From: Methanobacteriota archaeon
Lineage (GTDB): Archaea > Thermoplasmatota > E2 > DHVEG-1
Assembly: GCA_903877165.1 (NCBI GenBank)
Contig: CAIRCU010000024.1
Location: forward strand, 4,688-68,687
Direction: 5' to 3'
DNA: 64,000 bases
Below, piece after piece: positions 1 through 64,000 of the stretch (positions are counted from its first letter, which is position 1; each line of letters starts with the position of its first letter). A program made the position numbers and the translations under genes. The notes under the pieces were generated by a model. That model searched no databases and was not told the origin of the DNA. It saw only the letters and a list, made by a program, of their open reading frames with translations.

Positions 1-903
1 CACATGTTCCTGGCCCGCACGCTTGGCGTCAAGCAGATGATCGTCGCGATCAACCAGATAGACGCGACCACCCCGCCCTACGACAAGGCGCGCTACGAGC
101 AGGTCAGGACCGATGTCTATAACCTAGCGAAGAGCGTCGGGTATAAGGACGAGCAGCTGCAGTTCCTGCCGGTCTCCGCGTTCGTCGGCGACAACATCAA
201 GGACAAGGGCAAGATCACCTGGTGGACAGGCCCGACCATCCTTGCTGCGATTGACAACTTCACCGTCCCTGAGAAGCCCGTGAACCTCCCGCTCCGCTGG
301 CCCATCCAGGATGTCTACTCCATCAAGGGAGTCGGCACCGTCCCGGTCGGCAAGATCGAGTGCGGCATCATGAAACCCGGGCAGCAGATCATCTTCAAGC
401 CCAGTATGAAGCCCGGCGGGGTCACCGGCGAGGTCAAGACCATCGAGATGCACCACGAGCAGATCGCCCAGGGGATGCCTGGGGACAACGTCGGGGTGAA
501 CGTCCGCGGTGTCGACAAGAACCAGATCCGCCGTGGCGACGTCGCAGGCCCGACCAACGATCCGCCGACGGTTGCGAAGTCCTTCACCGCGCAGATCATG
601 GTCCTCAACCACCCATCCGTCATTACCAAGGGGTACACGCCTGTCTTCCACTGTTACACCGCGCAGGTCGCGTGCCGCTTCGAAGAGATCCTAAAGAAAC
701 TTGATCCCAAGACCGGACAAGTCAAAGAGGAGAACCCTGACTTCATCAAGACTGGAGACGCCGCGATCGTTAAGGTCGTTCCGACCCGGCCCATGGTCAT
801 CGAGCCGTCCAAGAAGATTCCGCAGCTTGGCCGGTTCGCTATCCGTGACATGGGTCAGACCGTCGCCGCGGGCGTCTGTCTTGAAGTCGAAGCAGTGAAG
901 TAA
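1..903 (+). CDS. tuf: Elongation factor 1-alpha (aEF-1alpha), C-terminal ~300 aa; the 5' end lies upstream of the window
   Basis: Open frame from nt 1. Translation matches EF-Tu/EF-1alpha domains II/III ([32 protein letters not shown]). rps10 follows directly, as in the archaeal str-like operon. Confidence 0.95.
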
Positions 904-953
904 CCACTACTTCACTTCCTTCTCCCTTTCTTTCATTTCAGAGGTACCGGACC

Positions 954-1268
954 ATGCCAGCACAAAAAGCGCGTATTTCACTGACCAGCACAGAAGCAAC
1001 GAAACTTGACGAAGTCTGTTCGCAGATCAAGATGATTGCAGAGAAGACCGGCGTCGCCTTGAAAGGACCGGTGCCGCTGCCGACGAAACGGCTGCGCGTC
1101 CCCTGCCGCAAGTCACCCGATGGCGAGGGCACGGAGACGATCGACCACTGGGAGATGCGAATTCACAAACGGCTCATCGATCTTGATGCCAGCGACCGGG
1201 CGCTCCGCCAGCTGATGCGGATTTCAGTCCCGGATGGCGTACACATCGAAATCGTCCTTAAATCATAG
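954..1268 (+). CDS. rps10: 30S ribosomal protein S10 (uS10)
   Basis: ATG at 954 preceded by GAGGT. The 104-aa product has an S10 signature (…[15 protein letters not shown]…). Positioned downstream of tuf. Confidence 0.95.
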
Positions 1269-1375
1269 ACCCACGAGCCGATCCTTGTTTCTTTTTTCCT
1301 TTCTCTTGTTTGGTAAGTACTCTTTTTATACCGTTTTGGGTTTAACCTACGAATGAAAAGGATTGGGAGACGACT

Positions 1376-1463
1376 GCTGAGGTAGCAAAGTTCGGCCCAC
1401 TGCGCCGGCCTTGAGAGCCGGTCCTCCGCAAGGGGGGCAGGAGTTCAAATCTCCTCCTCAGCG
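1376..1463 (+). tRNA. tRNA-Ser (anticodon TGA), class II with long variable arm
   Basis: Cloverleaf folds by eye. Acceptor GCTGAGG/CCTCAGC, anticodon stem CCGGC/GCCGG with loop CTTGAGA, T arm AGGAG-TTCAAAT-CTCCT, and a 5-bp variable stem. No encoded CCA. Confidence 0.85.
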
Positions 1464-1476
1464 CTTCCTCTTCTCT

Positions 1477-1551
<75 letters not shown>

Positions 1552-1661
1552 TTCTAGATGAACACTGTATAATACGACAAGGCATACTAGATTCTTATTG
1601 TAAACACCCAAGGAAATGTTTCTGCTGCCGGGATTCACTATTGATACCTATGAAGAACAGC

Positions 1662-3563
1662 CTAGAGCAGCTTCCAGAGGGCGATCTCAGAGTTCGAACA
1701 GTACGTTCCTCCATCCATAGTATAGTAGGCGGCCACCTTGAGGGTATGCCGGAAGATTGACGGGGAACTCCACAGCCATGTGAATGGAGCTTGGGTATCT
1801 GTGTACCGCAATTGACCGTCGATGTAGAAATCGATTTTCTCCACAGACGTGACCTCGCCGTTCACCTGAGCTTCCACGGTGAATTTCCCTAAGATAAAGG
1901 TGAAGGGGAACGGGGCCTTTTCTTTGCCTAAGGCATAGGCGTGATGCTCCAGCGGCAGTGTGATGACCACGGCGGGCCCAGCCTGGCCGTCGACCACCGG
2001 CTGGTAATCGATTCCTCCCAGCGCTGGACCGCTGTACCGGTCAGGAGAGAAGATACTGACATTCGGATCACAATGTTCATGTACACCGAGACTCTGCGTC
2101 AGGAACGTCCCGTCGTTCTCCGGGTCGTACACGTTTGCGGGCGGTACGGCAGCTTGATGCAGATAGTTCTGGGATCCTTCACAGGGGTCGGTTCCTTCAT
2201 TGTATAAAAAATCGTACATGACGGAGTCCATGGCGATGGGGTCTTGGGAGAAGAAGAGGCTGTTCGTCCAATCGTTGTTGAACGGATACATCAGGAACTT
2301 TGCAATCGTCTTATGATCGACCTTGGTCGCAAACGTCCCATCCCCGATGTACAGCAGCATTTTGCCGCCGAGGTCTCGGTCCGCGAGAAGCGCGGTCGCC
2401 GGCGCAGGGTTCCCCATGATGAAAGAATTCAGATGATCAGGATGGATGTCCGAGACCGGTTCGATGAATGAACCGTAGAGGTTTTTACCGGAGAGCGTCA
2501 CCCCCATGTTGATCGGATGGCGCTTCAGCAGCGGCATGTCGAACAGATATTTCGCCTCAGCGACGCACGTCGGCAGCGTACGGCTCAACCCGGTGCCGTT
2601 GAAGATATAGACGAGGTCTGTGCTGGGCACGACCTTTTCACGGCCTGCAGCCCCGCCCGACATATCCGCGAAGTGCACCGTGGGGAACTCGACTTCAGGG
2701 TGCAGTACCGGGTACTCCTTGTAGTAGACGCGGTCGTAGAAGCAGTTCGGCATCTCCCGCGAGGCGTCGAACACCGTGATGTCCTCCTGGGGGACGCCGA
2801 CGATATTCACCAGCTGCCGAAGCAGCGCCTTGACCACGTACGGGCTGGCATCCCGGTCGTTATCCTCATGTGTATACGCATTTCCACCAAGATACATGAT
2901 TGCGTTGTTCAGGTTGATTTTAAGTGCGATTTTCTCCCCGGGCTGATATCCGGCATCGCCGTTTCCATGATGCTGATTGAAGTCATGGAAGAGGGCATCC
3001 CAAGCGGATGAGATGTTCGTGGTGCCGGTGATTTCGCAGACGCCTTGGCTGAACATAGCGTCGATGACGGTCTGGTTGTCGTTCTGTTTCTCCCACCAGT
3101 ACCCGGTGAGGTTCTGGGCGGTGGCATTGGGATTCCACACCCAGGCGACACGCCCGGGATAGATGCCCACAGGGGTCCCCATGGGTTGTTTGGGAATGGG
3201 CGTCCACGAGCCCGTATATATCGAGGTGTCGTCGGTGGGGAGTGTGGCGAAGACCGCGCTGGAAATGGTGGAGACCATGAGGCCTGCGGCGAGAATGGCC
3301 GGCAGGGTTTTCGCTACCCGGGTTTTAGCGGAGCGGACCCAGACGAAGAGGCCGGCGAGCATGCAACTCCAGAAGGTAATGTAGCCGATGGCAATAGCGA
3401 AGGAGATCTGTTGACAGGGGTAGCGGGCGCGTTGCGGTCCAGTGCCGGTGCGCAGTAGGAACCACAGGATTGCGGCGATGCCAGCGAGATGAAACCCGAT
3501 GCCTTTCCATGAAAGCATGTACTTCCAGAGCCGGGAGTGATTCTGATGAGGATGCTGCTCCAT
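1662..3563 (-). CDS. Membrane-anchored extracellular protein (two N-terminal TM helices) with a C-terminal Ig-like domain; function unknown
   Basis: ATG at 3563. Hydrophobic N-terminus (GIAAILWFLL…, ITFWSCMLAGLFVWV). Many N-x-S/T sequons. C-terminal 'KIDFYIDGQLRYTDTQAPFTWLW' is homologous to the Ig-like domain of the 35634..37028 protein. Confidence 0.6.
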   Translation of the reverse strand: MEQHPHQNHSRLWKYMLSWKGIGFHLAGIAAILWFLLRTGTGPQRARYPCQQISFAIAIGYITFWSCMLAGLFVWVRSAKTRVAKTLPAILAAGLMVSTISSAVFATLPTDDTSIYTGSWTPIPKQPMGTPVGIYPGRVAWVWNPNATAQNLTGYWWEKQNDNQTVIDAMFSQGVCEITGTTNISSAWDALFHDFNQHHGNGDAGYQPGEKIALKINLNNAIMYLGGNAYTHEDNDRDASPYVVKALLRQLVNIVGVPQEDITVFDASREMPNCFYDRVYYKEYPVLHPEVEFPTVHFADMSGGAAGREKVVPSTDLVYIFNGTGLSRTLPTCVAEAKYLFDMPLLKRHPINMGVTLSGKNLYGSFIEPVSDIHPDHLNSFIMGNPAPATALLADRDLGGKMLLYIGDGTFATKVDHKTIAKFLMYPFNNDWTNSLFFSQDPIAMDSVMYDFLYNEGTDPCEGSQNYLHQAAVPPANVYDPENDGTFLTQSLGVHEHCDPNVSIFSPDRYSGPALGGIDYQPVVDGQAGPAVVITLPLEHHAYALGKEKAPFPFTFILGKFTVEAQVNGEVTSVEKIDFYIDGQLRYTDTQAPFTWLWSSPSIFRHTLKVAAYYTMDGGTYCSNSEIALWKLL

Positions 3564-3635
3564 TGTACCCCTTTGATTATAATAGGCCCCTCGTTATTAA
3601 TATTTTGCTTCAGGGAGAATAAAAGGGGTGCCGGG

Positions 3636-4922
3636 TTAGTACATCCTTCTCTTCCGTTTCGAAAAGACTTTCGCCCATTTGCTAGTGCTGCCGGTGAGGA
3701 GTCGGTCGGTCTTGAAGATCCAGACAACGATGCTGATGGTGATCATGGCGAAGACCGTGACGTAGATAAGGCCGGCGGCGACGAGGGTGTAGTCGTGGAA
3801 CATGAGTGCTTTTGGTGCCATCATGGGGTGGGAGAACGGGATGGCGAAGGTCAGGACCTGCAGTGCCGGCGGCAGGGTGTCGAAATCCGTGAACATCGTC
3901 AGGAACATCGGGATGAGCGCTAGCATCGTTATGGGGAACGTCAGGGTCTGTGCGCTCTTGTAGTTCTTCGCGAACGTCCCCATGAGCATGCAGAGGGAGA
4001 GTCCTGCGATGAGGGTGACGAACAGGGAGAGGCCGATGAGGATGAAGTCGGTCGGGGTGAGTGCGAGCCCGTACGTGGCGAGGCTCACGCCGCCTGACAC
4101 CCCCAATCCGGCGAGGTAGTAGCTCATGCCGATCATGTAGATGACTGCAAGCATCAGCCCGATGATGGCGGCGGCCGCTATCTTCCCGGTGACGATGCTG
4201 GTGCGTTTCACCGGCAGCGTCAGGAGCGTCTCCAGTGTCTTGTTCTCTTTTTCCAGTGCCATGGAGGTGATGACGATGCTGCCGGCCATGATGATGATCA
4301 TCATCATGACGATGGGGATGAGGGTGGACTGGGAGGACAGCAAGCTGGTGATGGTGGTTGGCGATAGCCCGTCGAACTCCCTGTTCTTGAACTGCGTGCT
4401 GTCGATGCGGATGGTCGGGGTGAGCACGACGGTCGCGTTCACGGAGGCGTTCGAGGCGATCAGGTGCCGTGAGATGTTGGCGTTCATGGTTGAGATGAGG
4501 TACTCCACGGCGGCGCTGGGGATGGCATCCAGGAGACCGGCGCCTTTCATGATCCAGAAGACCTCGATGCTCCCGGGATGGTTATGCTGGATGTTGAAGG
4601 TGAAATTCTGTGGGATGATGATGAGGGCGGCCCCATTCTTCCCTGCGACGGTGGCGAGTCCTTCGGTTTTTTCGGTGATGGATGTCCCGTTGTAGACGAC
4701 TGTGGAGTGGGTGTGGAAGACGGTGGAGGCCATGGTGGCGAGCGTGCCGTTGTCTTCGTTGATGACGCCAATGATGGGCGGTGTCGAAGCTTGTTTTTGG
4801 ATGCCTGAGATACTGTTGCCCATGGAGCCGAAGATGAGCGCGATGAGGATGATGGGCAGGAAGGTCTGTACGGTGAGGAGTTCTTTGATTTCTTTTTTGA
4901 TGATGTTGCTCAGTCCGCTCAT
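3636..4922 (-). CDS. ABC-2 family exporter permease
   Basis: 428 aa with an N-terminal TM helix, a large extracytoplasmic loop and a C-terminal multi-TM bundle. Its ATG overlaps the stop of the upstream ATPase (ATGA). Confidence 0.8.
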   Translation of the reverse strand: MSGLSNIIKKEIKELLTVQTFLPIILIALIFGSMGNSISGIQKQASTPPIIGVINEDNGTLATMASTVFHTHSTVVYNGTSITEKTEGLATVAGKNGAALIIIPQNFTFNIQHNHPGSIEVFWIMKGAGLLDAIPSAAVEYLISTMNANISRHLIASNASVNATVVLTPTIRIDSTQFKNREFDGLSPTTITSLLSSQSTLIPIVMMMIIIMAGSIVITSMALEKENKTLETLLTLPVKRTSIVTGKIAAAAIIGLMLAVIYMIGMSYYLAGLGVSGGVSLATYGLALTPTDFILIGLSLFVTLIAGLSLCMLMGTFAKNYKSAQTLTFPITMLALIPMFLTMFTDFDTLPPALQVLTFAIPFSHPMMAPKALMFHDYTLVAAGLIYVTVFAMITISIVVWIFKTDRLLTGSTSKWAKVFSKRKRRMY

Positions 4923-5638
4923 GCGTGTACCACCTTGGTGAAGACTTCTTCGATGTTTCTGACATGGTGTTTTTCGATGAGTGCCGCGGGTTTGCCTTCT
5001 TCGACGATGCGGCCGTCCGCGATGAGCGCGATGCGGTCGCAGAGGTATTCGACTTCGAGCATGTTGTGTGAGGAGAGCAGGATGGTGGTGCCTTGTTGTG
5101 CCGTGGTTTTGATGAGTTTGCGGATCTCCTGGGCGTTGAGGACGTCGAGGCCTGTGGTCGGTTCATCTAAGATTGCGAGTCGGGGGTTGGTCATGAGGGC
5201 GCGAGCGACGAGCAGGCGGCGCATCATGCCTTTGCTGTAGGTGTCGACGCGGTCGTCGATGCGGGCGCCGAGGTTGGCGATGGTGACGCCTTTCTTGACC
5301 ATGTCGGAGTGGTGTCTGTCTTCGAAGAAGTTCGCGATGAACTGCAGGTAAGCCCGGCCGGTGAGGTTCTTGTATGCGCCTGCGTCCTCGGGTAGGTAGC
5401 TGATGAACTTGCGGATGTCCCCTGCTTGTTTTGCGAGGTCGTAGCCGAGGAGCGTCACCTGTCCTTGGGTGATGGTGAGGAGGGTGGCGAGGACGCGCAG
5501 CGTCGTGGTCTTGCCTGCGCCGTTGGGGCCGATGAGCCCGAAGATCTCGCCTTCGTTGATGGAGAACGTGATTCCTTTTACGGCCTCAAACGAGCCGTAG
5601 TGTTTCACAAAGTTGGTGACTTCGACGGCGGCGGTCAT
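4919..5638 (-). CDS. ABC transporter ATP-binding protein
   Basis: Walker A GPNGAGKTT, signature LSGGMMRRLLVARAL-like and Walker B ILDEPTTGLD. 4-nt overlap with the permease gene. Confidence 0.9.
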   Translation of the reverse strand: MTAAVEVTNFVKHYGSFEAVKGITFSINEGEIFGLIGPNGAGKTTTLRVLATLLTITQGQVTLLGYDLAKQAGDIRKFISYLPEDAGAYKNLTGRAYLQFIANFFEDRHHSDMVKKGVTIANLGARIDDRVDTYSKGMMRRLLVARALMTNPRLAILDEPTTGLDVLNAQEIRKLIKTTAQQGTTILLSSHNMLEVEYLCDRIALIADGRIVEEGKPAALIEKHHVRNIEEVFTKVVHA

Positions 5639-5904
5639 GATGTGTCCCGGCTTCTGGAATTGAGGTCCGCTTTATAAGATGTTTGCCTCCTCCCGGGAGT
5701 CGTCCTTAGACGTTGAAGAAGACGAGGAAGAGTCAGCCGGAGATCGAGAAGGTTTTCTCGTCGAAGATGAGTATCGTGGTGAGGTTCGTGATGCCGGTGG
5801 TGCCGGTGTTGATGACGGTGAAAAACTCAGGAGGTATAGGCCATAATTACGCATACGTTTAAATCAGTCTGAGGGGATTGCGGGCGCGGGTTTGGGTCGC
5901 GTCT

Positions 5905-7071
5905 ATGGCTGAGAAGGAAGACAAGCGGACGGTGTGGACGTTTGCATCCGCCTCGTTTCTGAATGATTTCGGCTCTGACATGATCTATCCAGTGTGGCCG
6001 TTGTTTGTGCTTGCGCTTGGCGCGAACATGGAGATCCTTGGGTTCATCGACGGCCTGGGGGATGCGTTGGTCTCGCTGTCGCAGGCTGCCTCGGGGTACG
6101 TCTCGGACCGGATCCGTCGTCGGAAGGTGTTCGTCTGGACTGGGTACGTCTTCGGGTCCGCCTCGCGGGTCGGGTACGCCTTATCCAGCGTCTGGCAGCA
6201 GCTGGTCCCCTTCAGGATCCTGGACCGGGCGGGGAAGATGCGGGGGGCGCCGCGTGATGCGATGATCGCGGATGCGTCGACCGATGAGAACCGTGGGAAG
6301 CATTTCGGGCTGTTGCACGCGATGGATAACCTTGGTGCGGTCTGCGGCATTATCCTGTGCATCGCGCTGCTGTATTTCTTCGGCTGGTCGTATAACAGTA
6401 TTTTTCTCCTGGCGGCTGTCCCGTCCGTGGTCGCGGTCATCCTCGTGTTGGTCGTCATCAAGGAGAAGCGGGAGACGGGCCGGCGGATCTTCAAAGGGCT
6501 CTCCCTGAAGGATATCGACAATAACTTCCGGCTCTTCCTGGTGCTCAGCGCCCTGTTCGCCTTGGCGTCGTTCAGCTACTCGTTCCTCCTCATCTTTGCG
6601 AAAGGATCCGGATTCCCGATATATACGGTCCCGATTCTGTACCTGATTTTCACGGTGTTCGCCGCATTGTTTTCGTATCCGTTCGGCAGGCTCGCGGACC
6701 GTATTGGGCGCAAGAACGTGCTTTTCATTTCCTATGGGTTCTGGGGTCTCCTCTGTCTGATCTTCATCTTCCTGCAAGCCTACTGGTGGGCGATTCTGTT
6801 CACGTTTGTGCTCTACGGGCTGCATCGGGCGGCGATTGATCCGGTGCAGCGAACAATCGTCTCGGAGATCGCGCCGGTACAGTACCGTGCCAGCAGTTTG
6901 GGCGCCTTCCAGCTGGTCATCGGGTTGTTCGCTCTGCCTGCGTCCCTCGCAGCAGGCATCCTGTGGCAAACCGTCGGGCCGGTTGTCCCGTTTATTTTCT
7001 CCCTGGCGCTGACGGTCGCCTCCGGCATCCTGCTGCTCTGGGTAAAAGAGAAGCGTCCCGAATCTATATGA
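5905..7071 (+). CDS. MFS transporter
   Basis: About 12 predicted TM segments with an MFS-type loop (DRIRRRKV). The ORF-track start at 5878 is TTG; the first ATG is at 5905. Confidence 0.8.
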   Translation: MAEKEDKRTVWTFASASFLNDFGSDMIYPVWPLFVLALGANMEILGFIDGLGDALVSLSQAASGYVSDRIRRRKVFVWTGYVFGSASRVGYALSSVWQQLVPFRILDRAGKMRGAPRDAMIADASTDENRGKHFGLLHAMDNLGAVCGIILCIALLYFFGWSYNSIFLLAAVPSVVAVILVLVVIKEKRETGRRIFKGLSLKDIDNNFRLFLVLSALFALASFSYSFLLIFAKGSGFPIYTVPILYLIFTVFAALFSYPFGRLADRIGRKNVLFISYGFWGLLCLIFIFLQAYWWAILFTFVLYGLHRAAIDPVQRTIVSEIAPVQYRASSLGAFQLVIGLFALPASLAAGILWQTVGPVVPFIFSLALTVASGILLLWVKEKRPESI

Positions 7072-7236
7072 AACACCACGGATTGGCATCCTTCAGGAGT
7101 AGACGATGAACAAGTATCCGAAACTCATGGGATTCGGAGTAGCGATATTGCTTGTCACGTTCTTGATGACGTTTTTAATAACGTCGATTCGCAGAGGTGA
7201 ACAATCTTTAAGTAAAATGAACGGGTTCACTACATA

Positions 7237-7971
7237 GTGAGGGAGACCGTGCAAGACCACGAGATGGAGGAAATCAGCCACTATATTGCCGCACTGAAGT
7301 CCGTCGACTCCGACGCGTTCTACGACAAGGAAGAATCTGAAGTCTGGCCGCTGGTCCATACCGCGGTGGACGCCTTGTTGCATTTAGGACCGACGGTGAC
7401 ACCGCAACTCTGTTCGCTCCTCGGCACCGACTTCACCTGGAGCTGCTTTTATGCGCTGAAAATCCTTCGGCAGACCAAGGACCCCCAAGCAGTCCCCGCA
7501 CTCATCACGCTCCTGGGCCGCGAGTCTGACGACACGCTCGCCTGCGAGGAGACGATGCTGGCTCTCCAGGACATCGGACAGCCCGCAGTGGAGCCGTTAC
7601 TCCAGGAGTTAGCTATACAATTCCACGGGCAGCATTACAACTCGTACCTCGTCGGCGCCCTCACCGGAATCGTCGGACAGACACCCTATGAGTACATGGT
7701 CAATATCGTGCAGGACTACCTGCAGAACCCCGGGAAGTACCACGGCTGGTTCCATCCCGGCGACTTCACGTTCAATTTCGCGAAACAGCAGCGGACCTCA
7801 GCTCTACCCCTGCTGCATCGGCTCCTGGCCGTCAAGAACCTTGACAGCCATGAGCGTCAGGAGATCGCCGAGACGATCGAAGTCCTGGAACACCCCGACC
7901 TCTACGACGAGAGGCTGCGGCAGACCATCAGCGACGTCTCCGGGCCCCTGCCGACCGACGTGCCTCGCTGA
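7237..7971 (+). CDS. Alpha-helical (HEAT/ARM-like) repeat protein, function unknown
   Basis: GTG at 7237 with an alternative ATG at 7264. Repeated helical 'ALLHLG / ALKILRQTKDPQAVPALITLLG' units suggest HEAT-like repeats. No catalytic motif recognised. Confidence 0.5.
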   Translation: MRETVQDHEMEEISHYIAALKSVDSDAFYDKEESEVWPLVHTAVDALLHLGPTVTPQLCSLLGTDFTWSCFYALKILRQTKDPQAVPALITLLGRESDDTLACEETMLALQDIGQPAVEPLLQELAIQFHGQHYNSYLVGALTGIVGQTPYEYMVNIVQDYLQNPGKYHGWFHPGDFTFNFAKQQRTSALPLLHRLLAVKNLDSHERQEIAETIEVLEHPDLYDERLRQTISDVSGPLPTDVPR

Positions 7972-8194
7972 TCTTCATCTACCCGTGATTTTCATTAGGC
8001 GTACAAACCCGATAGATAAGCCAGATTTTTATCCTGTTATAAAGGGGGGGGATAGGTGGAATCTATTTAAACGGGGGATGCGTTGAGTTCATGGGTGCAG
8101 TGTTATTCCGAGGCGTTCTTCTCTGAAGTCCTTTGCGGATAAGAAGTTCGATGAATTCGAGCGGTACGCACTTGAGAGCACGACAGGCCGTCGG

Positions 8195-8992
8195 ATGCTC
8201 TCCGCGGTGTACCGCTCCTCGTTATACTCGTTCTTCCATCGGAAGATCGAGCAGTTCCGTGACGCCCAGCTGATACACGACATCAAACAAGACCCCTTGC
8301 CCACCCATGTGGCGGTCATCATGGATGGGAACCGGCGGTTCGCCCAGGAGCTCGGTCTGTCGTCTGAAGCAGGCCATATCATGGGAAGCAAGAAGATCGA
8401 AGACATCCTCGACTGGTGCTTCCTCCTCGGCATCCCGGTCTTGACGATTTATGCGTTCTCCACGGAGAACTTCAAGCGCAGCACGGAGGAAGTCGAAACC
8501 CTCATGCGGTTGTTCCGCCAGGAGCTGAACAAGGCGAAGGAGGATTCCCGGATTCATCAGTACCAGGTCCGCATCCGGATCTTCGGGCGGCTTGAATCGC
8601 TCCCTGAGGATCTCCAGGAGGCCGCGCGCTCCATCATGGATATGACGAAGGACTATTCGAAGTACTCGTTCAACATCGCCTTGGCGTATGGAGGCCGTGA
8701 GGAGATCATCAACGCCATCAAGCTCATCGCAAGCGACGTCAAAGACGGGAAACTCGACATCCCGGAGATCTCGCAGGATACTGTCTCCTCTCACCTGTAT
8801 ACCAACGGCATCCCGGACCCGGACCTCATCTTGAGGACCTCGGGGGAGGAGCGGGTGTCGAACTTCCTGCTCTGGCAGCTGGCGTACTCGGAGCTCTATT
8901 TCTCAGACGTGTACTGGCCGGCGCTCCAGAAACGTGATTTCCTCGAAGCAATCAAGACGTATCAGACGAGGAAACGGCGGTTCGGCAGTTGA
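8195..8992 (+). CDS. uppS: Undecaprenyl/dolichyl diphosphate synthase family (cis-prenyltransferase, UppS)
   Basis: HVAVIMDGNRRFA and the FSTENFKR motif typical of UPP synthases. Confidence 0.9.
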   Translation: MLSAVYRSSLYSFFHRKIEQFRDAQLIHDIKQDPLPTHVAVIMDGNRRFAQELGLSSEAGHIMGSKKIEDILDWCFLLGIPVLTIYAFSTENFKRSTEEVETLMRLFRQELNKAKEDSRIHQYQVRIRIFGRLESLPEDLQEAARSIMDMTKDYSKYSFNIALAYGGREEIINAIKLIASDVKDGKLDIPEISQDTVSSHLYTNGIPDPDLILRTSGEERVSNFLLWQLAYSELYFSDVYWPALQKRDFLEAIKTYQTRKRRFGS

Positions 8993-8997
8993 AGTCG

Positions 8998-9309
8998 TTA
9001 CGAATTGCCCTTGGAGGAATCCTCCTCCGTGGAATCATCCCGCAGCGACTCATCGTTCTCAACCTCGGAGGCGATCTCCGCAAGCTTCCCGAACATCCGG
9101 GAGAAAAAATACAGGATCGCGCAGGCGCCGAAACACAGCATCGTCAGCGCCGTCAGGATCCCGGCGAGGTCGCCTTTCGCTGAGAAGATATTGAACGCGT
9201 ACTGCAGCAGCGTCAACACAAGAAGAATGAGTCCGAGGATCAGGAAGAATAGTGAGCTCTTCCGCGTCCGCAGGTCGCTGTAGACCGAAAAGACCTTGCC
9301 GTGGCGCAT
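8998..9309 (-). CDS. Small membrane protein (2 TM) with an acidic C-terminus
   Basis: ATG at 9309 abuts the pfdB stop, implying an operon. Hydrophobic FFLILGLILLVLTLL and LTMLCFGACAILYFF segments. Confidence 0.5.
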   Translation of the reverse strand: MRHGKVFSVYSDLRTRKSSLFFLILGLILLVLTLLQYAFNIFSAKGDLAGILTALTMLCFGACAILYFFSRMFGKLAEIASEVENDESLRDDSTEEDSSKGNS

Positions 9310-9675
9310 TTATCCGCCTTGGCCGGCGAGCTTCAGGCCCTGCTCGACCTTGCTTTGCAGCTCGGTGAGCTTCTCCCGGCTCCGCCCCTCTTGTTTCTCC
9401 AGCGTCGTCTTCCGCAGCTGCAGCGACTCCTTAGTAGTCTCCAGTTCCTTCTTCACATCCGCTTTCCCCTTCGTCTTCACAAGGATCGCGCCGATGCTCT
9501 TGAAAATCGGTGTTTTTTCCCCGGCAGCGTCGACTTCCTTGATAGCTTCGTCTATCTCATGGAGCTGGAGCTCGACTTGCTGCCGCTGCTGTGCAAGCAT
9601 CTGCACCTGAGATCGGGTCTGCTGGAGGCGAGAAATCTGATCCTGCAACTGTGGAGAAAGCTGTTCTTCGGTCAT
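9310..9675 (-). CDS. pfdB: Prefoldin beta subunit
   Basis: Coiled coil - beta hairpin - coiled coil pattern (QLQDQISRLQQ…IFKSIGAILVKTKGKADVKKELE…LEKQ). The track start at 9708 is TTG; the ATG at 9675 is preceded by GAGGA. Confidence 0.75.
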   Translation of the reverse strand: MTEEQLSPQLQDQISRLQQTRSQVQMLAQQRQQVELQLHEIDEAIKEVDAAGEKTPIFKSIGAILVKTKGKADVKKELETTKESLQLRKTTLEKQEGRSREKLTELQSKVEQGLKLAGQGG

Positions 9676-9838
9676 TCTGTTGTCCTCGGTCCGGGGTAAT
9701 GGAGTCAACCGTTATAAAACATTCCCCAAACCACCAAAGCCAACAGAGACAGTGCCAATAATATATAATAGAAAATATTATATAGAAAGATAGGAATATG
9801 TTTTTAAGCAAAAAATTTCATCTCTTGTGGCGATAAAA

Positions 9839-12763
9839 ATGAAGAAACAAGACAAGCTCATTGTGATAGCTGGCGTCATAATTCTCATCATCGCATCCAT
9901 TGGGATTTACACATACGTACCCATGAAGGCATCCGGGGAGTCCGCCACCATCCAAAACTTCTTTGCAGTCAACGGCCAACTCATCAGCGGCACACCCACC
10001 GCCATCTCCGTCTCCAACGAAAACGCGTTCCTCCCGCTCATCGGGACGCCGCTCGCCGTCCATTACGACGTCACCGGATCCCAAGAGATCGTCCCCCTCT
10101 ACGTCGAGAACTTCACCTCGCCGTCCACCGCCGTCACCCGGGCGATAAGCGAACAGATCCCAATCCCGGTCACCTTGGTTATCGATAACTCAAAAACCGC
10201 TGAGCAATGGTCCCTGGACCTCGCAAGCACTTTTTGGGTGAGGTCCCAGGCCGCGCTCCTCATCGAGGACTCGGAGCAGGGCTACGACCTCGGCGTCCTC
10301 GCCGCACCCATCGCCTCCTACCTCAGCATCCCCGTCATCGTCGTCGAACCTAACACCACGACTGTTAATTCTGTCCTGGCCACCCTCGGGGTCGAAAAAA
10401 CCATCGTCTGCGGTGAGCATATCCCCGGGGTCGGCTCTATCCTGCGGCTTCATACCGTTGACGATGTCGTCAACGCCGTCACCACCGTACTCAAAGACCG
10501 ATTCGGTTCCACCGACTACCTCGTCCTCACCAACCCGCTCGATGCCTGGCCGCCAAAAGTCCTCGCCTCAGTCAACTTCACACTCGGCCCCACGACATTG
10601 CATAGCGGCGCGACCACCTTACTCATCCCCACCATCACCCATAGCAATCCGCCCCTTGGGACGTTCACCATCCCTAAAGACTACAAGTACGCACTCGTCA
10701 AGTTCAAGGGCATCAACATGAACCCCGAACATGTTGATGACCTCGGGGACAACGTGGCATTCCTCGTCGGCCCCAATATCCCCGGTGCTCCCTCTGGGAT
10801 GCAGAGTGAGGAGTTCTATGTCGGCGGCACCAACACCGGAGGCATCGGCGTGCGAGATGCCAGCGGCAAACTAATTGAAGACAGTACCTACACCGAGGCC
10901 GTCTACTATGACCGCGGTGGCGTTGAATACACCGTGAAAGCCGCGCCCTCATGGCTTGTGACGAAGCAAGGCCAAGTCAAGGCAGAGGTGACAATTGAGA
11001 AGCTCAGCAGCTCCCTCTACCCGATGATGCCCAAACTGTCGTCACTCGCGCCGTACCTCGCTGCGTACCACAAGGGCCTCGTCTATGGTAAACCCGAGTT
11101 CGCCTTCGCCGCTAACGATGATACTTTGTTCAACGGGCAGACCTGCCCCGGGTACTCTTTACCGCGGAAAAACCCTCATCTCGCGGAAGCCTCCAACGAG
11201 CATGTCTTTGAGATCCATAATCAGATCAACGTCCTGCTCGCCAAACTCGCCAACAATCTCGACGGCATGGGCTTTAACGTGAGCTATCAGCCGGACCTCA
11301 AACCGCTCCGGGACTATTACTACGATCATCCCATGTATATCGCCCTTATGGGCGACGGCACGATGCTACCGCAGTACCTCTACAACAGCACGATCGAGCC
11401 GATCTCCGTTCAGGATATGGAGTACTTCTGGGGATGCGGCATCCCCAGCGATTTCATCTACTCAGACATCGACCCGAATCCGGGGAGTTGGGTGGAACAG
11501 GCGCCGGATGTACGGGATATCTACAGCCCAGGTGCGTACCCCGTCCAGGAGAACATCATCGGGCGGATCACCGGGTGGGATACCCAGGATGTCTCTGCGC
11601 TCATCGCTCGCACCATCTACTATAACACCATCATCAACGGACTAGGGGATTGGAAAGATACGGCGGCTGTGATGCTGGGCGGTGGCAACGATTTCCAGGA
11701 GCCCCTTGTGCGATTTACGCTCTTCGGGCAGATCCTCCATATCACAGCCTTGGGTGAACCGTTGAAGTTGACGACCGGGGCGTCGTTAATCAACGGAATG
11801 GCCCTCTCAAGCATCGTGAAAGGTTTAGGCTACAATACGACGTATATCCGGGAGAACAAAGCCTCGTTTGCGGGCTACAGCGACCAGGCGATACGGCTCC
11901 TCAAGAAAGCCGATGTCCTGAACAAGCTCATGCTGTCGCCCCGACAGCTGCGGACGCAGCTGGGCGCAGAAATTGTCCAAGGCAAAGAAGTCCAGGAGAA
12001 CTCGAACCTTATCTTCGCGAACGCGCATGGGAACCAGCATCTGTTCGCCATGGGCGACGTCGGCGTCACCAGCCTGGGACTGGGGCTGCCGAATGGGCCG
12101 TTGCATAAGCTCCTCGTTCAGGTCGCGTCGATCATCGGGTTCGGACCGGGGACGTCGCTTGGTGCGCACACGTGTTACAGCCCGCGGCAGGTCGAGACGA
12201 TGAAGCTCGGGCCGTCGTACCTGTGGATAGAAAGCTGCGTCTGCGGGAAGCTGGACGGTATGTACCCCACGCAGAGCATCACCCAGGCGTACCTCCACTC
12301 CGGGGTCAACACGGTTATTGCGGCGACGACGTGTTCGAACATCGCCGGCGGGTACATGAATCCGAAGAACACGAAGTATGATTTCCCTGGTCAGACCGCG
12401 TACCGGTTCATCGTGAACCGGATCAAGGCGGCAGAGGGCGTGTACCCGGATCTGCATTTCGGCTTTTTACTATACACGGACATGCTTGCGAATCTGCAGA
12501 AGGGCAACGTCAGCCTTGGGATGGCGTTCCGTGACGCACGCAACGCCTACCTCCCCGAGGATGCGACCTGGGAGGTCTGGTGGTCCCCACCCCTGTTCAC
12601 CAGCGGGATGAGTACTGCGTTGGATAACTCCATCTATAAGTCGATGGCGCACTCCTCGGCGTTGAACCCCCAGTTGGACAACAAGTACACGACGTTCCTT
12701 GAATACCACATGTATGGGGATCCGGCCTTCATCCCGTACGTCCCGATGACGACCGCAAGCTAA
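9839..12763 (+). CDS. Large (~975 aa) membrane-anchored surface protein; C-terminal region carries a His-Gly … Cys dyad reminiscent of clan CD (gingipain/C25-, clostripain-like) cysteine peptidases
   Basis: Track start at 9827 is GTG; ATG at 9839 (MKKQDKLIVIAGVIILII, a signal anchor). 'LIFANAHGNQH' and 'YLWIESCVCG' lie about 70 aa apart, each preceded by hydrophobic strands. Many N-x-S/T sequons. Confidence 0.55.
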   Translation: MKKQDKLIVIAGVIILIIASIGIYTYVPMKASGESATIQNFFAVNGQLISGTPTAISVSNENAFLPLIGTPLAVHYDVTGSQEIVPLYVENFTSPSTAVTRAISEQIPIPVTLVIDNSKTAEQWSLDLASTFWVRSQAALLIEDSEQGYDLGVLAAPIASYLSIPVIVVEPNTTTVNSVLATLGVEKTIVCGEHIPGVGSILRLHTVDDVVNAVTTVLKDRFGSTDYLVLTNPLDAWPPKVLASVNFTLGPTTLHSGATTLLIPTITHSNPPLGTFTIPKDYKYALVKFKGINMNPEHVDDLGDNVAFLVGPNIPGAPSGMQSEEFYVGGTNTGGIGVRDASGKLIEDSTYTEAVYYDRGGVEYTVKAAPSWLVTKQGQVKAEVTIEKLSSSLYPMMPKLSSLAPYLAAYHKGLVYGKPEFAFAANDDTLFNGQTCPGYSLPRKNPHLAEASNEHVFEIHNQINVLLAKLANNLDGMGFNVSYQPDLKPLRDYYYDHPMYIALMGDGTMLPQYLYNSTIEPISVQDMEYFWGCGIPSDFIYSDIDPNPGSWVEQAPDVRDIYSPGAYPVQENIIGRITGWDTQDVSALIARTIYYNTIINGLGDWKDTAAVMLGGGNDFQEPLVRFTLFGQILHITALGEPLKLTTGASLINGMALSSIVKGLGYNTTYIRENKASFAGYSDQAIRLLKKADVLNKLMLSPRQLRTQLGAEIVQGKEVQENSNLIFANAHGNQHLFAMGDVGVTSLGLGLPNGPLHKLLVQVASIIGFGPGTSLGAHTCYSPRQVETMKLGPSYLWIESCVCGKLDGMYPTQSITQAYLHSGVNTVIAATTCSNIAGGYMNPKNTKYDFPGQTAYRFIVNRIKAAEGVYPDLHFGFLLYTDMLANLQKGNVSLGMAFRDARNAYLPEDATWEVWWSPPLFTSGMSTALDNSIYKSMAHSSALNPQLDNKYTTFLEYHMYGDPAFIPYVPMTTAS

Positions 12764-12788
12764 ACCTTCCCCTTTTTTTCTTTTCTCT

Positions 12789-13832
12789 TTATTTTTGGAT
12801 GATGTCTAGCGCCCGCATCTTCTCCAGGTTCTCCGGGTGGTTGGTGAAGTACGTATGGATCGGCTCCAGTATCGTGTTGATGGAGGCTGCGGTCGCGTTC
12901 TTCAAGTCCAGCGGGTGCAGCCCCGTCGTGTATGCCGCCTCGAGTGCCGTGTAGTCGGGGAAGCTGAGGTCGCCTCCGAATTTCTCAGGACGGTGAATGA
13001 AAAACAACTCGCCGTGCAGTTCGGGGAAAACGACGTATTTGCACAGTTCCAGGACGGGGTTGCCCTCCGTCTGTTTCTCCGGGCAGAAGGCTTTCGCAAG
13101 CTTGCGTTGCACGGTCTGTGGGTCGTCATGGATCGAGATCATCGACTCGGGTTTGCTCTTGCTCATCTTGGATTCGATGGGGTTCATGCGGCCGCCGGCC
13201 TGCAGGCCCGTGAGCAACGGCGTGTGCAAGGCGACGGGTAGCTTGCGTCCCAGCTTCTTGGCCACATCCCTGCAGAGCATGTGCGCGTGCCGTTGGTCCA
13301 TCCCGCCGTACGCCACATCCACGTCGAGGTAGAAGATGTCCGCGACCTGCATCGCTGGGTAGAAGAGCTTGGAGAGGTCTTTCTCTGCCTCGTCCTCGCC
13401 GCGGCCCATGATGTCCATGGCGCGTTTCACCCGGGCCACGGAGGTCGCCTTCGCGGTCTTCAGCACCAGTTCCCAGTACGCCGCGTCGTTGACGTAGTCG
13501 CTGGCGTACACGAACCGAACTTTTTCACGCTCTACGCCCATGGCTGCGAAGCAGTCCTCCATGTACTTGCCGCAGAGCTTGATTTTTTGTAGGTCTCCGT
13601 CGAGCTTGTCGTTGATGTACGCGTGCCAGTCCGCAAGCAGCACGGTGAACTCAAAGCCAAGCGAGAGGAAATCCTTGATCTTGTTGGTGCAGATCTTCCA
13701 GCCGAGGTGCACGGAGCCCGAGGGCTCAAACCCGATGTAGGCCTTCGGCCGTTCCTTCTGCAGCACCATTTCCAGTTCTTGGACGGTGACGATCTCCTCA
13801 GCGTTGCGTGACAGGCACTCCAGAGCATCCAT
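12789..13832 (-). CDS. tyrS: Tyrosyl-tRNA synthetase (archaeal type)
   Basis: YIGFEPSGSVHLG (HIGH-class motif), KMSKS, and RPEKFGGDL / LHPLDLKNA near the C-terminus. ATG at 13832 (MDALECL…) chosen by alignment logic over 13853. Confidence 0.95.
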   Translation of the reverse strand: MDALECLSRNAEEIVTVQELEMVLQKERPKAYIGFEPSGSVHLGWKICTNKIKDFLSLGFEFTVLLADWHAYINDKLDGDLQKIKLCGKYMEDCFAAMGVEREKVRFVYASDYVNDAAYWELVLKTAKATSVARVKRAMDIMGRGEDEAEKDLSKLFYPAMQVADIFYLDVDVAYGGMDQRHAHMLCRDVAKKLGRKLPVALHTPLLTGLQAGGRMNPIESKMSKSKPESMISIHDDPQTVQRKLAKAFCPEKQTEGNPVLELCKYVVFPELHGELFFIHRPEKFGGDLSFPDYTALEAAYTTGLHPLDLKNATAASINTILEPIHTYFTNHPENLEKMRALDIIQK

Positions 13833-14068
13833 ACGGAGAAGGGAATCCACCATGGGCTTTATGGCGATTTCGATTCCCCGGGAGAAAGATTCTCCTCTGT
13901 GAAGACGTGATAATTCCTATACCTATTGGGTAGAGATGCATAAATGCACAGGAAATAGGGTGGCTGATATCAGTGTGAATATGAATTCAAATCGAAAAAA
14001 GGAATAGTCGCTGCCCTTCTTAGAAGGATTAGAAAACCATTCAGGAGAGAGGCTTATTTTCTAGGTTT

Positions 14069-15403
14069 CTAATTCATGGTCGGGATATCATAGGGTTTTT
14101 TTGCTGGATGCCAGTCGCAATACACACCAGGAATGTAAATCAGAATAGAATAATACCAAAATGGGATGGCAAAGATGACTGTACGACCCCATAATACCTT
14201 AGGTCCAACCCTTATCCAATCATCATAGTAGTTCTTATCGAAAACTGGGTTTTTTATTGTTTGACGTCGGATGGGAAGGACTTGCACAAAAGTAATAGGT
14301 CGTGAATTATCAATAAAATTGTTGCACGTTATTTTTTCCGTTCCTTTCACCATTTCTGTGTCCAAGCCAACATGGTTATTTCTGAACTCATTGTTGAAAA
14401 TGACATTCGATTTTCCAGGGGAGCGAATCACTATTCCATAACTACAGTTTCTGATTTTATTGCAGGTGATATTGACAAATGATACATTTTCAGAATAGAT
14501 GCCAGAGGAATCATTCTCGAAGATGTTATTAATAACCGTCGAATACGAGCAACCCCAAATAACCAGCCCCCCATCCCCGACACCGTTGTGAATAAAGTTA
14601 CCGTCGATACGAATATGACTTCCCGAGACTTCCATTCCTACTGAATCGGTATTGAAGATTTCATTTCCTGTGACGGTGATATTTTTACATCGAACGATAT
14701 ATATTCCACTTCTTGTGCTCAGATGATTATTGGAAATCACCCAGTCACGCGGTTCCTCCCAAAGGTTGATGTTACACGCATTGTGTGAGATGTTGTTACG
14801 AAGTATGGTGTCGTTTCGGCAGTATCCTCGTCCCCATATCCCACCTTGCATTTTGGAAATAGTGTTTTCAGCGATATAATTATGCGAAGCGTCTTTGAGG
14901 AAGACACCGTACCAATTATTCAAAATGGTATTCCCTACGATATTGTTATAGTCTCCACCAAGAATATCAATTCCGTTGACCGTGTTGTTTGAAATGGTAT
15001 TGCCACTGGACAGAAGTCCTATCCCAGAATAATTCCAAATATTGTGAGAATTTTGGATTGTAAAACCAGTCATGTTTATTTTGTTTGCATTGACCGTGAG
15101 TACATACCTATCCATTTTTCCAATGATAATCGTAGTATCTCTATTTTCACCAATCAAATTGAGTGTTTTATCGATGACTACATTTTCATGATAGGTGCCT
15201 TGGAAAACAAAGATAGTTTCTCCATCACTTGCATTATCAATTGCAGCCTGAATAGTGCTATAGTTCCCTGGTCCTGAACCACCGACATAAAGAGTTTTTC
15301 CATCAGATAAAGGAATGAGGTTGCTCTTGTCAGACTGTGCCAATATTGGAATGCTTGAACCAAAAAACAGCAGGATGACCCCAACTACAAGCAACTTATT
15401 CAT
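14069..15403 (-). CDS. Secreted right-handed parallel beta-helix repeat protein (NosD/PbH1-like), AT-rich gene
   Basis: ATG at 15403 (the track start 15421 is TTG). Signal peptide MNKLLVVGVILLFFGSSIPILA. 'LYVGGSGPGNYSTIQAAIDNASDGETIFVFQGTY' and repeated N-x-I-x-x-N coils. Paralogous to 51196..53253 and 37664..39712. Hydrophobic C-terminal segment. Confidence 0.75.
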   Translation of the reverse strand: MNKLLVVGVILLFFGSSIPILAQSDKSNLIPLSDGKTLYVGGSGPGNYSTIQAAIDNASDGETIFVFQGTYHENVVIDKTLNLIGENRDTTIIIGKMDRYVLTVNANKINMTGFTIQNSHNIWNYSGIGLLSSGNTISNNTVNGIDILGGDYNNIVGNTILNNWYGVFLKDASHNYIAENTISKMQGGIWGRGYCRNDTILRNNISHNACNINLWEEPRDWVISNNHLSTRSGIYIVRCKNITVTGNEIFNTDSVGMEVSGSHIRIDGNFIHNGVGDGGLVIWGCSYSTVINNIFENDSSGIYSENVSFVNITCNKIRNCSYGIVIRSPGKSNVIFNNEFRNNHVGLDTEMVKGTEKITCNNFIDNSRPITFVQVLPIRRQTIKNPVFDKNYYDDWIRVGPKVLWGRTVIFAIPFWYYSILIYIPGVYCDWHPAKKPYDIPTMN

Positions 15404-15549
15404 GGGACTCCCCCCTAACAAGTAATGTTTAAAGAGCCTTTTAAGCCTATTCCTGACCTATATAAGGCGAAGTGAAACCTTCTCTCCATTTCGATAGGTA
15501 AAACGGTTATATTTTTAGCTAGCAAGGGGAGGAGTCGGAACCCCTTCGA

Positions 15550-16899
15550 TTACCGAGAAAGCTTCTTGACGATGTTGTCCACGACCGCGCCCGTGGCCCC
15601 CAGATAATTCGCGGGGTTCATCGCCGCCTCCAGTTCCTTTTGCGACAACATCTTGGTCACTTTCGGCGTCCGCTGCAGCACTGCAAGCAGATGTTTGCCG
15701 GACTCCGATGCCTTCAACGCCGAGACCCTCAGCAGCTCATGTGCATCCCCCCGGCCCATGCCCTTCTCAACAAGCTTGGTCATGACCGCCTCAGACATAG
15801 GCAGACCCTGGGAGTGCTCCAGGTTCTGCAGCATACGCTGCGGGTTCACCTTCAAATGAGCGAACACGTCGTTCATCTGGGTGACGATCCAGTCCGTCAG
15901 AATCAGCGAATGAGGGAGAATGAACCGTTCCGCTGAGGAGTTCGCCAGGTCCCGCTCGTGCCACTGGATCGCATCCTCGTACGTCGGGATGATGTAGCAG
16001 CGGACCACACGGGCCAGCCCGCAGACCTGCTCGCTGGTGATCGGGTTCTTCTTCTGCGGCATCGTCGAGGATCCGACCTGTTTCTTCGCCTCGAACGCCT
16101 CGGAGACCTCCCCGATTTCGCTGCGCTGCAGGTTCCGGATTTCGGTGGCGAACTTCTCCATACTCGTCGCAATGTTCGCGAGCACCGACAGCAGCTCCAC
16201 ATACCGGTCCCGGTCGACGATCTGCGTCGCGCCCTCCTCGATGCCGAGTTTGAGGTCCTGCATGACCAGCTGCTGGATCTTCAACGCCTGCTTGCCGAGA
16301 GCCGCGCCGGTGCCGACCGCACCGGACATCTTGCCGACGAGTGCCCGGGATTTGCATTCATGGAGCCGTTCCAGCTGCCGGTCTACCTCCAAGGCGTACA
16401 CCGCCATCTTCAAGCCAAACGTAATGGGAATCGAGGACTGTCCATGGGTCCGCCCGAGCATCAACGTATCCCGATGCGTCTTCGCCAGAGCCACCAGGGT
16501 CTTCCGCAGCGCCTTCAGCTGCTGGGACAGCAGAGCCGTCGCGGCCGCAAACTGCAGGGCGTTCGCGGTATCCACGATGTCGTAGCTCGTCGCCCCGAGA
16601 TGCACGTACTTGCCGGCGTCCCCTTGACAGACCTCGCTGAGCGCCTTGGTCACGGCCATGATGTCGTGCTTGGTCTCCTTCTCGATCTGCGCGACCCGAC
16701 GCGCCGTGACGTACTTCGTGGAGGCTTTCTTAGAGATCTCCTCCGCGTCGCGCTTTGGAATAGTGCCGACGGCAGCATGGGCACGCGCCAGCGCCGCCTC
16801 GACATCGAGGAGGTACTGCAGCTTGCTTGATTCACCGAAAATGTCTTTGACAACAGGACGGCCGTAGCGGTACTCTAGCGGGCACACAGGGTTCTCCAT
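15550..16899 (-). CDS. purB: Adenylosuccinate lyase
   Basis: Fumarate-lyase signature GSSTMPQKKNP. N-terminal PLEYRYG. Track start 16911 is GTG; ATG at 16899. Confidence 0.95.
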   Translation of the reverse strand: MENPVCPLEYRYGRPVVKDIFGESSKLQYLLDVEAALARAHAAVGTIPKRDAEEISKKASTKYVTARRVAQIEKETKHDIMAVTKALSEVCQGDAGKYVHLGATSYDIVDTANALQFAAATALLSQQLKALRKTLVALAKTHRDTLMLGRTHGQSSIPITFGLKMAVYALEVDRQLERLHECKSRALVGKMSGAVGTGAALGKQALKIQQLVMQDLKLGIEEGATQIVDRDRYVELLSVLANIATSMEKFATEIRNLQRSEIGEVSEAFEAKKQVGSSTMPQKKNPITSEQVCGLARVVRCYIIPTYEDAIQWHERDLANSSAERFILPHSLILTDWIVTQMNDVFAHLKVNPQRMLQNLEHSQGLPMSEAVMTKLVEKGMGRGDAHELLRVSALKASESGKHLLAVLQRTPKVTKMLSQKELEAAMNPANYLGATGAVVDNIVKKLSR

Positions 16900-16949
16900 G
16901 GGTCTCACCACCCTGGAACGGAACCAAGGTTAATGTATTTTTGTTAGCA

Positions 16950-17363
16950 CTACTCGACAGCCGCTAGGAGCATGGACAACTCCTTGGCCACCGCACGGAT
17001 CCGCGGGTAGTGGCGATCCAGCTTCTGCACTAGTCTCGTCAGATGCGCGACCGTGCCGAAGATCAGGATGTCGGCGGATTCCTCAGGTGCCTCGTACGCG
17101 TTCTTCGGGATAGCCACCTCACCGCCCACCGACAGCATATCCTGCTTGATGATCACCGCATCCTGCAGCAGGATGTTGTGGCAGCGGACGACCTTGAGGA
17201 CTGCCTTGGGCGCCATGATCTCAACACTGCGAGGATCGCACCCGATGCCGAAGATCTCCTCGCGGGCCTCGGCGAGCGTCGCAACCTCCACGACCTCAAG
17301 ACGCGGACTAGTCATAGCCATCACTGCACCGTGATTTTCTCCTCCCTTTTTACCCTTTGTCAT
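16950..17363 (-). CDS. Conserved hypothetical protein (137 aa), co-directional with purB
   Basis: ATG at 17363 with alternatives at 17321 and 17315. No motif I can name. 38 nt upstream of purB. Confidence 0.5.
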   Translation of the reverse strand: MTKGKKGGENHGAVMAMTSPRLEVVEVATLAEAREEIFGIGCDPRSVEIMAPKAVLKVVRCHNILLQDAVIIKQDMLSVGGEVAIPKNAYEAPEESADILIFGTVAHLTRLVQKLDRHYPRIRAVAKELSMLLAAVE

Positions 17364-17423
17364 CAGAACCGGCCAGCTAGATTAATCAAGAGCACCCGCC
17401 TTATCCACCGAAGCACGATACCT

Positions 17424-18059
17424 ATGACCTCGCCAAGGCGACCAGGAAGCTACCTCCTCGTCTTCACCCTAGAGAGGGTGCTCTCATGCCGCATCGGGAA
17501 ACGCGGTCAGATGACGTTCCCCCAGGGCACCTACGTGTACGTCGGCTCCGCCCTCAGCGGCCTCGACCAGCGCATCCGCCGCCACCTACGGGCAGACAAG
17601 AAAATCCATTGGCACATCGACTACCTCCTCCCGTACGCTCAGATAACAACAATCTATTATACAATTAGTACGAATAGAGAAGAATGCCGGCTTGCGGCCG
17701 CCTTCGCCCACCGTCACACGCCGCTCCCTGGTTTCGGCTGCAGCGACTGCTTATGCGTTTCCCACCTCTTCGTCGGGTCCCCTGAGGATATGGAAGCAAC
17801 CATCAGAAGCCTCACCCTCACTCAGTACCCGGTCAGCAAATCTTTAAAATCACCGACGCCTTCGAACCCTGCGTATGGCTCAGATCGTCTACTCCACCAT
17901 CGGGTCGCTGCGAGAGGCACGCACCATCGCCGACGCCCTCGTCAGAGAACGGCTCGCAGCCTGCGTGAACCTCATCCCCAAGGTCGAGTCGGTCTACCGC
18001 TGGAAAGGCACAATAGAAAACGCCCAAGAATGCGTCCTGCTCGCAAAAACCAGGGATGA
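17424..18059 (+). CDS. DUF123 / GIY-YIG-like domain protein; the 3' end reads 185 nt into cutA in another frame
   Basis: 'GTYVYVGSALSGLDQRIRRHL…KKIHWHIDYLL' fits the DUF123 core. ATG at 17424. No stop until 18059, and the tail is Arg-rich low-complexity. Confidence 0.5.
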   Translation: MTSPRRPGSYLLVFTLERVLSCRIGKRGQMTFPQGTYVYVGSALSGLDQRIRRHLRADKKIHWHIDYLLPYAQITTIYYTISTNREECRLAAAFAHRHTPLPGFGCSDCLCVSHLFVGSPEDMEATIRSLTLTQYPVSKSLKSPTPSNPAYGSDRLLHHRVAARGTHHRRRPRQRTARSLREPHPQGRVGLPLERHNRKRPRMRPARKNQG

Positions 18060-18186
18060 AAAGGCGCAGGCCGTGATCGACCGCATACGTTCGCTGCACT
18101 CCTACGAGCTGCCGGACATCATCGTGCTGCCCATCACCGGCGGGCTGCCTGAATTCCTGAACTACATCACAGAAGAATCCACATGA
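17875..18186 (+). CDS. cutA: Divalent-cation tolerance protein CutA
   Basis: 103 aa (…VESVYRWKGTIE…SLHSYELPDIIVLPI…) fits CutA1. Confidence 0.9.
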   Translation: MAQIVYSTIGSLREARTIADALVRERLAACVNLIPKVESVYRWKGTIENAQECVLLAKTRDEKAQAVIDRIRSLHSYELPDIIVLPITGGLPEFLNYITEEST

Positions 18187-18815
18187 AACTCGTCTGCCTC
18201 GTCTCCGGCGGGATCGACTCCCCAGTCGCGGTCTACTCTATGCGGCACTGGGCGCAGGAGTATATCTTCGTCCATGTGGACAACCGCCCATTCACCGGGG
18301 ATCAAGGCTACCAGAACTTCCTGGCCGTCGCCACCCGACTCAAGGCGCTGCTCCCCTGTCCAATCCGTGCGTACCGAGTTCCGCACGGTCCTGTCCTCCA
18401 GCGTCACAAACAGGATTGCAACCAGAAACTCACCTGTGTCTTCTGCAAGCGGATGATGATGCGCTACGGCGAAGCGATCGCACAGCAGCATGGCGCCTCT
18501 GCGGTCGTGACCGGCGAGTCCCTCGGGCAGGTCGCCTCCCAGACCTTACAGAACCTCAGAGCAATCGAGGACGCCGTCCATATCCCCATCATGCGGCCGC
18601 TCATCGGTCTGGACAAGGAAGACATCATCCGTGTCGCCAAGGACATCGGCACCTTTGAGCTCTCCACGGTCCGCACCACGGGATGCGCTGCGGTACCGTT
18701 TAAACCCGCAACTAGGGCACGACTCGACCACATCCAGCTCGAAGAAGAAAAGATACCTCTCAAGAAGCTGGTACAAGAAGCGGTCGATGGCGCAGAAGAG
18801 ATAAAGATAAAATAA
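18183..18815 (+). CDS. ThiI-like PP-loop ATPase (probable tRNA sulfurtransferase catalytic domain, no THUMP domain)
   Basis: PP-loop SGGIDSPVA. CVFCKRMMMRYGEAIA…VVTGESLGQVASQTLQNL…MRPLIGLDKEDI matches the ThiI C-terminal domain. ATGA overlap with cutA. Confidence 0.8.
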   Translation: MKLVCLVSGGIDSPVAVYSMRHWAQEYIFVHVDNRPFTGDQGYQNFLAVATRLKALLPCPIRAYRVPHGPVLQRHKQDCNQKLTCVFCKRMMMRYGEAIAQQHGASAVVTGESLGQVASQTLQNLRAIEDAVHIPIMRPLIGLDKEDIIRVAKDIGTFELSTVRTTGCAAVPFKPATRARLDHIQLEEEKIPLKKLVQEAVDGAEEIKIK

Positions 18816-18847
18816 AAAAGAAGAGGGAGAGATTCAAAAATGAATCT

Positions 18848-19417
18848 CTACGGTTGGGTCTGGCGCTGTTTCCAGCTCCAGTAGTCTTTTAACTCGTTCA
18901 AGGCGATGTTGAGGGTAACGGTGTCCTTGACTGCGGTGATGTAGTTCGTGTCGATCGGCATCGTGGTGTTGTATGGCATGTGCCAGGACTCGCAGATGTA
19001 CGGGTCGAGGATCAAGCCGAGGTTGTTGTACGTTCCGTTGCGCTCCACGCCGGTGCAGAAGGTGCCGATTCGGGAGTTGTACTTGTCGAACACGGGCTTC
19101 TCTATGAGCTCCTCAAACGGCAGCGTGAACGGTCCGCAGGTGACGGTCTTGTTCCAGTTGTGGCACAGATCATCCAGGGTCTTGTTCAGGGTGATCGTGT
19201 TGCCGGTGTCGCGGACGTACTCGCTGGGGATTGGGATGAGCTTGTTGTCGCCGCGGAACCAGTTGTTGCGGACGTACTCGTTGGTCTTGATCCCGAAGAA
19301 GTACCCCGGGTACTCTTCGTTCCAACCACGCCAGGTCTTGTCCATCCAGCCGATGCTGCGGCCTGTCGCGTCATATACTTCTTTGCCTATTAACTCGTGC
19401 GGATTTCCAATCTTCAT
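18848..19417 (-). CDS. PRC-barrel domain protein (two PRC-like modules)
   Basis: ATG at 19417 (MKIGNPHELIGKEVYDATGRSIGWMDK). The upstream 43 codons of the track ORF look spurious. Confidence 0.6.
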   Translation of the reverse strand: MKIGNPHELIGKEVYDATGRSIGWMDKTWRGWNEEYPGYFFGIKTNEYVRNNWFRGDNKLIPIPSEYVRDTGNTITLNKTLDDLCHNWNKTVTCGPFTLPFEELIEKPVFDKYNSRIGTFCTGVERNGTYNNLGLILDPYICESWHMPYNTTMPIDTNYITAVKDTVTLNIALNELKDYWSWKQRQTQP

Positions 19418-19761
19418 GGTGCACTTTCCTCCTAGTTGTCTTGATGCTCGAATCGTAACCAAGTATTTCAATATTTCTAATCGCCGAGTTCTTCTCGATG
19501 AACCACGGGATTTTTTCTCTGAGATTCTCCGAGAATCATACTTCAATCGAAACGTTTTTCTTTTATGCGGCCACGTGGCGATGTCTGAGACGGTCCATGG
19601 CTGCGATCTTCTCGTTGAATAGTTTCAACGACCCCCATAGCGAATTAAAAAATGATGCAGTGCTGATGCTCACAAACAATGACGGGGGCAACGCAAAAAT
19701 CCCGGTCTAGACGTTAGCATGTAATTGGAAAACATGCCTCATCGTTTGGAAAAAAACGCAA

Positions 19762-19817
19762 TGTATAAAAAACCGTCACGCATACTACATGCGGTAGAAA
19801 AATAATCGTTTTCTACC
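19762..19817 (+). promoter_or_regulatory. Putative nrdR promoter: TATA-like box (TGTATAAAAAA) followed by two inverted repeats, CGCAT-N5-ATGCG and GGTAGAAAA-N7-TTTTCTACC, over the expected transcription start
   Basis: Seen directly at 19762-19772, 19779-19793 and 19793-19817. Lies 25-80 nt upstream of the nrdR ATG. Confidence 0.35.
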
Positions 19818-19841
19818 ATATCTTGTGGTGAGTGAGGATGG

Positions 19842-20291
19842 ATGAACTGCCCCTACTGTAACGCTCCAGAGACGAAAGTCACGGACTCTCGCGACACCGG
19901 CAAATACATCATCAGACGCCGCCGCGAATGCCTCCACTGCCAACGCCGCTTCACCACCTACGAGTCCATCGAAATGGAACCACTCTACGTCATCAAAAAG
20001 GACGGCAGGAAACAAAAATACGACCGCACCAAGATCAAAACAGGGATGCAAAAAGCCTTGGAAAAACGCCCGGTCACCGCAGAACAGCTCGAAGCAGCCC
20101 TCGACTGCATCGAAGAGAAAATACGGCGCAGCGGCCTCGAAGAGATCCCCAGCTCCACTATCGGCGAATACGTCATGGACTGCCTCAAAGACCTCGATCC
20201 GGTCGCCTACATCCGCTTCGCCTCCGTCTACCGGTCCTTCACGGACATCACCCATTTCGAAAAAGAGGTTAAGAATCTCACCAACCCATAA
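19842..20291 (+). CDS. nrdR: Transcriptional repressor NrdR (Zn-ribbon + ATP-cone)
   Basis: MNCPYCNAPETKVTDSRD…CLHCQRRFTTYE, followed by an ATP-cone. Confidence 0.9.
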   Translation: MNCPYCNAPETKVTDSRDTGKYIIRRRRECLHCQRRFTTYESIEMEPLYVIKKDGRKQKYDRTKIKTGMQKALEKRPVTAEQLEAALDCIEEKIRRSGLEEIPSSTIGEYVMDCLKDLDPVAYIRFASVYRSFTDITHFEKEVKNLTNP

Positions 20292-20314
20292 AAAATGGAG
20301 GAGATGGAACACCC

Positions 20315-22459
20315 ATGATCCGAAAAATTCGCAAACGAGACGGCACCGTCGTCGACTTCAACCCCGTCAAGATTACCGAAGCCATCTGGAAAGCAGCCCA
20401 GGCTGTCGGCGGTAAAGACTACAAGAGAGCAGCGGAACTCACCGACACCGTCATCCAGATACTGGAAAAAGAACTCAAACGCGGCGAGATCCCCACCATC
20501 GAACAGGTCCAAGACAACGTCGAGAAAGTACTCATCGAAGACGGCCACGCCAAGACCGCCAAAGCCTACATCCTCTACCGCAAACAGCACCAGGACATGC
20601 GCGAGATCGGCGGCCTGCTCAAAGACATCGACGTCGTCGACGACTACCTCGGGATGCTTGACTGGAAGGTCAACGAAAACAGCAACATGAGCTACTCACT
20701 CCAGGGCCTCAACGTCTACGCCACCGAAAGCATCATCTCACATTACTGGCTGAACAAGATTTATCCGCCAGAGATAGGCGATGCGCACACCAAAGGGGAC
20801 TACCACATCCATGATCTCGGCACCCTCGGGGCGTACTGTGTCGGTTGGGATTTGAAGGATCTATTGCTGCTAGGTTTCCGTGGAGTGTCCGGAAAGATTG
20901 AAAGCAAACCCGCCAAGCACTTCAGCACCGCACTCATGCATATCGTCAACTACCTCTACACCTTGCAAGGCGAGGCCGCCGGCGCACAGGCGCTGTCGAA
21001 CTTCGATTCGCTGCTCGCCCCCTTCGTCGCCAAAGACCAACTCAACTACGACAGCATCAAACAGGAGATGCAGAAGTTCATGTTCAACATGAACGTCCCC
21101 ACCAGGGTCGGGTTCCAAAGCCCGTTCACCAACATCACCATGGACCTCACCACCCCTGAATATCTTGTCGAAGAACCGGCGATCGTCGGCGGACTGCTGA
21201 CTGATAATAACTACAGCGAATACACCGGCGAAATGGACATGATTAACCGCGCCTTCGCCGAGATCATGTACGAGGGCGACGCGAAAGGACGCCCCTTCAC
21301 CTTCCCGATTCCCACCTATAACATCACCAAGGATTTCAACTGGGAAAACGACGGCCTCTCATCGCTGTGGGACATGACGGCGAAGTACGGAATCCCGTAC
21401 TTCAGCAACTTCATCAACAGCGACATGAAACCTGATGATGCGCGGAGTATGTGCTGCAGGCTACGCTTAGACAACCGGGAGCTTCGGAAGCGCGGCGGCG
21501 GCCTGTTCGGTGCGAATCCCAAGACCGGCTCCATCGGCGTCGTGACGTTGAACATGCCACGGATCGGGCACCTGGCAAAGAACGAGGCCGACTTCTTCGA
21601 ACGCCTCGACAAGATAATGATGCTGGCGCGGCAAAGCCTGGAGATCAAACGCGACCTCATCGAGAACCTGACGGACAGCGGGCTGCATCCGTACTCGCGG
21701 TTCTACCTCTCCGACGTCAAGAAGACGTTCGGGGAATATTGGAAGAACCACTTTTCCACCATCGGCCTCATTGGCATGAACGATGCCCTGCTGAACTTCA
21801 TGAACACGAGTATCGCCACCAAGGAAGGAAAGGCGTTCGCGGAGAAGGTTCTGGATCACATGCGGAAGCGGATTGCGGATTACCAGGAGGAAACGGGGAA
21901 TATCTACAACCTCGAGGCGACACCCGGCGAGGGAACGAGCTACCGTCTCTCCAGAATCGACCGTAAGACCTACCCGGATATGCGCATCTACAACCAGGAG
22001 GTCTACACGCAGAACCGCGGCCGTGACGTCGAGCCGTACTATACGAACTCGACGCAGCTGCCGGTCGGGTACACGACCGACGTCTTCGAGGCCCTGGAAC
22101 TCCAGGACACGTTGCAGACGAAGTACACCGGCGGTACCGTCCTGCACATCTTCGTCGGCGAGGAAGATCCCTCCCCGACCGCGGTCAAGAAACTGGTCCG
22201 TACCGTCGCAGAGAACTACACACTGCCGTACTATACGATTACGCCGACGTTCAGCGTCTGCCCGGATCACGGCTACATCTCAGGGGAGCATCAGCAGTGC
22301 CCTCGGTGTCAGGCGGAGCAGAAGACGACGCAGTGCGAGGTCTACTCGCGTGTCGTCGGCTACATCCGGCCGGTGAACCAATGGAACAAAGGCAAGCAGC
22401 AGGAGTTCAAGGACCGTCGGACCTTCACCCTCCGGGAGAAGGTCCTTGTCCCGGCATGA
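20315..22459 (+). CDS. nrdD: Anaerobic ribonucleoside-triphosphate reductase (class III)
   Basis: 714 aa. C-terminal Zn site CPDHGY…CPRCQ and glycyl-radical region SRVVGYIRP. ATP-cone-like N-terminus. GGAGG RBS. Confidence 0.95.
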   Translation: MIRKIRKRDGTVVDFNPVKITEAIWKAAQAVGGKDYKRAAELTDTVIQILEKELKRGEIPTIEQVQDNVEKVLIEDGHAKTAKAYILYRKQHQDMREIGGLLKDIDVVDDYLGMLDWKVNENSNMSYSLQGLNVYATESIISHYWLNKIYPPEIGDAHTKGDYHIHDLGTLGAYCVGWDLKDLLLLGFRGVSGKIESKPAKHFSTALMHIVNYLYTLQGEAAGAQALSNFDSLLAPFVAKDQLNYDSIKQEMQKFMFNMNVPTRVGFQSPFTNITMDLTTPEYLVEEPAIVGGLLTDNNYSEYTGEMDMINRAFAEIMYEGDAKGRPFTFPIPTYNITKDFNWENDGLSSLWDMTAKYGIPYFSNFINSDMKPDDARSMCCRLRLDNRELRKRGGGLFGANPKTGSIGVVTLNMPRIGHLAKNEADFFERLDKIMMLARQSLEIKRDLIENLTDSGLHPYSRFYLSDVKKTFGEYWKNHFSTIGLIGMNDALLNFMNTSIATKEGKAFAEKVLDHMRKRIADYQEETGNIYNLEATPGEGTSYRLSRIDRKTYPDMRIYNQEVYTQNRGRDVEPYYTNSTQLPVGYTTDVFEALELQDTLQTKYTGGTVLHIFVGEEDPSPTAVKKLVRTVAENYTLPYYTITPTFSVCPDHGYISGEHQQCPRCQAEQKTTQCEVYSRVVGYIRPVNQWNKGKQQEFKDRRTFTLREKVLVPA

Positions 22460-23151
22460 TGCAGATCGCTGGGTTCCAAGAGACGTCGCTTCTGGATTAC
22501 CCTGACCATATCAGCGCCATCGTCTGGACGCAAGGCTGTCCCTTCCGCTGTCCGTACTGCTACAACAAGGACATCGTTCTTGAGACTCGGGCGTTGATCC
22601 CCGCGGAGGATATCCTATCGTTCCTTCAGCGACGGTGCGGTCGTCTCGAGGCGGTCGTGGTGAGCGGCGGTGAGCCGCTCATGCAGGACGGTCTCGGAGG
22701 GTTCCTTCGTGCGGTGAAGGCGCTGGGGTTTCTGGTGAAGGTGGATACGAACGGGATGTTCCCGGAGCGGCTTGAGGCGTTGTTGGATGAGGATGTAGTG
22801 GATTACGTAGCGATGGATGTGAAGGCGCCGCGTGAGAAGTACGGGGTGGCGGCGGGCGTCCAGGTCCCGATTGAACGCATTGAGCGGTCGGTTCGGCTGA
22901 TTCGTGAGCGTGCGCCTGCGTATGAGTTTCGCACGACCGTGGTCCCCGGGGTGTTGTCCAAGGAGGATGTCGTAGCGATCGGTCGGTGGCTGCAGGGGTC
23001 TGCGTGTTTCTATCTGCAGCAGTTCAAGCCGATGAGCTCGCTAATGGATGCGTCGTTTGGGCAGGTGACTCCCTATACGAAGGAGCTTCTTTTGGAGATG
23101 GTGGCTGCGGTCCGGCCATTTTTCGTGAAGTGTGGACTGCGAGGCGTATGA
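22456..23151 (+). CDS. nrdG: Anaerobic RNR activating protein (radical SAM)
   Basis: CPFRCPYCYN radical-SAM cluster motif. Start overlaps the nrdD stop (ATGATGA). Confidence 0.9.
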   Translation: MMQIAGFQETSLLDYPDHISAIVWTQGCPFRCPYCYNKDIVLETRALIPAEDILSFLQRRCGRLEAVVVSGGEPLMQDGLGGFLRAVKALGFLVKVDTNGMFPERLEALLDEDVVDYVAMDVKAPREKYGVAAGVQVPIERIERSVRLIRERAPAYEFRTTVVPGVLSKEDVVAIGRWLQGSACFYLQQFKPMSSLMDASFGQVTPYTKELLLEMVAAVRPFFVKCGLRGV

Positions 23152-23218
23152 GTGGTGTGGCCTGTTTTCACCGTCGTGGATGAGAAGTTATAAGAAAAGT
23201 CTGGGTATTGGGTGGGGT

Positions 23219-24139
23219 ATGGACTACGAGTTGGCGATTGTCGGGGCTGGTCCCGCAGGATATTCCGCTGCGATTTATGCGGTGCGTTCTGGGTTGAAGG
23301 CCGCGTTGTTCGACCGTGGTGACGGCGGTGGCCGTGCGGTGCTGTCGCCGAGTGTGGAGAACTATGCGGGTTTTGAGTCGATCCCCGGTGCGGAATTGAT
23401 GGAGAAAATCAAGCATCATGCGGGGCGGTACATCCAGCCGCATCTCTACGAGGAGGTGACTGGAGTCGCGAAGTCTGGGTCCGGGTTTTCGCTGTCGACG
23501 TCGAAGGGGAAGTACTCGGTTGGTGCGGTGCTGTTCTGTACGGGGACGGAGCATAAGACCATGGACATCCCTGGCGAGAAGGAGTTCCTTGGGAAGGGGG
23601 TGTCGTATTGTGCGACCTGCGATGGATTCTTCTTCCGAGGCAAGACGGTCGCTGTGGTCGGTGGCGGCAGTACCGCGGTGATGGAGGCTGTGTTCCTCAA
23701 GCAGATCGGGTGCAAGGATGTTTTTTTAGTGCATCGTCGCAGTCAGTTGCGGGCGGAGAAGGTGTATGAGGTGGAGGCGCGGGAGCGGCAGGTCAAGGTC
23801 CTGTTGAATAAGGAGGTGGATCGGATTTCCGGTGATACGGTCGTGCGTGCGCTTGAGCTGCGTGATGCGCAGACCCGGCAGGCGTCGCGGCTCGCGGTCG
23901 ACGGCGTGTTCATCTCGATCGGGTGGGTCCCGCAGAACGATCTGTTGAAAAAATTGGGTGTCGAGCTGGATGCGGAGGGGTACGTGGTCGTGAACCGGTT
24001 CGGCTGTACGAGCATCCCGGGTGTGTACGCGGCTGGGGATCTGACTGGTGGCGTGCGGCAGATTGTGACTGCGTGTGCGTCAGGTGCTGTGGCGGCGGTG
24101 TCGTCGCTTGAGGCGCTGGGGAAGAAGTACCCGTTCTAG
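23219..24139 (+). CDS. trxB: Thioredoxin-disulfide reductase
   Basis: FAD site AIVGAGPAGYSAAIYA. Redox-active CATCDG. NAD(P) site VVGGGSTAV. ATG at 23219 after GGGTGGGG. Confidence 0.9.
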   Translation: MDYELAIVGAGPAGYSAAIYAVRSGLKAALFDRGDGGGRAVLSPSVENYAGFESIPGAELMEKIKHHAGRYIQPHLYEEVTGVAKSGSGFSLSTSKGKYSVGAVLFCTGTEHKTMDIPGEKEFLGKGVSYCATCDGFFFRGKTVAVVGGGSTAVMEAVFLKQIGCKDVFLVHRRSQLRAEKVYEVEARERQVKVLLNKEVDRISGDTVVRALELRDAQTRQASRLAVDGVFISIGWVPQNDLLKKLGVELDAEGYVVVNRFGCTSIPGVYAAGDLTGGVRQIVTACASGAVAAVSSLEALGKKYPF

Positions 24140-24573
24140 AGTTGTGGGATATCGTCGATTGTGTTGTTTCTCAGGAGCCGTAGGAGGGTGTCTGCCGCGG
24201 CTTTTGCCTCCTGGCTGAGTGGTCCATGCAGGGTTTTAGGCTGGATGCCGATCATGGTGATGTCCGGGATGGTGGGGATGAGGTAGTCGATGAGCAGGCT
24301 GAGAGGCAGGCCGTGGGTGCTGACGCTGAAGCTCTGGATATTGCCTGGAGGGATGCGTCTGAGCGTCCCTGGGGGAAGGTCCATGGCGGCCGCGTCAATA
24401 AGGATGAGGCGGGTGGGGTTGTGGCGTTTGATTGCAGCGGTGCTGTTTTCCGGAGTGACTCCGGCGTCGAGGAACACGGTGTCCGGGATAGGTGGTGCGT
24501 GGTCCGCGATCCAGGGGCCGATGCCGTCGTCGCCGTTGCCGCGGTTGCCGATGCATAACACAAGCGTGGTCAT
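24136..24573 (-). CDS. hycI: Hydrogenase maturation endopeptidase (HycI/HyaD family)
   Basis: LVLCIGNRGNGDDGIG motif typical of hydrogenase maturation proteases. Confidence 0.8.
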   Translation of the reverse strand: MTTLVLCIGNRGNGDDGIGPWIADHAPPIPDTVFLDAGVTPENSTAAIKRHNPTRLILIDAAAMDLPPGTLRRIPPGNIQSFSVSTHGLPLSLLIDYLIPTIPDITMIGIQPKTLHGPLSQEAKAAADTLLRLLRNNTIDDIPQL

Positions 24574-24842
24574 GGTCGCTGCCCTGGTGTGCTGTTGTAG
24601 ATGAGGCGCTGTATGGTGAGGATGGACCAGACGACTGCGTTGCCCAGGGTGGAGACCATGCTCCAGAACAGGCCGAGGGTGTAGAAGACCGCGGCCATGA
24701 GGATGAGGAGGAGGGCGGTGCTGAGGTACATGATGAGGGATTGTCCCGTGGTGTTCTTAGTCCTGTGATTGAGGATGAGGGCGGGAAGTACCGTTGCGAT
24801 GAAGACGAAGTTGATGAGGGTAAGCGCGGTGTCTTGCCACAT
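24570..24842 (-). CDS. Small membrane protein (3 TM), co-transcribed with hycI
   Basis: 90 aa, hydrophobic. 4-nt overlap with hycI. Confidence 0.45.
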   Translation of the reverse strand: MWQDTALTLINFVFIATVLPALILNHRTKNTTGQSLIMYLSTALLLILMAAVFYTLGLFWSMVSTLGNAVVWSILTIQRLIYNSTPGQRP

Positions 24843-24967
24843 GGTCGGGGGAGGTATAACATGGGATACTTAAAGAGGTCTTCCCGGTGGTGGACCAGAG
24901 GGTATAAATAAATTCAGTGTATGGCGTACTGAAGTTTTCCGTCTTGGTTTGCGGGGAGCGTTGGTGT

Positions 24968-26020
24968 ATGCCGAAGACGATTTCCTTGGCGCATGGCGCG
25001 GGCGGATCCATGATGGATGCGCTGATTAAAGAGCATATCATGAGGCATTTTTCGTTTCAGGGTCGTGCCGAGGTGCCGCTGCAGATGCTGGATGACGCCG
25101 CGGTGATCGATGACGTCGTGTTGTCGACAGACTCGCATACGGTCTCTCCATTGATTTTCCCCGGTGGGGATATCGGGTCGCTTGCGGTCTGCGGGACGAT
25201 CAACGATGTGTCCATGGTGGGTGCCCGGCCGCTGGCGCTCTCCGCGGGGTTCATCCTTGAGGAAGGGTTCTCGGTGGATACTATGGAGGTGATCGTGCGG
25301 TCTATGGCCCGGGTCGCGAAATCCGCTGGCGTACCGATCATCACAGGCGATACGAAGGTCGTTGAGCGTGGCGCGGTGCAGCAGTTCATGGTGAACACGA
25401 GCGGGGTGGGGAAGCGGCGTCCTGAGCTGGACCGAAACCTCAAGGAGGTGGAGCGGTATCGGCCGGTGAAGTACCGGTGGCTGTTGGATGCGAATCTGAA
25501 GCCCGGGGATGTGCTGATCGCATCCGGTCTGCTCGGTGAGCATGGGATTGCTCTGTTGTCGTTTCGTGAGGGATACGGGTTTGAGACCCGGGTGAAGTCC
25601 GATGTCGCGGCGTTGAACGGACTGATGGGCAGCGTGCTTGCCGCGGGCGGCGTCGTGACCGCGAAGGACCCGACACGCGGGGGCCTGGCGAACACGGTCA
25701 ACGAGTTCGCGGAGAAATCCCGGGTTGGAGTCCTGCTCGATGAGGCATCGATCCCGATCTCTGAGGGAGTGCGGGCTGCATGTGAGCTGCTGGGGATTGA
25801 CCCGCTGGAGATTGGCAACGAAGGCAAGGTAATCCTCGGAGTGGTGAAGGAGAAGGCGGATGAGGTGCTGGGAGTATTGCATCGGCATCCATTGGGCCGG
25901 CGTGCGGCGATCATCGGGGAGATCACGAGCCAGGTGAAGGGCGTGGTGTTGGAGACGGAGGTTGGGGGTCGTCGAATCCTGCAGAAACCGCTGGGTGATC
26001 CGATCCCGAGGATCTGTTAG
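24968..26020 (+). CDS. hypE: Hydrogenase maturation factor HypE
   Basis: AIR-synthase-related fold (ISLAHGAGG…). Track start 24917 is GTG; ATG at 24968 after GGGGAG. Confidence 0.9.
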   Translation: MPKTISLAHGAGGSMMDALIKEHIMRHFSFQGRAEVPLQMLDDAAVIDDVVLSTDSHTVSPLIFPGGDIGSLAVCGTINDVSMVGARPLALSAGFILEEGFSVDTMEVIVRSMARVAKSAGVPIITGDTKVVERGAVQQFMVNTSGVGKRRPELDRNLKEVERYRPVKYRWLLDANLKPGDVLIASGLLGEHGIALLSFREGYGFETRVKSDVAALNGLMGSVLAAGGVVTAKDPTRGGLANTVNEFAEKSRVGVLLDEASIPISEGVRAACELLGIDPLEIGNEGKVILGVVKEKADEVLGVLHRHPLGRRAAIIGEITSQVKGVVLETEVGGRRILQKPLGDPIPRIC

Positions 26021-26037
26021 GTTTTTTAGGTTCGCGT

Positions 26038-28248
26038 ATGGTGAAGAAGACTGCGGAGAAGCTGATCCTGAAGGGCGTCGTGCAGGGAGTCGGGTTCCGG
26101 CCGACAGTGTACCGCGTGGCTTCCATGCTTGGACTGCACGGGTATGTGGTGAACACGGGCTCGGAGGTCGAAGTGGTCGTCGACCGGGATGCAGACCGGT
26201 TCCTCTCTGAGCTGCGCCGCGAGCTTCCATCGATTGCGGTGATCCTTGAGGTTCGCCGGCAGCCGGATACGCGATCGTTTACGGATTTCCGGATTCTTCA
26301 TAGCAAGTCCGGGGAGAAGGACTCGTTGATCCCGGCGGATACCGCTATCTGCCCGGATTGTCTGCGGGACCTAGGCGATGCGTCGAACCGGCGGTTCGGG
26401 TACCCGTTCACGAATTGCACAGTCTGCGGCGCACGCTACAGCATCGTGACGGGCGTGCCGTACGACCGGGAGCGGACGTCCATGGATCAGTTCCCGTTAT
26501 GTGTCGACTGCCGGCGGGAGTACACGGATGTTTCGGACCGGCGGTATCATGCGCAGACGATCTCCTGCCCACGATGCGGACCACGGTACACCCTCTATGA
26601 TTCCAAGAGACGAAGTCTTGGTTCACAGAAGACGGTGGAGCGGTTCACCCAGGCCCTTGAGGACGGCAGGATCGGCGTGGTGAAATCATGGGGCGGGATG
26701 CACCTGTGCTGCACGCTTGATGAGCTGCGTCGGTTCCGCACGTGGTACGGTCGCCCGCAGAAGCCGTTCGCAATCATGGTCAAAGATGCGGATGCCGCTG
26801 GGCGTTATGCCGAGATGTCCGAGGAGGAGCGTCGGCTCTTGTCCCGTGGTGCTCGACCGATCGTGGTGATGAAGAAGAAGCGAGGCGACTTGGTGGCCCC
26901 TGGTCTGGATTCGATCGGTGTGTTCCTGCCGTATACCGGTCTGCAGGTGCTGTTGTTTGCGTCGTTGAAGACGGATGTGTTGGTGATGACGTCCGCGAAC
27001 TTCCCCGGTGAGCCGATGATTGTTGAGAACGAGAAGGCGTTCTCTCTTGGGGCGGATGTGTATCTGCTGCATAACCGTCGGATTCCGAATCGGGTTGATG
27101 ATTCCGTGGTGCGGCTCTGGAAGGGCCATCGGTTCTTCTTACGCAAGTCACGGGGATTCGTCCCGGATGTGCTCCCGGTGCCGTACTCAAAGAAAATCGT
27201 GAGTGTGGGTGCTGGGGAGAACTGCACGGGTGCGTTGTCCGTGGACGGGCGGCTCATCAGCACACAGTTCATCGGCAACATGGAGTACTATGAGGCCGCA
27301 GCGTTTCTGGAGGAGAGCCTGCGGCATCTCATGAGCCTGTTCCTCAGGCAGCCTCGGCTGGATGGCGTGGCGTTGGACCTGCATCCGGGGTACGCGTCGC
27401 GGGGTGTCGCGCAGCGGTTCGCAGACGAGTGTCATGTGCCGATGGTTGAGGTGCAGCATCATTGGGCGCATGCGGCGTCGCTGCTGATGGATTGCAGCGT
27501 CGAGCGCAGCGTCGTGCTCACCTTGGATGGTCTGGGGTATGGTGCGGATGGCACGTTCTGGGGTGGTGAGGTGCTTGACGCCGAGATGGGGAGGTACGTC
27601 CGTGTCGGTCATCTGCGTGCCTTCCCGTTGATTGGGGGTGATCAGGCGACGAAGGATCCGCGTCGGCTCGTGTTCGGCATCTTCCAGCAGTGTAACGAAG
27701 AGCGGGAGTTCTCCGGTGAGCAGGCGGCGGTGCTTCGAAAGGTCATGGAAAAATCACCGTCGACGTGCAGCCTGGGTCGGTACCTGGATGCCCTCTCGTG
27801 TTACCTGAGAATCTGTCGGACGCGGACGTACAGCGGTGAGCCGGCGATGAAGCTGGAGCCGTTCCTTGCCCAGGGAAGGCTGCGCTATGAGTTCAGCGCT
27901 CCGGTCTCCGGTGGCGTGGTGGATGCAATCGAGGTGTTTCGTCAGCTGGATGAAGCGGTCGCGGGCAAGACGCTGACTATTCGTAAGAAAGCGGATGTCG
28001 CGTACTCAGCCGTCCATGCTATTCTCATGGAGCTTGTTGGTCTGGGCGTGGAACGGGCACAGCAGGAGGGAGTCTCAACTATTGGATTGACGGGCGGCGT
28101 CTCCTATGACCTCCCCATCGTGTCGATGGTTGAACAATTTGTAAGAGAGGCAGGATTGTCGTTGCTGGTGCATGACCGGGTGCCGAACGGCGACGGCGGG
28201 ATTGCGGTCGGGCAGAACGCGGTGGCTGGCGCGAAGCTATCGGCATAA
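26038..28248 (+). CDS. hypF: Carbamoyltransferase HypF
   Basis: Acylphosphatase domain (VQGVGFRP), two CxxC…CxxC zinc fingers, and YrdC and Kae1-like domains. Confidence 0.95.
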   Translation: MVKKTAEKLILKGVVQGVGFRPTVYRVASMLGLHGYVVNTGSEVEVVVDRDADRFLSELRRELPSIAVILEVRRQPDTRSFTDFRILHSKSGEKDSLIPADTAICPDCLRDLGDASNRRFGYPFTNCTVCGARYSIVTGVPYDRERTSMDQFPLCVDCRREYTDVSDRRYHAQTISCPRCGPRYTLYDSKRRSLGSQKTVERFTQALEDGRIGVVKSWGGMHLCCTLDELRRFRTWYGRPQKPFAIMVKDADAAGRYAEMSEEERRLLSRGARPIVVMKKKRGDLVAPGLDSIGVFLPYTGLQVLLFASLKTDVLVMTSANFPGEPMIVENEKAFSLGADVYLLHNRRIPNRVDDSVVRLWKGHRFFLRKSRGFVPDVLPVPYSKKIVSVGAGENCTGALSVDGRLISTQFIGNMEYYEAAAFLEESLRHLMSLFLRQPRLDGVALDLHPGYASRGVAQRFADECHVPMVEVQHHWAHAASLLMDCSVERSVVLTLDGLGYGADGTFWGGEVLDAEMGRYVRVGHLRAFPLIGGDQATKDPRRLVFGIFQQCNEEREFSGEQAAVLRKVMEKSPSTCSLGRYLDALSCYLRICRTRTYSGEPAMKLEPFLAQGRLRYEFSAPVSGGVVDAIEVFRQLDEAVAGKTLTIRKKADVAYSAVHAILMELVGLGVERAQQEGVSTIGLTGGVSYDLPIVSMVEQFVREAGLSLLVHDRVPNGDGGIAVGQNAVAGAKLSA

Positions 28249-28275
28249 AACGGCAGTAGTTTTATCAGGGTGCAG

Positions 28276-28527
28276 ATGTTCCCAGGGGGTATGGGCCGTT
28301 ATCGGGATATCGCGGGTATCCTTGGTCTCGTCATCCTGGGGATGTTCATCCCTTTCTGCGCGTCGATTATTGTCGTGTATGGCATCTCCATCGGTCGTTT
28401 GCTGCTCGCCTTCCTCGTGTTCTTGATTGTGTTCGGACTTGAGTTAGGCACGGTGTATGTGTACTTCAAGATGAGTGGGAAGCGGTCGGCCGCTGAGGTA
28501 GAACGGCTGCGGCCGAAAAACGATTAG
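28276..28527 (+). CDS. Small membrane protein (2-3 TM), hypothetical
   Basis: Hydrophobic 84 aa. ATG at 28276 (track start is GTG). Confidence 0.35.
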   Translation: MFPGGMGRYRDIAGILGLVILGMFIPFCASIIVVYGISIGRLLLAFLVFLIVFGLELGTVYVYFKMSGKRSAAEVERLRPKND

Positions 28528-29684
28528 TCCGAGATCTTGATTTTTCGTGTGGTGCGGACGAAGGCCGCGTAGGTGACGAGCATCGCTATTGGGAAGATGA
28601 AGAGTGCGGTGAAGACGTTGAAGCCAAGTGCTACCATGACTACGGGGACGTACGCACCAAGGATCGTGGCGAGGTCGTAGCTCCATCCTAGGGTGCCGAC
28701 GATGACGCCTTTTTCTGCTGGTTCGTAGTGTTCGCTGATGCGAGTGTAGATCCAGATGTCGATGAAGCCGCCGGCGATGCCGATGAAGATGGCGACGAGG
28801 AAGTAGAGGGGGTAGAGGTTCGTGGTAACGGCGAACAGCATCGTGACTGCGGCAAGGAGGTGGAAAGTGATGCAGAGGGGCACCCAGTAGCGTCGAAGCA
28901 GCGGGGTGGAGAGCCTGCCGACGATGTAGATGGAGACCGCGAACAGCAGGGTTTCTACAATGACGACGAGGGTGGTTTTCGGTAGGGATAGCGTGGTATT
29001 CGAGGCGTTGTAGATGAGGTAGAAGATGAATGCTGAGAACATGGCGAGGTCCATGCTTTTGAACACGATGAGCGCGGGGATTTTCTTGAGATGGGAGAAG
29101 GAGAGTTTGGCGGAGATCGGGCTTTCGTAGTGTTTGGCGAACCGGAACATGAGCAGGATCCAGATGATGCCGACGCCAAGGATGAGGTAGAAGGCGGCTT
29201 TGACCGGGTACACGGTGTAGAGGATGCCAATGAGGAACAGTCCGCTGAGTCCGACGACCCATCCGAGGTTGTAGACGCCGCCGAAGGCGCCGATTTTGCG
29301 TTCTGGTTTGTCTTTGACGAGGCGCAGCGAGTAGATGAGGATGAGGATGAAGACGATGGCGCTGGCGACGCCAGAAATGATCTTGAGGATAGCGATGGTG
29401 AGGAGGTCCGTGGTCTGTCCGATGAGGAAGAGGCAGACGACGAAGACAATGCCGCCCAGCATCATGAATTTGCGTTCGCCATGGCGGTCGGTGAGCCATC
29501 CGAGGGTGGGCTTCATGATGAAGGAGGCGACATCACCGATGGACAGGAGCGTCGCGTACGTCGCGAGGGATAGCCCTAGGGATCTGAAGTAGAAGGTGGG
29601 GATGAGCATGGCGAAGGCCATCATGAGGGTCTGGAAAAATCCAAAGAGTGTTCCTGAGTAGATGCGTGCCTTGACCTCTTCCAT
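28524..29684 (-). CDS. MFS transporter
   Basis: 386 aa with about 12 TM segments and an MFS-like loop (TDRHGERK). Confidence 0.8.
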   Translation of the reverse strand: MEEVKARIYSGTLFGFFQTLMMAFAMLIPTFYFRSLGLSLATYATLLSIGDVASFIMKPTLGWLTDRHGERKFMMLGGIVFVVCLFLIGQTTDLLTIAILKIISGVASAIVFILILIYSLRLVKDKPERKIGAFGGVYNLGWVVGLSGLFLIGILYTVYPVKAAFYLILGVGIIWILLMFRFAKHYESPISAKLSFSHLKKIPALIVFKSMDLAMFSAFIFYLIYNASNTTLSLPKTTLVVIVETLLFAVSIYIVGRLSTPLLRRYWVPLCITFHLLAAVTMLFAVTTNLYPLYFLVAIFIGIAGGFIDIWIYTRISEHYEPAEKGVIVGTLGWSYDLATILGAYVPVVMVALGFNVFTALFIFPIAMLVTYAAFVRTTRKIKISD

Positions 29685-30015
29685 AAATGTCCTTCCCGAA
29701 GGTACCGAAGACCGTAACCGCCACTACCATACAAAGATTTCTATCCGCTTTGGTCGGGTTACGTTGGTGTGAATGGTGTTTGAGATAGTAGGGTGGTTCG
29801 GTACGGTGACGAGTTTCGCCTAAAAATTCTGTTTTAACTAAAAACTCCTGAACTTGACTTAAAACTCAACCAGGGAAGGAGAAAGGGGACCCGATGGAAT
29901 TATGAACCAGACCCAACATAAAAAAGGGCAATAATCCTGTCGTATTTCGATAATATTATAATATCTTGATGTTTTACTGGCTTTAAATACAGAAAAAAGG
30001 AGATTAAAAACAACC

Positions 30016-30468
30016 ATGGATTTTATAAGAAAAAATAAATGGTGGATGATTATAGGTTTTTTCGGAACTATACTTTTTAGCTTTGTCAATAATTTAATCT
30101 GGTCGAATGAATCACTTGGTGGTTGGTTTGCATTTATCGGATTTTCTTTTCCAATAATTTTTTCAATAGCAATTCTCTCAGAATTTTTTAACAAATCAAA
30201 CGGAATTATTTCTGCGGGGAAGAAAGCCCTCCTTCTTTCACTCTGGGAATTTATTTTGAACTTACTAATTTTTTGGGTAGGTTACAAAATTATCATACAG
30301 AAAGAGTGGGAAAACGAGATGTTCAAATTCAATTGGGGATTCTTCGTTATGTATCCATTGATGTTCCTGATATTATCTTTTATCCCCATGACTCTTGCAG
30401 GCGGATTTCTTGTTTATGGGATACGGAAAATTCGTGAGGGAAAAAAACAAAAAATTAATCTATTTTAG
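30016..30468 (+). CDS. AT-rich gene encoding a 4-TM membrane protein, hypothetical
   Basis: AAGGAG RBS. Strongly AT-biased codons inside a GC-rich genome. Confidence 0.5.
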   Translation: MDFIRKNKWWMIIGFFGTILFSFVNNLIWSNESLGGWFAFIGFSFPIIFSIAILSEFFNKSNGIISAGKKALLLSLWEFILNLLIFWVGYKIIIQKEWENEMFKFNWGFFVMYPLMFLILSFIPMTLAGGFLVYGIRKIREGKKQKINLF

Positions 30469-30592
30469 ATAACATGTTTTAATGTCTGGCCTATAACCCT
30501 AGCTTTGGAGAGTCTTTTAGGATTAAATTCAGGTGACGGTAAAGGCTATATAGGGTAACCGGTATCAGGAAAAACCGGAGGTTCGTTACTCT

Positions 30593-30760
30593 ATGGCAGC
30601 AGTCGTCAACAAAGAGTTGTGTACCGCTTGCGGTTCGTGCGCGTCCGTCTGCCCAGTGGACGCCATCGCAGTGAACGAGAAGGCTGAGGTGGACGCCGAC
30701 ACCTGCATCGATTGTGGCACCTGTGTGGATGAGTGCCCAGTGAAAGCGATCACCGTCTAA
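30593..30760 (+). CDS. 2x[4Fe-4S] ferredoxin (55 aa), below the ORF-track size cutoff
   Basis: Two cluster motifs, CTACGSCASVCP and CIDCGTCVDECP. GGAGGT RBS 8 nt upstream. Confidence 0.7.
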   Translation: MAAVVNKELCTACGSCASVCPVDAIAVNEKAEVDADTCIDCGTCVDECPVKAITV

Positions 30761-30801
30761 GTCTGATGTTTTTTTCTGTGACGGATGCGTGAGCGCATCC
30801 T

Positions 30802-31428
30802 TTATTTTATTATTTTTCCTGTCTGGAGGTACCAGAGGTAGAGGTCGAGCTGGGCGAGGGTGAGGCCTGCCTGGTCCGCGATGTCTCGTAGTGTTGTTTC
30901 GATGTCGAGGTAGCGTCGTGGGGTGAGACTGCGTGGTGGGTGGATGATGTGGTATTTGGTGAGGAGGTCGAGGATGTGGGTGTCGATGATTGCGTAGTCG
31001 TCGTAGCCGATGTTCCGAAGGAAGTGGCTTGCTTCTTTGTAGCCGAGGCCTGGGATGGTGTCGACGAGCCAGCGGCGGCGGTCTTCTCCGTGGAGGCGTT
31101 GGAGGGTGGGGAGGAGACTTTCTGTGTGTTGGCGGGCGGCGATGATGTGGGAGGCTCTGGGTGGGAAGCGGTAGTGGTGGGCTCGGAGCCCGTCTTCGAT
31201 GTCCTGGTGCGATCCCTGTGAGAAGAGAGTGCTAAGTCTTTGTTGGAGTGTGAGGCAGTGGTCTGCCTTGCAGTTGGCGGTAAGCAGGCAGTAGCAGAGT
31301 TCATGGAAGACGGCGTCTGGGGTTTCATGTTGGTTGGCGTGGAAGCTTGCGATGCGGTCGTCGACAATGGTGCGGACGTCGGTGTGCGTAAGTTGGGATA
31401 GTTGGGCGAGGAGGTCTGCTGCTGTCAT
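30802..31428 (-). CDS. ogg: N-glycosylase/DNA lyase, HhH-GPD superfamily (Ogg2-like, 8-oxoguanine)
   Basis: 208 aa. HhH motif IPGLGYKEASHFLRNIG followed by a conserved D (AIIDTH). Size fits archaeal Ogg2. Confidence 0.7.
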   Translation of the reverse strand: MTAADLLAQLSQLTHTDVRTIVDDRIASFHANQHETPDAVFHELCYCLLTANCKADHCLTLQQRLSTLFSQGSHQDIEDGLRAHHYRFPPRASHIIAARQHTESLLPTLQRLHGEDRRRWLVDTIPGLGYKEASHFLRNIGYDDYAIIDTHILDLLTKYHIIHPPRSLTPRRYLDIETTLRDIADQAGLTLAQLDLYLWYLQTGKIIK

Positions 31429-31700
31429 GGGTACGCCTGATGGGAAAAATGGTAAGAGGATGTAGGGCCAAATGAGGGGGGTTCTTTAAACTATAGGTGA
31501 GGAGAGGAGGAAAGGATGGGACGCAAAACATGCTCCCTCATTTGGGTGTACATCTCCAATCGTAATTGTCAGGTTGGTCGGTCGACATGCCCGACAATTA
31601 ACAATTGTTAAATACGGCACCCTATATAAGGATATCCCTTCTCTGGTTCCGACCTGAAAAAGGGAAAGAACGCAAGAACAACAGGAGGGACGACCCCAAG

Positions 31701-32228
31701 TTACTGCTTCGCCGACACGTGCTTCTTGACCTTTGCTAGCTTCGGGGCAATGACGACCTGGCAGTACGACTCCTCTGGATGCTGCTTGAAGTACTGGCGA
31801 TGGTACTCCTCAGCCGGGAAAAACGCCTCAAGCCTCCTCACCTCGGTGACGATCGGGCGACGGTACTCTCGCTGCGCCTTCGCGAGGTATGCCTTGATTT
31901 GCGGCTTGTCCTCCTCGTTTGAATAGAGGAGTATGGATCGGTACTGCGTGCCAACGTCGCCACCCTGCCGGTTCAGCGACGTCGGATCATGGATCGTCAG
32001 GAACACATCCAGCAGCGCCTCAAGCGAAATCCGGTCCGGGTCGTACTCGAGCCGCACCACCTCGGCGTGTCCGGTTGACCCGGTGCAGACCTGCTCGTAC
32101 GAAGGCTTCGGCGTCGTCCCACCCGCGTACCCAGGAAGCGTCGACACGACCCCGGGGAGTAGCGAGTAGGCGGCCTCCGTGCACCAGAAGCACCCGGCGC
32201 CCACCACCAGTTCACGCGTCGTGGCCAT
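31701..32228 (-). CDS. msrA: Peptide methionine sulfoxide reductase MsrA
   Basis: GCFWCTEA active-site motif. Confidence 0.95.
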   Translation of the reverse strand: MATTRELVVGAGCFWCTEAAYSLLPGVVSTLPGYAGGTTPKPSYEQVCTGSTGHAEVVRLEYDPDRISLEALLDVFLTIHDPTSLNRQGGDVGTQYRSILLYSNEEDKPQIKAYLAKAQREYRRPIVTEVRRLEAFFPAEEYHRQYFKQHPEESYCQVVIAPKLAKVKKHVSAKQ

Positions 32229-32622
32229 GCTCCGGGATGAACTTCATCGATAAAGAATTTACGCAATGCCGCGTGTTCTTCTCCGTGTACCGCTCGCCGG
32301 AAAAGACGTGTCCGAGGTGCGCGCCACAATTTGCGCACAGGATCTCGACGCGCTCACCGTCCCGGTCCGACTGCCGCTTCACAGCACCCGGTATCTCCTC
32401 ATCGAAGCTCGGCCACCCGCAGTTGCTGTGGAACTTCGCGGTCGACTTATACAATGGCGCGCCGCACCGCTTACAAACGTAGGTCCCCGATTCGAAGAAC
32501 TCTGTGTACTCCCCGCTGAACGGCGCTTCCGTACCCTTGCCGACGATGATCCGCTTCTCCTCCGGCGTCAAAGGATTATTCTCATGAACCTTCTTCGCGT
32601 CACCCTTCATGCGTCCCACCAT
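32212..32622 (-). CDS. msrB: Peptide methionine sulfoxide reductase MsrB
   Basis: Zn-binding CxxC pairs plus CGWPSF and RHCVNS. Possibly leaderless; alternative ATG at 32610. Confidence 0.9.
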   Translation of the reverse strand: MVGRMKGDAKKVHENNPLTPEEKRIIVGKGTEAPFSGEYTEFFESGTYVCKRCGAPLYKSTAKFHSNCGWPSFDEEIPGAVKRQSDRDGERVEILCANCGAHLGHVFSGERYTEKNTRHCVNSLSMKFIPEHGHDA

Positions 32623-32637
32623 CCGAAGAACATCAAA

Positions 32638-32650
32638 CTATATAATAAAA
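32638..32650. promoter_or_regulatory. TATA-like element (CTATATAATAAAA) in the divergent msrB / methyltransferase intergenic region
   Basis: AT-rich box about 15-25 nt upstream of the msrB ATG (minus strand) and upstream of the MTase gene (plus strand). Confidence 0.3.
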
Positions 32651-32796
32651 TCACCACAGCACACCTCCATAATCAGACATCACCATCGACCCTATTATAC
32701 ACCGAGACGATACCGAGATACACGAAGAAACCCCCTCAGAACCGAGCCAGGATTAAGGGCACCGTCACCACCCTGCAGCCCAACGCCATCTACCTC

Positions 32797-33582
32797 ATGG
32801 ACTGCATAGCCGGCATGCGCGCCATGGCCAGACAGAAGATGCACGCGGACGTCATCGTCACCTCACCGCCGTACAACATCGGCAAGCCGTACCACACCCA
32901 CAACGACAACCTCCCACCAAGCGAGTACCTCGACTGGATGGAGCAGGTCGCTGCCACCTGCCGCACCGTCATGACCGACCAGGGCTCCTTCTTCCTCAAC
33001 ATCGGCAGCAAACCCACAGACCAGTGGACTCCGCTGGAGCTTGCGCTGCGCTGCAAACCCTATTTTACCCTGCAGAACGTCATCCATTGGGTCAAATCTA
33101 TCGCGATCCCCAAAGCAGACGTCGGTCAGTATCCCCACATGCAGCAGGACATCGCGGTCGGTCACTACCAGCCGGTGAACAGCACGAAGTTCCTCAGCTC
33201 CTGCCACGAGTACATCTTCCACTTCACTAAAACCGGGGACGTCCCATTGTACAAACACGCAGTCGGCGTCCCATACCAAGACAAAAGCAACATCGGTCGA
33301 TGGAAAACCGCGACGTCGGACCTGCGCGAACGGGGCAACACCTGGTTCATCCCCTACGAGACCATCCAGTCCGCCCGACCGCACCCGACAGTATTCCCCG
33401 ACAAACTGCCGGAGATGTGCCTGCGGCTCCACGGACTCTCCCGCATCTCCCTCGTCCTCGACCCGTTCATGGGCAGCGGGTCGACCGCCGTCGCCTGCAA
33501 ACGCCTACGACTCAAGTACATCGGCTTCGATATCGACCCAGTGTACATCGCCGAGGCTCACCGTCGGCTCCAAAGACCCTAG
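32797..33582 (+). CDS. DNA methyltransferase, beta-class N4-C/N6-A (SPPY motif); start uncertain
   Basis: DVIVTSPPY (motif IV) and FLDPFMGSGSTAVAC (motif I). No in-frame ATG/GTG/TTG between the intergenic TATA box and 32797. The track ORF extends into msrB with an ATG at 32584. Confidence 0.75.
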   Translation: MDCIAGMRAMARQKMHADVIVTSPPYNIGKPYHTHNDNLPPSEYLDWMEQVAATCRTVMTDQGSFFLNIGSKPTDQWTPLELALRCKPYFTLQNVIHWVKSIAIPKADVGQYPHMQQDIAVGHYQPVNSTKFLSSCHEYIFHFTKTGDVPLYKHAVGVPYQDKSNIGRWKTATSDLRERGNTWFIPYETIQSARPHPTVFPDKLPEMCLRLHGLSRISLVLDPFMGSGSTAVACKRLRLKYIGFDIDPVYIAEAHRRLQRP

Positions 33583-33646
33583 ACACCCATGTTTTTCTCC
33601 AAGAACAGCCATAGATATAAGAAGAGCACATGACATTGCAGGTCCG

Positions 33647-33982
33647 ATGAAAAAGACGCCCTGCGAAGTCATGCTGTGGGATGGGCTGCCGGTCATCCGA
33701 AAGGAGCTTGCGACAAGCCTAATCCAGCAGTTCGATATTAATCAGCGGGGCGTGGCGGAGAAGCTCGGCGTCACCCCGGCCGCCGTCTGCCAATACCTGT
33801 CGAACAAGCGGGGACGGGCCGTCATCGCTGACAACGACGTGCGCCTCGAGATCGCTATCGCCGCGCAACGGATCCAAGAGGATGACGAGGTGGTGGTCAC
33901 CGAGACCTGCCGCATCTGCCGGTTGTGCGCGGTGAAGAAGGTCTTCTCAGAGGACGGCACACCCTGCCCTGGCGACGATTGA
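33647..33982 (+). CDS. HTH transcriptional regulator with a C-terminal Cys4 cluster (COG2522-like)
   Basis: HTH 'GVAEKLGVTPAAVCQYLSNKRG'. C-terminal CRICRLC…C…C. Confidence 0.6.
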   Translation: MKKTPCEVMLWDGLPVIRKELATSLIQQFDINQRGVAEKLGVTPAAVCQYLSNKRGRAVIADNDVRLEIAIAAQRIQEDDEVVVTETCRICRLCAVKKVFSEDGTPCPGDD

Positions 33983-34041
33983 GGGAATCGTTTATTAAGG
34001 CCAGGTTCTTTGTTCGTTAGTCGATTGATGGAGGTGTTTCC

Positions 34042-34479
34042 ATGAAATCTACTGCGATTCTTGAGCTCATGGTTGCGGACCACGCGAAGCTTCTGAAGCT
34101 GCTGGGCGACGTCGAACGCAGCCTCGACAAAGAGGTGACAAAGACCCTTCAGGTGTTCAACACCTTCGCCTGGGAGCTGGAGAAGCATATATTCACGGAG
34201 GAAAAAGCGATCTTCACCTCCTGCGCTCCGCTCAACATCTACCAAGGCTATCCGATCGTCCCTGAACTGATGAAGCAGCACACCCAGCTCGCCGAGTACC
34301 TCGGAGCAATGCGCAAGGCGGTGATGTGGCAGAAGCCACCCCCGTTCAGGGAACTCAAGGAGCTGCTCCTCAGCCACAAGACGTTCGAAGAGGTGTCGCT
34401 GTACCCGCGCCTCGACCAGGACCTTGACGAGAAACAGAAAACCGAGATCGTCAGCCGCATCCGTCAGATGGTCTCATAG
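34042..34479 (+). CDS. Hemerythrin-like (HHE cation-binding) domain protein
   Basis: H/E ligand pattern (MVADHAKL…LEKHIFTEE…KQHTQL…FEE). Confidence 0.65.
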   Translation: MKSTAILELMVADHAKLLKLLGDVERSLDKEVTKTLQVFNTFAWELEKHIFTEEKAIFTSCAPLNIYQGYPIVPELMKQHTQLAEYLGAMRKAVMWQKPPPFRELKELLLSHKTFEEVSLYPRLDQDLDEKQKTEIVSRIRQMVS

Positions 34480-34512
34480 ACGGAGCCTCGCGACTCGTGT
34501 TCTTGTGATGGC

Positions 34513-35106
34513 ATGACCCTGCATCCTGTGGCGCTGCTATTCGACATGGACGGCGTGCTCGTCGACTCCCTAGAATCCTGGTGGCGTGCGCTCAACACAT
34601 CCCTGCTGGCGTACGACCAGCCCGGCATCACCCGTGACGAGTTCGTGCGGCGGTTCTGGGGCCATGACTTGTACGACAACCTCCGCAGGCTTGGTCTTCC
34701 CTCGGAGATCGGGGCGTTCTGCAACCAGATCTTCGCCCAGTACATCGACTGCACCATAGTCTATCCTGAGAACCGGTCGACGCTCGAACGTCTCCAGCGG
34801 TTCCGCAAAGCCGTGATCACGAACTCCCCGCGTCAGTGCGTCGAGCACATCCTCTCCCGTTTTCACCTCACATCCTTCTTCGAGGTCGTGGTGACGAGCG
34901 ATGAGGTAGCGAAGGGAAAACCCGATCCCGAGCTGGTGTTCGCCGCCTGCCGGCAATTACAGGTCTCCCCGTCTGAGGCGGTTCTCATCGGAGATACGGT
35001 CAACGACGTCCTGGCCGGCCACGCCGCCGGCTGCCGGGTCGTGGGACTGAACGTGGAGGCGGATGAGACGATTCACTCCCTTGCAGAACTCCTGGCACTA
35101 TTGTGA
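34513..35106 (+). CDS. HAD-superfamily hydrolase, subfamily IA
   Basis: Motif I ALLFDMDGVLVDS, motif II ITNS, motif III K…GDTVND. Confidence 0.85.
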   Translation: MTLHPVALLFDMDGVLVDSLESWWRALNTSLLAYDQPGITRDEFVRRFWGHDLYDNLRRLGLPSEIGAFCNQIFAQYIDCTIVYPENRSTLERLQRFRKAVITNSPRQCVEHILSRFHLTSFFEVVVTSDEVAKGKPDPELVFAACRQLQVSPSEAVLIGDTVNDVLAGHAAGCRVVGLNVEADETIHSLAELLALL

Positions 35107-35221
35107 GCAATGGAAGAGGATTACGCTCTGAAACTGCGTCCTGCGTCGCTGCAGCAAGAGGCGTTGGACCTCGTGTTTTCCTCCCGCGTGTTGGCAGGAA
35201 ACTTTTTTATCAGGCAGCCGG

Positions 35222-35476
35222 ATGCTAGGTCGTATGGCAACAGGATTCGCTTTACTGAGCATCAGCCCCTTGCATGAGAAAGCGGTGTACGAGCAACTCA
35301 CCAGGATACCGGAGGTCGTCGAGGTGCATCCCCTCTTCGGGGAGTACGATATCCTCGTCAAGATTCAAGCCAGTGATATCGACACCATCGGCAACATCGT
35401 AATCAACAAGATCCGGTCGACTAAGGGCGTCGTGGACACAAAGACGTTGATAGGGACGAAAAGCCTGGAAGGATAA
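35222..35476 (+). CDS. Stand-alone Lrp/AsnC ligand-binding (RAM) domain protein
   Basis: 84 aa. …EVVEVHPLFGEYDILVKIQA…TKGVVDTKT… matches the RAM domain fold. Confidence 0.6.
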   Translation: MLGRMATGFALLSISPLHEKAVYEQLTRIPEVVEVHPLFGEYDILVKIQASDIDTIGNIVINKIRSTKGVVDTKTLIGTKSLEG

Positions 35477-35633
35477 CCAGGTTTTTTATCAATATCGTCC
35501 GTATAAACTGTGCGCTGATACCTACTTTCTCCCGATAAATTGAATTTAATGCCAACACTATTTTCATGAAAAATATTATATATTACCTATAGTTTTCTTT
35601 TTTGTCTCTTAATCTTTAGAGGAGGAAAAAATT

Positions 35634-37028
35634 ATGCGGAGTAAAGAATACAAGTATAGAACAGCATCATTAATGCATATCGGCAGTACTCTTTTTTTTA
35701 CGGCAGTACTCATGATTTCATCTCTTACGTATTCAATTGGGACTTCTGCGTCTGGAACTCGAAATGATCCACCTAACAAACCAAATACTCCAGACCCGGC
35801 GAATGCATCAACGAACGTCTCCATCACTGCACAGCTCAGCTGGATCGGTGGTGATCCAGACCCCGAGGATGTGGTAACGTACGATGTGTATTTCGATACG
35901 GTGTCTCCGCCCGCTCTCATGGTGAATAATCAGTCTGCAACCTCATACGATCCCGGCCTCATGGAGTACCTAACGACGTATTATTGGCAGGTTGTTGCTT
36001 GGGATGGCCAGGGCAATTCTACAGCAGGCGAAGTATGGGAATTTACTACGGTGCCAAATCATCCGCCAAATATGCCAGCCAACCCAGATCCAGCAAATGA
36101 GTCAACAGACGTCTCCATACAGACGAATCTTTCATGGATTGGAGGCGACCCCGATAATGATTCGGTGATCTATGATGTTTATTTTGGGGATACGACCACA
36201 CCTCCGCAAATCGCAAGCAACCTCACCGATACGACCTGTGCGCTTCCAACACTCGCCTACAGCACGACGTACTATTGGCGAATCATCGCCACAGATAATC
36301 ATTCCGCGAACACAACTGGGCCACTATGGATGTTTACTACCGAAATCAGAACCGGGATTTGGATCACCATAACGAAACCGGTGAACAACTCGTTCTATTT
36401 CCAGGATCAGCGACATAACCTCTCTGGCAGGACGATAATATACGGTTCGATAAATATCACAGCCGATGCATCCGCAGACGCAGGAATCGCAAGGGTCGAA
36501 TTTTATATCGATGGGAAACTCAAAGGGAACGATACCACGGCACCATATAGCTGTATTTGGAAACCGCTTCTCCAGTTCAACGGTCTTTCCCTGAGGCATA
36601 CAATCAAGGTGGTCGCTATTGACACGAAAGGGAAGAACGCCTCCGCTGAGATCAACGTCACCAAATGGAGGTTCCACGTGCTTCCCTGGCTCGTCATCGG
36701 AGCCGTTGCGCTTTCATCCATGGTGCCGCATACCAAGATGAAGGGATTTGTCTTTAACCTCCGGGCTAAAGGCACGGGGTATACCTTTTTTGTCCTGCGC
36801 ATGTCCTACCATACCGTCGGCCCGTTAAAGAACGAACGGGGAATCATCAAGATGAAACGCTGCGTCGCCAGCATCCTCGTCGGACCAATGATGATCTTGA
36901 AGCTCGGGCCGGGCCACATGTTCTCCTATGTCTCCATCACATTCCTTGGGGGCGTCCAACTTGCGACACACTCCCTAGGAAACCTATTCGACCGTTCTCC
37001 ACAGCCCCTCCGTAAGAACGGTCGATAA
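35634..37028 (+). CDS. Secreted/anchored protein with two tandem FN3-like repeats, an Ig-like domain and a C-terminal TM segment
   Basis: GGAGGA RBS. N-terminal signal/TM. Two ~99-aa repeats (…PDPANxSTxVSI…LSWIGGDPD…YDVYF…TYYW…). 'VEFYIDGKLKGNDTTAPYSCIWKP' Ig-like domain. Many N-x-S/T sequons. Confidence 0.7.
   Translation: MRSKEYKYRTASLMHIGSTLFFTAVLMISSLTYSIGTSASGTRNDPPNKPNTPDPANASTNVSITAQLSWIGGDPDPEDVVTYDVYFDTVSPPALMVNNQSATSYDPGLMEYLTTYYWQVVAWDGQGNSTAGEVWEFTTVPNHPPNMPANPDPANESTDVSIQTNLSWIGGDPDNDSVIYDVYFGDTTTPPQIASNLTDTTCALPTLAYSTTYYWRIIATDNHSANTTGPLWMFTTEIRTGIWITITKPVNNSFYFQDQRHNLSGRTIIYGSINITADASADAGIARVEFYIDGKLKGNDTTAPYSCIWKPLLQFNGLSLRHTIKVVAIDTKGKNASAEINVTKWRFHVLPWLVIGAVALSSMVPHTKMKGFVFNLRAKGTGYTFFVLRMSYHTVGPLKNERGIIKMKRCVASILVGPMMILKLGPGHMFSYVSITFLGGVQLATHSLGNLFDRSPQPLRKNGR
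35763..36353 (+). repeat. Two tandem ~297-nt intragenic repeats encoding FN3-like modules
   Basis: Protein repeats beginning NDPPNKPNTPDPANAST… and NHPPNMPANPDPANEST…. Confidence 0.6.
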
Positions 37029-37663
37029 AATCACAATGAAAGGCTCCGCGTTGCTCCCCAGAGTTCGCAGCCAGATGACCGACAGCGGCTCAATCCAAGG
37101 ATAGAATTCACAGGGTATTTCGTGGACGCATGCTTCCAATGCTCATCGAGTATTGAACATTACGCACACGTTGTCCCTCCTGCAGCCGTCTTCTTACCAA
37201 CAGATTCTGGAGCGAATGCGAACACCACAGGTCCACTGGACTGACTGACCACGACCGATCCTCATCCTACTACCAAGACCAACAAGGACATCGCCATGTG
37301 ACCCTCATCGACATCCCACGGTATGAGAACCGACAAGATCAAAAGGCTTGCTGAAAAAACAAGACGCAACAAGGTAACAGAAACGAAGCCCTATCTCATC
37401 GTTTATTCTGCTCGTGTGTAAGGCTACGGAAGCGCACTCCGAGGAGGAAGACCTCGGCGATGAAGCGCAGTTCACGATGTTCCTCATCATTGGACACGGT
37501 GCCGACGACGATCATTCTAGACATCTCCTTGCTGCCGTTTGCTAGCAAGTAGCAATAAATATATTAAACTCGTAAATATAAATAAGTTCCGGTGAAACCA
37601 CCCTAAAAACCAACCAAAAAAACAATTATATAAAAACCGCTATATACACCCATACGTGAAACC

Positions 37664-39712
37664 ATGGCCTCCAGACCTATCGTGATCATCGCCATCGCCC
37701 TCCTCCTCATCCTTCCCATCATCCCTCCGCACGCAAGCGCACACGCGCCCACCGCAGTCCTTTACGTCGACGACGATAACACCCAAGGACCCTGGGACGG
37801 CACCCCAGACCATCCCTACCAGCACATCACAGACGCTGTCGCCAACGCCACCGACAACGACACCATCTACATCGAAAACGGCACGTACCACGAACAAATC
37901 ACCCTCACCAAACCCCTCACCATCCAAGGCCAAGAAAAAAACACCACACTCGTCACCGCGGACGGCAAAGGCAGCATCCTGACCATTGGAGCAGACCATG
38001 TCTGCGTCACTGACCTCACCTTCCTCAACTCCGCAGGCAGACCAGACACCGCGGCCGTCGACATCCACGCGGACCACACCATCATCTCCCGCTGCATCAT
38101 CTACCGGCACCGACTCGGCATCGCCATCACCGGCCATACCGACCTCACCGTTACCGACTGCATGATCCACGTCACCCAACAAGGCATCCATATCGTGAAC
38201 AGCAGTCGCATCACCATCACCGACACGTACCTCTACCACAACGCCATCAGCATCCTCCTCAAAGGATCCTCAGCCGCCACCATCAACGCATGTTTCATGC
38301 ATACCAATGGCGTCGGCTGCTACGCCCAACACGACACCGCCCTCACTATCACCCACTGCGCATTCTGCGACAACAACGACAACCAAGGCGGCGTCTTCCT
38401 CCGGAACACTACATCCACAACCATCACCGACTCCTACTTCAAGAACAACGGCGTCGGCGTCGGCATCAAAAGTAGCAACGACACCACTATCGCCCACAGC
38501 ACGTTTATCAAAAACACGCACTTCGCCGTGAAACTCTGGAACGCCACAGCCACCACTCTACAAAATAACAGCTTCGACAGTAACCTCCGCAACGCAGTCT
38601 ACGCGGAATACAGCACCCTCACTTACACCCGCAACCTGCTGCACAACGACACCAATTACGGACTCTACGCAGCACATACCACCGCGAACGCCACCCGCAA
38701 CTGGTGGGGATCAGCGCTCGGGCCAGCCCGCACCAGCTACTCCACACGCGCCGACCGAGGCTCACGAGGACAAGGAACACTGCAGTACTACCCCTGGCTC
38801 TTCACAGCACCAAACGACACCGGCATCACCTGGGACCCCTTAACTCAGTTCACCGCCCCGCAGCACCCGGACACCTGGAAACCCACTCTCACCCTGCCTG
38901 GCAGCGACACGGACGGCGACGGCGCCCCGGACTGGTGGGAGATCAAATGGGGATACGACCCGACCGTCCCCGATGACCATGCCCATCTCGACCCGGACGG
39001 CGACGGCCTCACCAACCTTCAGGAATGCTTCACCGACGCCATGGGCTCAAACCCCTTCCACAAAGACATCTTCCTCGAAATCGACTGGCTCACCTCACTC
39101 ACCCCCAACGTCACCAACCAGCCGCCACAAAAATACCTCGACCAGATGATCGCCCCCTACGCCCAGCACAACATCACCCTTCACGTCGACACCGGGAACT
39201 TCGGCGGCGGCGAGGAGCTCCCTAGCAAAGCGGACCTCACGTACGAGGACATCGGCAACGACTACTGGGATCACTTCCTGAACGACGATCTAAACAACCC
39301 TAGAAAGGGCGTGTTCCACTACGGACTGCTGTGCGACGACAGCGAAGGCGGCGGCTTCGTGGTCATCGGCTGGGACGACCTCGACAGCTTCACCATTGCC
39401 TGCCAGCGGCTCCAGGAGAAATACACGCACTTCGCCAGAGGGCGGCTCTCGGTCGGCGGCTCCATGCACGAGCTAGGGCATCTGGAAGGACTCATCGCTG
39501 CCCGTTTCGGCGGTATCGACAACATGGCCGCAACCCACCTCCAGGAGAAAGGCTTCTGGGAGTACCGCCACTACCACAGCTGTCTGAACTACTGTTACAC
39601 GTATTTCCTGATGAACTACTCCGACGGGTCCCACGGGACCAACGACTTTAACGACTGGGCGCACCTCAACTTCACGTTCTTCAAGGCAACGGAGTTCGCG
39701 CTCCCCTCTTAA
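37664..39712 (+). CDS. Secreted chimeric protein: parallel beta-helix (NosD-like) + Ca-binding D-x-D-G-D repeats + C-terminal HExxH zinc-metallopeptidase-like domain
   Basis: Signal peptide MASRPIVIIAIALLLILPI. 'LYVDDDNTQGPWDGTPDHPYQHITDAVANATDNDTIYIENGTY' and beta-helix coils. 'DTDGDGAPDWWE…DPDGDGLTNLQE'. 'GGSMHELGHLEGL'. More than 25 N-x-S/T sequons. Confidence 0.7.
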   Translation: MASRPIVIIAIALLLILPIIPPHASAHAPTAVLYVDDDNTQGPWDGTPDHPYQHITDAVANATDNDTIYIENGTYHEQITLTKPLTIQGQEKNTTLVTADGKGSILTIGADHVCVTDLTFLNSAGRPDTAAVDIHADHTIISRCIIYRHRLGIAITGHTDLTVTDCMIHVTQQGIHIVNSSRITITDTYLYHNAISILLKGSSAATINACFMHTNGVGCYAQHDTALTITHCAFCDNNDNQGGVFLRNTTSTTITDSYFKNNGVGVGIKSSNDTTIAHSTFIKNTHFAVKLWNATATTLQNNSFDSNLRNAVYAEYSTLTYTRNLLHNDTNYGLYAAHTTANATRNWWGSALGPARTSYSTRADRGSRGQGTLQYYPWLFTAPNDTGITWDPLTQFTAPQHPDTWKPTLTLPGSDTDGDGAPDWWEIKWGYDPTVPDDHAHLDPDGDGLTNLQECFTDAMGSNPFHKDIFLEIDWLTSLTPNVTNQPPQKYLDQMIAPYAQHNITLHVDTGNFGGGEELPSKADLTYEDIGNDYWDHFLNDDLNNPRKGVFHYGLLCDDSEGGGFVVIGWDDLDSFTIACQRLQEKYTHFARGRLSVGGSMHELGHLEGLIAARFGGIDNMAATHLQEKGFWEYRHYHSCLNYCYTYFLMNYSDGSHGTNDFNDWAHLNFTFFKATEFALPS

Positions 39713-40818
39713 TCCTCGCGCCATTTCGTCAACAGGACGCCTGCAACAAAGAAGATCACAGCGAAGACCAAGACGATCGCCGCATTGGTGATCGCAAGGG
39801 ACTGGTTCATGTAGATCATGGAGTTGCGCAACGCCTCGTTCACGTAATACAATGGGAGCACCTGGGCGATCGTTTGCAAAAACGACGGCATCTGTGCTAG
39901 CGGGAAGAACGTACCGGCCAGGAACATCATCGGGAAGCTGATAGCCCCCGCCGCCATATCCGCAGTCTCCTCTTCTTTAACGAACCGGCCGATGATCATG
40001 CCGATGCCGGAGAACAGGAAGCTTGAGGAGACAATCGTCAGGATCATCAACGGCGTGATGTTCACCTTGACGCCCCATACCAGGACGCCGACAGCCAACG
40101 CGATCGTCGTCGTCAGGAACGACAGGAACAGCATGAACGTCATCTTCGCCAGGATCCACTCAGAACGAGTGATAGGCGTCGTGAGCAGCTTGCGCAGAAT
40201 CCCGTCCTTACGGTACTTCGTATTCCGTTCGATGCTGCCGTAGATCGCCTGCTGCATGATTGTGAACCCGATCATCCCCGGGATGAAGAAATCGATGTAG
40301 TTGAACTTCTCCGTAATCGTACTCTGGGTCGACAGTCCGACGATATTACGCCCATTCGACAAGCCCATGTTCATGGTCTGAATGATGTTGGAAATCACGC
40401 TGCGGATAATCTCCGTGGATGAGGTCTCCGTTGGATCGTAATAGAACGTCAAATTCACTTTCGAGTTGGGATCAACGAATGATTGATTGATATGCTGGGC
40501 GTACCCATTCGGGATCACAAGGAAGGCTTTGATGTCATGGTCTTTAATGTACTTCGTCACATTCTCCGATTCGTTGACCATGGTGATCTTCAGCACCCCG
40601 GTCTTGTTCATGATGTCCATGAGTTGCGACGACATCGCGGAATGGTCATGGTCCTGCACGTATACCGAGAAATTAGTGCTGCCGGTGCCGGAGAAAATCG
40701 CACCGAAAATCAAGATCAGCATAATAGGGAATAACAGCGACCAGAACACGGTACCGCGGCTGCGCCACCAGCTCTTGATGCTGAAGAGCACATCCATGCC
40801 GATGATGCGCGGGTTCAT
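39709..40818 (-). CDS. ABC-2 family exporter permease
   Basis: 369 aa. N-terminal TM, extracytoplasmic loop, C-terminal TM bundle. ATGA overlap with the ATPase gene. Confidence 0.8.
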   Translation of the reverse strand: MNPRIIGMDVLFSIKSWWRSRGTVFWSLLFPIMLILIFGAIFSGTGSTNFSVYVQDHDHSAMSSQLMDIMNKTGVLKITMVNESENVTKYIKDHDIKAFLVIPNGYAQHINQSFVDPNSKVNLTFYYDPTETSSTEIIRSVISNIIQTMNMGLSNGRNIVGLSTQSTITEKFNYIDFFIPGMIGFTIMQQAIYGSIERNTKYRKDGILRKLLTTPITRSEWILAKMTFMLFLSFLTTTIALAVGVLVWGVKVNITPLMILTIVSSSFLFSGIGMIIGRFVKEEETADMAAGAISFPMMFLAGTFFPLAQMPSFLQTIAQVLPLYYVNEALRNSMIYMNQSLAITNAAIVLVFAVIFFVAGVLLTKWRED

Positions 40819-41873
40819 GCTTCAGCCTCCTGGAGTTTCGACCCCGTCAGTTCAAGGAAGACTTCCTCGAGGTTCGACCGGCGGATCTCGATGCTTTCGT
40901 AATCGATCGCCTCATGACGCAGTGTGGACAGGACGTCAAGGACACGATCCTTATAGGTGATGGTGACAGCTATGGTGCCGTTCCCCTCGGAGCGCGCGTC
41001 GTATCCCTCATCTTTGAGAATCACCAGTGCTTCTGATGAGGTGCAGCCTTGGATGTGCAGTACGCTGCCGCGCCCGTACGTGGTAATGAGATCATCAAGC
41101 GACCCCTCCGCGATGATGCGTCCTTTGTAGATGATGGCGATGTGGTCGGCGAGGAACTCGGCCTCTTCCATGTAATGCGTCGTGAGGAACACGGTCTTGC
41201 CTTGCTGTCGAAGGTTCGCGACCACCTGCCAGACCTCCCGGCGCGCCTTCGGGTCCAGCCCTGTGGTCGGCTCATCCAGGAACACGATGTCCGGCTCGTT
41301 GACCAAGGACAAGGCGACACCGACCCGCTGCTTCAAACCGCCGGAAAGATTCCGGTACAGCATCTTCTCATACGACTGCAGATTCAGGGCAGTGATGATC
41401 CCATCAATATCCGCTTGCTTCTTGTACAGTTTGGAGAAATACTCGAGGGTCTCCCGGACGGTGAGGCGTTCGAAGGAATGGAACTCCTGCGGCAGGATGC
41501 TGATTTGTTCTTTGATTTTATCGAAGCTGGTCTTCGTATCCTCACCGAGGAGCTTGACGGTGCCCGCGGTCGGCTCACGGATCGACTCGATCATCTCGAC
41601 TGTGGTCGTTTTCCCTGCGCCGTTTGGCCCAAGGAACGCGAAGATCTCCCCTTTCTTGACGTTAAAGGAGATGTCGTTGACGGCGACGAGATTCCCGTAC
41701 ACCTTCTTTAGATGCGAGACCTCAATCGCATAGGACGCGGTGTCCTCAGCTGGGAACACTATCTTGCCTTGGTGCAGGCAGGAGGGACAGGTGACGATGA
41801 CCTGTTCCCCGGCGGACCCGGAGAAGGAAGCGATTTCCCGGCATGAAGGGCATTGAAAACGCTTAGTGACCAT
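40815..41873 (-). CDS. ABC transporter ATP-binding protein with an N-terminal C4 zinc-ribbon extension
   Basis: MVTKRFQCPSCREIASF…VIVTCPSCLHQGKIVFP, then Walker A GPNGAGKTT, LSGGLKQRVGVALSL and Walker B FLDEPTTGLD. Confidence 0.9.
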   Translation of the reverse strand: MVTKRFQCPSCREIASFSGSAGEQVIVTCPSCLHQGKIVFPAEDTASYAIEVSHLKKVYGNLVAVNDISFNVKKGEIFAFLGPNGAGKTTTVEMIESIREPTAGTVKLLGEDTKTSFDKIKEQISILPQEFHSFERLTVRETLEYFSKLYKKQADIDGIITALNLQSYEKMLYRNLSGGLKQRVGVALSLVNEPDIVFLDEPTTGLDPKARREVWQVVANLRQQGKTVFLTTHYMEEAEFLADHIAIIYKGRIIAEGSLDDLITTYGRGSVLHIQGCTSSEALVILKDEGYDARSEGNGTIAVTITYKDRVLDVLSTLRHEAIDYESIEIRRSNLEEVFLELTGSKLQEAEA

Positions 41874-41939
41874 AATCCTCTCTATCCAGACGCGTAATTA
41901 ATTTGATACCCACATAAAAAACAGGTATTTATGTTTTCC

Positions 41940-42617
41940 CTATAGAGTCCTCTTGTCGATGAACGTACCGTCGGTCTTAAAGGTATATAAAAGCGGGACT
42001 CCAGTTGGGATCTCTAGAGAGGGAATCGTCTCATCCGGGATGTTCTCCACGTATTTGACGATGGAACGCAGGCTGTTGCCGTGGGCGACAACCAGCAGGG
42101 TTTTGCCCTTGCGGAGCTCAGGCTCAATGAATGATTGATAGTACGGGATGGTTCGTTCGCAGGTGTCTTTCAGCGATTCTCCACCTGGCGGTCGGACGTC
42201 GTAGCTGCGGCGCCAGAGATGGACCTGCGCCTCGCCGTACTTCTTGCGCGTCTCGTCTTTGTTCAGGCCTTGGAGGTCACCGTAGTAGCGCTCCGCGAGC
42301 TCCACGGACTGGTAAATCGGCAGCTCGGTGTCCATTTTGCCGGAATGGCGCTCCCAGTCGCGGATGCGTGCCTCTTCATGGTGTATGATGAGCGTGCGCG
42401 GATCCGTAAGTTCACCGAGGACATAGTACAGGGTTTGGATCGCGCGAAGCATGTGGGATACGTACCCGGCGTCCAACCGTATTCCCTGGAGTTTTTTGCC
42501 TGCGGAGATCGCCTCTTGGATGCCTTTGGGTGAGAGTGGGACGTCCACCCAGCCGGTGAACCGGTTCTCAAGGTTCCATTGGGATTGTCCATGGCGGATG
42601 AGGATAAGCTGGGACAT
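41940..42617 (-). CDS. gpmA: 2,3-bisphosphoglycerate-dependent phosphoglycerate mutase (histidine-phosphatase family)
   Basis: LILIRHGQSQWNLENRFTGWVDVPLS catalytic His motif. C-terminal 'VAHGNSLR'. Confidence 0.85.
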   Translation of the reverse strand: MSQLILIRHGQSQWNLENRFTGWVDVPLSPKGIQEAISAGKKLQGIRLDAGYVSHMLRAIQTLYYVLGELTDPRTLIIHHEEARIRDWERHSGKMDTELPIYQSVELAERYYGDLQGLNKDETRKKYGEAQVHLWRRSYDVRPPGGESLKDTCERTIPYYQSFIEPELRKGKTLLVVAHGNSLRSIVKYVENIPDETIPSLEIPTGVPLLYTFKTDGTFIDKRTL

Positions 42618-42631
42618 AGGGCTCTCCTTCG

Positions 42632-44140
42632 TTATACGTCATACACGTCATAGTACTTGTTTTTTAAATAATGCACGTACGTCTGAGAATGCAGTCCATG
42701 GCCGCAGGCACGTGTGATGGTCTCGTCGGCGGTGAGCAGCCGGCCGTGTCGGTGGACGTGCTCTCGGAGCCACAGCAGGATTGGTGCGAGGTTCCCCGTA
42801 GCGAGGTCGTCGGTGACGGTCGGGTGGTCTTTGGTGAGCGCCTCGTAGAGTTGGGCGGCGTAGATGCTGCCGATGGCGTAGGTCGGGAAGTAGCCGAAGT
42901 CGCCGCCGCTCCAGTGCATGTCCTGCAGCACACCGTCGCGGTCGGATGTCGGCGTGACTCCTAGCAGCTCCTGCATCGTCTCGTTCCATGCGTTTGGGAG
43001 TTCTTTGACGGTCAGTGTTTGGTCGATGAGGGCGCATTCGAGTTCGAACCGCAGGATGACATGCAGACAGTAGGTGAGTTCATCCGCCTCGATTCTGATT
43101 AGCGAGGGGCGTACTTGGTTGATCGTCTGGTACCATGCTTCGAGGCCGATGTTTTGAAGCTGTGCTGGTGCCGTGGATTGGAAGACCGGGTAGAAGTACT
43201 GCCAGAATGCCTTGTTCCTCGCGATCATGTTTTCCCAGAAGCGGGATTGTGATTCGTGGAGTCCTAGCGAGGGGGCGTCGGAGATGACGGTGTCCCGGTA
43301 TGGGCCTTTGGGCAGTCCGAGTTCGTAGAGGGCATGTCCCGCTTCATGGACGGTGGAGAAGAAGGCGAACAGGGGTCCGTCTCGTTCGTAATTCGTAGTA
43401 ATGCGGACGTCCTCGTCGCCGAGGGTCGTAGTAAACGGGTGGGTTGAGACGTCAAGGCGTGTCTCGTCGGGCGGCAGGGCCATGAGGCGGAGGATCTGTG
43501 TGCTGAGCGCTTTCTGCTGGTCGACGGTGAGGGTCGTTTGGATGGGCTGTTGTGTGGTATATCGTTTGGTGGCGGTGATGGCCTCTAGCATCGAGGTGAG
43601 TTGGGTGCGTAGGGTGTGGAATTCGCGTTTGAGGATGTCGACGGTCATGCCCTCTTCGTAGTCGTCGAGGAGGCTGTTGTAGAGCGGTCCTGGCTGTCTG
43701 ACGTAGTCGCAGTATTCTCGCTCGAGGGCGATGATATGGTCGAGGTGGGGGGCGAATTCTGTGTAGGTGTTTTGGGCGCGTGCGTGTTCCCAGGTTTGGT
43801 ACGCGAGTGCCGTGGCCTTGGAGATTTTTTCGGTGAAGGCCGGGGGTACTTTCCTGGCTTTGTCTATGTCTTTGTGGAGGCGGCTGACGACATGTTGGTC
43901 GTGGTCCGCGAGCGTCTTGAAGGTGGTGTCGCTGGTGAGGGTCTGGATGTGGTGGTAGAAGGTGTCGGAGATGAGGCGTTCGTGGGAGAGGCGGGCGAGG
44001 AGTGCGAGTTGGTCGGATCGTTCCTGGATGCCTTTGGGCGGCATGTAGGTCATCTGGTCCCAGCCGAGGAGGGCGCCGATGCCGCCGAGCAGGGAGAGTT
44101 CTTTTTGTTCGGTGTAGATGTAGGATAGTGACGTGTTCAT
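42632..44140 (-). CDS. Carboxypeptidase Taq (M32) family metallopeptidase
   Basis: HEAGHALYE zinc site. M32 hallmarks HPF, DVRITT, GLHESQSRFWEN, IRIEADELTY and GYFPTYAIGS. Confidence 0.9.
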   Translation of the reverse strand: MNTSLSYIYTEQKELSLLGGIGALLGWDQMTYMPPKGIQERSDQLALLARLSHERLISDTFYHHIQTLTSDTTFKTLADHDQHVVSRLHKDIDKARKVPPAFTEKISKATALAYQTWEHARAQNTYTEFAPHLDHIIALEREYCDYVRQPGPLYNSLLDDYEEGMTVDILKREFHTLRTQLTSMLEAITATKRYTTQQPIQTTLTVDQQKALSTQILRLMALPPDETRLDVSTHPFTTTLGDEDVRITTNYERDGPLFAFFSTVHEAGHALYELGLPKGPYRDTVISDAPSLGLHESQSRFWENMIARNKAFWQYFYPVFQSTAPAQLQNIGLEAWYQTINQVRPSLIRIEADELTYCLHVILRFELECALIDQTLTVKELPNAWNETMQELLGVTPTSDRDGVLQDMHWSGGDFGYFPTYAIGSIYAAQLYEALTKDHPTVTDDLATGNLAPILLWLREHVHRHGRLLTADETITRACGHGLHSQTYVHYLKNKYYDVYDV

Positions 44141-44157
44141 ACGGTCCGGTTCCTCCG

Positions 44158-44925
44158 TTATTTCAGGGTGAGTTCAAGGCCGATGGGGCAGTGGTCTGAG
44201 CCTGTGACAGCGGGCATGATGTACGCGTTCTTAACGTTTGGCAGGAAGGCGGTGTCGACGAAGAAGTAGTCGATGCGCCAGCCGATGTTGCGTTCCCGTG
44301 CCCGGGTGCGTTGGTCCCAGTAGGTGTACTGGTCTGATTTTTTGTTGAATGCGCGGAAGGTGTCGGTGTATCCGTGCTTGATGAAGGTGGAGATCCAGGC
44401 GCGCTCCTCTGGGAGGAACCCGGAGACGGTGGCGTTCGGCTTGGGTCTGGCGAGGTCGATTTCCTCGTGTGCGGTGTTGAAGTCGCCGCCGATGACGACG
44501 TGGCCGTGCTCATTTCGCCAGGCGTCGATGTACCCGAGGAAGGCATCGTAGAACCTCATCTTGTAGGTGAGGCGCTCCTTATTTTTCTTGCCGTTGGGAA
44601 AGTAGATGTTAAACAGGGTGAACCCAGGGTGCTCGGTGATGAGAATGCGGCCTTCCGTGTCGAACTCGTCGATGCCGAAGCCGGTTTGGACGGCGAGCGG
44701 TTCGTGTGTGCAGAGGGTGGCGACGCCGCTGTAGCCTTTGCGTTCCGCTGGGCTTAAGAAGCTGTGGTAGCCGGGGAGGTCCCGCAGTGATGTCGGGAGG
44801 TGCTCTTGGTCGGTCTTGGTTTCTTGCAGGCAGAGGATGTCGGGTGATGTGCGCTGGATCCATGGCCCAAGTCCTTTCTTTTCGGCGGCCCGGATTCCGT
44901 TGATGTTCCAACTCAGGATGTGCAT
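44158..44925 (-). CDS. xth: Exodeoxyribonuclease III / AP endonuclease
   Basis: MHILSWNINGIRA. C-terminal GSDHCPI. Track start 44949 is TTG; ATG at 44925 after GAGGAGG. Confidence 0.9.
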   Translation of the reverse strand: MHILSWNINGIRAAEKKGLGPWIQRTSPDILCLQETKTDQEHLPTSLRDLPGYHSFLSPAERKGYSGVATLCTHEPLAVQTGFGIDEFDTEGRILITEHPGFTLFNIYFPNGKKNKERLTYKMRFYDAFLGYIDAWRNEHGHVVIGGDFNTAHEEIDLARPKPNATVSGFLPEERAWISTFIKHGYTDTFRAFNKKSDQYTYWDQRTRARERNIGWRIDYFFVDTAFLPNVKNAYIMPAVTGSDHCPIGLELTLK

Positions 44926-44977
44926 TGGCTCGATGCCTCCTCGTCGCAATTCTTTTTGGTAAGGCCGTCGCCCCTAT

Positions 44978-46219
44978 TTATTCAGTTCGTTGGAGGAGCG
45001 CCATGTAGAAACCGTCCGTGCCGTCCGCATCCGGCCAGTACCGCTGTTCCCGGATGCACTGGAAGGCCGGGTGCTCTGAAAGGAAATCGGCTGTGAGCTG
45101 TTCTCCTTCGGAGGGCAGGATGCTGCAGACCGCGTAGACGAAGCGGCCTGTGGGTTTGACGAGCGGCGTGTACGTCTCGAGCAGCTGGCGCTGCAGGGTG
45201 CGCAGCCGGTCGAGGGATTCCGGCGTGAGCTTCCATTTGATGTCCGGGTTTCGCTGCAGCGTGCCGAGGCCTGAGCAGGGGGCGTCGATGAGGAGGCGGT
45301 CGATGGTTCCGGTGAGTCGTTTGGTGGCCTTCGCTGAGGAGAGGACCCGCGTTTCGATGGTATCTGCTCCTGCGCGGGTGGCGCGTCTGCGCAGCTCGTG
45401 AAGGTGGGCCGGTGAGGGGTCGAGGGCGATGATGCGGCCGGTGTTCTTCATGAGGGCGGCGAGGTGCAAGGTCTTGCCGCCTTCGCCAGCGCATGCATCC
45501 AAGACGCGCATGCCGGGTTTCGGGTCAAGAAAATGTGAGACCATCTGGGATGCGGTGTCCTGGGTTTCGAAGAAACCTTGGTGGAAGCTTTGGAGGTGGA
45601 AGACGTTGGTGTTGGTGGTGACACGGAGGGCGTCGGGTGCCCAGGTGATCGGGGTGGTAGGGACTCCTTCTGCGTTGAGGGTCGTGATGAGGTGTGCCCG
45701 GGTGGTTTTGAGGGTGTTGGCTCTTAGGATCTGTAGGGCAGGGGTGTTGAGTGCGTGCAGGATGCTATCCCATCGGGGGCCGAGTTCGGCGAGGCAGGCT
45801 ACGTCGAGCCAGTCTGGGATGGATTCTCTGATGGCGCGGGTGCGGTCGACCTCGGTGAGTCGTGGGCGGAGCGGTGAGGGGAGTGTTGGGTCCGTGATGG
45901 TTTTTTTGTAGAGGTGGTAGGTGGTGAGGAGTCGGGTGATGTCGTGGTCGTGGAAGCTTGGTGGTTGGTCTTGTAGGAACCACAACAGCCTCCAGTGGCG
46001 GACAAGGTCGTAGATGGTCGTGGAGAAGGTCGCGCGGTCTGTTTCTATCCATTCGCTATGGGTTTGAAGTGTCGTTGTGATGGCCTTTGAGGCGGGCGTG
46101 TTGTGTAAAAAGATGTCGGAGAGGGTGATGGTGATGGGGCTGGTGGGGGCGGGTGGGTGTGGCGTGTTTGGGTGCTGGCTGGGCTGTGGCATGGGTGGGT
46201 GGCTATCGGGTTTTGTCAT
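44978..46219 (-). CDS. RNA cytosine-C5 methyltransferase, NOL1/NOP2/Sun (RsmB) family, with a Pro-rich N-terminal extension
   Basis: SAM motif VLDACAGEGGKT. Catalytic region LLIDAPCSGLGTLQRNPD. Confidence 0.85.
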   Translation of the reverse strand: MTKPDSHPPMPQPSQHPNTPHPPAPTSPITITLSDIFLHNTPASKAITTTLQTHSEWIETDRATFSTTIYDLVRHWRLLWFLQDQPPSFHDHDITRLLTTYHLYKKTITDPTLPSPLRPRLTEVDRTRAIRESIPDWLDVACLAELGPRWDSILHALNTPALQILRANTLKTTRAHLITTLNAEGVPTTPITWAPDALRVTTNTNVFHLQSFHQGFFETQDTASQMVSHFLDPKPGMRVLDACAGEGGKTLHLAALMKNTGRIIALDPSPAHLHELRRRATRAGADTIETRVLSSAKATKRLTGTIDRLLIDAPCSGLGTLQRNPDIKWKLTPESLDRLRTLQRQLLETYTPLVKPTGRFVYAVCSILPSEGEQLTADFLSEHPAFQCIREQRYWPDADGTDGFYMALLQRTE

Positions 46220-46422
46220 CTAATACTTTCTCCGGGGTTTATGTGCAGAGTCCGTGCTGTTGTTCAGAAGGAGGTGGGTATTGTTGGGACAATGGAAGTG
46301 AATAGTTTCGGTGAACTCCCCTGGAGGTATTTAAGGAGGGGTGGTGATGTCTTGTCTAAGATGACTTAAGTTGCGGAGGACATGCCAGCCGCGTGTGCTG
46401 GCATTTCTGCCACATTTTTTTC

Positions 46423-47079
46423 TTAGAATTCGTCGAGTTTCTTGGTCTTGTATTCTTGGTAGAGGGTTCGTGCGCTCTCCCAGCTGCGGCGGACGTCGGC
46501 GGGGAAGTCACCGTATTTCCGGAGCCACTGTCGGAGGAACTCCATGGTGACAGGGTCGGCTTGGTAGCCGCTGCCCAGCGGGAGCGAAAGTTTCTTTTGG
46601 AGTTCCTGTTCGATGAGTCTGACGTGGTGGTCTCTGGTGACTTTGGCGATGATGGAGGCGGCGCTGACGACGGGGAAGAGGCTGTCACCTTTGTGTTTGG
46701 AGACGATCGTTGGTTTGTAGGTGAGGTTCTTGAGGATGTCTGTGCCGAAGCGCTCTTCGTTGACGTCCGCGGCGTCGACGTAGCAGACGTCGGGGTGGAG
46801 GGTGGCAACGATCTTGCTGAAGGCGTCCGACTCGATTTCGTTGAGGGTCATGACCTTGCGGAGGTCGTCGATGTCCGCGGCCGGGATGACGATGATCTCG
46901 GTGCGTGTGGCGAGCTTGTTGATTTGTACTGCGAGCTGTTCGCGGCGTTTCGGGGTGCATTGTTTGGAGTCGCGTACGCCGATGTCTTTGAGGGGCTCGT
47001 CCGTGGGGATGAGGACGCCGGCGACGACGAGGGGGCCGAGGAGTGGGCCGCGTCCGCTTTCGTCGATGCCGCCGATCAT
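46423..47079 (-). CDS. rnhB: Ribonuclease HII
   Basis: MIGGIDESGRGPLLGPLVVAGV catalytic DE motif. Track start 47139 is TTG; ATG at 47079. Confidence 0.9.
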   Translation of the reverse strand: MIGGIDESGRGPLLGPLVVAGVLIPTDEPLKDIGVRDSKQCTPKRREQLAVQINKLATRTEIIVIPAADIDDLRKVMTLNEIESDAFSKIVATLHPDVCYVDAADVNEERFGTDILKNLTYKPTIVSKHKGDSLFPVVSAASIIAKVTRDHHVRLIEQELQKKLSLPLGSGYQADPVTMEFLRQWLRKYGDFPADVRRSWESARTLYQEYKTKKLDEF

Positions 47080-47175
47080 AGAGTCACGGGGAAGGTAGCT
47101 TGGTGGTGGTAGAAAGAGGTTTGGGGGCGGGGAGGCCAATTTTTTTATGGTACTTCCGTATTAGGGGCGTTGGTT

Positions 47176-47249
47176 GCCGCCGTAGCTTAGCCCGGTTGAG
47201 CGGCTGATTCGTAATCAGCAGGTCAGGGGTCCAAATCCCTTCGGCGGCT
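47176..47249 (+). tRNA. tRNA-Thr (anticodon CGT)
   Basis: 74-nt cloverleaf. Acceptor GCCGCCG/CGGCGGC, anticodon stem GCTGA/TCAGC with loop TTCGTAA, T arm AGGGG-TCCAAAT-CCCTT. No encoded CCA. Confidence 0.85.
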
Positions 47250-47403
47250 TACCAATTTTCTAGCACGGTGAATTATTTAGCGAATCAATTTAACATTTGT
47301 CTTTTCATAAAGACCACTGAAAGAATTACTTGTTGTGTTTCCATAAAGAAAATATAGCTCAAATTGGTTTTCTTCTCTGTGCTATATTGCGGGGTTCAAA
47401 CCA

Positions 47404-48765
47404 ATGGTTGAACTGAAAATTCAGTGTCCCACCTGTAAACATCAGATACTTGTTCGCGGGAAGCCTTCAGAAAAAATCATTATTACCTGCCCACAATGCA
47501 ATACACGCGGTGAATTCACTTTTCCTCTTGATGCTTCCACAGCTCCCGTCCAAAACGAACCGGACACACAGAGACCATTAGGAGTAACCATATTAGCAAT
47601 ACTGGCGATTTTTTATGCATCGACGAATATTTTCAAACTACTATTTTCTGCATCTCTACTGAACTTAGCAAGCCCTTTGAATTCTTTAAATCTGATTCCA
47701 CCCCTTCTACTGCTGCTTGATATTGTAGTGAGTGCAGTGTTCTTCGTTATCGCATACGCATTCTGGAAAGGATTGCAATGGTCTTGGTTTGTCGCAATTA
47801 TTCTCCTCGTTATCGAAATTGTACTCCAGATCAGTGTTCCTTTATCACTTGCTATTTTTTTAAAGACCCCTTTCTCAGGCTTTTTTTATTACCTCCTAAT
47901 AATATACGCCGTTGTTTTCGTAGTGATATTTAGTCTGATTTTATTTTATCTCACAAGACCCCATGTGAAAACGTACTTTCATGTTGGTCATCGCGGTGAT
48001 TTCAAATCAATCATCAGAGCGAAGAGAAAAATCGTGTATGGTCTTGTGATCATCCTCATCATGACAAGTATAATTGTAGTGTTAGGTTTTCAATCAACAG
48101 GTACTATTTCTTTGAAAAGTGTTCAGACGCAAGAAAATCCTCGGGAACCTGGTGACATGACCATTACCGCAGAACTCACTGGGGGTTCACCCTTTGGGAG
48201 AGTCAACGCGTCTCTCTTCTATGCAACATATTTTGGCGAGGGCAGTGAAAGCGGTTCTGAAACCATGCAACCTATGGGGATGAATAGATATTCAGCGATA
48301 CTCCACGGATCAAATGGATCGGAGATCTGGTGCGTAATAGAATCAGGAAATATTGTGTTAGGGGAACGTACTTTTCAGGAGGGGCACGTCGAGAGAAGCA
48401 GCAGAACCTCTCTCGCAATTACCAATATCACACAAACCCCGGAGACACCAACAACACAGACAATGTCCATCACCATCACAGTACATGTCACAAGCAATGC
48501 GACAATCACTGACGTCATGTTCATAAAAGAATTCATCGCTCCTTCCGGCTATAACGGCAGCAGCGATTCAGACATGCAGAAAATAAACAATGACACCTAT
48601 TCTGAGACCATCTATGCGTCTGGCGCTGAAGGATTCGATACAGGTTTCTCAGGTGAAAATCCGCAGGGAACTTTTGTCTCCGGCACGACAATATATTACC
48701 GAATTGCTGCTAAAGATGCATCAGGGAATACCGCGGTACAAACCAAACACATCACCATAAAATAA
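47404..48765 (+). CDS. AT-rich gene: N-terminal C4 zinc ribbon + 4-5 TM + large C-terminal extracytoplasmic domain, hypothetical
   Basis: MVELKIQCPTCKHQILV…IIITCPQCNTRGEFTFP, then hydrophobic helices. C-terminal Thr/Ser-rich beta-rich region with sequons. Confidence 0.55.
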   Translation: MVELKIQCPTCKHQILVRGKPSEKIIITCPQCNTRGEFTFPLDASTAPVQNEPDTQRPLGVTILAILAIFYASTNIFKLLFSASLLNLASPLNSLNLIPPLLLLLDIVVSAVFFVIAYAFWKGLQWSWFVAIILLVIEIVLQISVPLSLAIFLKTPFSGFFYYLLIIYAVVFVVIFSLILFYLTRPHVKTYFHVGHRGDFKSIIRAKRKIVYGLVIILIMTSIIVVLGFQSTGTISLKSVQTQENPREPGDMTITAELTGGSPFGRVNASLFYATYFGEGSESGSETMQPMGMNRYSAILHGSNGSEIWCVIESGNIVLGERTFQEGHVERSSRTSLAITNITQTPETPTTQTMSITITVHVTSNATITDVMFIKEFIAPSGYNGSSDSDMQKINNDTYSETIYASGAEGFDTGFSGENPQGTFVSGTTIYYRIAAKDASGNTAVQTKHITIK

Positions 48766-48930
48766 GATGCCTTTTTTAGCAAGCCCCTCGGCGACACTCA
48801 TTTCATGGAACTCTTCCCCTGTGTCTTGACACGACGCGAGAACGATTCCATCGTTGGATTTATGATTCCACATCAAATAATATGATTTTTTACAAGGCAC
48901 ATTGTTTCAGGAGAAAACAGGTCTGTTTTC

Positions 48931-50733
48931 ATGAAAAACTATATAGCCGACGCCCTCCATATTCCACTGGGGGATTCCATGAAGACCAGTAGAGCCTCGC
49001 GCGTGCTCGTCTGTTACGTCCTATTACTCTTGATCGCAACCAGTCTGTATGCCAACATCGGGGCGCAAAGCCCACTTGGGGGCGGCAAACCCGCGGGCCC
49101 CTTCCCCAGCGGCATGCTCTTGTTTGCTCCAGTCTCAGGGTCAACCACGTATCTCATGGATAGCAACGGCACGATTAATCACACCTGGCCCTGCACGTAC
49201 ACGCCGCAGCTCGCCCCGTACTGGATAGGGAACGGCTCCATCGTCTATCCAATCAATAATGGCGGCGGCCTGGAAAAAATCGCATGGAACGGAACCGTGA
49301 CTTGGGTATACCAATTCAACCGACCGGGAAGCTACTGTCACCACGATATCGTACCGCTCCCCAACGGCGACGTCCTGATGATCGTCCAGGAAGTGAAGAC
49401 ACACGCTGAGGCAGTCGCCGCGGGACGCAACCCCGCGACCGTCGGCGACACGTTCCTCCCAGACTACCTCATCGAAGTCAAACCAACGGGACCGACGAGC
49501 GGGACGATCGTCTGGGAATGGCACCAATGGGATCATCTCATCCAGGACTATGACTCCTCGAAGCAGAACTACGGTGTCGTCGGAGACCACCCCGAGTTAA
49601 TCGACATCAATTTCGGCGAATACTTCACCGGCGATTGGATCCATACGAATTCCGTGGACTACAACCCCGCGTTTGACCAAATCCTGATCAGCGCCCATGA
49701 CTTCGACGAAGTCTGGATCATCGACCACAGCACCACCACCCAAGAGGCAGCGGGCCACACCGGTGGCCGGTACGGCCATGGTGGCGACCTTTTGTACCGC
49801 TGGGGGAACCCGAAGGCCTACCGCCGCGGGGATGCAAGTGATGAGAAAATGTACTTCGAGCACCAGTGCACGTGGATCAAACCCGGGCTTCCCGGTGCTG
49901 GCGACATCCTTATCTACGACAACGGCAACAACCGTCCCGGAGGCCCCTATTCGACGGTGGATGAGTTTACACCAACGGTGTCCGCGGATGGTTACTATTA
50001 CATCAACCCGGGTGAAGCATACGGTCCTGATAATTTCACATGGAGCTATGTCGCCACTCCCCCGCAGAGCATGTACTCGAGCATCTACAGCGGCGCGCAA
50101 CGCCTCCTGGACGGGAACACGATGATCTGCGTCGGGGTCCCTGGGCAGTTCATCGAAGTCTCACCAGACGATCAGGTCGTATGGCAGTATACGAACCCGT
50201 TCCCTGACTCCGGCGATAACTCCGTATTCAAAGTCGAGTATATCCCCCCGACACCGCCAGAAAAACCGAATCTCGATGCCATTGGTAGACTGGTATGGAC
50301 GGACGTCAAACCTGGGGCCGTCGTCAACGGGAGCTTTCAGGTGGTGAACATTGGGGATTCCAATTCCAGATTGAATTGGAAGGTAGACAAGATCTCTCTC
50401 GGTTGGGGGAACTGGACGATTGCGCCTGAGTCCGGCGTGAACCTCACTCCCGAGGAGGGGCCGGTGACGGTTCACGTGCAGGGATTCATTCCCGACAAAA
50501 CGAATAAAGCGTTCCAAGGAAGCCTTCTGGTTTTGAACCAGGACAACACATCGGATAACGATACGGTCCCGGTGATCATACAGACCTCCTTGAGTACACC
50601 GTTTTCACCTGCGCATCCCTTCTTTGATCTTCTGAGGTATTGGCTTTCTTATATGAAGAATTATGTGTGGAGGCATGAGTACGGATCGCTTCCTTGTTTC
50701 CACACGAGAGTGGCCGGTGGGACGATTGGTTAG
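48931..50733 (+). CDS. Secreted beta-propeller protein, arylsulfotransferase (ASST; PF05935/PF14269)-like; GC-rich copy
   Basis: Signal peptide. Conserved core TIVWEWHQWDHLIQD…GDWIHTNSVDYNPAFDQILISAH…WIIDHSTTT. Paralog of 53320..55050. Confidence 0.55.
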   Translation: MKNYIADALHIPLGDSMKTSRASRVLVCYVLLLLIATSLYANIGAQSPLGGGKPAGPFPSGMLLFAPVSGSTTYLMDSNGTINHTWPCTYTPQLAPYWIGNGSIVYPINNGGGLEKIAWNGTVTWVYQFNRPGSYCHHDIVPLPNGDVLMIVQEVKTHAEAVAAGRNPATVGDTFLPDYLIEVKPTGPTSGTIVWEWHQWDHLIQDYDSSKQNYGVVGDHPELIDINFGEYFTGDWIHTNSVDYNPAFDQILISAHDFDEVWIIDHSTTTQEAAGHTGGRYGHGGDLLYRWGNPKAYRRGDASDEKMYFEHQCTWIKPGLPGAGDILIYDNGNNRPGGPYSTVDEFTPTVSADGYYYINPGEAYGPDNFTWSYVATPPQSMYSSIYSGAQRLLDGNTMICVGVPGQFIEVSPDDQVVWQYTNPFPDSGDNSVFKVEYIPPTPPEKPNLDAIGRLVWTDVKPGAVVNGSFQVVNIGDSNSRLNWKVDKISLGWGNWTIAPESGVNLTPEEGPVTVHVQGFIPDKTNKAFQGSLLVLNQDNTSDNDTVPVIIQTSLSTPFSPAHPFFDLLRYWLSYMKNYVWRHEYGSLPCFHTRVAGGTIG

Positions 50734-50734
50734 A

Positions 50735-50940
50735 AGCCATCTGGGAATAACGTCCTGGATGAGTTGACGTAACTGCCGCCTCGTCTCGACCGTCAGGGGG
50801 AACTCCTGGTGGCCTGGGCAGGTGTCGTCAAGGATCGCTTCGCCGGTGGTTTTATTGTAGACGACGGGGTAGAGGATGCATCCCTGGAGCCGATGCTCGT
50901 AGATGGAACATTGGCTGGCGTTTCTATCAAGTTTATCAAT
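50735..50940 (-). pseudogene. Decayed 3' fragment of a CxxCxxCC (YkgJ-like) gene; homologous to the intact gene at 55063..55428
   Basis: The minus-strand translation '…LDRNASQCSIYEHRLQGCILYPVVYNKTTGEAILDDTCPGHQ' aligns to '…CSIYDHRPQGCTLYPVIFNKTTGEANLDDACPRH'. No start codon. Frame broken near the 3' end. About 80% nucleotide similarity to the region after ASST2. Confidence 0.5.
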
Positions 50941-51195
50941 ATTATCGAAACATACAAAAAAGAAGTACCTGATACAGGATCGTTAGAAAGGAAAGGATTG
51001 GAACGACTGAAGGAAAGAGATAAGAGAACTGTAGCGAAGCGGAAGAAGCGGAAATAATGCGCCGGGATTGAAAATTACGCATTCTGGCGCATTATCCCCG
51101 GTTCTACGGAGTCCTTTCTGCGCCATCATGGGCCTTTTTACGGGTATGTTTTTATAGGGAGAGATAGTTAAAAAATTGTCGTAGCGGAGAAACTC

Positions 51196-53253
51196 ATGGA
51201 TTCAGGTCTGCTGATGAGAAAGTGTTCTGCTGTCGGAATCATCCTCTTGTTCCTAGGAATGTGCGTCATTCCAGCAGCTGCACAGGACATTGAGAAATCA
51301 TCGTTTCCGGCATCACGAGGGAATTGGTTGTATGTCGGTGGTTCAGGCCCAGGGAACTATACGAAGATTCAGGATGCGATTGACAACGCAAGTGACGGGG
51401 ATACGGTGTACGTGTATAGCGGAACGTATGCTGGATCTGTCGTCATTACAAAATCAATTAACCTCATTGGTGAGGATAAGAATACAACGGTCATCAGTGG
51501 ATATTTTGCCTACACGGTGTACATACTGTCTGATTGGGTCAATTTGAGTGGGTTTACCATTTATACGAACGGGCGTCTCGGTGAGGGTATTCGAATAGAT
51601 TCATGCCACAACACCTTTGTAGGCAACATCATCGACGCCCCCCGTGATAGAATTCGGGTTGCTGGTGACAGCAACATCGTCTCCGGGAACACCATCAGAA
51701 ACTGCTATCTCTTTCTTGTTGGTGATGGCAACACTATCTCAGGAAACGTCATCTCAAACACCTATTATGGCATATACTTAACAGATTATGCTTCTAACAA
51801 CATTATTTCAAATAATTCTCTTTTCGACTCAGGTCTATTTATCGCCGATGCTGCTGTTTGGCATAACACCGTTACGAACAACACGGTGAATGGCAAACCG
51901 CTTGTCTATCTTGCTGATGAATCCGACTTGGTACTCGATGGTGATGCAGGGCAAATACTTCTTGTGAATTGCACCAATATCACTGTACAACACCAAGAAA
52001 TATCCAACACTACTGTCGGTATCCAACTTTGGGGATCCACTTCCTGCGTCATCTCCGGAAACACTATCGCTGGGAATCATTTTGGCATGTACCTCTGCGG
52101 TTCGAACAACACCATAATTGACAACACCATCACCCATAACTATAACGGCATCTTTCTTACAGGGGACAACAATACCATCTCTGGTAACACCTTCACAAAC
52201 AACGATGACGGCATATACCTCTCATATAGCGATCACAACGGCATCATCAATAACACTATCACAAACAACTATTATGGCATGCTGCTGAACGACGGTGGCG
52301 ATGTCAATACTCTTACTAATAACATCATAACAAACAACTATTACGGTATTTTTCTTTCAGCCAACAGCAACATCATCTCCGGTAACACTATCTCGAACAA
52401 CGATGACGGCATCTACCTGTCGTATAGCGATCGCAACACTATGATTAGGAACACCATTACAGACAACTCTTATGGCATACTGCTGAATTATAGTAGCGAT
52501 TTCAGTAGTATTATCAATAACACTCTTTCAAACAACAGCCATGCTGTCATAGGTCTTTCTGGCAACAGGAACACTATGATCTCTGGTAACACCATCTCGA
52601 ACAACGGCGATGGGGTATACCTCTCGTTTAGCGATCACAACGGCATCTTCAATAACACCATCACAAACAACGACGACAATGGCGTGCGTCTGTTTGGCGA
52701 CAGCAACATCATCTCTGGCAACACCCTCACACACAACAATGGTAGTGGCATCTACATAGATGACAGCGATTACAACACCATTATCAGTAACACCATTTCA
52801 AACAACAGCGATGACGGCATACGTCTTTTCGGTGACGACAATGCGGTCTCTACCAACATCATCACAAATAACAGCAACGGCATATACGTCTTGAGCCACA
52901 AGAACAACACAATCTCAGGTAATACTATTGCTTGGAACAATTGGTCTGGTGTATACCTGAGTGGTTCCAGGGGCAATACCATTTCTGGGAACTGCATCTC
53001 AACAAATAGACAAGGCATCTTTTTCGTTTTATCAACCAACAATACCGTCCTTAAGAACAACTTTCTGGGAAACAAACGGCATGCTCTTTTTGAAAACTGC
53101 ACAAACCTTTGGAACAGGAATTATTGGGGTAGACCACGGATACTTCCCAAACTCGTTTTTGGTATAAGAATGGTACAGAATAAATGGCCGTTGCCACTAA
53201 TCGATATCGACCGGCATCCCTCATTTCTACCTTATAACATCCCCCAGGACTGA
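51196..53253 (+). CDS. Secreted parallel beta-helix repeat protein (NosD/PbH1-like) with ~22-aa coils; AT-rich gene
   Basis: Signal peptide. 'WLYVGGSGPGNYTKIQDAIDNASDGDTVYVYSGTY' N-terminal module is paralogous to 14069..15403. More than 20 'ISGNTI(S/T)NN…GIYL' coils. Confidence 0.75.
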   Translation: MDSGLLMRKCSAVGIILLFLGMCVIPAAAQDIEKSSFPASRGNWLYVGGSGPGNYTKIQDAIDNASDGDTVYVYSGTYAGSVVITKSINLIGEDKNTTVISGYFAYTVYILSDWVNLSGFTIYTNGRLGEGIRIDSCHNTFVGNIIDAPRDRIRVAGDSNIVSGNTIRNCYLFLVGDGNTISGNVISNTYYGIYLTDYASNNIISNNSLFDSGLFIADAAVWHNTVTNNTVNGKPLVYLADESDLVLDGDAGQILLVNCTNITVQHQEISNTTVGIQLWGSTSCVISGNTIAGNHFGMYLCGSNNTIIDNTITHNYNGIFLTGDNNTISGNTFTNNDDGIYLSYSDHNGIINNTITNNYYGMLLNDGGDVNTLTNNIITNNYYGIFLSANSNIISGNTISNNDDGIYLSYSDRNTMIRNTITDNSYGILLNYSSDFSSIINNTLSNNSHAVIGLSGNRNTMISGNTISNNGDGVYLSFSDHNGIFNNTITNNDDNGVRLFGDSNIISGNTLTHNNGSGIYIDDSDYNTIISNTISNNSDDGIRLFGDDNAVSTNIITNNSNGIYVLSHKNNTISGNTIAWNNWSGVYLSGSRGNTISGNCISTNRQGIFFVLSTNNTVLKNNFLGNKRHALFENCTNLWNRNYWGRPRILPKLVFGIRMVQNKWPLPLIDIDRHPSFLPYNIPQD
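52180..52671 (+). repeat. Three ~90-nt near-identical segments spaced ~200 nt apart inside the beta-helix gene
   Basis: 52180-52269, 52378-52467 and 52582-52671 each encode (I)SGNT(F/I)(T/S)NNDDGIYLSYSD(H/R)N…. Confidence 0.6.
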
Positions 53254-53319
53254 GAAAAAAAGGTTATCTGATGAGATAACTATTTAACCAATAAAATTTA
53301 TTATTATACAGGGGCCTTT

Positions 53320-55050
53320 ATGGAGAAAGACGGAAAATGTCGGATCTTCGTTTTTTGTTTCATACTCGTACTTGTTGGACCTTGTCTGTCCTCGGTACTT
53401 GAAGCGAAGAACATGCCTCTCGATATGAAAACATCGGGAAGATTTCCAGATGGCCAGATTTTGTTTACTCCGTTTTATTCAACAACAACCTATTTAATCA
53501 ATGGCACGGGCGCGGTAAATCATACGTGGTCAAGTGCGTATGCACCCAGGTACGCTTCGTATTGGTTAGGGAACGGTACCATTCTCCTTCCAATCGATAC
53601 GGGCTCCGGTGGTTTCCAAGAAATTGCATGGAATGGAACGGTGATCTGGGACTACCGATTTTCTCGATCTGGATGCTGCTGCCATCATGATGTGAAGCCG
53701 TTACCAAATGGAAATGTGTTGATGATCGTTCAGGAAATAAAAACACCCGCTCAAGCGATTGCCGCGGGACGCGACCCAGCAACCATCGAGAACTCATTTT
53801 TCCCAGATTTCCTCATCGAAGTCCACCAAACAGGTCCGTCCAGTGGTACAATCGTCTGGGAATGGCACCAATGGGATCATCTCATCCAGGATTTCGATTC
53901 AACAAAAAACAACTATGGTGTCGTCGGAGATCACCCGGAATTAATTGACATCAATTTCGGTGAATATTTTTATGGAGACTGGATTCACACGAATTCAGTG
54001 GATTACAACCCAGCGTTTGACCAAATACTCATCAGCGCCCATAATTTCGACGAAGTCTGGATCATCGATCACAGCACAACCACTGAGGAGGCCGCTGGCC
54101 ACACCGGTGGGCACTATGGGCACGGCGGCGATCTGCTGTACCGCTGGGGAAACCCACAGGCCTACCAACGCGGAAACGCAAGTGATAAAAAATTGTTCTT
54201 CCAACACCAATGCATCTGGATAAAACCCAGGTATCCTGGTGAAGGAGACATACTTATTTTCGACAACGGCAACAACCGTCCTGGTGGACCCTATTCGACA
54301 GCCGATGAATTTACACCGCCAGTGGACTCCAACGGATCGTATTATCTCGAACCGGGTTCAGTATATGGTCCTGAGAACTATACTTGGAGTTATACGGCGG
54401 TTCCACCGGGGAGTCTGTATTCAGACATTTTCGGTGGTGTACAGCGCCTTCCGGACGGGGATACGCTAATTTGCGATGGAGTCCCCGGAAAATTTATTGA
54501 AGTGACGCCGGAGAAAACAGTCGTCTGGGAGTATGTCAATCCATATCCTTGGCCAACCATGAGTCCGGTGTTTAAAATTGAATACATCTGCCCTATGCCA
54601 CCTTTGCCACCGCCAAAGCCTGATTTATATTGCATAGGGCGTCTCGTATGGGTGGGCATTCAGCCAGGGGTAAACGTCACGGGGAGCTTTCAGGTGCAGA
54701 ACTTCGGAGATCCTGGCTCACGATTGAACTGGACGGTGAATTTGTCCTCCCTGATGTGGGGGAAATGGACGATTACTCCCTCGTCCGGCGTAGACCTCAC
54801 CCCCGAGGAGGGGCCCGTAAGCGTGCAGGTGAATGTGATTGCGCCTGGCGAGAAAAACGCGGAGTTCCATGGGGCCCTCATGGTACAGAACAAGGAGAAT
54901 GCGTCGGATTTCGGTACAATCCCAATAACTCTGACAACCCCGTTGATCAACTCTCTTCCACCAGCTCACCCCTTCATGAATATGGTGCGGCAGTGGCTTT
55001 CATTTTTGAAAGATGTGTTGAAAAGAGCCGTTGCTTTAGTGGAACATTGA
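53320..55050 (+). CDS. Secreted beta-propeller protein, ASST-like; AT-rich paralog
   Basis: Signal peptide MEKDGKCRIFVFCFILVLVGPCLSS. Core nearly identical to the 48931 gene over about 150 aa; termini divergent. Confidence 0.55.
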   Translation: MEKDGKCRIFVFCFILVLVGPCLSSVLEAKNMPLDMKTSGRFPDGQILFTPFYSTTTYLINGTGAVNHTWSSAYAPRYASYWLGNGTILLPIDTGSGGFQEIAWNGTVIWDYRFSRSGCCCHHDVKPLPNGNVLMIVQEIKTPAQAIAAGRDPATIENSFFPDFLIEVHQTGPSSGTIVWEWHQWDHLIQDFDSTKNNYGVVGDHPELIDINFGEYFYGDWIHTNSVDYNPAFDQILISAHNFDEVWIIDHSTTTEEAAGHTGGHYGHGGDLLYRWGNPQAYQRGNASDKKLFFQHQCIWIKPRYPGEGDILIFDNGNNRPGGPYSTADEFTPPVDSNGSYYLEPGSVYGPENYTWSYTAVPPGSLYSDIFGGVQRLPDGDTLICDGVPGKFIEVTPEKTVVWEYVNPYPWPTMSPVFKIEYICPMPPLPPPKPDLYCIGRLVWVGIQPGVNVTGSFQVQNFGDPGSRLNWTVNLSSLMWGKWTITPSSGVDLTPEEGPVSVQVNVIAPGEKNAEFHGALMVQNKENASDFGTIPITLTTPLINSLPPAHPFMNMVRQWLSFLKDVLKRAVALVEH

Positions 55051-55062
55051 GGAGTAGGCAGG

Positions 55063-55428
55063 TTAGAGGCCATCTGGAAATAAGGTCTGGATGAGTCTGC
55101 GCAGCTGTCGTCTCGTCTCCAGTGTCAGCGGGAAGTCCCGATGACGTGGGCAGGCGTCGTCGAGATTCGCTTCGCCGGTGGTTTTGTTGAAGATGACGGG
55201 ATAGAGGGTGCAGCCTTGGGGTCGGTGATCATAGATGGAGCACTGACCAGCTTTGAGGAAGACGCAGTGCCCGTTCGTGTTCTTTAATTGTTGGCCAAGT
55301 GATCCTTGCTTCGTAAAGGATGTCTTGGGGAGTCCGAGCGTTTCGATGCGGGCGATGTCTGCCAATGTAAGCAGCATGTTGGTCTGCTGGCAGCAGGCGG
55401 TGCAACGGATGGCCCGGCATGAGTTCAT
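55063..55428 (-). CDS. YkgJ/UPF0153-like putative Zn/Fe-chelating protein (CxxCxxCC family)
   Basis: N-terminal CRAIRCTACC plus further Cys (HCVFLKAGQCSIY…GC…DDACPRH). 121 aa. Confidence 0.65.
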   Translation of the reverse strand: MNSCRAIRCTACCQQTNMLLTLADIARIETLGLPKTSFTKQGSLGQQLKNTNGHCVFLKAGQCSIYDHRPQGCTLYPVIFNKTTGEANLDDACPRHRDFPLTLETRRQLRRLIQTLFPDGL

Positions 55429-55754
55429 GGTTAGCGGGTATCACGGGAGGTGTTATTAAAGACACGGTTATAATCACGATTCAGCAAGAGTTTTGGTATT
55501 GGCGTAAAATGAGGACCGAAATTTATAAAAAGGGAACGGGCGTTGTGAAATGTAGGCCCTCATTGGCGGGAAAATTTCTCATAATATAAACGTTATTCAA
55601 AAACATTATAAAGGGCATTTGAATTGCCTGTTACAATACAAAAATAACATTAAAAAAAGAAAAAACAGGTGTGATTTATTTCCCCGGTCCGGCACCGGAT
55701 GTTTCCACCCCCGGCAAGGAAAGGAGAATAAATCACCAGGGGGCATCGAATACT

Positions 55755-56288
55755 ATGGCCAAAAGTAGCAAAAAACAAATAGATCAAGACGAAAAGAAGG
55801 TCATCGAACAACTCCAGCGCAACTCCAACGAAAGCATCGATAAAATAGCGAAACAGTGCGGATTCTCGCGGCAGAAGGTCTGGAGAATCATAAAACGGCT
55901 GGAAAGCAACAAAACGATCTGGGGATACACCGCGGTCCCGGACAAGGAAAAGCAAGGCGTCCGCCACTACTTCCTCCTCATCAGACGGTCCAACGAACCG
56001 ATTAGCGGCTCCATCGACGAACTCATCAGCGGCTTCAAGAAAGGCTCGGCGAAGACCCTCGGGATCTACGTCAGAACCGCCTGCATCCTCCACGGACAGT
56101 ACGACGTCCTCCTCTGCTTCACCGCCAAAGACATCTCCGTCGCCAAGAAATTCATCGAGTTCATCAACAAGCGGTACTCTGTCGTCATCAAAGACACCCT
56201 GCTGCTCGAGGACATCTTCTCCATCAAGATCTGCGGGATGCTCAACCCCAAGCTCGACGACCTCAAAGAGTTCTACGCCTCAATCTAA
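55755..56288 (+). CDS. Lrp/AsnC family transcriptional regulator
   Basis: N-terminal HTH (IDKIAKQCGFSRQKVWRIIKRLE) and C-terminal RAM domain. ATG at 55755. Confidence 0.85.
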   Translation: MAKSSKKQIDQDEKKVIEQLQRNSNESIDKIAKQCGFSRQKVWRIIKRLESNKTIWGYTAVPDKEKQGVRHYFLLIRRSNEPISGSIDELISGFKKGSAKTLGIYVRTACILHGQYDVLLCFTAKDISVAKKFIEFINKRYSVVIKDTLLLEDIFSIKICGMLNPKLDDLKEFYASI

Positions 56289-56309
56289 ACCAGGCGTCGC
56301 TCTTCTCTC

Positions 56310-56328
56310 TTTTTTTCCATTTTTTTTC
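56310..56328 (+). terminator. Oligo-T tract about 25 nt after the Lrp stop (archaeal-type terminator candidate)
   Basis: TTTTTTCCATTTTTTTTCC, in a convergent intergenic region. Confidence 0.35.
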
Positions 56329-56590
56329 CTTCCCATCACGACGTCATAGCAGTAAAAAAAACAGGAGGGGTGAAAGGAAAAGGGGTCTAACTTGTCTGGG
56401 AGGAAAAGAATGAAAAAGAAACAGATCTTTAATATTCTTTCATTAGACCCCTCTGAGGCAGGATATATCGTGATAGTACATAAAGCTAACTCTCGCCCAA
56501 TCACCCAAAATTCTTATATAGAAGGAAAAAAACCGTGCGGACCGGGAGCCCGATAGACTGCCGATCCATCAGGGGACGACCCACGAACCA

Positions 56591-57142
56591 TTAATGGTGA
56601 ATCAGCCCAAGCGACGTCAATTCCTGCGATAACTTCTCCACGGCAAGCGACACATCCGCGATCTTTCGCGCGCCGGTGCAGACGATCTTCCCGGAGCCAA
56701 ACAGCAGCATCGCCACTTTCGGTTCCTTAATGCGGTACACTAGACCAGGGAACTGCTCGGGCTCATACTCCACGTTCTCCAGCCCCAGCGCCATCGCGAC
56801 CTCGTTGAGATTCAACTCACCGCCCAAATCCGAGATCGCCACGATGTTCTGGATCACAATCTCCGGGTTCTTGTAGACATCGACGTTGAGTTTCTTCAAC
56901 TTCTCCGCAATGATATTGATCGTGGTCCGAACGTCCTCGATGTTCTTCGCCCCGGTACAGTTCGCTTTGCCGCTGCGGAACAGCAGGGTCGCGGTCTTCG
57001 GGTTACTCAACCGGTAGACAAGCCCAGGGAACTGCTCAGGCTCATACTCGGCTTCTTCCAGCGACTGGGCGATCACGTCCAAATCCAACTTATCTGAAAA
57101 CGACGTCGATGCCACGATGTTTTCAACGATTACTTCCGGCAT
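56591..57142 (-). CDS. tbp: TATA-box binding protein
   Basis: Two canonical repeats (ENIVAS…EYEPEQFPGLVYR…LLF(R/G)SGK…CTGA(K/R)) and an acidic tail. Confidence 0.95.
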   Translation of the reverse strand: MPEVIVENIVASTSFSDKLDLDVIAQSLEEAEYEPEQFPGLVYRLSNPKTATLLFRSGKANCTGAKNIEDVRTTINIIAEKLKKLNVDVYKNPEIVIQNIVAISDLGGELNLNEVAMALGLENVEYEPEQFPGLVYRIKEPKVAMLLFGSGKIVCTGARKIADVSLAVEKLSQELTSLGLIHH

Positions 57143-57164
57143 AGCTCTTTCTTTCCTCCTTCTC

Positions 57165-57701
57165 TTACGTTTTCATTCCTGATGCAAGACGCGATGAAAG
57201 CACAGTCAACGCGTCCGTGACAGCCTCAACCGATGGTCCGTCAGCGACCATCTTCCCCGAATCAAACAGGAGTATAACTGTATTTGGGTCTTCGGTCTTC
57301 ACCATCAACCCTGGGAAGTCCGGCTGCTCCGCCGGCACAACCTGCAGAGTCTTCCGCAGCTCATCCAGCGGCAGCGGCATCCCCAAATGAAGTGAAGCTA
57401 CCGCATGCTCAACGGTCAGCATCGCTCGTTTGTTCTTCGAAACCCCAAGCAGGGACAGCCGCTGATCCATCAGCGAGACCACTTCTTCCGCCTCGGAAAG
57501 CGACGTGACCCCAGTAACCTTCATCTCGCCAGAGTCAAACAGGAACACCGCAGCGCGAGGCTGGGGAACCTGTACCATCAGCACCGGGGTCTCCTCCGGT
57601 TTATATGTCGCATGGGTAAGCGCGGAAGCGAGAGTAGCGAGATCAAGATGCTGCGCAATAGGGCAGGAAATAACAATGTTTTCCACCTGGACCTCGGGCA
57701 T
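57165..57701 (-). CDS. Divergent TBP paralog (TBP-like), 22 nt upstream of tbp
   Basis: Same two-repeat architecture (MPEVQVENIVIS…LFDSGEMKVTG / …PDFPGLMV…LLFDSGKMVADG). First-repeat 'EQFPGL' is replaced by 'EETPVL'. Confidence 0.7.
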   Translation of the reverse strand: MPEVQVENIVISCPIAQHLDLATLASALTHATYKPEETPVLMVQVPQPRAAVFLFDSGEMKVTGVTSLSEAEEVVSLMDQRLSLLGVSKNKRAMLTVEHAVASLHLGMPLPLDELRKTLQVVPAEQPDFPGLMVKTEDPNTVILLFDSGKMVADGPSVEAVTDALTVLSSRLASGMKT

Positions 57702-57781
57702 TATTGATATTTCCCCTCCTTATAGTATATAAAGGGTATTTATAAAGATTTCTTTAAAAACTAGGAATCGGAGATGATTGT

Positions 57782-58486
57782 TCACCACACCTTATCGACA
57801 TCAAGATCTGATTCCTCTTCTGTTGCAGGCCGCTTGCGCGCACCCTTCTTCGCCCCAGCGTTCTCCAATAACCCATGAATCTCCCGGGACCGGTCCTCCA
57901 TACGGTGCTCGGAGGAAACGACGACCAGCTCACCCCGGGTCTTCTCGATAAGACTGCGAATGACATCCTGTTTTTTCTTGATAGGAACAAGACCCGAAGG
58001 GTAATCAAAACTCATGACCGCATCATAAATCTGGTCCATGAGCTTGAGGTACTCAGTCGCCTTCTTCGTCTCACTCTCCAACATAAGGTCCAACGCCGCT
58101 CGGCGCAACTCACCGACGACGTCACACAACCCCATGAGATATGAACTCGACGTCGTCTGTAGTGCCTCCGGGCTGGGGAGATCCTTTCCCTGCATGATAC
58201 ACAGCAGACAGGAGGCTTCTACGAACTCCTGCTCCGCATTCTCCACGTACCCCGCAAAGAAGATATCCTGATGCTGCTTCGTCAGCGTCCTCATCTGAGA
58301 CAACAACGACGCCGCCTGCCCGATGAACTCCTCCGCCGCAGGCGTCAAGTCCCGATGCAGATGCTGAATCGCTCTCCGGCAGTAAATAATGATATCCCGG
58401 GAGAAACGGAGTGCCCCCTCACGGACTTTCTCCTTCTCAGAAATCTCCTGGTCTATCTTCGCCATGATCGCATCAAGGTTCTTCAT
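57782..58486 (-). CDS. Translin-family protein
   Basis: 234 aa. 'YLMGLCDVVGELRRAALD' resembles the translin GELxR signature. All-helical. Assignment from memory of the motif. Confidence 0.55.
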   Translation of the reverse strand: MKNLDAIMAKIDQEISEKEKVREGALRFSRDIIIYCRRAIQHLHRDLTPAAEEFIGQAASLLSQMRTLTKQHQDIFFAGYVENAEQEFVEASCLLCIMQGKDLPSPEALQTTSSSYLMGLCDVVGELRRAALDLMLESETKKATEYLKLMDQIYDAVMSFDYPSGLVPIKKKQDVIRSLIEKTRGELVVVSSEHRMEDRSREIHGLLENAGAKKGARKRPATEEESDLDVDKVW

Positions 58487-58514
58487 AGAGCAGAGAAGAC
58501 AACGCCCCTTTTTC

Positions 58515-59456
58515 TTACTTTGGTCGATTCACCCAGAACTCCGGCGTCTTCCCCGCCAACACCAGAAGCACCTGCTCCGCGCAAATCGAACCTGCCCGCA
58601 GCTGCCCTTCTTTCGTCGACGCCCCGATATGCGGCGTGCACACCACGCCGGGATGGTTCACGATGTCTTTGAACACTGGCGGCTCAGCCTCGTACACATC
58701 CAACGCGGCAGCCCGGACCTTCCCAGCCTGCAGCGCCTTGAGCAGCGCCTTCTCATCGACGGTGCCGCCACGCGCGCAGTTCACCAGGATGACGCCGTTC
58801 TTCATCTTTCCGAACTCTGCATCCTTGAGCACCGCGCCCTCCTGCTTGTTGAACGGGATATGCAAAGAGATATAATCCGCAGACCCTAGCAACGCATCCA
58901 AGGAGACAAGGGTGATGCCTTTCATCGGCGATTTCGTCACATACTTATCGTACGCAACCACCTTCATGTTGCAGGCCATCGCACGTTTCGCCAGCTCCGC
59001 CCCGATCCGGCCAATGCCGATGATCCCCAGGGTTTTCTCGGAGAGCTCCACACCTTTAAACGCTTTCTTCTCCCACAGACCCTGCTTCATGGAACGGTCC
59101 GCCTGAGGAATCGAACGAGACGTGGCAAGCATCAGACCCAACGCGAGCTCCGCGACGCTGACCGTCGACCCGGTTGGCGCATTCACAACTTTGATGTTAT
59201 ACTTACTTGCGGTCGGCAGGTCGATGTTGTCCACACCGATGCCCGCACGGCCGATGACCTTGAGGTTCCCTTTAGCGCCTTTCTCAATGACCTCCGCGGT
59301 GACCTTCGTCCGGCTGCGCACCATGAGCGCATCGTACTTCGAGATCTCGGCAAGGAGTGTCGCCGGGTCCATCTCATTGAACACGACCTCGTGGCCTGCG
59401 GTCTTCATCTGCTGAAGGACTTCCTGCTCAGTCTTATCGGTAACAAGGATCTTCAT
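58515..59456 (-). CDS. D-isomer-specific 2-hydroxyacid dehydrogenase (phosphoglycerate dehydrogenase-like, no ACT domain)
   Basis: NAD site GIIGIGRIGAELAKRA. Catalytic R/E/H framework (…CARG…HIGAST). Confidence 0.85.
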   Translation of the reverse strand: MKILVTDKTEQEVLQQMKTAGHEVVFNEMDPATLLAEISKYDALMVRSRTKVTAEVIEKGAKGNLKVIGRAGIGVDNIDLPTASKYNIKVVNAPTGSTVSVAELALGLMLATSRSIPQADRSMKQGLWEKKAFKGVELSEKTLGIIGIGRIGAELAKRAMACNMKVVAYDKYVTKSPMKGITLVSLDALLGSADYISLHIPFNKQEGAVLKDAEFGKMKNGVILVNCARGGTVDEKALLKALQAGKVRAAALDVYEAEPPVFKDIVNHPGVVCTPHIGASTKEGQLRAGSICAEQVLLVLAGKTPEFWVNRPK

Positions 59457-59537
59457 AAGGTATCGCCTCGCCCAAGGGTAACCGGTCCACCATCAAATAT
59501 TTTATGGCAGAATCAGGCCAAAAAACACCCAAACACT

Positions 59538-60827
<1,290 letters not shown>

Positions 60828-60931
60828 TTAGCTCCCCAAGTAGCCTCTGCGAACACCTCGGGGCTTTAAAAAAATTGCGTTAGGCGAAACTCTTAAGAAT
60901 CAAGAGGAGTTGAGTCACCCGAGGTGAAGTT

Positions 60932-61699
60932 ATGGTAGATCTCGTCATTGTCGGAATTGTCATATTGGTTTTTATCATCATCCTGCTTGCCTCCGCGATT
61001 CGTATCATGGCGGAGTATCAGCGGATCGTCGTCTTCCGTCTGGGGCGACTAGCGGGCATCAAGGGCCCCGGCCTCGTGTTCATCATCCCGATGGTCGATC
61101 GGATCATTAAGCTTGATTTGCGTACCCGCGTCATCGACGTACCCAAACAACGGGTGATCACCCGAGACAATGTCACGGTTGATGTGGATGCAGTCGTCTA
61201 CTTCCGGATTACAGATGCACAGAAGGCGATTGTTGAAGTCCAGCGGTATGATGTGGCAACCAGTCTGCTTGCACAAACGACCCTTCGTGATATCCTGGGC
61301 CAGAAGAGTCTAGATGATCTCCTCGCTCAGCGGGAAGAATTGAATAAAAGCCTGCAGGCTATCCTGGACATCGGGACCGACCCCTGGGGCATCAAGATCT
61401 CGGCGGTGACCCTCAAGGACGTCTCGCTTCCCGAGGAGATGCTGCGGGCGATCGCCAAACAGGCTGAGGCAGAGCGGGAGAAACGCTCACGGATCATCAT
61501 GGCCGAAGGAGAGTTCCTCGCATCACAGAAAATGGCGGATGCGGCGAAACTCTACGAGCAAACGCCGGTCGCGTTGAGGCTACGTGAACTACAGACGCTG
61601 ACGGAGATCGCGCGAGAAAAGAACCTCATCGTCGTCCCCGGTAGCGAAATGGGATACATCGCGGGCATCGCACGGGCAGTGACCCAAAAGAAAGAATGA
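60932..61699 (+). CDS. Stomatin/prohibitin (SPFH, band-7) family protein
   Basis: N-terminal TM. 'EYQRIVVFRLGR…PMVDRI' SPFH domain. Coiled-coil tail. Confidence 0.9.
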   Translation: MVDLVIVGIVILVFIIILLASAIRIMAEYQRIVVFRLGRLAGIKGPGLVFIIPMVDRIIKLDLRTRVIDVPKQRVITRDNVTVDVDAVVYFRITDAQKAIVEVQRYDVATSLLAQTTLRDILGQKSLDDLLAQREELNKSLQAILDIGTDPWGIKISAVTLKDVSLPEEMLRAIAKQAEAEREKRSRIIMAEGEFLASQKMADAAKLYEQTPVALRLRELQTLTEIAREKNLIVVPGSEMGYIAGIARAVTQKKE

Positions 61700-63021
61700 G
61701 CAGACGTCTCTCCTTTTTCTTTCTCTATGCCGGAATCATCCTCCTGGTGATTCCTCCAGTCCTTGCTCAAGGGCATGGCCCTGTGGTGTTCGTGAGCATT
61801 ACCGATGAGATTGATCAGACGGCTGCGGATACCTTCGCCAACGCGATGGCGTTTGCGCGTCAGCATCAAGCCCAAGCCGTCGTCATGCTGTTGAATACTC
61901 CGGGGGGAGGGCTGCAGCAGACATTTGCCATGGATGCGTTGATTCAGAACAGTTCTATTCCTGTGGTCGGCTTCGTCTACCCCTCCGGGGCGACCGCCTG
62001 GTCCGCTGGGACGTTCCTCTTACTCAGTTCCCACGTGGCGGCCATGGCGAACCACACCATCATCGGGTCCTGTCAGCCTGTGGAGATCGGTCTCACCGGC
62101 ACCCGGCTCATCAACGATTCGAAGACAATCAACGCGCTCGTGCAATGGCTGCAGGAGCGCGCTCGGATGTACGGCCGCAACGAGACGCTCGCCGCGGAGT
62201 TCATCACGCAGAACCGCAACGTCGATGCGACCGTCGCGTATCAGCTGGGTGAGATTGATGTGCAGGCGGATAGCATCCCACAGTTGTTGGATGCTCTCGA
62301 CGGACGTAACGTTACCGTCGCTACCGGGCAGGTGACCTTGCATACGAAAGGAGCGGAGCAGTTAACCTATGAAAAGCCGCTGTCCTTGGAGTTCTACGGA
62401 TTATTAACAAACCCGATTCTCGCCGGCCTGCTCTTGATGCTCGGGGTGTTTTCGCTGATCGTCGGCCTGGCGACGCCAGGGTACGGCGCTGAGGTCTTCG
62501 GCGGTATCGCGATCCTCTTAGGTCTCGTAGGCATCGGGTTCAACATCTCGATCCTGAGCATAATGTTTATAATTCTCGGCGTGGTTCTCCTCCTGGTCGA
62601 AATCTATGTCACTCCAGGGTTTACCGTGGTGGGGATCGGAGGTATCTTCTGTCTCGTCATCGGCGGAGTGTTTCTCATCCCAAGCTACCCGACCCGAGAG
62701 TGGCTGATCTCAGGTGATTACATGACTACAGCGTTCCTCATCCTCCTAATCGTCATCCTCATCTTCGCGGTCTTCTTCGGCTTTGTCCTCTACAAGGTAA
62801 TCCAGGTCCGGCGTAAGCGGCCGTCGATAGGGCTGTTTGCCGGGGAGACAGCGGTGACGATTGACCGACTGGCACCTGAGAAACCCGGGTACGTGCGGTA
62901 CAAAGGAGAGTATTGGCTGGCCAATTCGACAGTGGCCATTGAGCCGAACACAAAGGTTCTGATTTTACAAAAAGAGGACACCGTTCTCCACGTCCAACCC
63001 TATAAATCACCAAAGAATTAA
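61696..63021 (+). CDS. NfeD-family membrane-bound ClpP-class protease (stomatin operon partner)
   Basis: Signal peptide, serine-protease domain, multi-TM region and a C-terminal OB-fold. ATGA overlap with the stomatin gene. Confidence 0.85.
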   Translation: MSRRLSFFFLYAGIILLVIPPVLAQGHGPVVFVSITDEIDQTAADTFANAMAFARQHQAQAVVMLLNTPGGGLQQTFAMDALIQNSSIPVVGFVYPSGATAWSAGTFLLLSSHVAAMANHTIIGSCQPVEIGLTGTRLINDSKTINALVQWLQERARMYGRNETLAAEFITQNRNVDATVAYQLGEIDVQADSIPQLLDALDGRNVTVATGQVTLHTKGAEQLTYEKPLSLEFYGLLTNPILAGLLLMLGVFSLIVGLATPGYGAEVFGGIAILLGLVGIGFNISILSIMFIILGVVLLLVEIYVTPGFTVVGIGGIFCLVIGGVFLIPSYPTREWLISGDYMTTAFLILLIVILIFAVFFGFVLYKVIQVRRKRPSIGLFAGETAVTIDRLAPEKPGYVRYKGEYWLANSTVAIEPNTKVLILQKEDTVLHVQPYKSPKN

Positions 63022-63083
63022 TAACTCCCTCTTCTTTTCGGTGCCGAAAAGCAAATCAGCTCATCAACCGGAATTGAACAAGT

Positions 63084-64000
63084 ATGTCTTCTCCACTTGA
63101 CTGTCAGTTTCTTGGCGGTGGTAACGAAGTCGGCAATGTCGCTATGTTGTTAGAGTACAACAGGCGCCGCTTCCTCTTCGACTACGGGATGGCCCCAGGC
63201 AAACCACCGTCGTTTCCGCTCCCGCCACCGCCCGTGGACCTCACACTGCTGAGTCATGGGCATCTTGACCATACCGGGATGATTCCCTGGCTGTGCGCCC
63301 AGTCCGACCAGACGATTAATGCAACCATGGTTACCGGGGAACTCAGCAACCTGCTACAGAAAGATTCGATTAAGATCGCGTTGATGGACGGCTACTCCAT
63401 CCCTTATTCCAGCAACGACATCCGTGAGGCGGAGCACTGCCTCATACCCGTGGAGCCTGGGACGAGGCGTGAGATCGGGCAGGACACAGAGCTGCTGTTC
63501 CATTCCTCCGGGCATATCCCCGGCGGATTGATGTTCGAGCTACGTGGAGACAAGACCGTGCTGTTCACCGGGGATTTCAACGTCGTCGACACCCACCTCG
63601 TCAAAGGGACATCTCCCGTGAAATGCGACGTGCTGTTCATGGAAGGCACCTATGCCGGCCGGGACCACGTCAACCGCCCAGAGATGGAGAGGGCGTTCGT
63701 CGAAAAGATCAACGAGGTCGTGAACCGCGGCGGCGTCGCCATCGTCCCCGCATTCGCACTCGCCCGTTCCCAGGAGATTCTCATCGCCCTCAAAGATCAA
63801 GGCCTCAATGTCTGGTTCGACGGCATGGGCAGGAAGATTTCAAAAATATTCCTTCAATACCCCAGGTACCTGCGGTCCCCAAAGGATCTGAAGAAGGCGA
63901 TGAAGGAAGTTAACCTGGTGCATTCTGATCATGGCCGTAAACTCGCATTGAAAGCCGACGTCATCGTGACCTCCAGTGGCATGATGGACGGTGGGCCGAT
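63084..64000 (+). CDS. Metallo-beta-lactamase / beta-CASP family ribonuclease (aCPSF/RNase J-like), 3' end beyond the window
   Basis: LSHGHLDHTG motif. Downstream HSSGH and EGTY…D (beta-CASP motifs). No stop before 64000. Confidence 0.75.
   Translation, partial: MSSPLDCQFLGGGNEVGNVAMLLEYNRRRFLFDYGMAPGKPPSFPLPPPPVDLTLLSHGHLDHTGMIPWLCAQSDQTINATMVTGELSNLLQKDSIKIALMDGYSIPYSSNDIREAEHCLIPVEPGTRREIGQDTELLFHSSGHIPGGLMFELRGDKTVLFTGDFNVVDTHLVKGTSPVKCDVLFMEGTYAGRDHVNRPEMERAFVEKINEVVNRGGVAIVPAFALARSQEILIALKDQGLNVWFDGMGRKISKIFLQYPRYLRSPKDLKKAMKEVNLVHSDHGRKLALKADVIVTSSGMMDGGP

What the first reader, a model, noticed from the sequence alone, without database searches (positions are those of the whole stretch)
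56591..57701. Canonical TBP co-transcribed with a divergent TBP paralog
Two TBP-fold genes sit 22 nt apart on the same strand. The downstream one is a textbook TBP. The upstream one keeps the two-repeat saddle architecture and the 'LFDSGK' strands, but lacks the conserved DNA-kinking Phe in repeat 1 ('EETPVL' instead of 'EQFPGL') and the acidic tail. It could be a promoter-selective or decoy TBP.
Basis: partly seen in the sequence, partly recalled or inferred. Interest (0 to 1): 0.65.

Follow-up and report, generated by a model that had tools for sequence, protein, structure and literature searches.

The report
Degenerate TBP paralog upstream of TBP
An uncultured Thermoplasmatota archaeon, like dozens of its relatives, encodes its almost invariant TATA-binding protein as the second gene of a two-gene operon. 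The first gene is a fast-evolving TBP copy that keeps the saddle fold and half of the DNA-binding surface but has lost a DNA-kinking phenylalanine and the residues that normally hold TFB, so it looks like a built-in modulator rather than a second initiation factor.

Summary
On the minus strand, a 178-aa divergent TBP (57165-57701) lies 22 nt upstream of a 183-aa canonical TBP (56591-57142). A GGAGG precedes the second gene, the spacer is too short for a promoter, a promoter lies upstream of the pair and a T7 run follows it.

This is not a recent duplicate or a pseudogene. The same paralog-then-TBP arrangement occurs in 67 of 87 informative related loci, all Thermoplasmatota MAGs or sediment and freshwater metagenomes. 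The canonical copy is 92-98% identical across 23 species. The paralog is only 31-67% identical, yet it is under purifying selection (dN/dS about 0.2, against about 0.02 for the canonical copy).

Across 31 paralogs:
- The repeat-1 Phe (yeast F99) is never Phe.
- R105, L114 and K120 are mostly lost, and T215 is always Asn or Asp.
- The TFB-contacting E186/E188 pair is not conserved.
- N69, T124, F190, F207, K211 and V213 are invariant.
- The AlphaFold model (pLDDT 90) matches P. woesei TBP at TM 0.86.

My best reading is an accessory, non-initiating or weakly initiating TBP that modulates TBP action, either on DNA or by pairing with TBP. A TFB-sequestering decoy is disfavoured. A promoter-selective initiator cannot be excluded. 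The closest known cases are haloarchaeal TbpC and metazoan TRF2. Novelty: a new variant of a known kind. A deeply conserved dual-TATA promoter is a side finding.

The parts
57747..57755 (-). BRE-like purine-rich element (AAAGAAATC; CGAAAT in most relatives) directly 5' of TATA box 1
   Evidence: Read from the sequence. Conserved as [AT]CGAAA[TC][GC] in related loci. Its function is inferred from the archaeal BRE/TATA consensus (established knowledge).
57739..57746 (-). TATA box 1 (TTTATAAA)
   Evidence: Exact match. TTTATAAA lies exactly 13 nt upstream of TATA box 2 in 43 of 62 informative tandem loci.
57726..57733 (-). TATA box 2 (TTTATATA, core of the conserved 12-mer CCTTTATATACT), positions -32..-25 from the paralog ATG
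   Evidence: Exact match. The 12-mer is exact in 53 of 62 informative loci. The spacing predicts a leaderless or very short-leader mRNA (inference).
57713..57719 (-). Conserved GGAGGGG block downstream of TATA box 2 (an SD or a promoter-proximal element; unresolved)
   Evidence: Its position is fixed relative to TATA box 2 rather than to the ATG across clades.
57165..57701 (-). Divergent TBP paralog ('TBP-prime'), 178 aa, first cistron
   Evidence: Pfam TBP with two repeats, 104 bits. AF2 pLDDT 90.4 and pTM 0.81. Foldseek match to 1AIS_A at TM 0.86. Residue map. dN/dS 0.29 against L001. Fails all ten NCBIfam TBP cut-offs.
57143..57164 (-). 22-nt intercistronic spacer with GGAGG (57155-57159) 12 nt before the canonical ATG; no TATA-like sequence
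   Evidence: The equivalent junctions in relatives range from a 13-nt overlap to +27 nt, nearly all with a GGAGG-type SD.
56591..57142 (-). Canonical TBP, 183 aa, second cistron
   Evidence: Pfam TBP 199.5 bits. All four Phe and E186/E188 are present. It is 92-98% identical across 23 species. dN/dS is about 0.02. Passes NCBIfam NF001597 and NF001593.
56526..56532 (-). T7 run about 60 nt after the canonical stop codon; likely archaeal oligo-T terminator that ends the operon
   Evidence: Comparable T-runs follow the canonical gene in the related loci. Terminator function is inferred.
57782..58486 (-). Translin-family gene. It is the conserved upstream neighbour but probably a separate transcript, because a T5 run (57756-57760) precedes the TBP promoter
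   Evidence: Pfam Translin, 43.8 bits. Syntenic in most loci at 55-71% identity.

Best explanation
The locus is a two-gene operon, conserved across a large clade of uncultured Thermoplasmatota. An ancient tandem duplicate of TBP (TBP-prime) is the first cistron, and the essential, almost invariant TBP is the second.

TBP-prime still folds as a two-lobed saddle. It keeps the central minor-groove contacts and the complete C-lobe wedge (F190, P191, L205, F207, K211, V213). It has lost the N-lobe stirrup Phe, most N-lobe phosphate and groove contacts, and the acidic stirrup pair that docks TFB.

The most likely mode of action is therefore accessory and non-initiating, or only weakly initiating. 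The protein is made together with TBP from one mRNA. It then either occupies TATA/AT-rich DNA through its intact C-lobe without recruiting TFB productively, or pairs with TBP through the same concave C-lobe surface that TBP dimers use. Either way it would tune how much TBP is available for initiation.

Shown: the anatomy, synteny, selection, fold and residue pattern. Inferred: co-transcription, residual DNA binding, failure to bind TFB, and the modulatory role.
For: - Synteny: the paralog sits immediately upstream of the canonical TBP in all 23 species representatives where the contig allows, and in 67 of 87 informative loci overall.
- One promoter, one terminator: the junction runs from a 13-nt overlap to +27 nt and nearly always has a GGAGG-type SD. 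The only conserved promoter is upstream of the paralog, and an oligo-T run follows the canonical gene.
- Selection: paralog dN/dS is 0.09-0.45 (typically about 0.2). Canonical dN/dS is 0.003-0.10 (typically about 0.02) at the same dS. ORFs are intact in all loci.
- Fold: AF2 pLDDT 90.4, with TM 0.86 to the P. woesei TBP in the TBP/TFB/DNA complex 1AIS.
- Residue pattern in 31 paralogs:
  - N-lobe DNA-contact retention is 0.38 (F99 0%, R105 0%, L114 0%, K120 10%, F116 52%).
  - C-lobe retention is 0.72 (F190, F207, K211 and V213 at 100%; N159 and L205 at 90%).
  - T215 is always N or D.
  - The TFB trio E186/E188/L189 is retained at 0.09, with R/K at position 188 in 19 of 31.
  - The canonical copies retain 0.99-1.0 at all of these positions.
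- Role of E186/E188: they are the conserved TFB/TFIIB-contacting pair (PMC7221094).
- A sister clade carries a less degenerate upstream paralog (F99, T215 and mostly E186 kept; F116 often Leu). This shows stepwise loss rather than a one-off accident.
- Precedent: archaeal basal-factor paralogs can evolve into inhibitors or modulators, for example TFS4 (PMC5715097) and TFB3 (PMC6101594).
Against: - There is no experimental or expression data. DNA binding, TFB binding and dimerisation are all inferred from aligned residues.
- The window's own protein keeps three of four Phe and E186. It also has a clade-specific Phe at the L114 position that could partly replace F99. It may therefore still bend DNA and touch TFB.
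- Conservation of the C-lobe underside cannot tell DNA binding apart from TBP-TBP pairing.
- The paralog was lost cleanly in at least one sub-lineage (L044/L049) while the promoter was kept. It is therefore dispensable there, and the dual-TATA promoter does not depend on it.
- I could not survey TFB paralogs genome-wide. A co-evolved TFB partner would turn this into an orthogonal initiation pair.
Confidence: 0.45

Rival explanations
1. TBP-prime is a promoter-selective alternative initiation factor. It recognises a variant or half TATA element (altered centre through T215N/D and V161T, a single kink) and recruits RNAP through the housekeeping TFB or a dedicated TFB paralog.
For: - The fold and C-lobe wedge are intact, and N69, T124 and N159 are kept.
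- The family-wide T215 to N/D change sits at a base-contacting position and could re-tune specificity.
- The window clade keeps E186 and three Phe.
- TBP/TFB multiplicity with specific pairs is established in haloarchaea (PMC5501381).
- TFB expansions are reported in Thermoplasmata (PMC3261711).
Against: - The TFB-contact trio is the least conserved part of the protein, and in 19 of 31 paralogs position 188 is R/K.
- Strict co-transcription with TBP gives no independent regulation, unlike known alternative TBPs.
- No TFB gene lies in the window.
- The only TFB recovered near these operons is the highly conserved housekeeping one.
Confidence: 0.27
2. TBP-prime is a decoy that sequesters TFB away from promoters.
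For: It has a TBP fold and is co-expressed with TBP. The window protein retains E186.
Against: The C-terminal stirrup residues that dock TFB are not conserved (retention 0.09) and are often charge-reversed. The DNA-facing C-lobe residues are invariant instead. This is the opposite of what a TFB trap needs (PMC7221094).
Confidence: 0.05
3. TBP-prime is a decaying, functionless duplicate that persists only because it lies between the promoter and the essential TBP gene.
For: - It evolves about 10 times faster than TBP.
- It was lost without loss of the promoter in L044/L049.
- The haloarchaeal analogue TbpC is dispensable and was not detected as a transcript in one strain (PMC4230888).
Against: - The ORFs are intact and of near-constant length in 67 loci.
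- dN/dS is 0.1-0.45 even between saturated pairs.
- There are invariant paralog-specific residues (DPNT, FDSGK, N/D at 215).
- The fold is predicted with confidence.
Confidence: 0.06
4. TBP-prime has left transcription initiation altogether and uses the TBP fold for another nucleic-acid or protein-binding job, as the TBP-like domains of RNase HIII and DNA glycosylases do.
For: TBP domains have been co-opted repeatedly (PMC3597702). The protein fails all ten NCBIfam TBP cut-offs. A translin-family nucleic-acid-binding gene is the conserved neighbour.
Against: The obligate operon with TBP and the specific retention of the TATA-wedge residues of the C-lobe argue for a TBP-related role.
Confidence: 0.1

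Closest known systems
Haloarchaeal TbpC-like TBP paralogs (Halobacterium tbpC clade; PMC4230888)
   Same: Both are archaeal TBP paralogs that have lost the N-terminal intercalating Phe while keeping the C-terminal pair. Both are suspected to be specialised or non-initiating.
   Different: TbpC genes are dispersed, often on plasmids, and are not operonic with the housekeeping TBP. TbpC is easily deleted and was not detected as a transcript in one strain. The paralog here belongs to a different phylum. It is strictly first cistron ahead of the housekeeping TBP, is conserved clade-wide and is under purifying selection. It also carries the T215N/D change and has lost the TFB-contact Glu pair. I did not test a phylogenetic relationship to TbpC, and one is unlikely.
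Metazoan TRF2 / TBPL1 (TLF) (PMC4422821, PMC7221094)
   Same: Both are TBP-fold paralogs with an altered TATA-contacting Phe in the N-lobe and a changed DNA-binding behaviour. Both evolve fast relative to TBP.
   Different: TRF2 does not bind TATA but still binds TFIIA and TFIIB, and it drives initiation at TATA-less promoters. Here the pattern is reversed: the C-lobe DNA wedge is kept and the TFB-docking residues are lost. TRF2 is also regulated independently of TBP, not co-transcribed with it.
Multiple TBPs of Methanosarcina (TBP1-3) and Halobacterium (TbpA-F) (PMC5501381)
   Same: Lineage-specific TBP duplication in Euryarchaeota-type archaea.
   Different: As far as is described, those paralogs keep the canonical contact residues, are separate transcription units and are differentially expressed. 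None is reported as an upstream cistron of the main TBP.
Archaeal basal-factor paralogs turned modulators: TFS4 (PMC5715097), TFB3 (PMC6101594)
   Same: A duplicated general transcription factor lost key catalytic or DNA-binding residues and acts as an inhibitor or co-factor of the canonical machinery. This is the functional logic proposed here.
   Different: They belong to different protein families (TFS, TFB). Their function is shown experimentally, whereas here it is only inferred.

Membership tests
TBP family (Pfam PF00352; TATA-box-binding protein fold) | Two tandem TBP repeats detected by the family profile above its gathering score | tested here: met
   Scores 104.4 bits against a cut-off of 22.9, with two stretches.
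TBP family (Pfam PF00352; TATA-box-binding protein fold) | Saddle-shaped alpha/beta fold superposable on solved TBPs | tested here: met
   AF2 pLDDT 90.4 and pTM 0.81. Foldseek matches 1AIS_A at TM 0.86 and 1MP9 at TM 0.89, E about 1e-15.
Functional (initiation-competent) archaeal TBP | Four intercalating Phe (yeast F99, F116, F190, F207) | tested here: not met
   The window protein has Thr at F99 and keeps the other three. Position 99 is Phe in 0 of 31 clade paralogs, and F116 is kept in 52%.
Functional (initiation-competent) archaeal TBP | Acidic C-terminal stirrup pair that docks TFB/TFIIB (E186, E188; PMC7221094) | tested here: not met
   The window protein has E186 but Pro at 188 and Asp at 189. 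Family retention is 10%, 13% and 3%, and position 188 is R/K in 19 of 31.
Functional (initiation-competent) archaeal TBP | Scores above the curated NCBIfam TBP cut-offs | tested here: not met
   Best scores are 112.4 bits against a cut-off of 278 and 105.2 against 181, so it fails all ten models. The canonical neighbour passes NF001597 and NF001593.
Functional (initiation-competent) archaeal TBP | Binds TATA DNA and supports TFB/RNAP-dependent initiation | not testable with these tools
   Needs EMSA, FRET bending and in-vitro transcription assays.
Haloarchaeal TbpC-like clade | Loss of the N-terminal Phe pair with retention of the C-terminal pair | tested here: inconclusive
   The window protein lost only one of the N-terminal pair. 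Many relatives lost both, and the C-terminal pair is invariant. The feature definition is from PMC4230888.
Haloarchaeal TbpC-like clade | Phylogenetic grouping with Halobacterium tbpC | not tested
   I had no TbpC sequence in hand. The upstream paralogs form their own clade in an NJ tree of Thermoplasmatota and diverse TBPs.
Metazoan TRF2/TBPL1 | Retains TFIIA/TFIIB interaction while not binding TATA; eukaryotic lineage | tested here: not met
   The context is archaeal. The TFB-contact residues are lost while the C-lobe TATA wedge is kept. TRF2 properties are from PMC4422821.

The most novel reading that the evidence does not exclude
TBP-prime is a dedicated anti-TBP. It would be a TFB-incompetent saddle that is produced stoichiometrically with TBP from one mRNA. 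It would either form an inactive heterodimer with TBP through the conserved C-lobe underside, or sit on TATA boxes, including the operon's own ultra-conserved dual-TATA promoter. Either route would give a clade-wide, hard-wired negative-feedback or dosage-buffering module for a general transcription factor. This would be an archaeal functional counterpart of eukaryotic TBP dimerisation and NC2/Mot1-type control, built from TBP itself.
Probability: 0.2. Interest if true: 0.75.

Novelty: new variant of a known kind. Interest (0 to 1): 0.52.

Why it matters
TBP multiplicity in archaea is usually discussed as a sigma-factor-like way to choose promoters, yet no paralog-specific promoter motif has been established (PMC5501381). 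Here the paralog cannot be regulated separately from TBP, because it is the cistron in front of it. It has also shed exactly the residues needed to recruit TFB while keeping half of the DNA wedge. This points to a different use of a duplicated general factor: modulation or buffering of TBP itself.

The lineage is widespread in sediment and freshwater metagenomes. The pair offers a natural series of stepwise degeneration. It runs from the 181-aa form, which keeps F99, T215 and mostly E186, to the 178- and 186-aa forms that have lost them. That series could be used to dissect which TBP contacts are needed for bending, for TFB docking and for dimerisation.

The 45-nt dual-TATA promoter is more conserved than the paralog's own coding sequence. 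It is a ready-made test substrate.

Tried and rejected
- **TFB partner in the window.** I ran Pfam on 30 window ORFs of plausible size. I also ran tblastn with a recalled Pyrococcus TFB sequence against the window. Neither found a TFB, so the window says nothing about TFB paralogs.
- **TFB repertoire of the clade.** I searched the protein database with the L021 TFB. The 120 rows shown were all housekeeping orthologs at 85% identity or more, so no paralog information could be extracted.
- **Natural paralog-TBP fusions (Rosetta-stone evidence for physical interaction).** The long multi-repeat hits were inspected. They are eukaryotic or other-lineage duplications or mis-assemblies, not fusions of this pair.
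- **Overall charge.** The pI is 4.8 for the paralog and 4.9 for the canonical TBP, so charge does not separate them.
- **Canonical V122N (KANCT) as co-evolution with the paralog.** Rejected, because single-TBP relatives have the same residue.
- **Dual-TATA promoter as an operator that exists for the paralog.** Weakened, because both boxes persist in L044/L049, where the paralog is deleted.
- **The 186-aa paralogs' KKEENVCQK tail as an acidic tail.** Rejected. It is encoded by the SD and start region of the overlapping canonical gene.
- **Literature.** Six full-text searches found no description of a tandem or operonic TBP paralog in Thermoplasmatota. The library is incomplete, so this is not proof of absence.
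- **Heterodimer modelling.** I did not attempt an AF2 model of a linker-fused heterodimer.

Full report
**1. The observation.**
ORF listing and direct reading of the sequence show two genes on the minus strand. The upstream ORF is 57165-57701 (178 aa). The downstream ORF is 56591-57142 (183 aa). They are separated by exactly 22 nt (57143-57164), which contain GGAGG 12 nt before the second ATG.

Pfam's TBP model hits both proteins with two repeats each, at 104 and 199.5 bits. They are 35% identical to each other. The upstream protein matches solved archaeal TBPs at E about 4e-25.

This allowed classical numbering to be used. By that numbering the downstream protein has F99, F116, F190, F207 and E186/E188. 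The upstream protein has Thr at F99 and keeps the other three Phe.

**2. It is an old, clade-wide arrangement.**
A database search with the upstream protein found nine clusters of 65-100% identity. Identity then jumps to a large 186-aa family at about 40-45% that also lacks the repeat-1 Phe.

I scanned one genome per GTDB species with an alignment of these proteins. This returned 23 loci, all from Thermoplasmatota-type MAGs. They include the MBG-D genome SM1-50, where the protein is annotated 'hypothetical'.

In every locus where the contig allows, the order is translin-family gene, then paralog, then canonical TBP. The canonical protein is 92-98% identical to the window's. The paralog is only 31-67% identical.

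I then scanned metagenome contigs from the other side, using the canonical TBP as query. Together with the first set this gave 87 informative loci:
- 67 have a TBP-like ORF immediately upstream.
- 20 have a single TBP. Most of these belong to a different lineage with a different conserved upstream region.
- Two of the 20 (L044, L049) nest among tandem lineages in the NJ tree. They retain the translin gene and the promoter but lack the paralog, which indicates a clean secondary loss.

In an NJ tree without support values, all upstream copies form one long-branched clade and all canonical copies form one very short-branched clade.

**3. Selection.**
I computed Nei-Gojobori estimates over 70 locus pairs. 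Paralog dN/dS is 0.09-0.45, typically about 0.2. Canonical dN/dS is 0.003-0.10, typically about 0.02, at comparable dS. For the window against L001, the values are 0.29 and 0.027.

The paralog is therefore constrained and is not a pseudogene, but its constraint is about ten times more relaxed than that on TBP.

**4. Fold.**
AlphaFold2 on an 18-sequence alignment gives pLDDT 90.4 and pTM 0.81, with the expected strand-helix pattern duplicated. Foldseek against the PDB returns only TBPs at the top: 1AIS_A at TM 0.86 and 1MP9 at TM 0.89.

**5. Which contacts are kept.**
The table covers 31 paralogs from the clade whose canonical TBP is at least 92% identical to the window's.

| Position (yeast numbering) | State in the 31 paralogs |
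|---|---|
| N69, T124 | 100% retained |
| V71 | V or I |
| F99 | 0% Phe (V, T, A, S, I, M) |
| R105 | 0% retained |
| L114 | 0% retained |
| K120 | 10% retained |
| F116 | 52% retained |
| F190, F207, K211, V213 | 100% retained |
| N159, L205 | 90% retained |
| R196 | K or R in 28 of 31 |
| T215 | Never Thr: Asn in 21, Asp in 10 (including the window) |
| E186 / E188 / L189 equivalents | 10% / 13% / 3% retained; R or K at 188 in 19 of 31 |

- Mean retention is 0.38 for the N-lobe contacts, 0.72 for the C-lobe contacts and 0.09 for the TFB trio. E186 and E188 are the pair identified as the conserved TFB/TFIIB contact (PMC7221094).
- All 21 canonical copies retain 0.99-1.0 at every one of these positions.
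- Among the 150 best-scoring 50%-identity representatives of TBP diversity, most carry the full canonical signature. N or D at position 215, and a non-Phe at position 99, are confined to a handful of clusters that fall in the paralog clade.
- The window's own sub-clade is less degenerate than the 186-aa type. It keeps F116 and often E186 or D186. It also has an invariant Phe at the L114 position (VFLF), which might partly substitute for F99.
- A sister clade, whose canonical TBP is 85-89% identical, has a 181-aa upstream paralog. That paralog still has F99, T215 and mostly E186, but often has Leu at F116. The degeneration was therefore stepwise.
- The roles of the individual residues come from the classical TBP-DNA and TBP-TFB structures (established knowledge). 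I did not re-derive them from coordinates here.

**6. Operon anatomy.**
Upstream of the paralog lies a block of about 45 nt that is better conserved than the paralog's coding sequence. It reads CGAAA-like element, TTTATAAA, five bases, then CCTTTATATACT followed by GGAGGG. In the window this block spans 57713-57755.
- The 12-mer is exact in 53 of 62 informative loci, and TTTATAAA lies exactly 13 nt upstream of it in 43.
- TATA box 2 sits 22-26 nt before the paralog ATG. By the usual archaeal spacing this predicts a leaderless or very short-leader mRNA. That is an inference, and which box fires is unknown.
- A T-run precedes the block, so the translin gene is probably a separate transcript.
- The paralog-canonical junction ranges from a 13-nt overlap to +27 nt in intact pairs. 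It almost always carries a GGAGG-type SD and leaves no room for a promoter.
- T-runs follow the canonical gene.
- In the 186-aa type, the paralog's KKEENVCQK tail is simply the reading of the canonical gene's SD and start region in another frame.

Co-transcription is thus well supported by anatomy and conservation, although it has not been observed directly.

**7. Interpretation.**
A TFB-titrating decoy would need the stirrup and could dispense with the DNA wedge. The data show the reverse. An independent promoter-selectivity factor would normally be regulated separately and would keep its TFB interface, or have a matching TFB.

The window has no TFB gene. The only TFB found next to related operons is the highly conserved housekeeping one. 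A genome-wide TFB survey was not possible with these tools, so this rival stands at roughly one in four.

The pattern fits best a saddle with a working C-lobe half-site, a blunted N-lobe and no TFB dock, made in fixed proportion to TBP. Such a protein would modulate TBP. It could do so by competing for TATA/AT-rich DNA without recruiting TFB. Alternatively it could pair with TBP through the concave C-lobe surface, which is the surface TBP dimers use (established knowledge from TBP crystal structures). The sequence data cannot separate these two sub-models.

Loss of the paralog in L044/L049 shows it is not essential everywhere. It also shows that the dual-TATA promoter is not there solely for the paralog.

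**8. Comparison and novelty.**
- Haloarchaeal TbpC-like genes are the nearest described case. They lost the N-terminal Phe pair, kept the C-terminal pair and have doubtful function (PMC4230888). They are dispersed genes, not the cistron ahead of the housekeeping TBP.
- Metazoan TRF2/TBPL1 lost TATA binding but keeps TFIIA/TFIIB binding (PMC4422821). That is the opposite pattern.
- TFS4 and TFB3 show that archaeal basal-factor paralogs can become inhibitors or co-factors (PMC5715097, PMC6101594).
- Six literature searches found no description of this Thermoplasmatota operon.
- NCBIfam's ten TBP models all reject the paralog.

I classify it as a new variant of a known kind (TBP paralogs). It is of moderate interest as it stands. 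It would be of high interest if the anti-TBP or feedback reading were confirmed.

Noticed in passing
window 57713-57755 (-); the equivalent region in L001-L103: An ultra-conserved dual-TATA promoter. It reads BRE-like CGAAA, TTTATAAA, 5 nt, then CCTTTATATACT followed by GGAGGG, with the two boxes 13 bp apart. The 12-mer is exact in 53 of 62 loci although synonymous sites between these genomes are saturated. Which box fires, and why there are two, is unexplained.
   Followed up: yes
L044 and L049, about 2330-2500: Two metagenome lineages keep the translin gene, both TATA boxes and the canonical TBP, but the paralog is cleanly missing. Only about 45 nt lie between the promoter and the SD. This looks like secondary loss, so the paralog is dispensable there.
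   Followed up: partly
L002-L020 junctions (e.g. L003 3549-3561): In the 186-aa paralog type, the stop codon overlaps the canonical start by 13 nt. The conserved C-terminal tail KKEENVCQK is the canonical gene's SD and start region read in another frame. It is not an acidic tail.
   Followed up: yes
window 56591-57142 (-), residues KANCT (about aa 59-63): The otherwise textbook canonical TBP has Asn at the DNA-contacting position equivalent to yeast V122. This residue is shared by tandem and single-TBP relatives but is rare among TBP representatives (9 of 148).
   Followed up: partly
L021 1274-2212; L062, L084, L099-L101 downstream of TBP: A housekeeping TFB gene lies about 640 nt upstream of the paralog in L021. 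In the single-TBP relatives it lies directly downstream of TBP. General transcription factor genes are therefore clustered in parts of this group, but not in the window.
   Followed up: partly
window 57165-57701 (-), residues VFLF (aa 52-55): The window's sub-clade has an invariant Phe at the position of yeast L114, two residues before the retained F116. It may be a shifted replacement for the lost F99.
   Followed up: partly
window 57782-58486 (-): A translin-family gene is the conserved upstream neighbour of the TBP operon in most loci. NCBIfam's nearest models call such proteins 'haloacid dehalogenase superfamily protein' (below cut-off), which conflicts with the Pfam Translin call.
   Followed up: partly
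window 37627-37647 (+): A second pair of TATA-like boxes with the same 13-bp register (TATATAAA AACCG CTATATAC) lies just upstream of a secreted beta-helix/NosD-like gene (37664-39712).
   Followed up: no
window 35634-39712 and 51196-55050 (+): A cluster of large, probably extracellular proteins: a Big_7/Ig-domain protein, two beta-helix/NosD-like proteins and an arylsulfotransferase-like protein.
   Followed up: no
window 59391-60869 (+): A 492-aa ORF lies antisense to the enolase gene (59538-60821, -). It is almost certainly a spurious antisense ORF.
   Followed up: no
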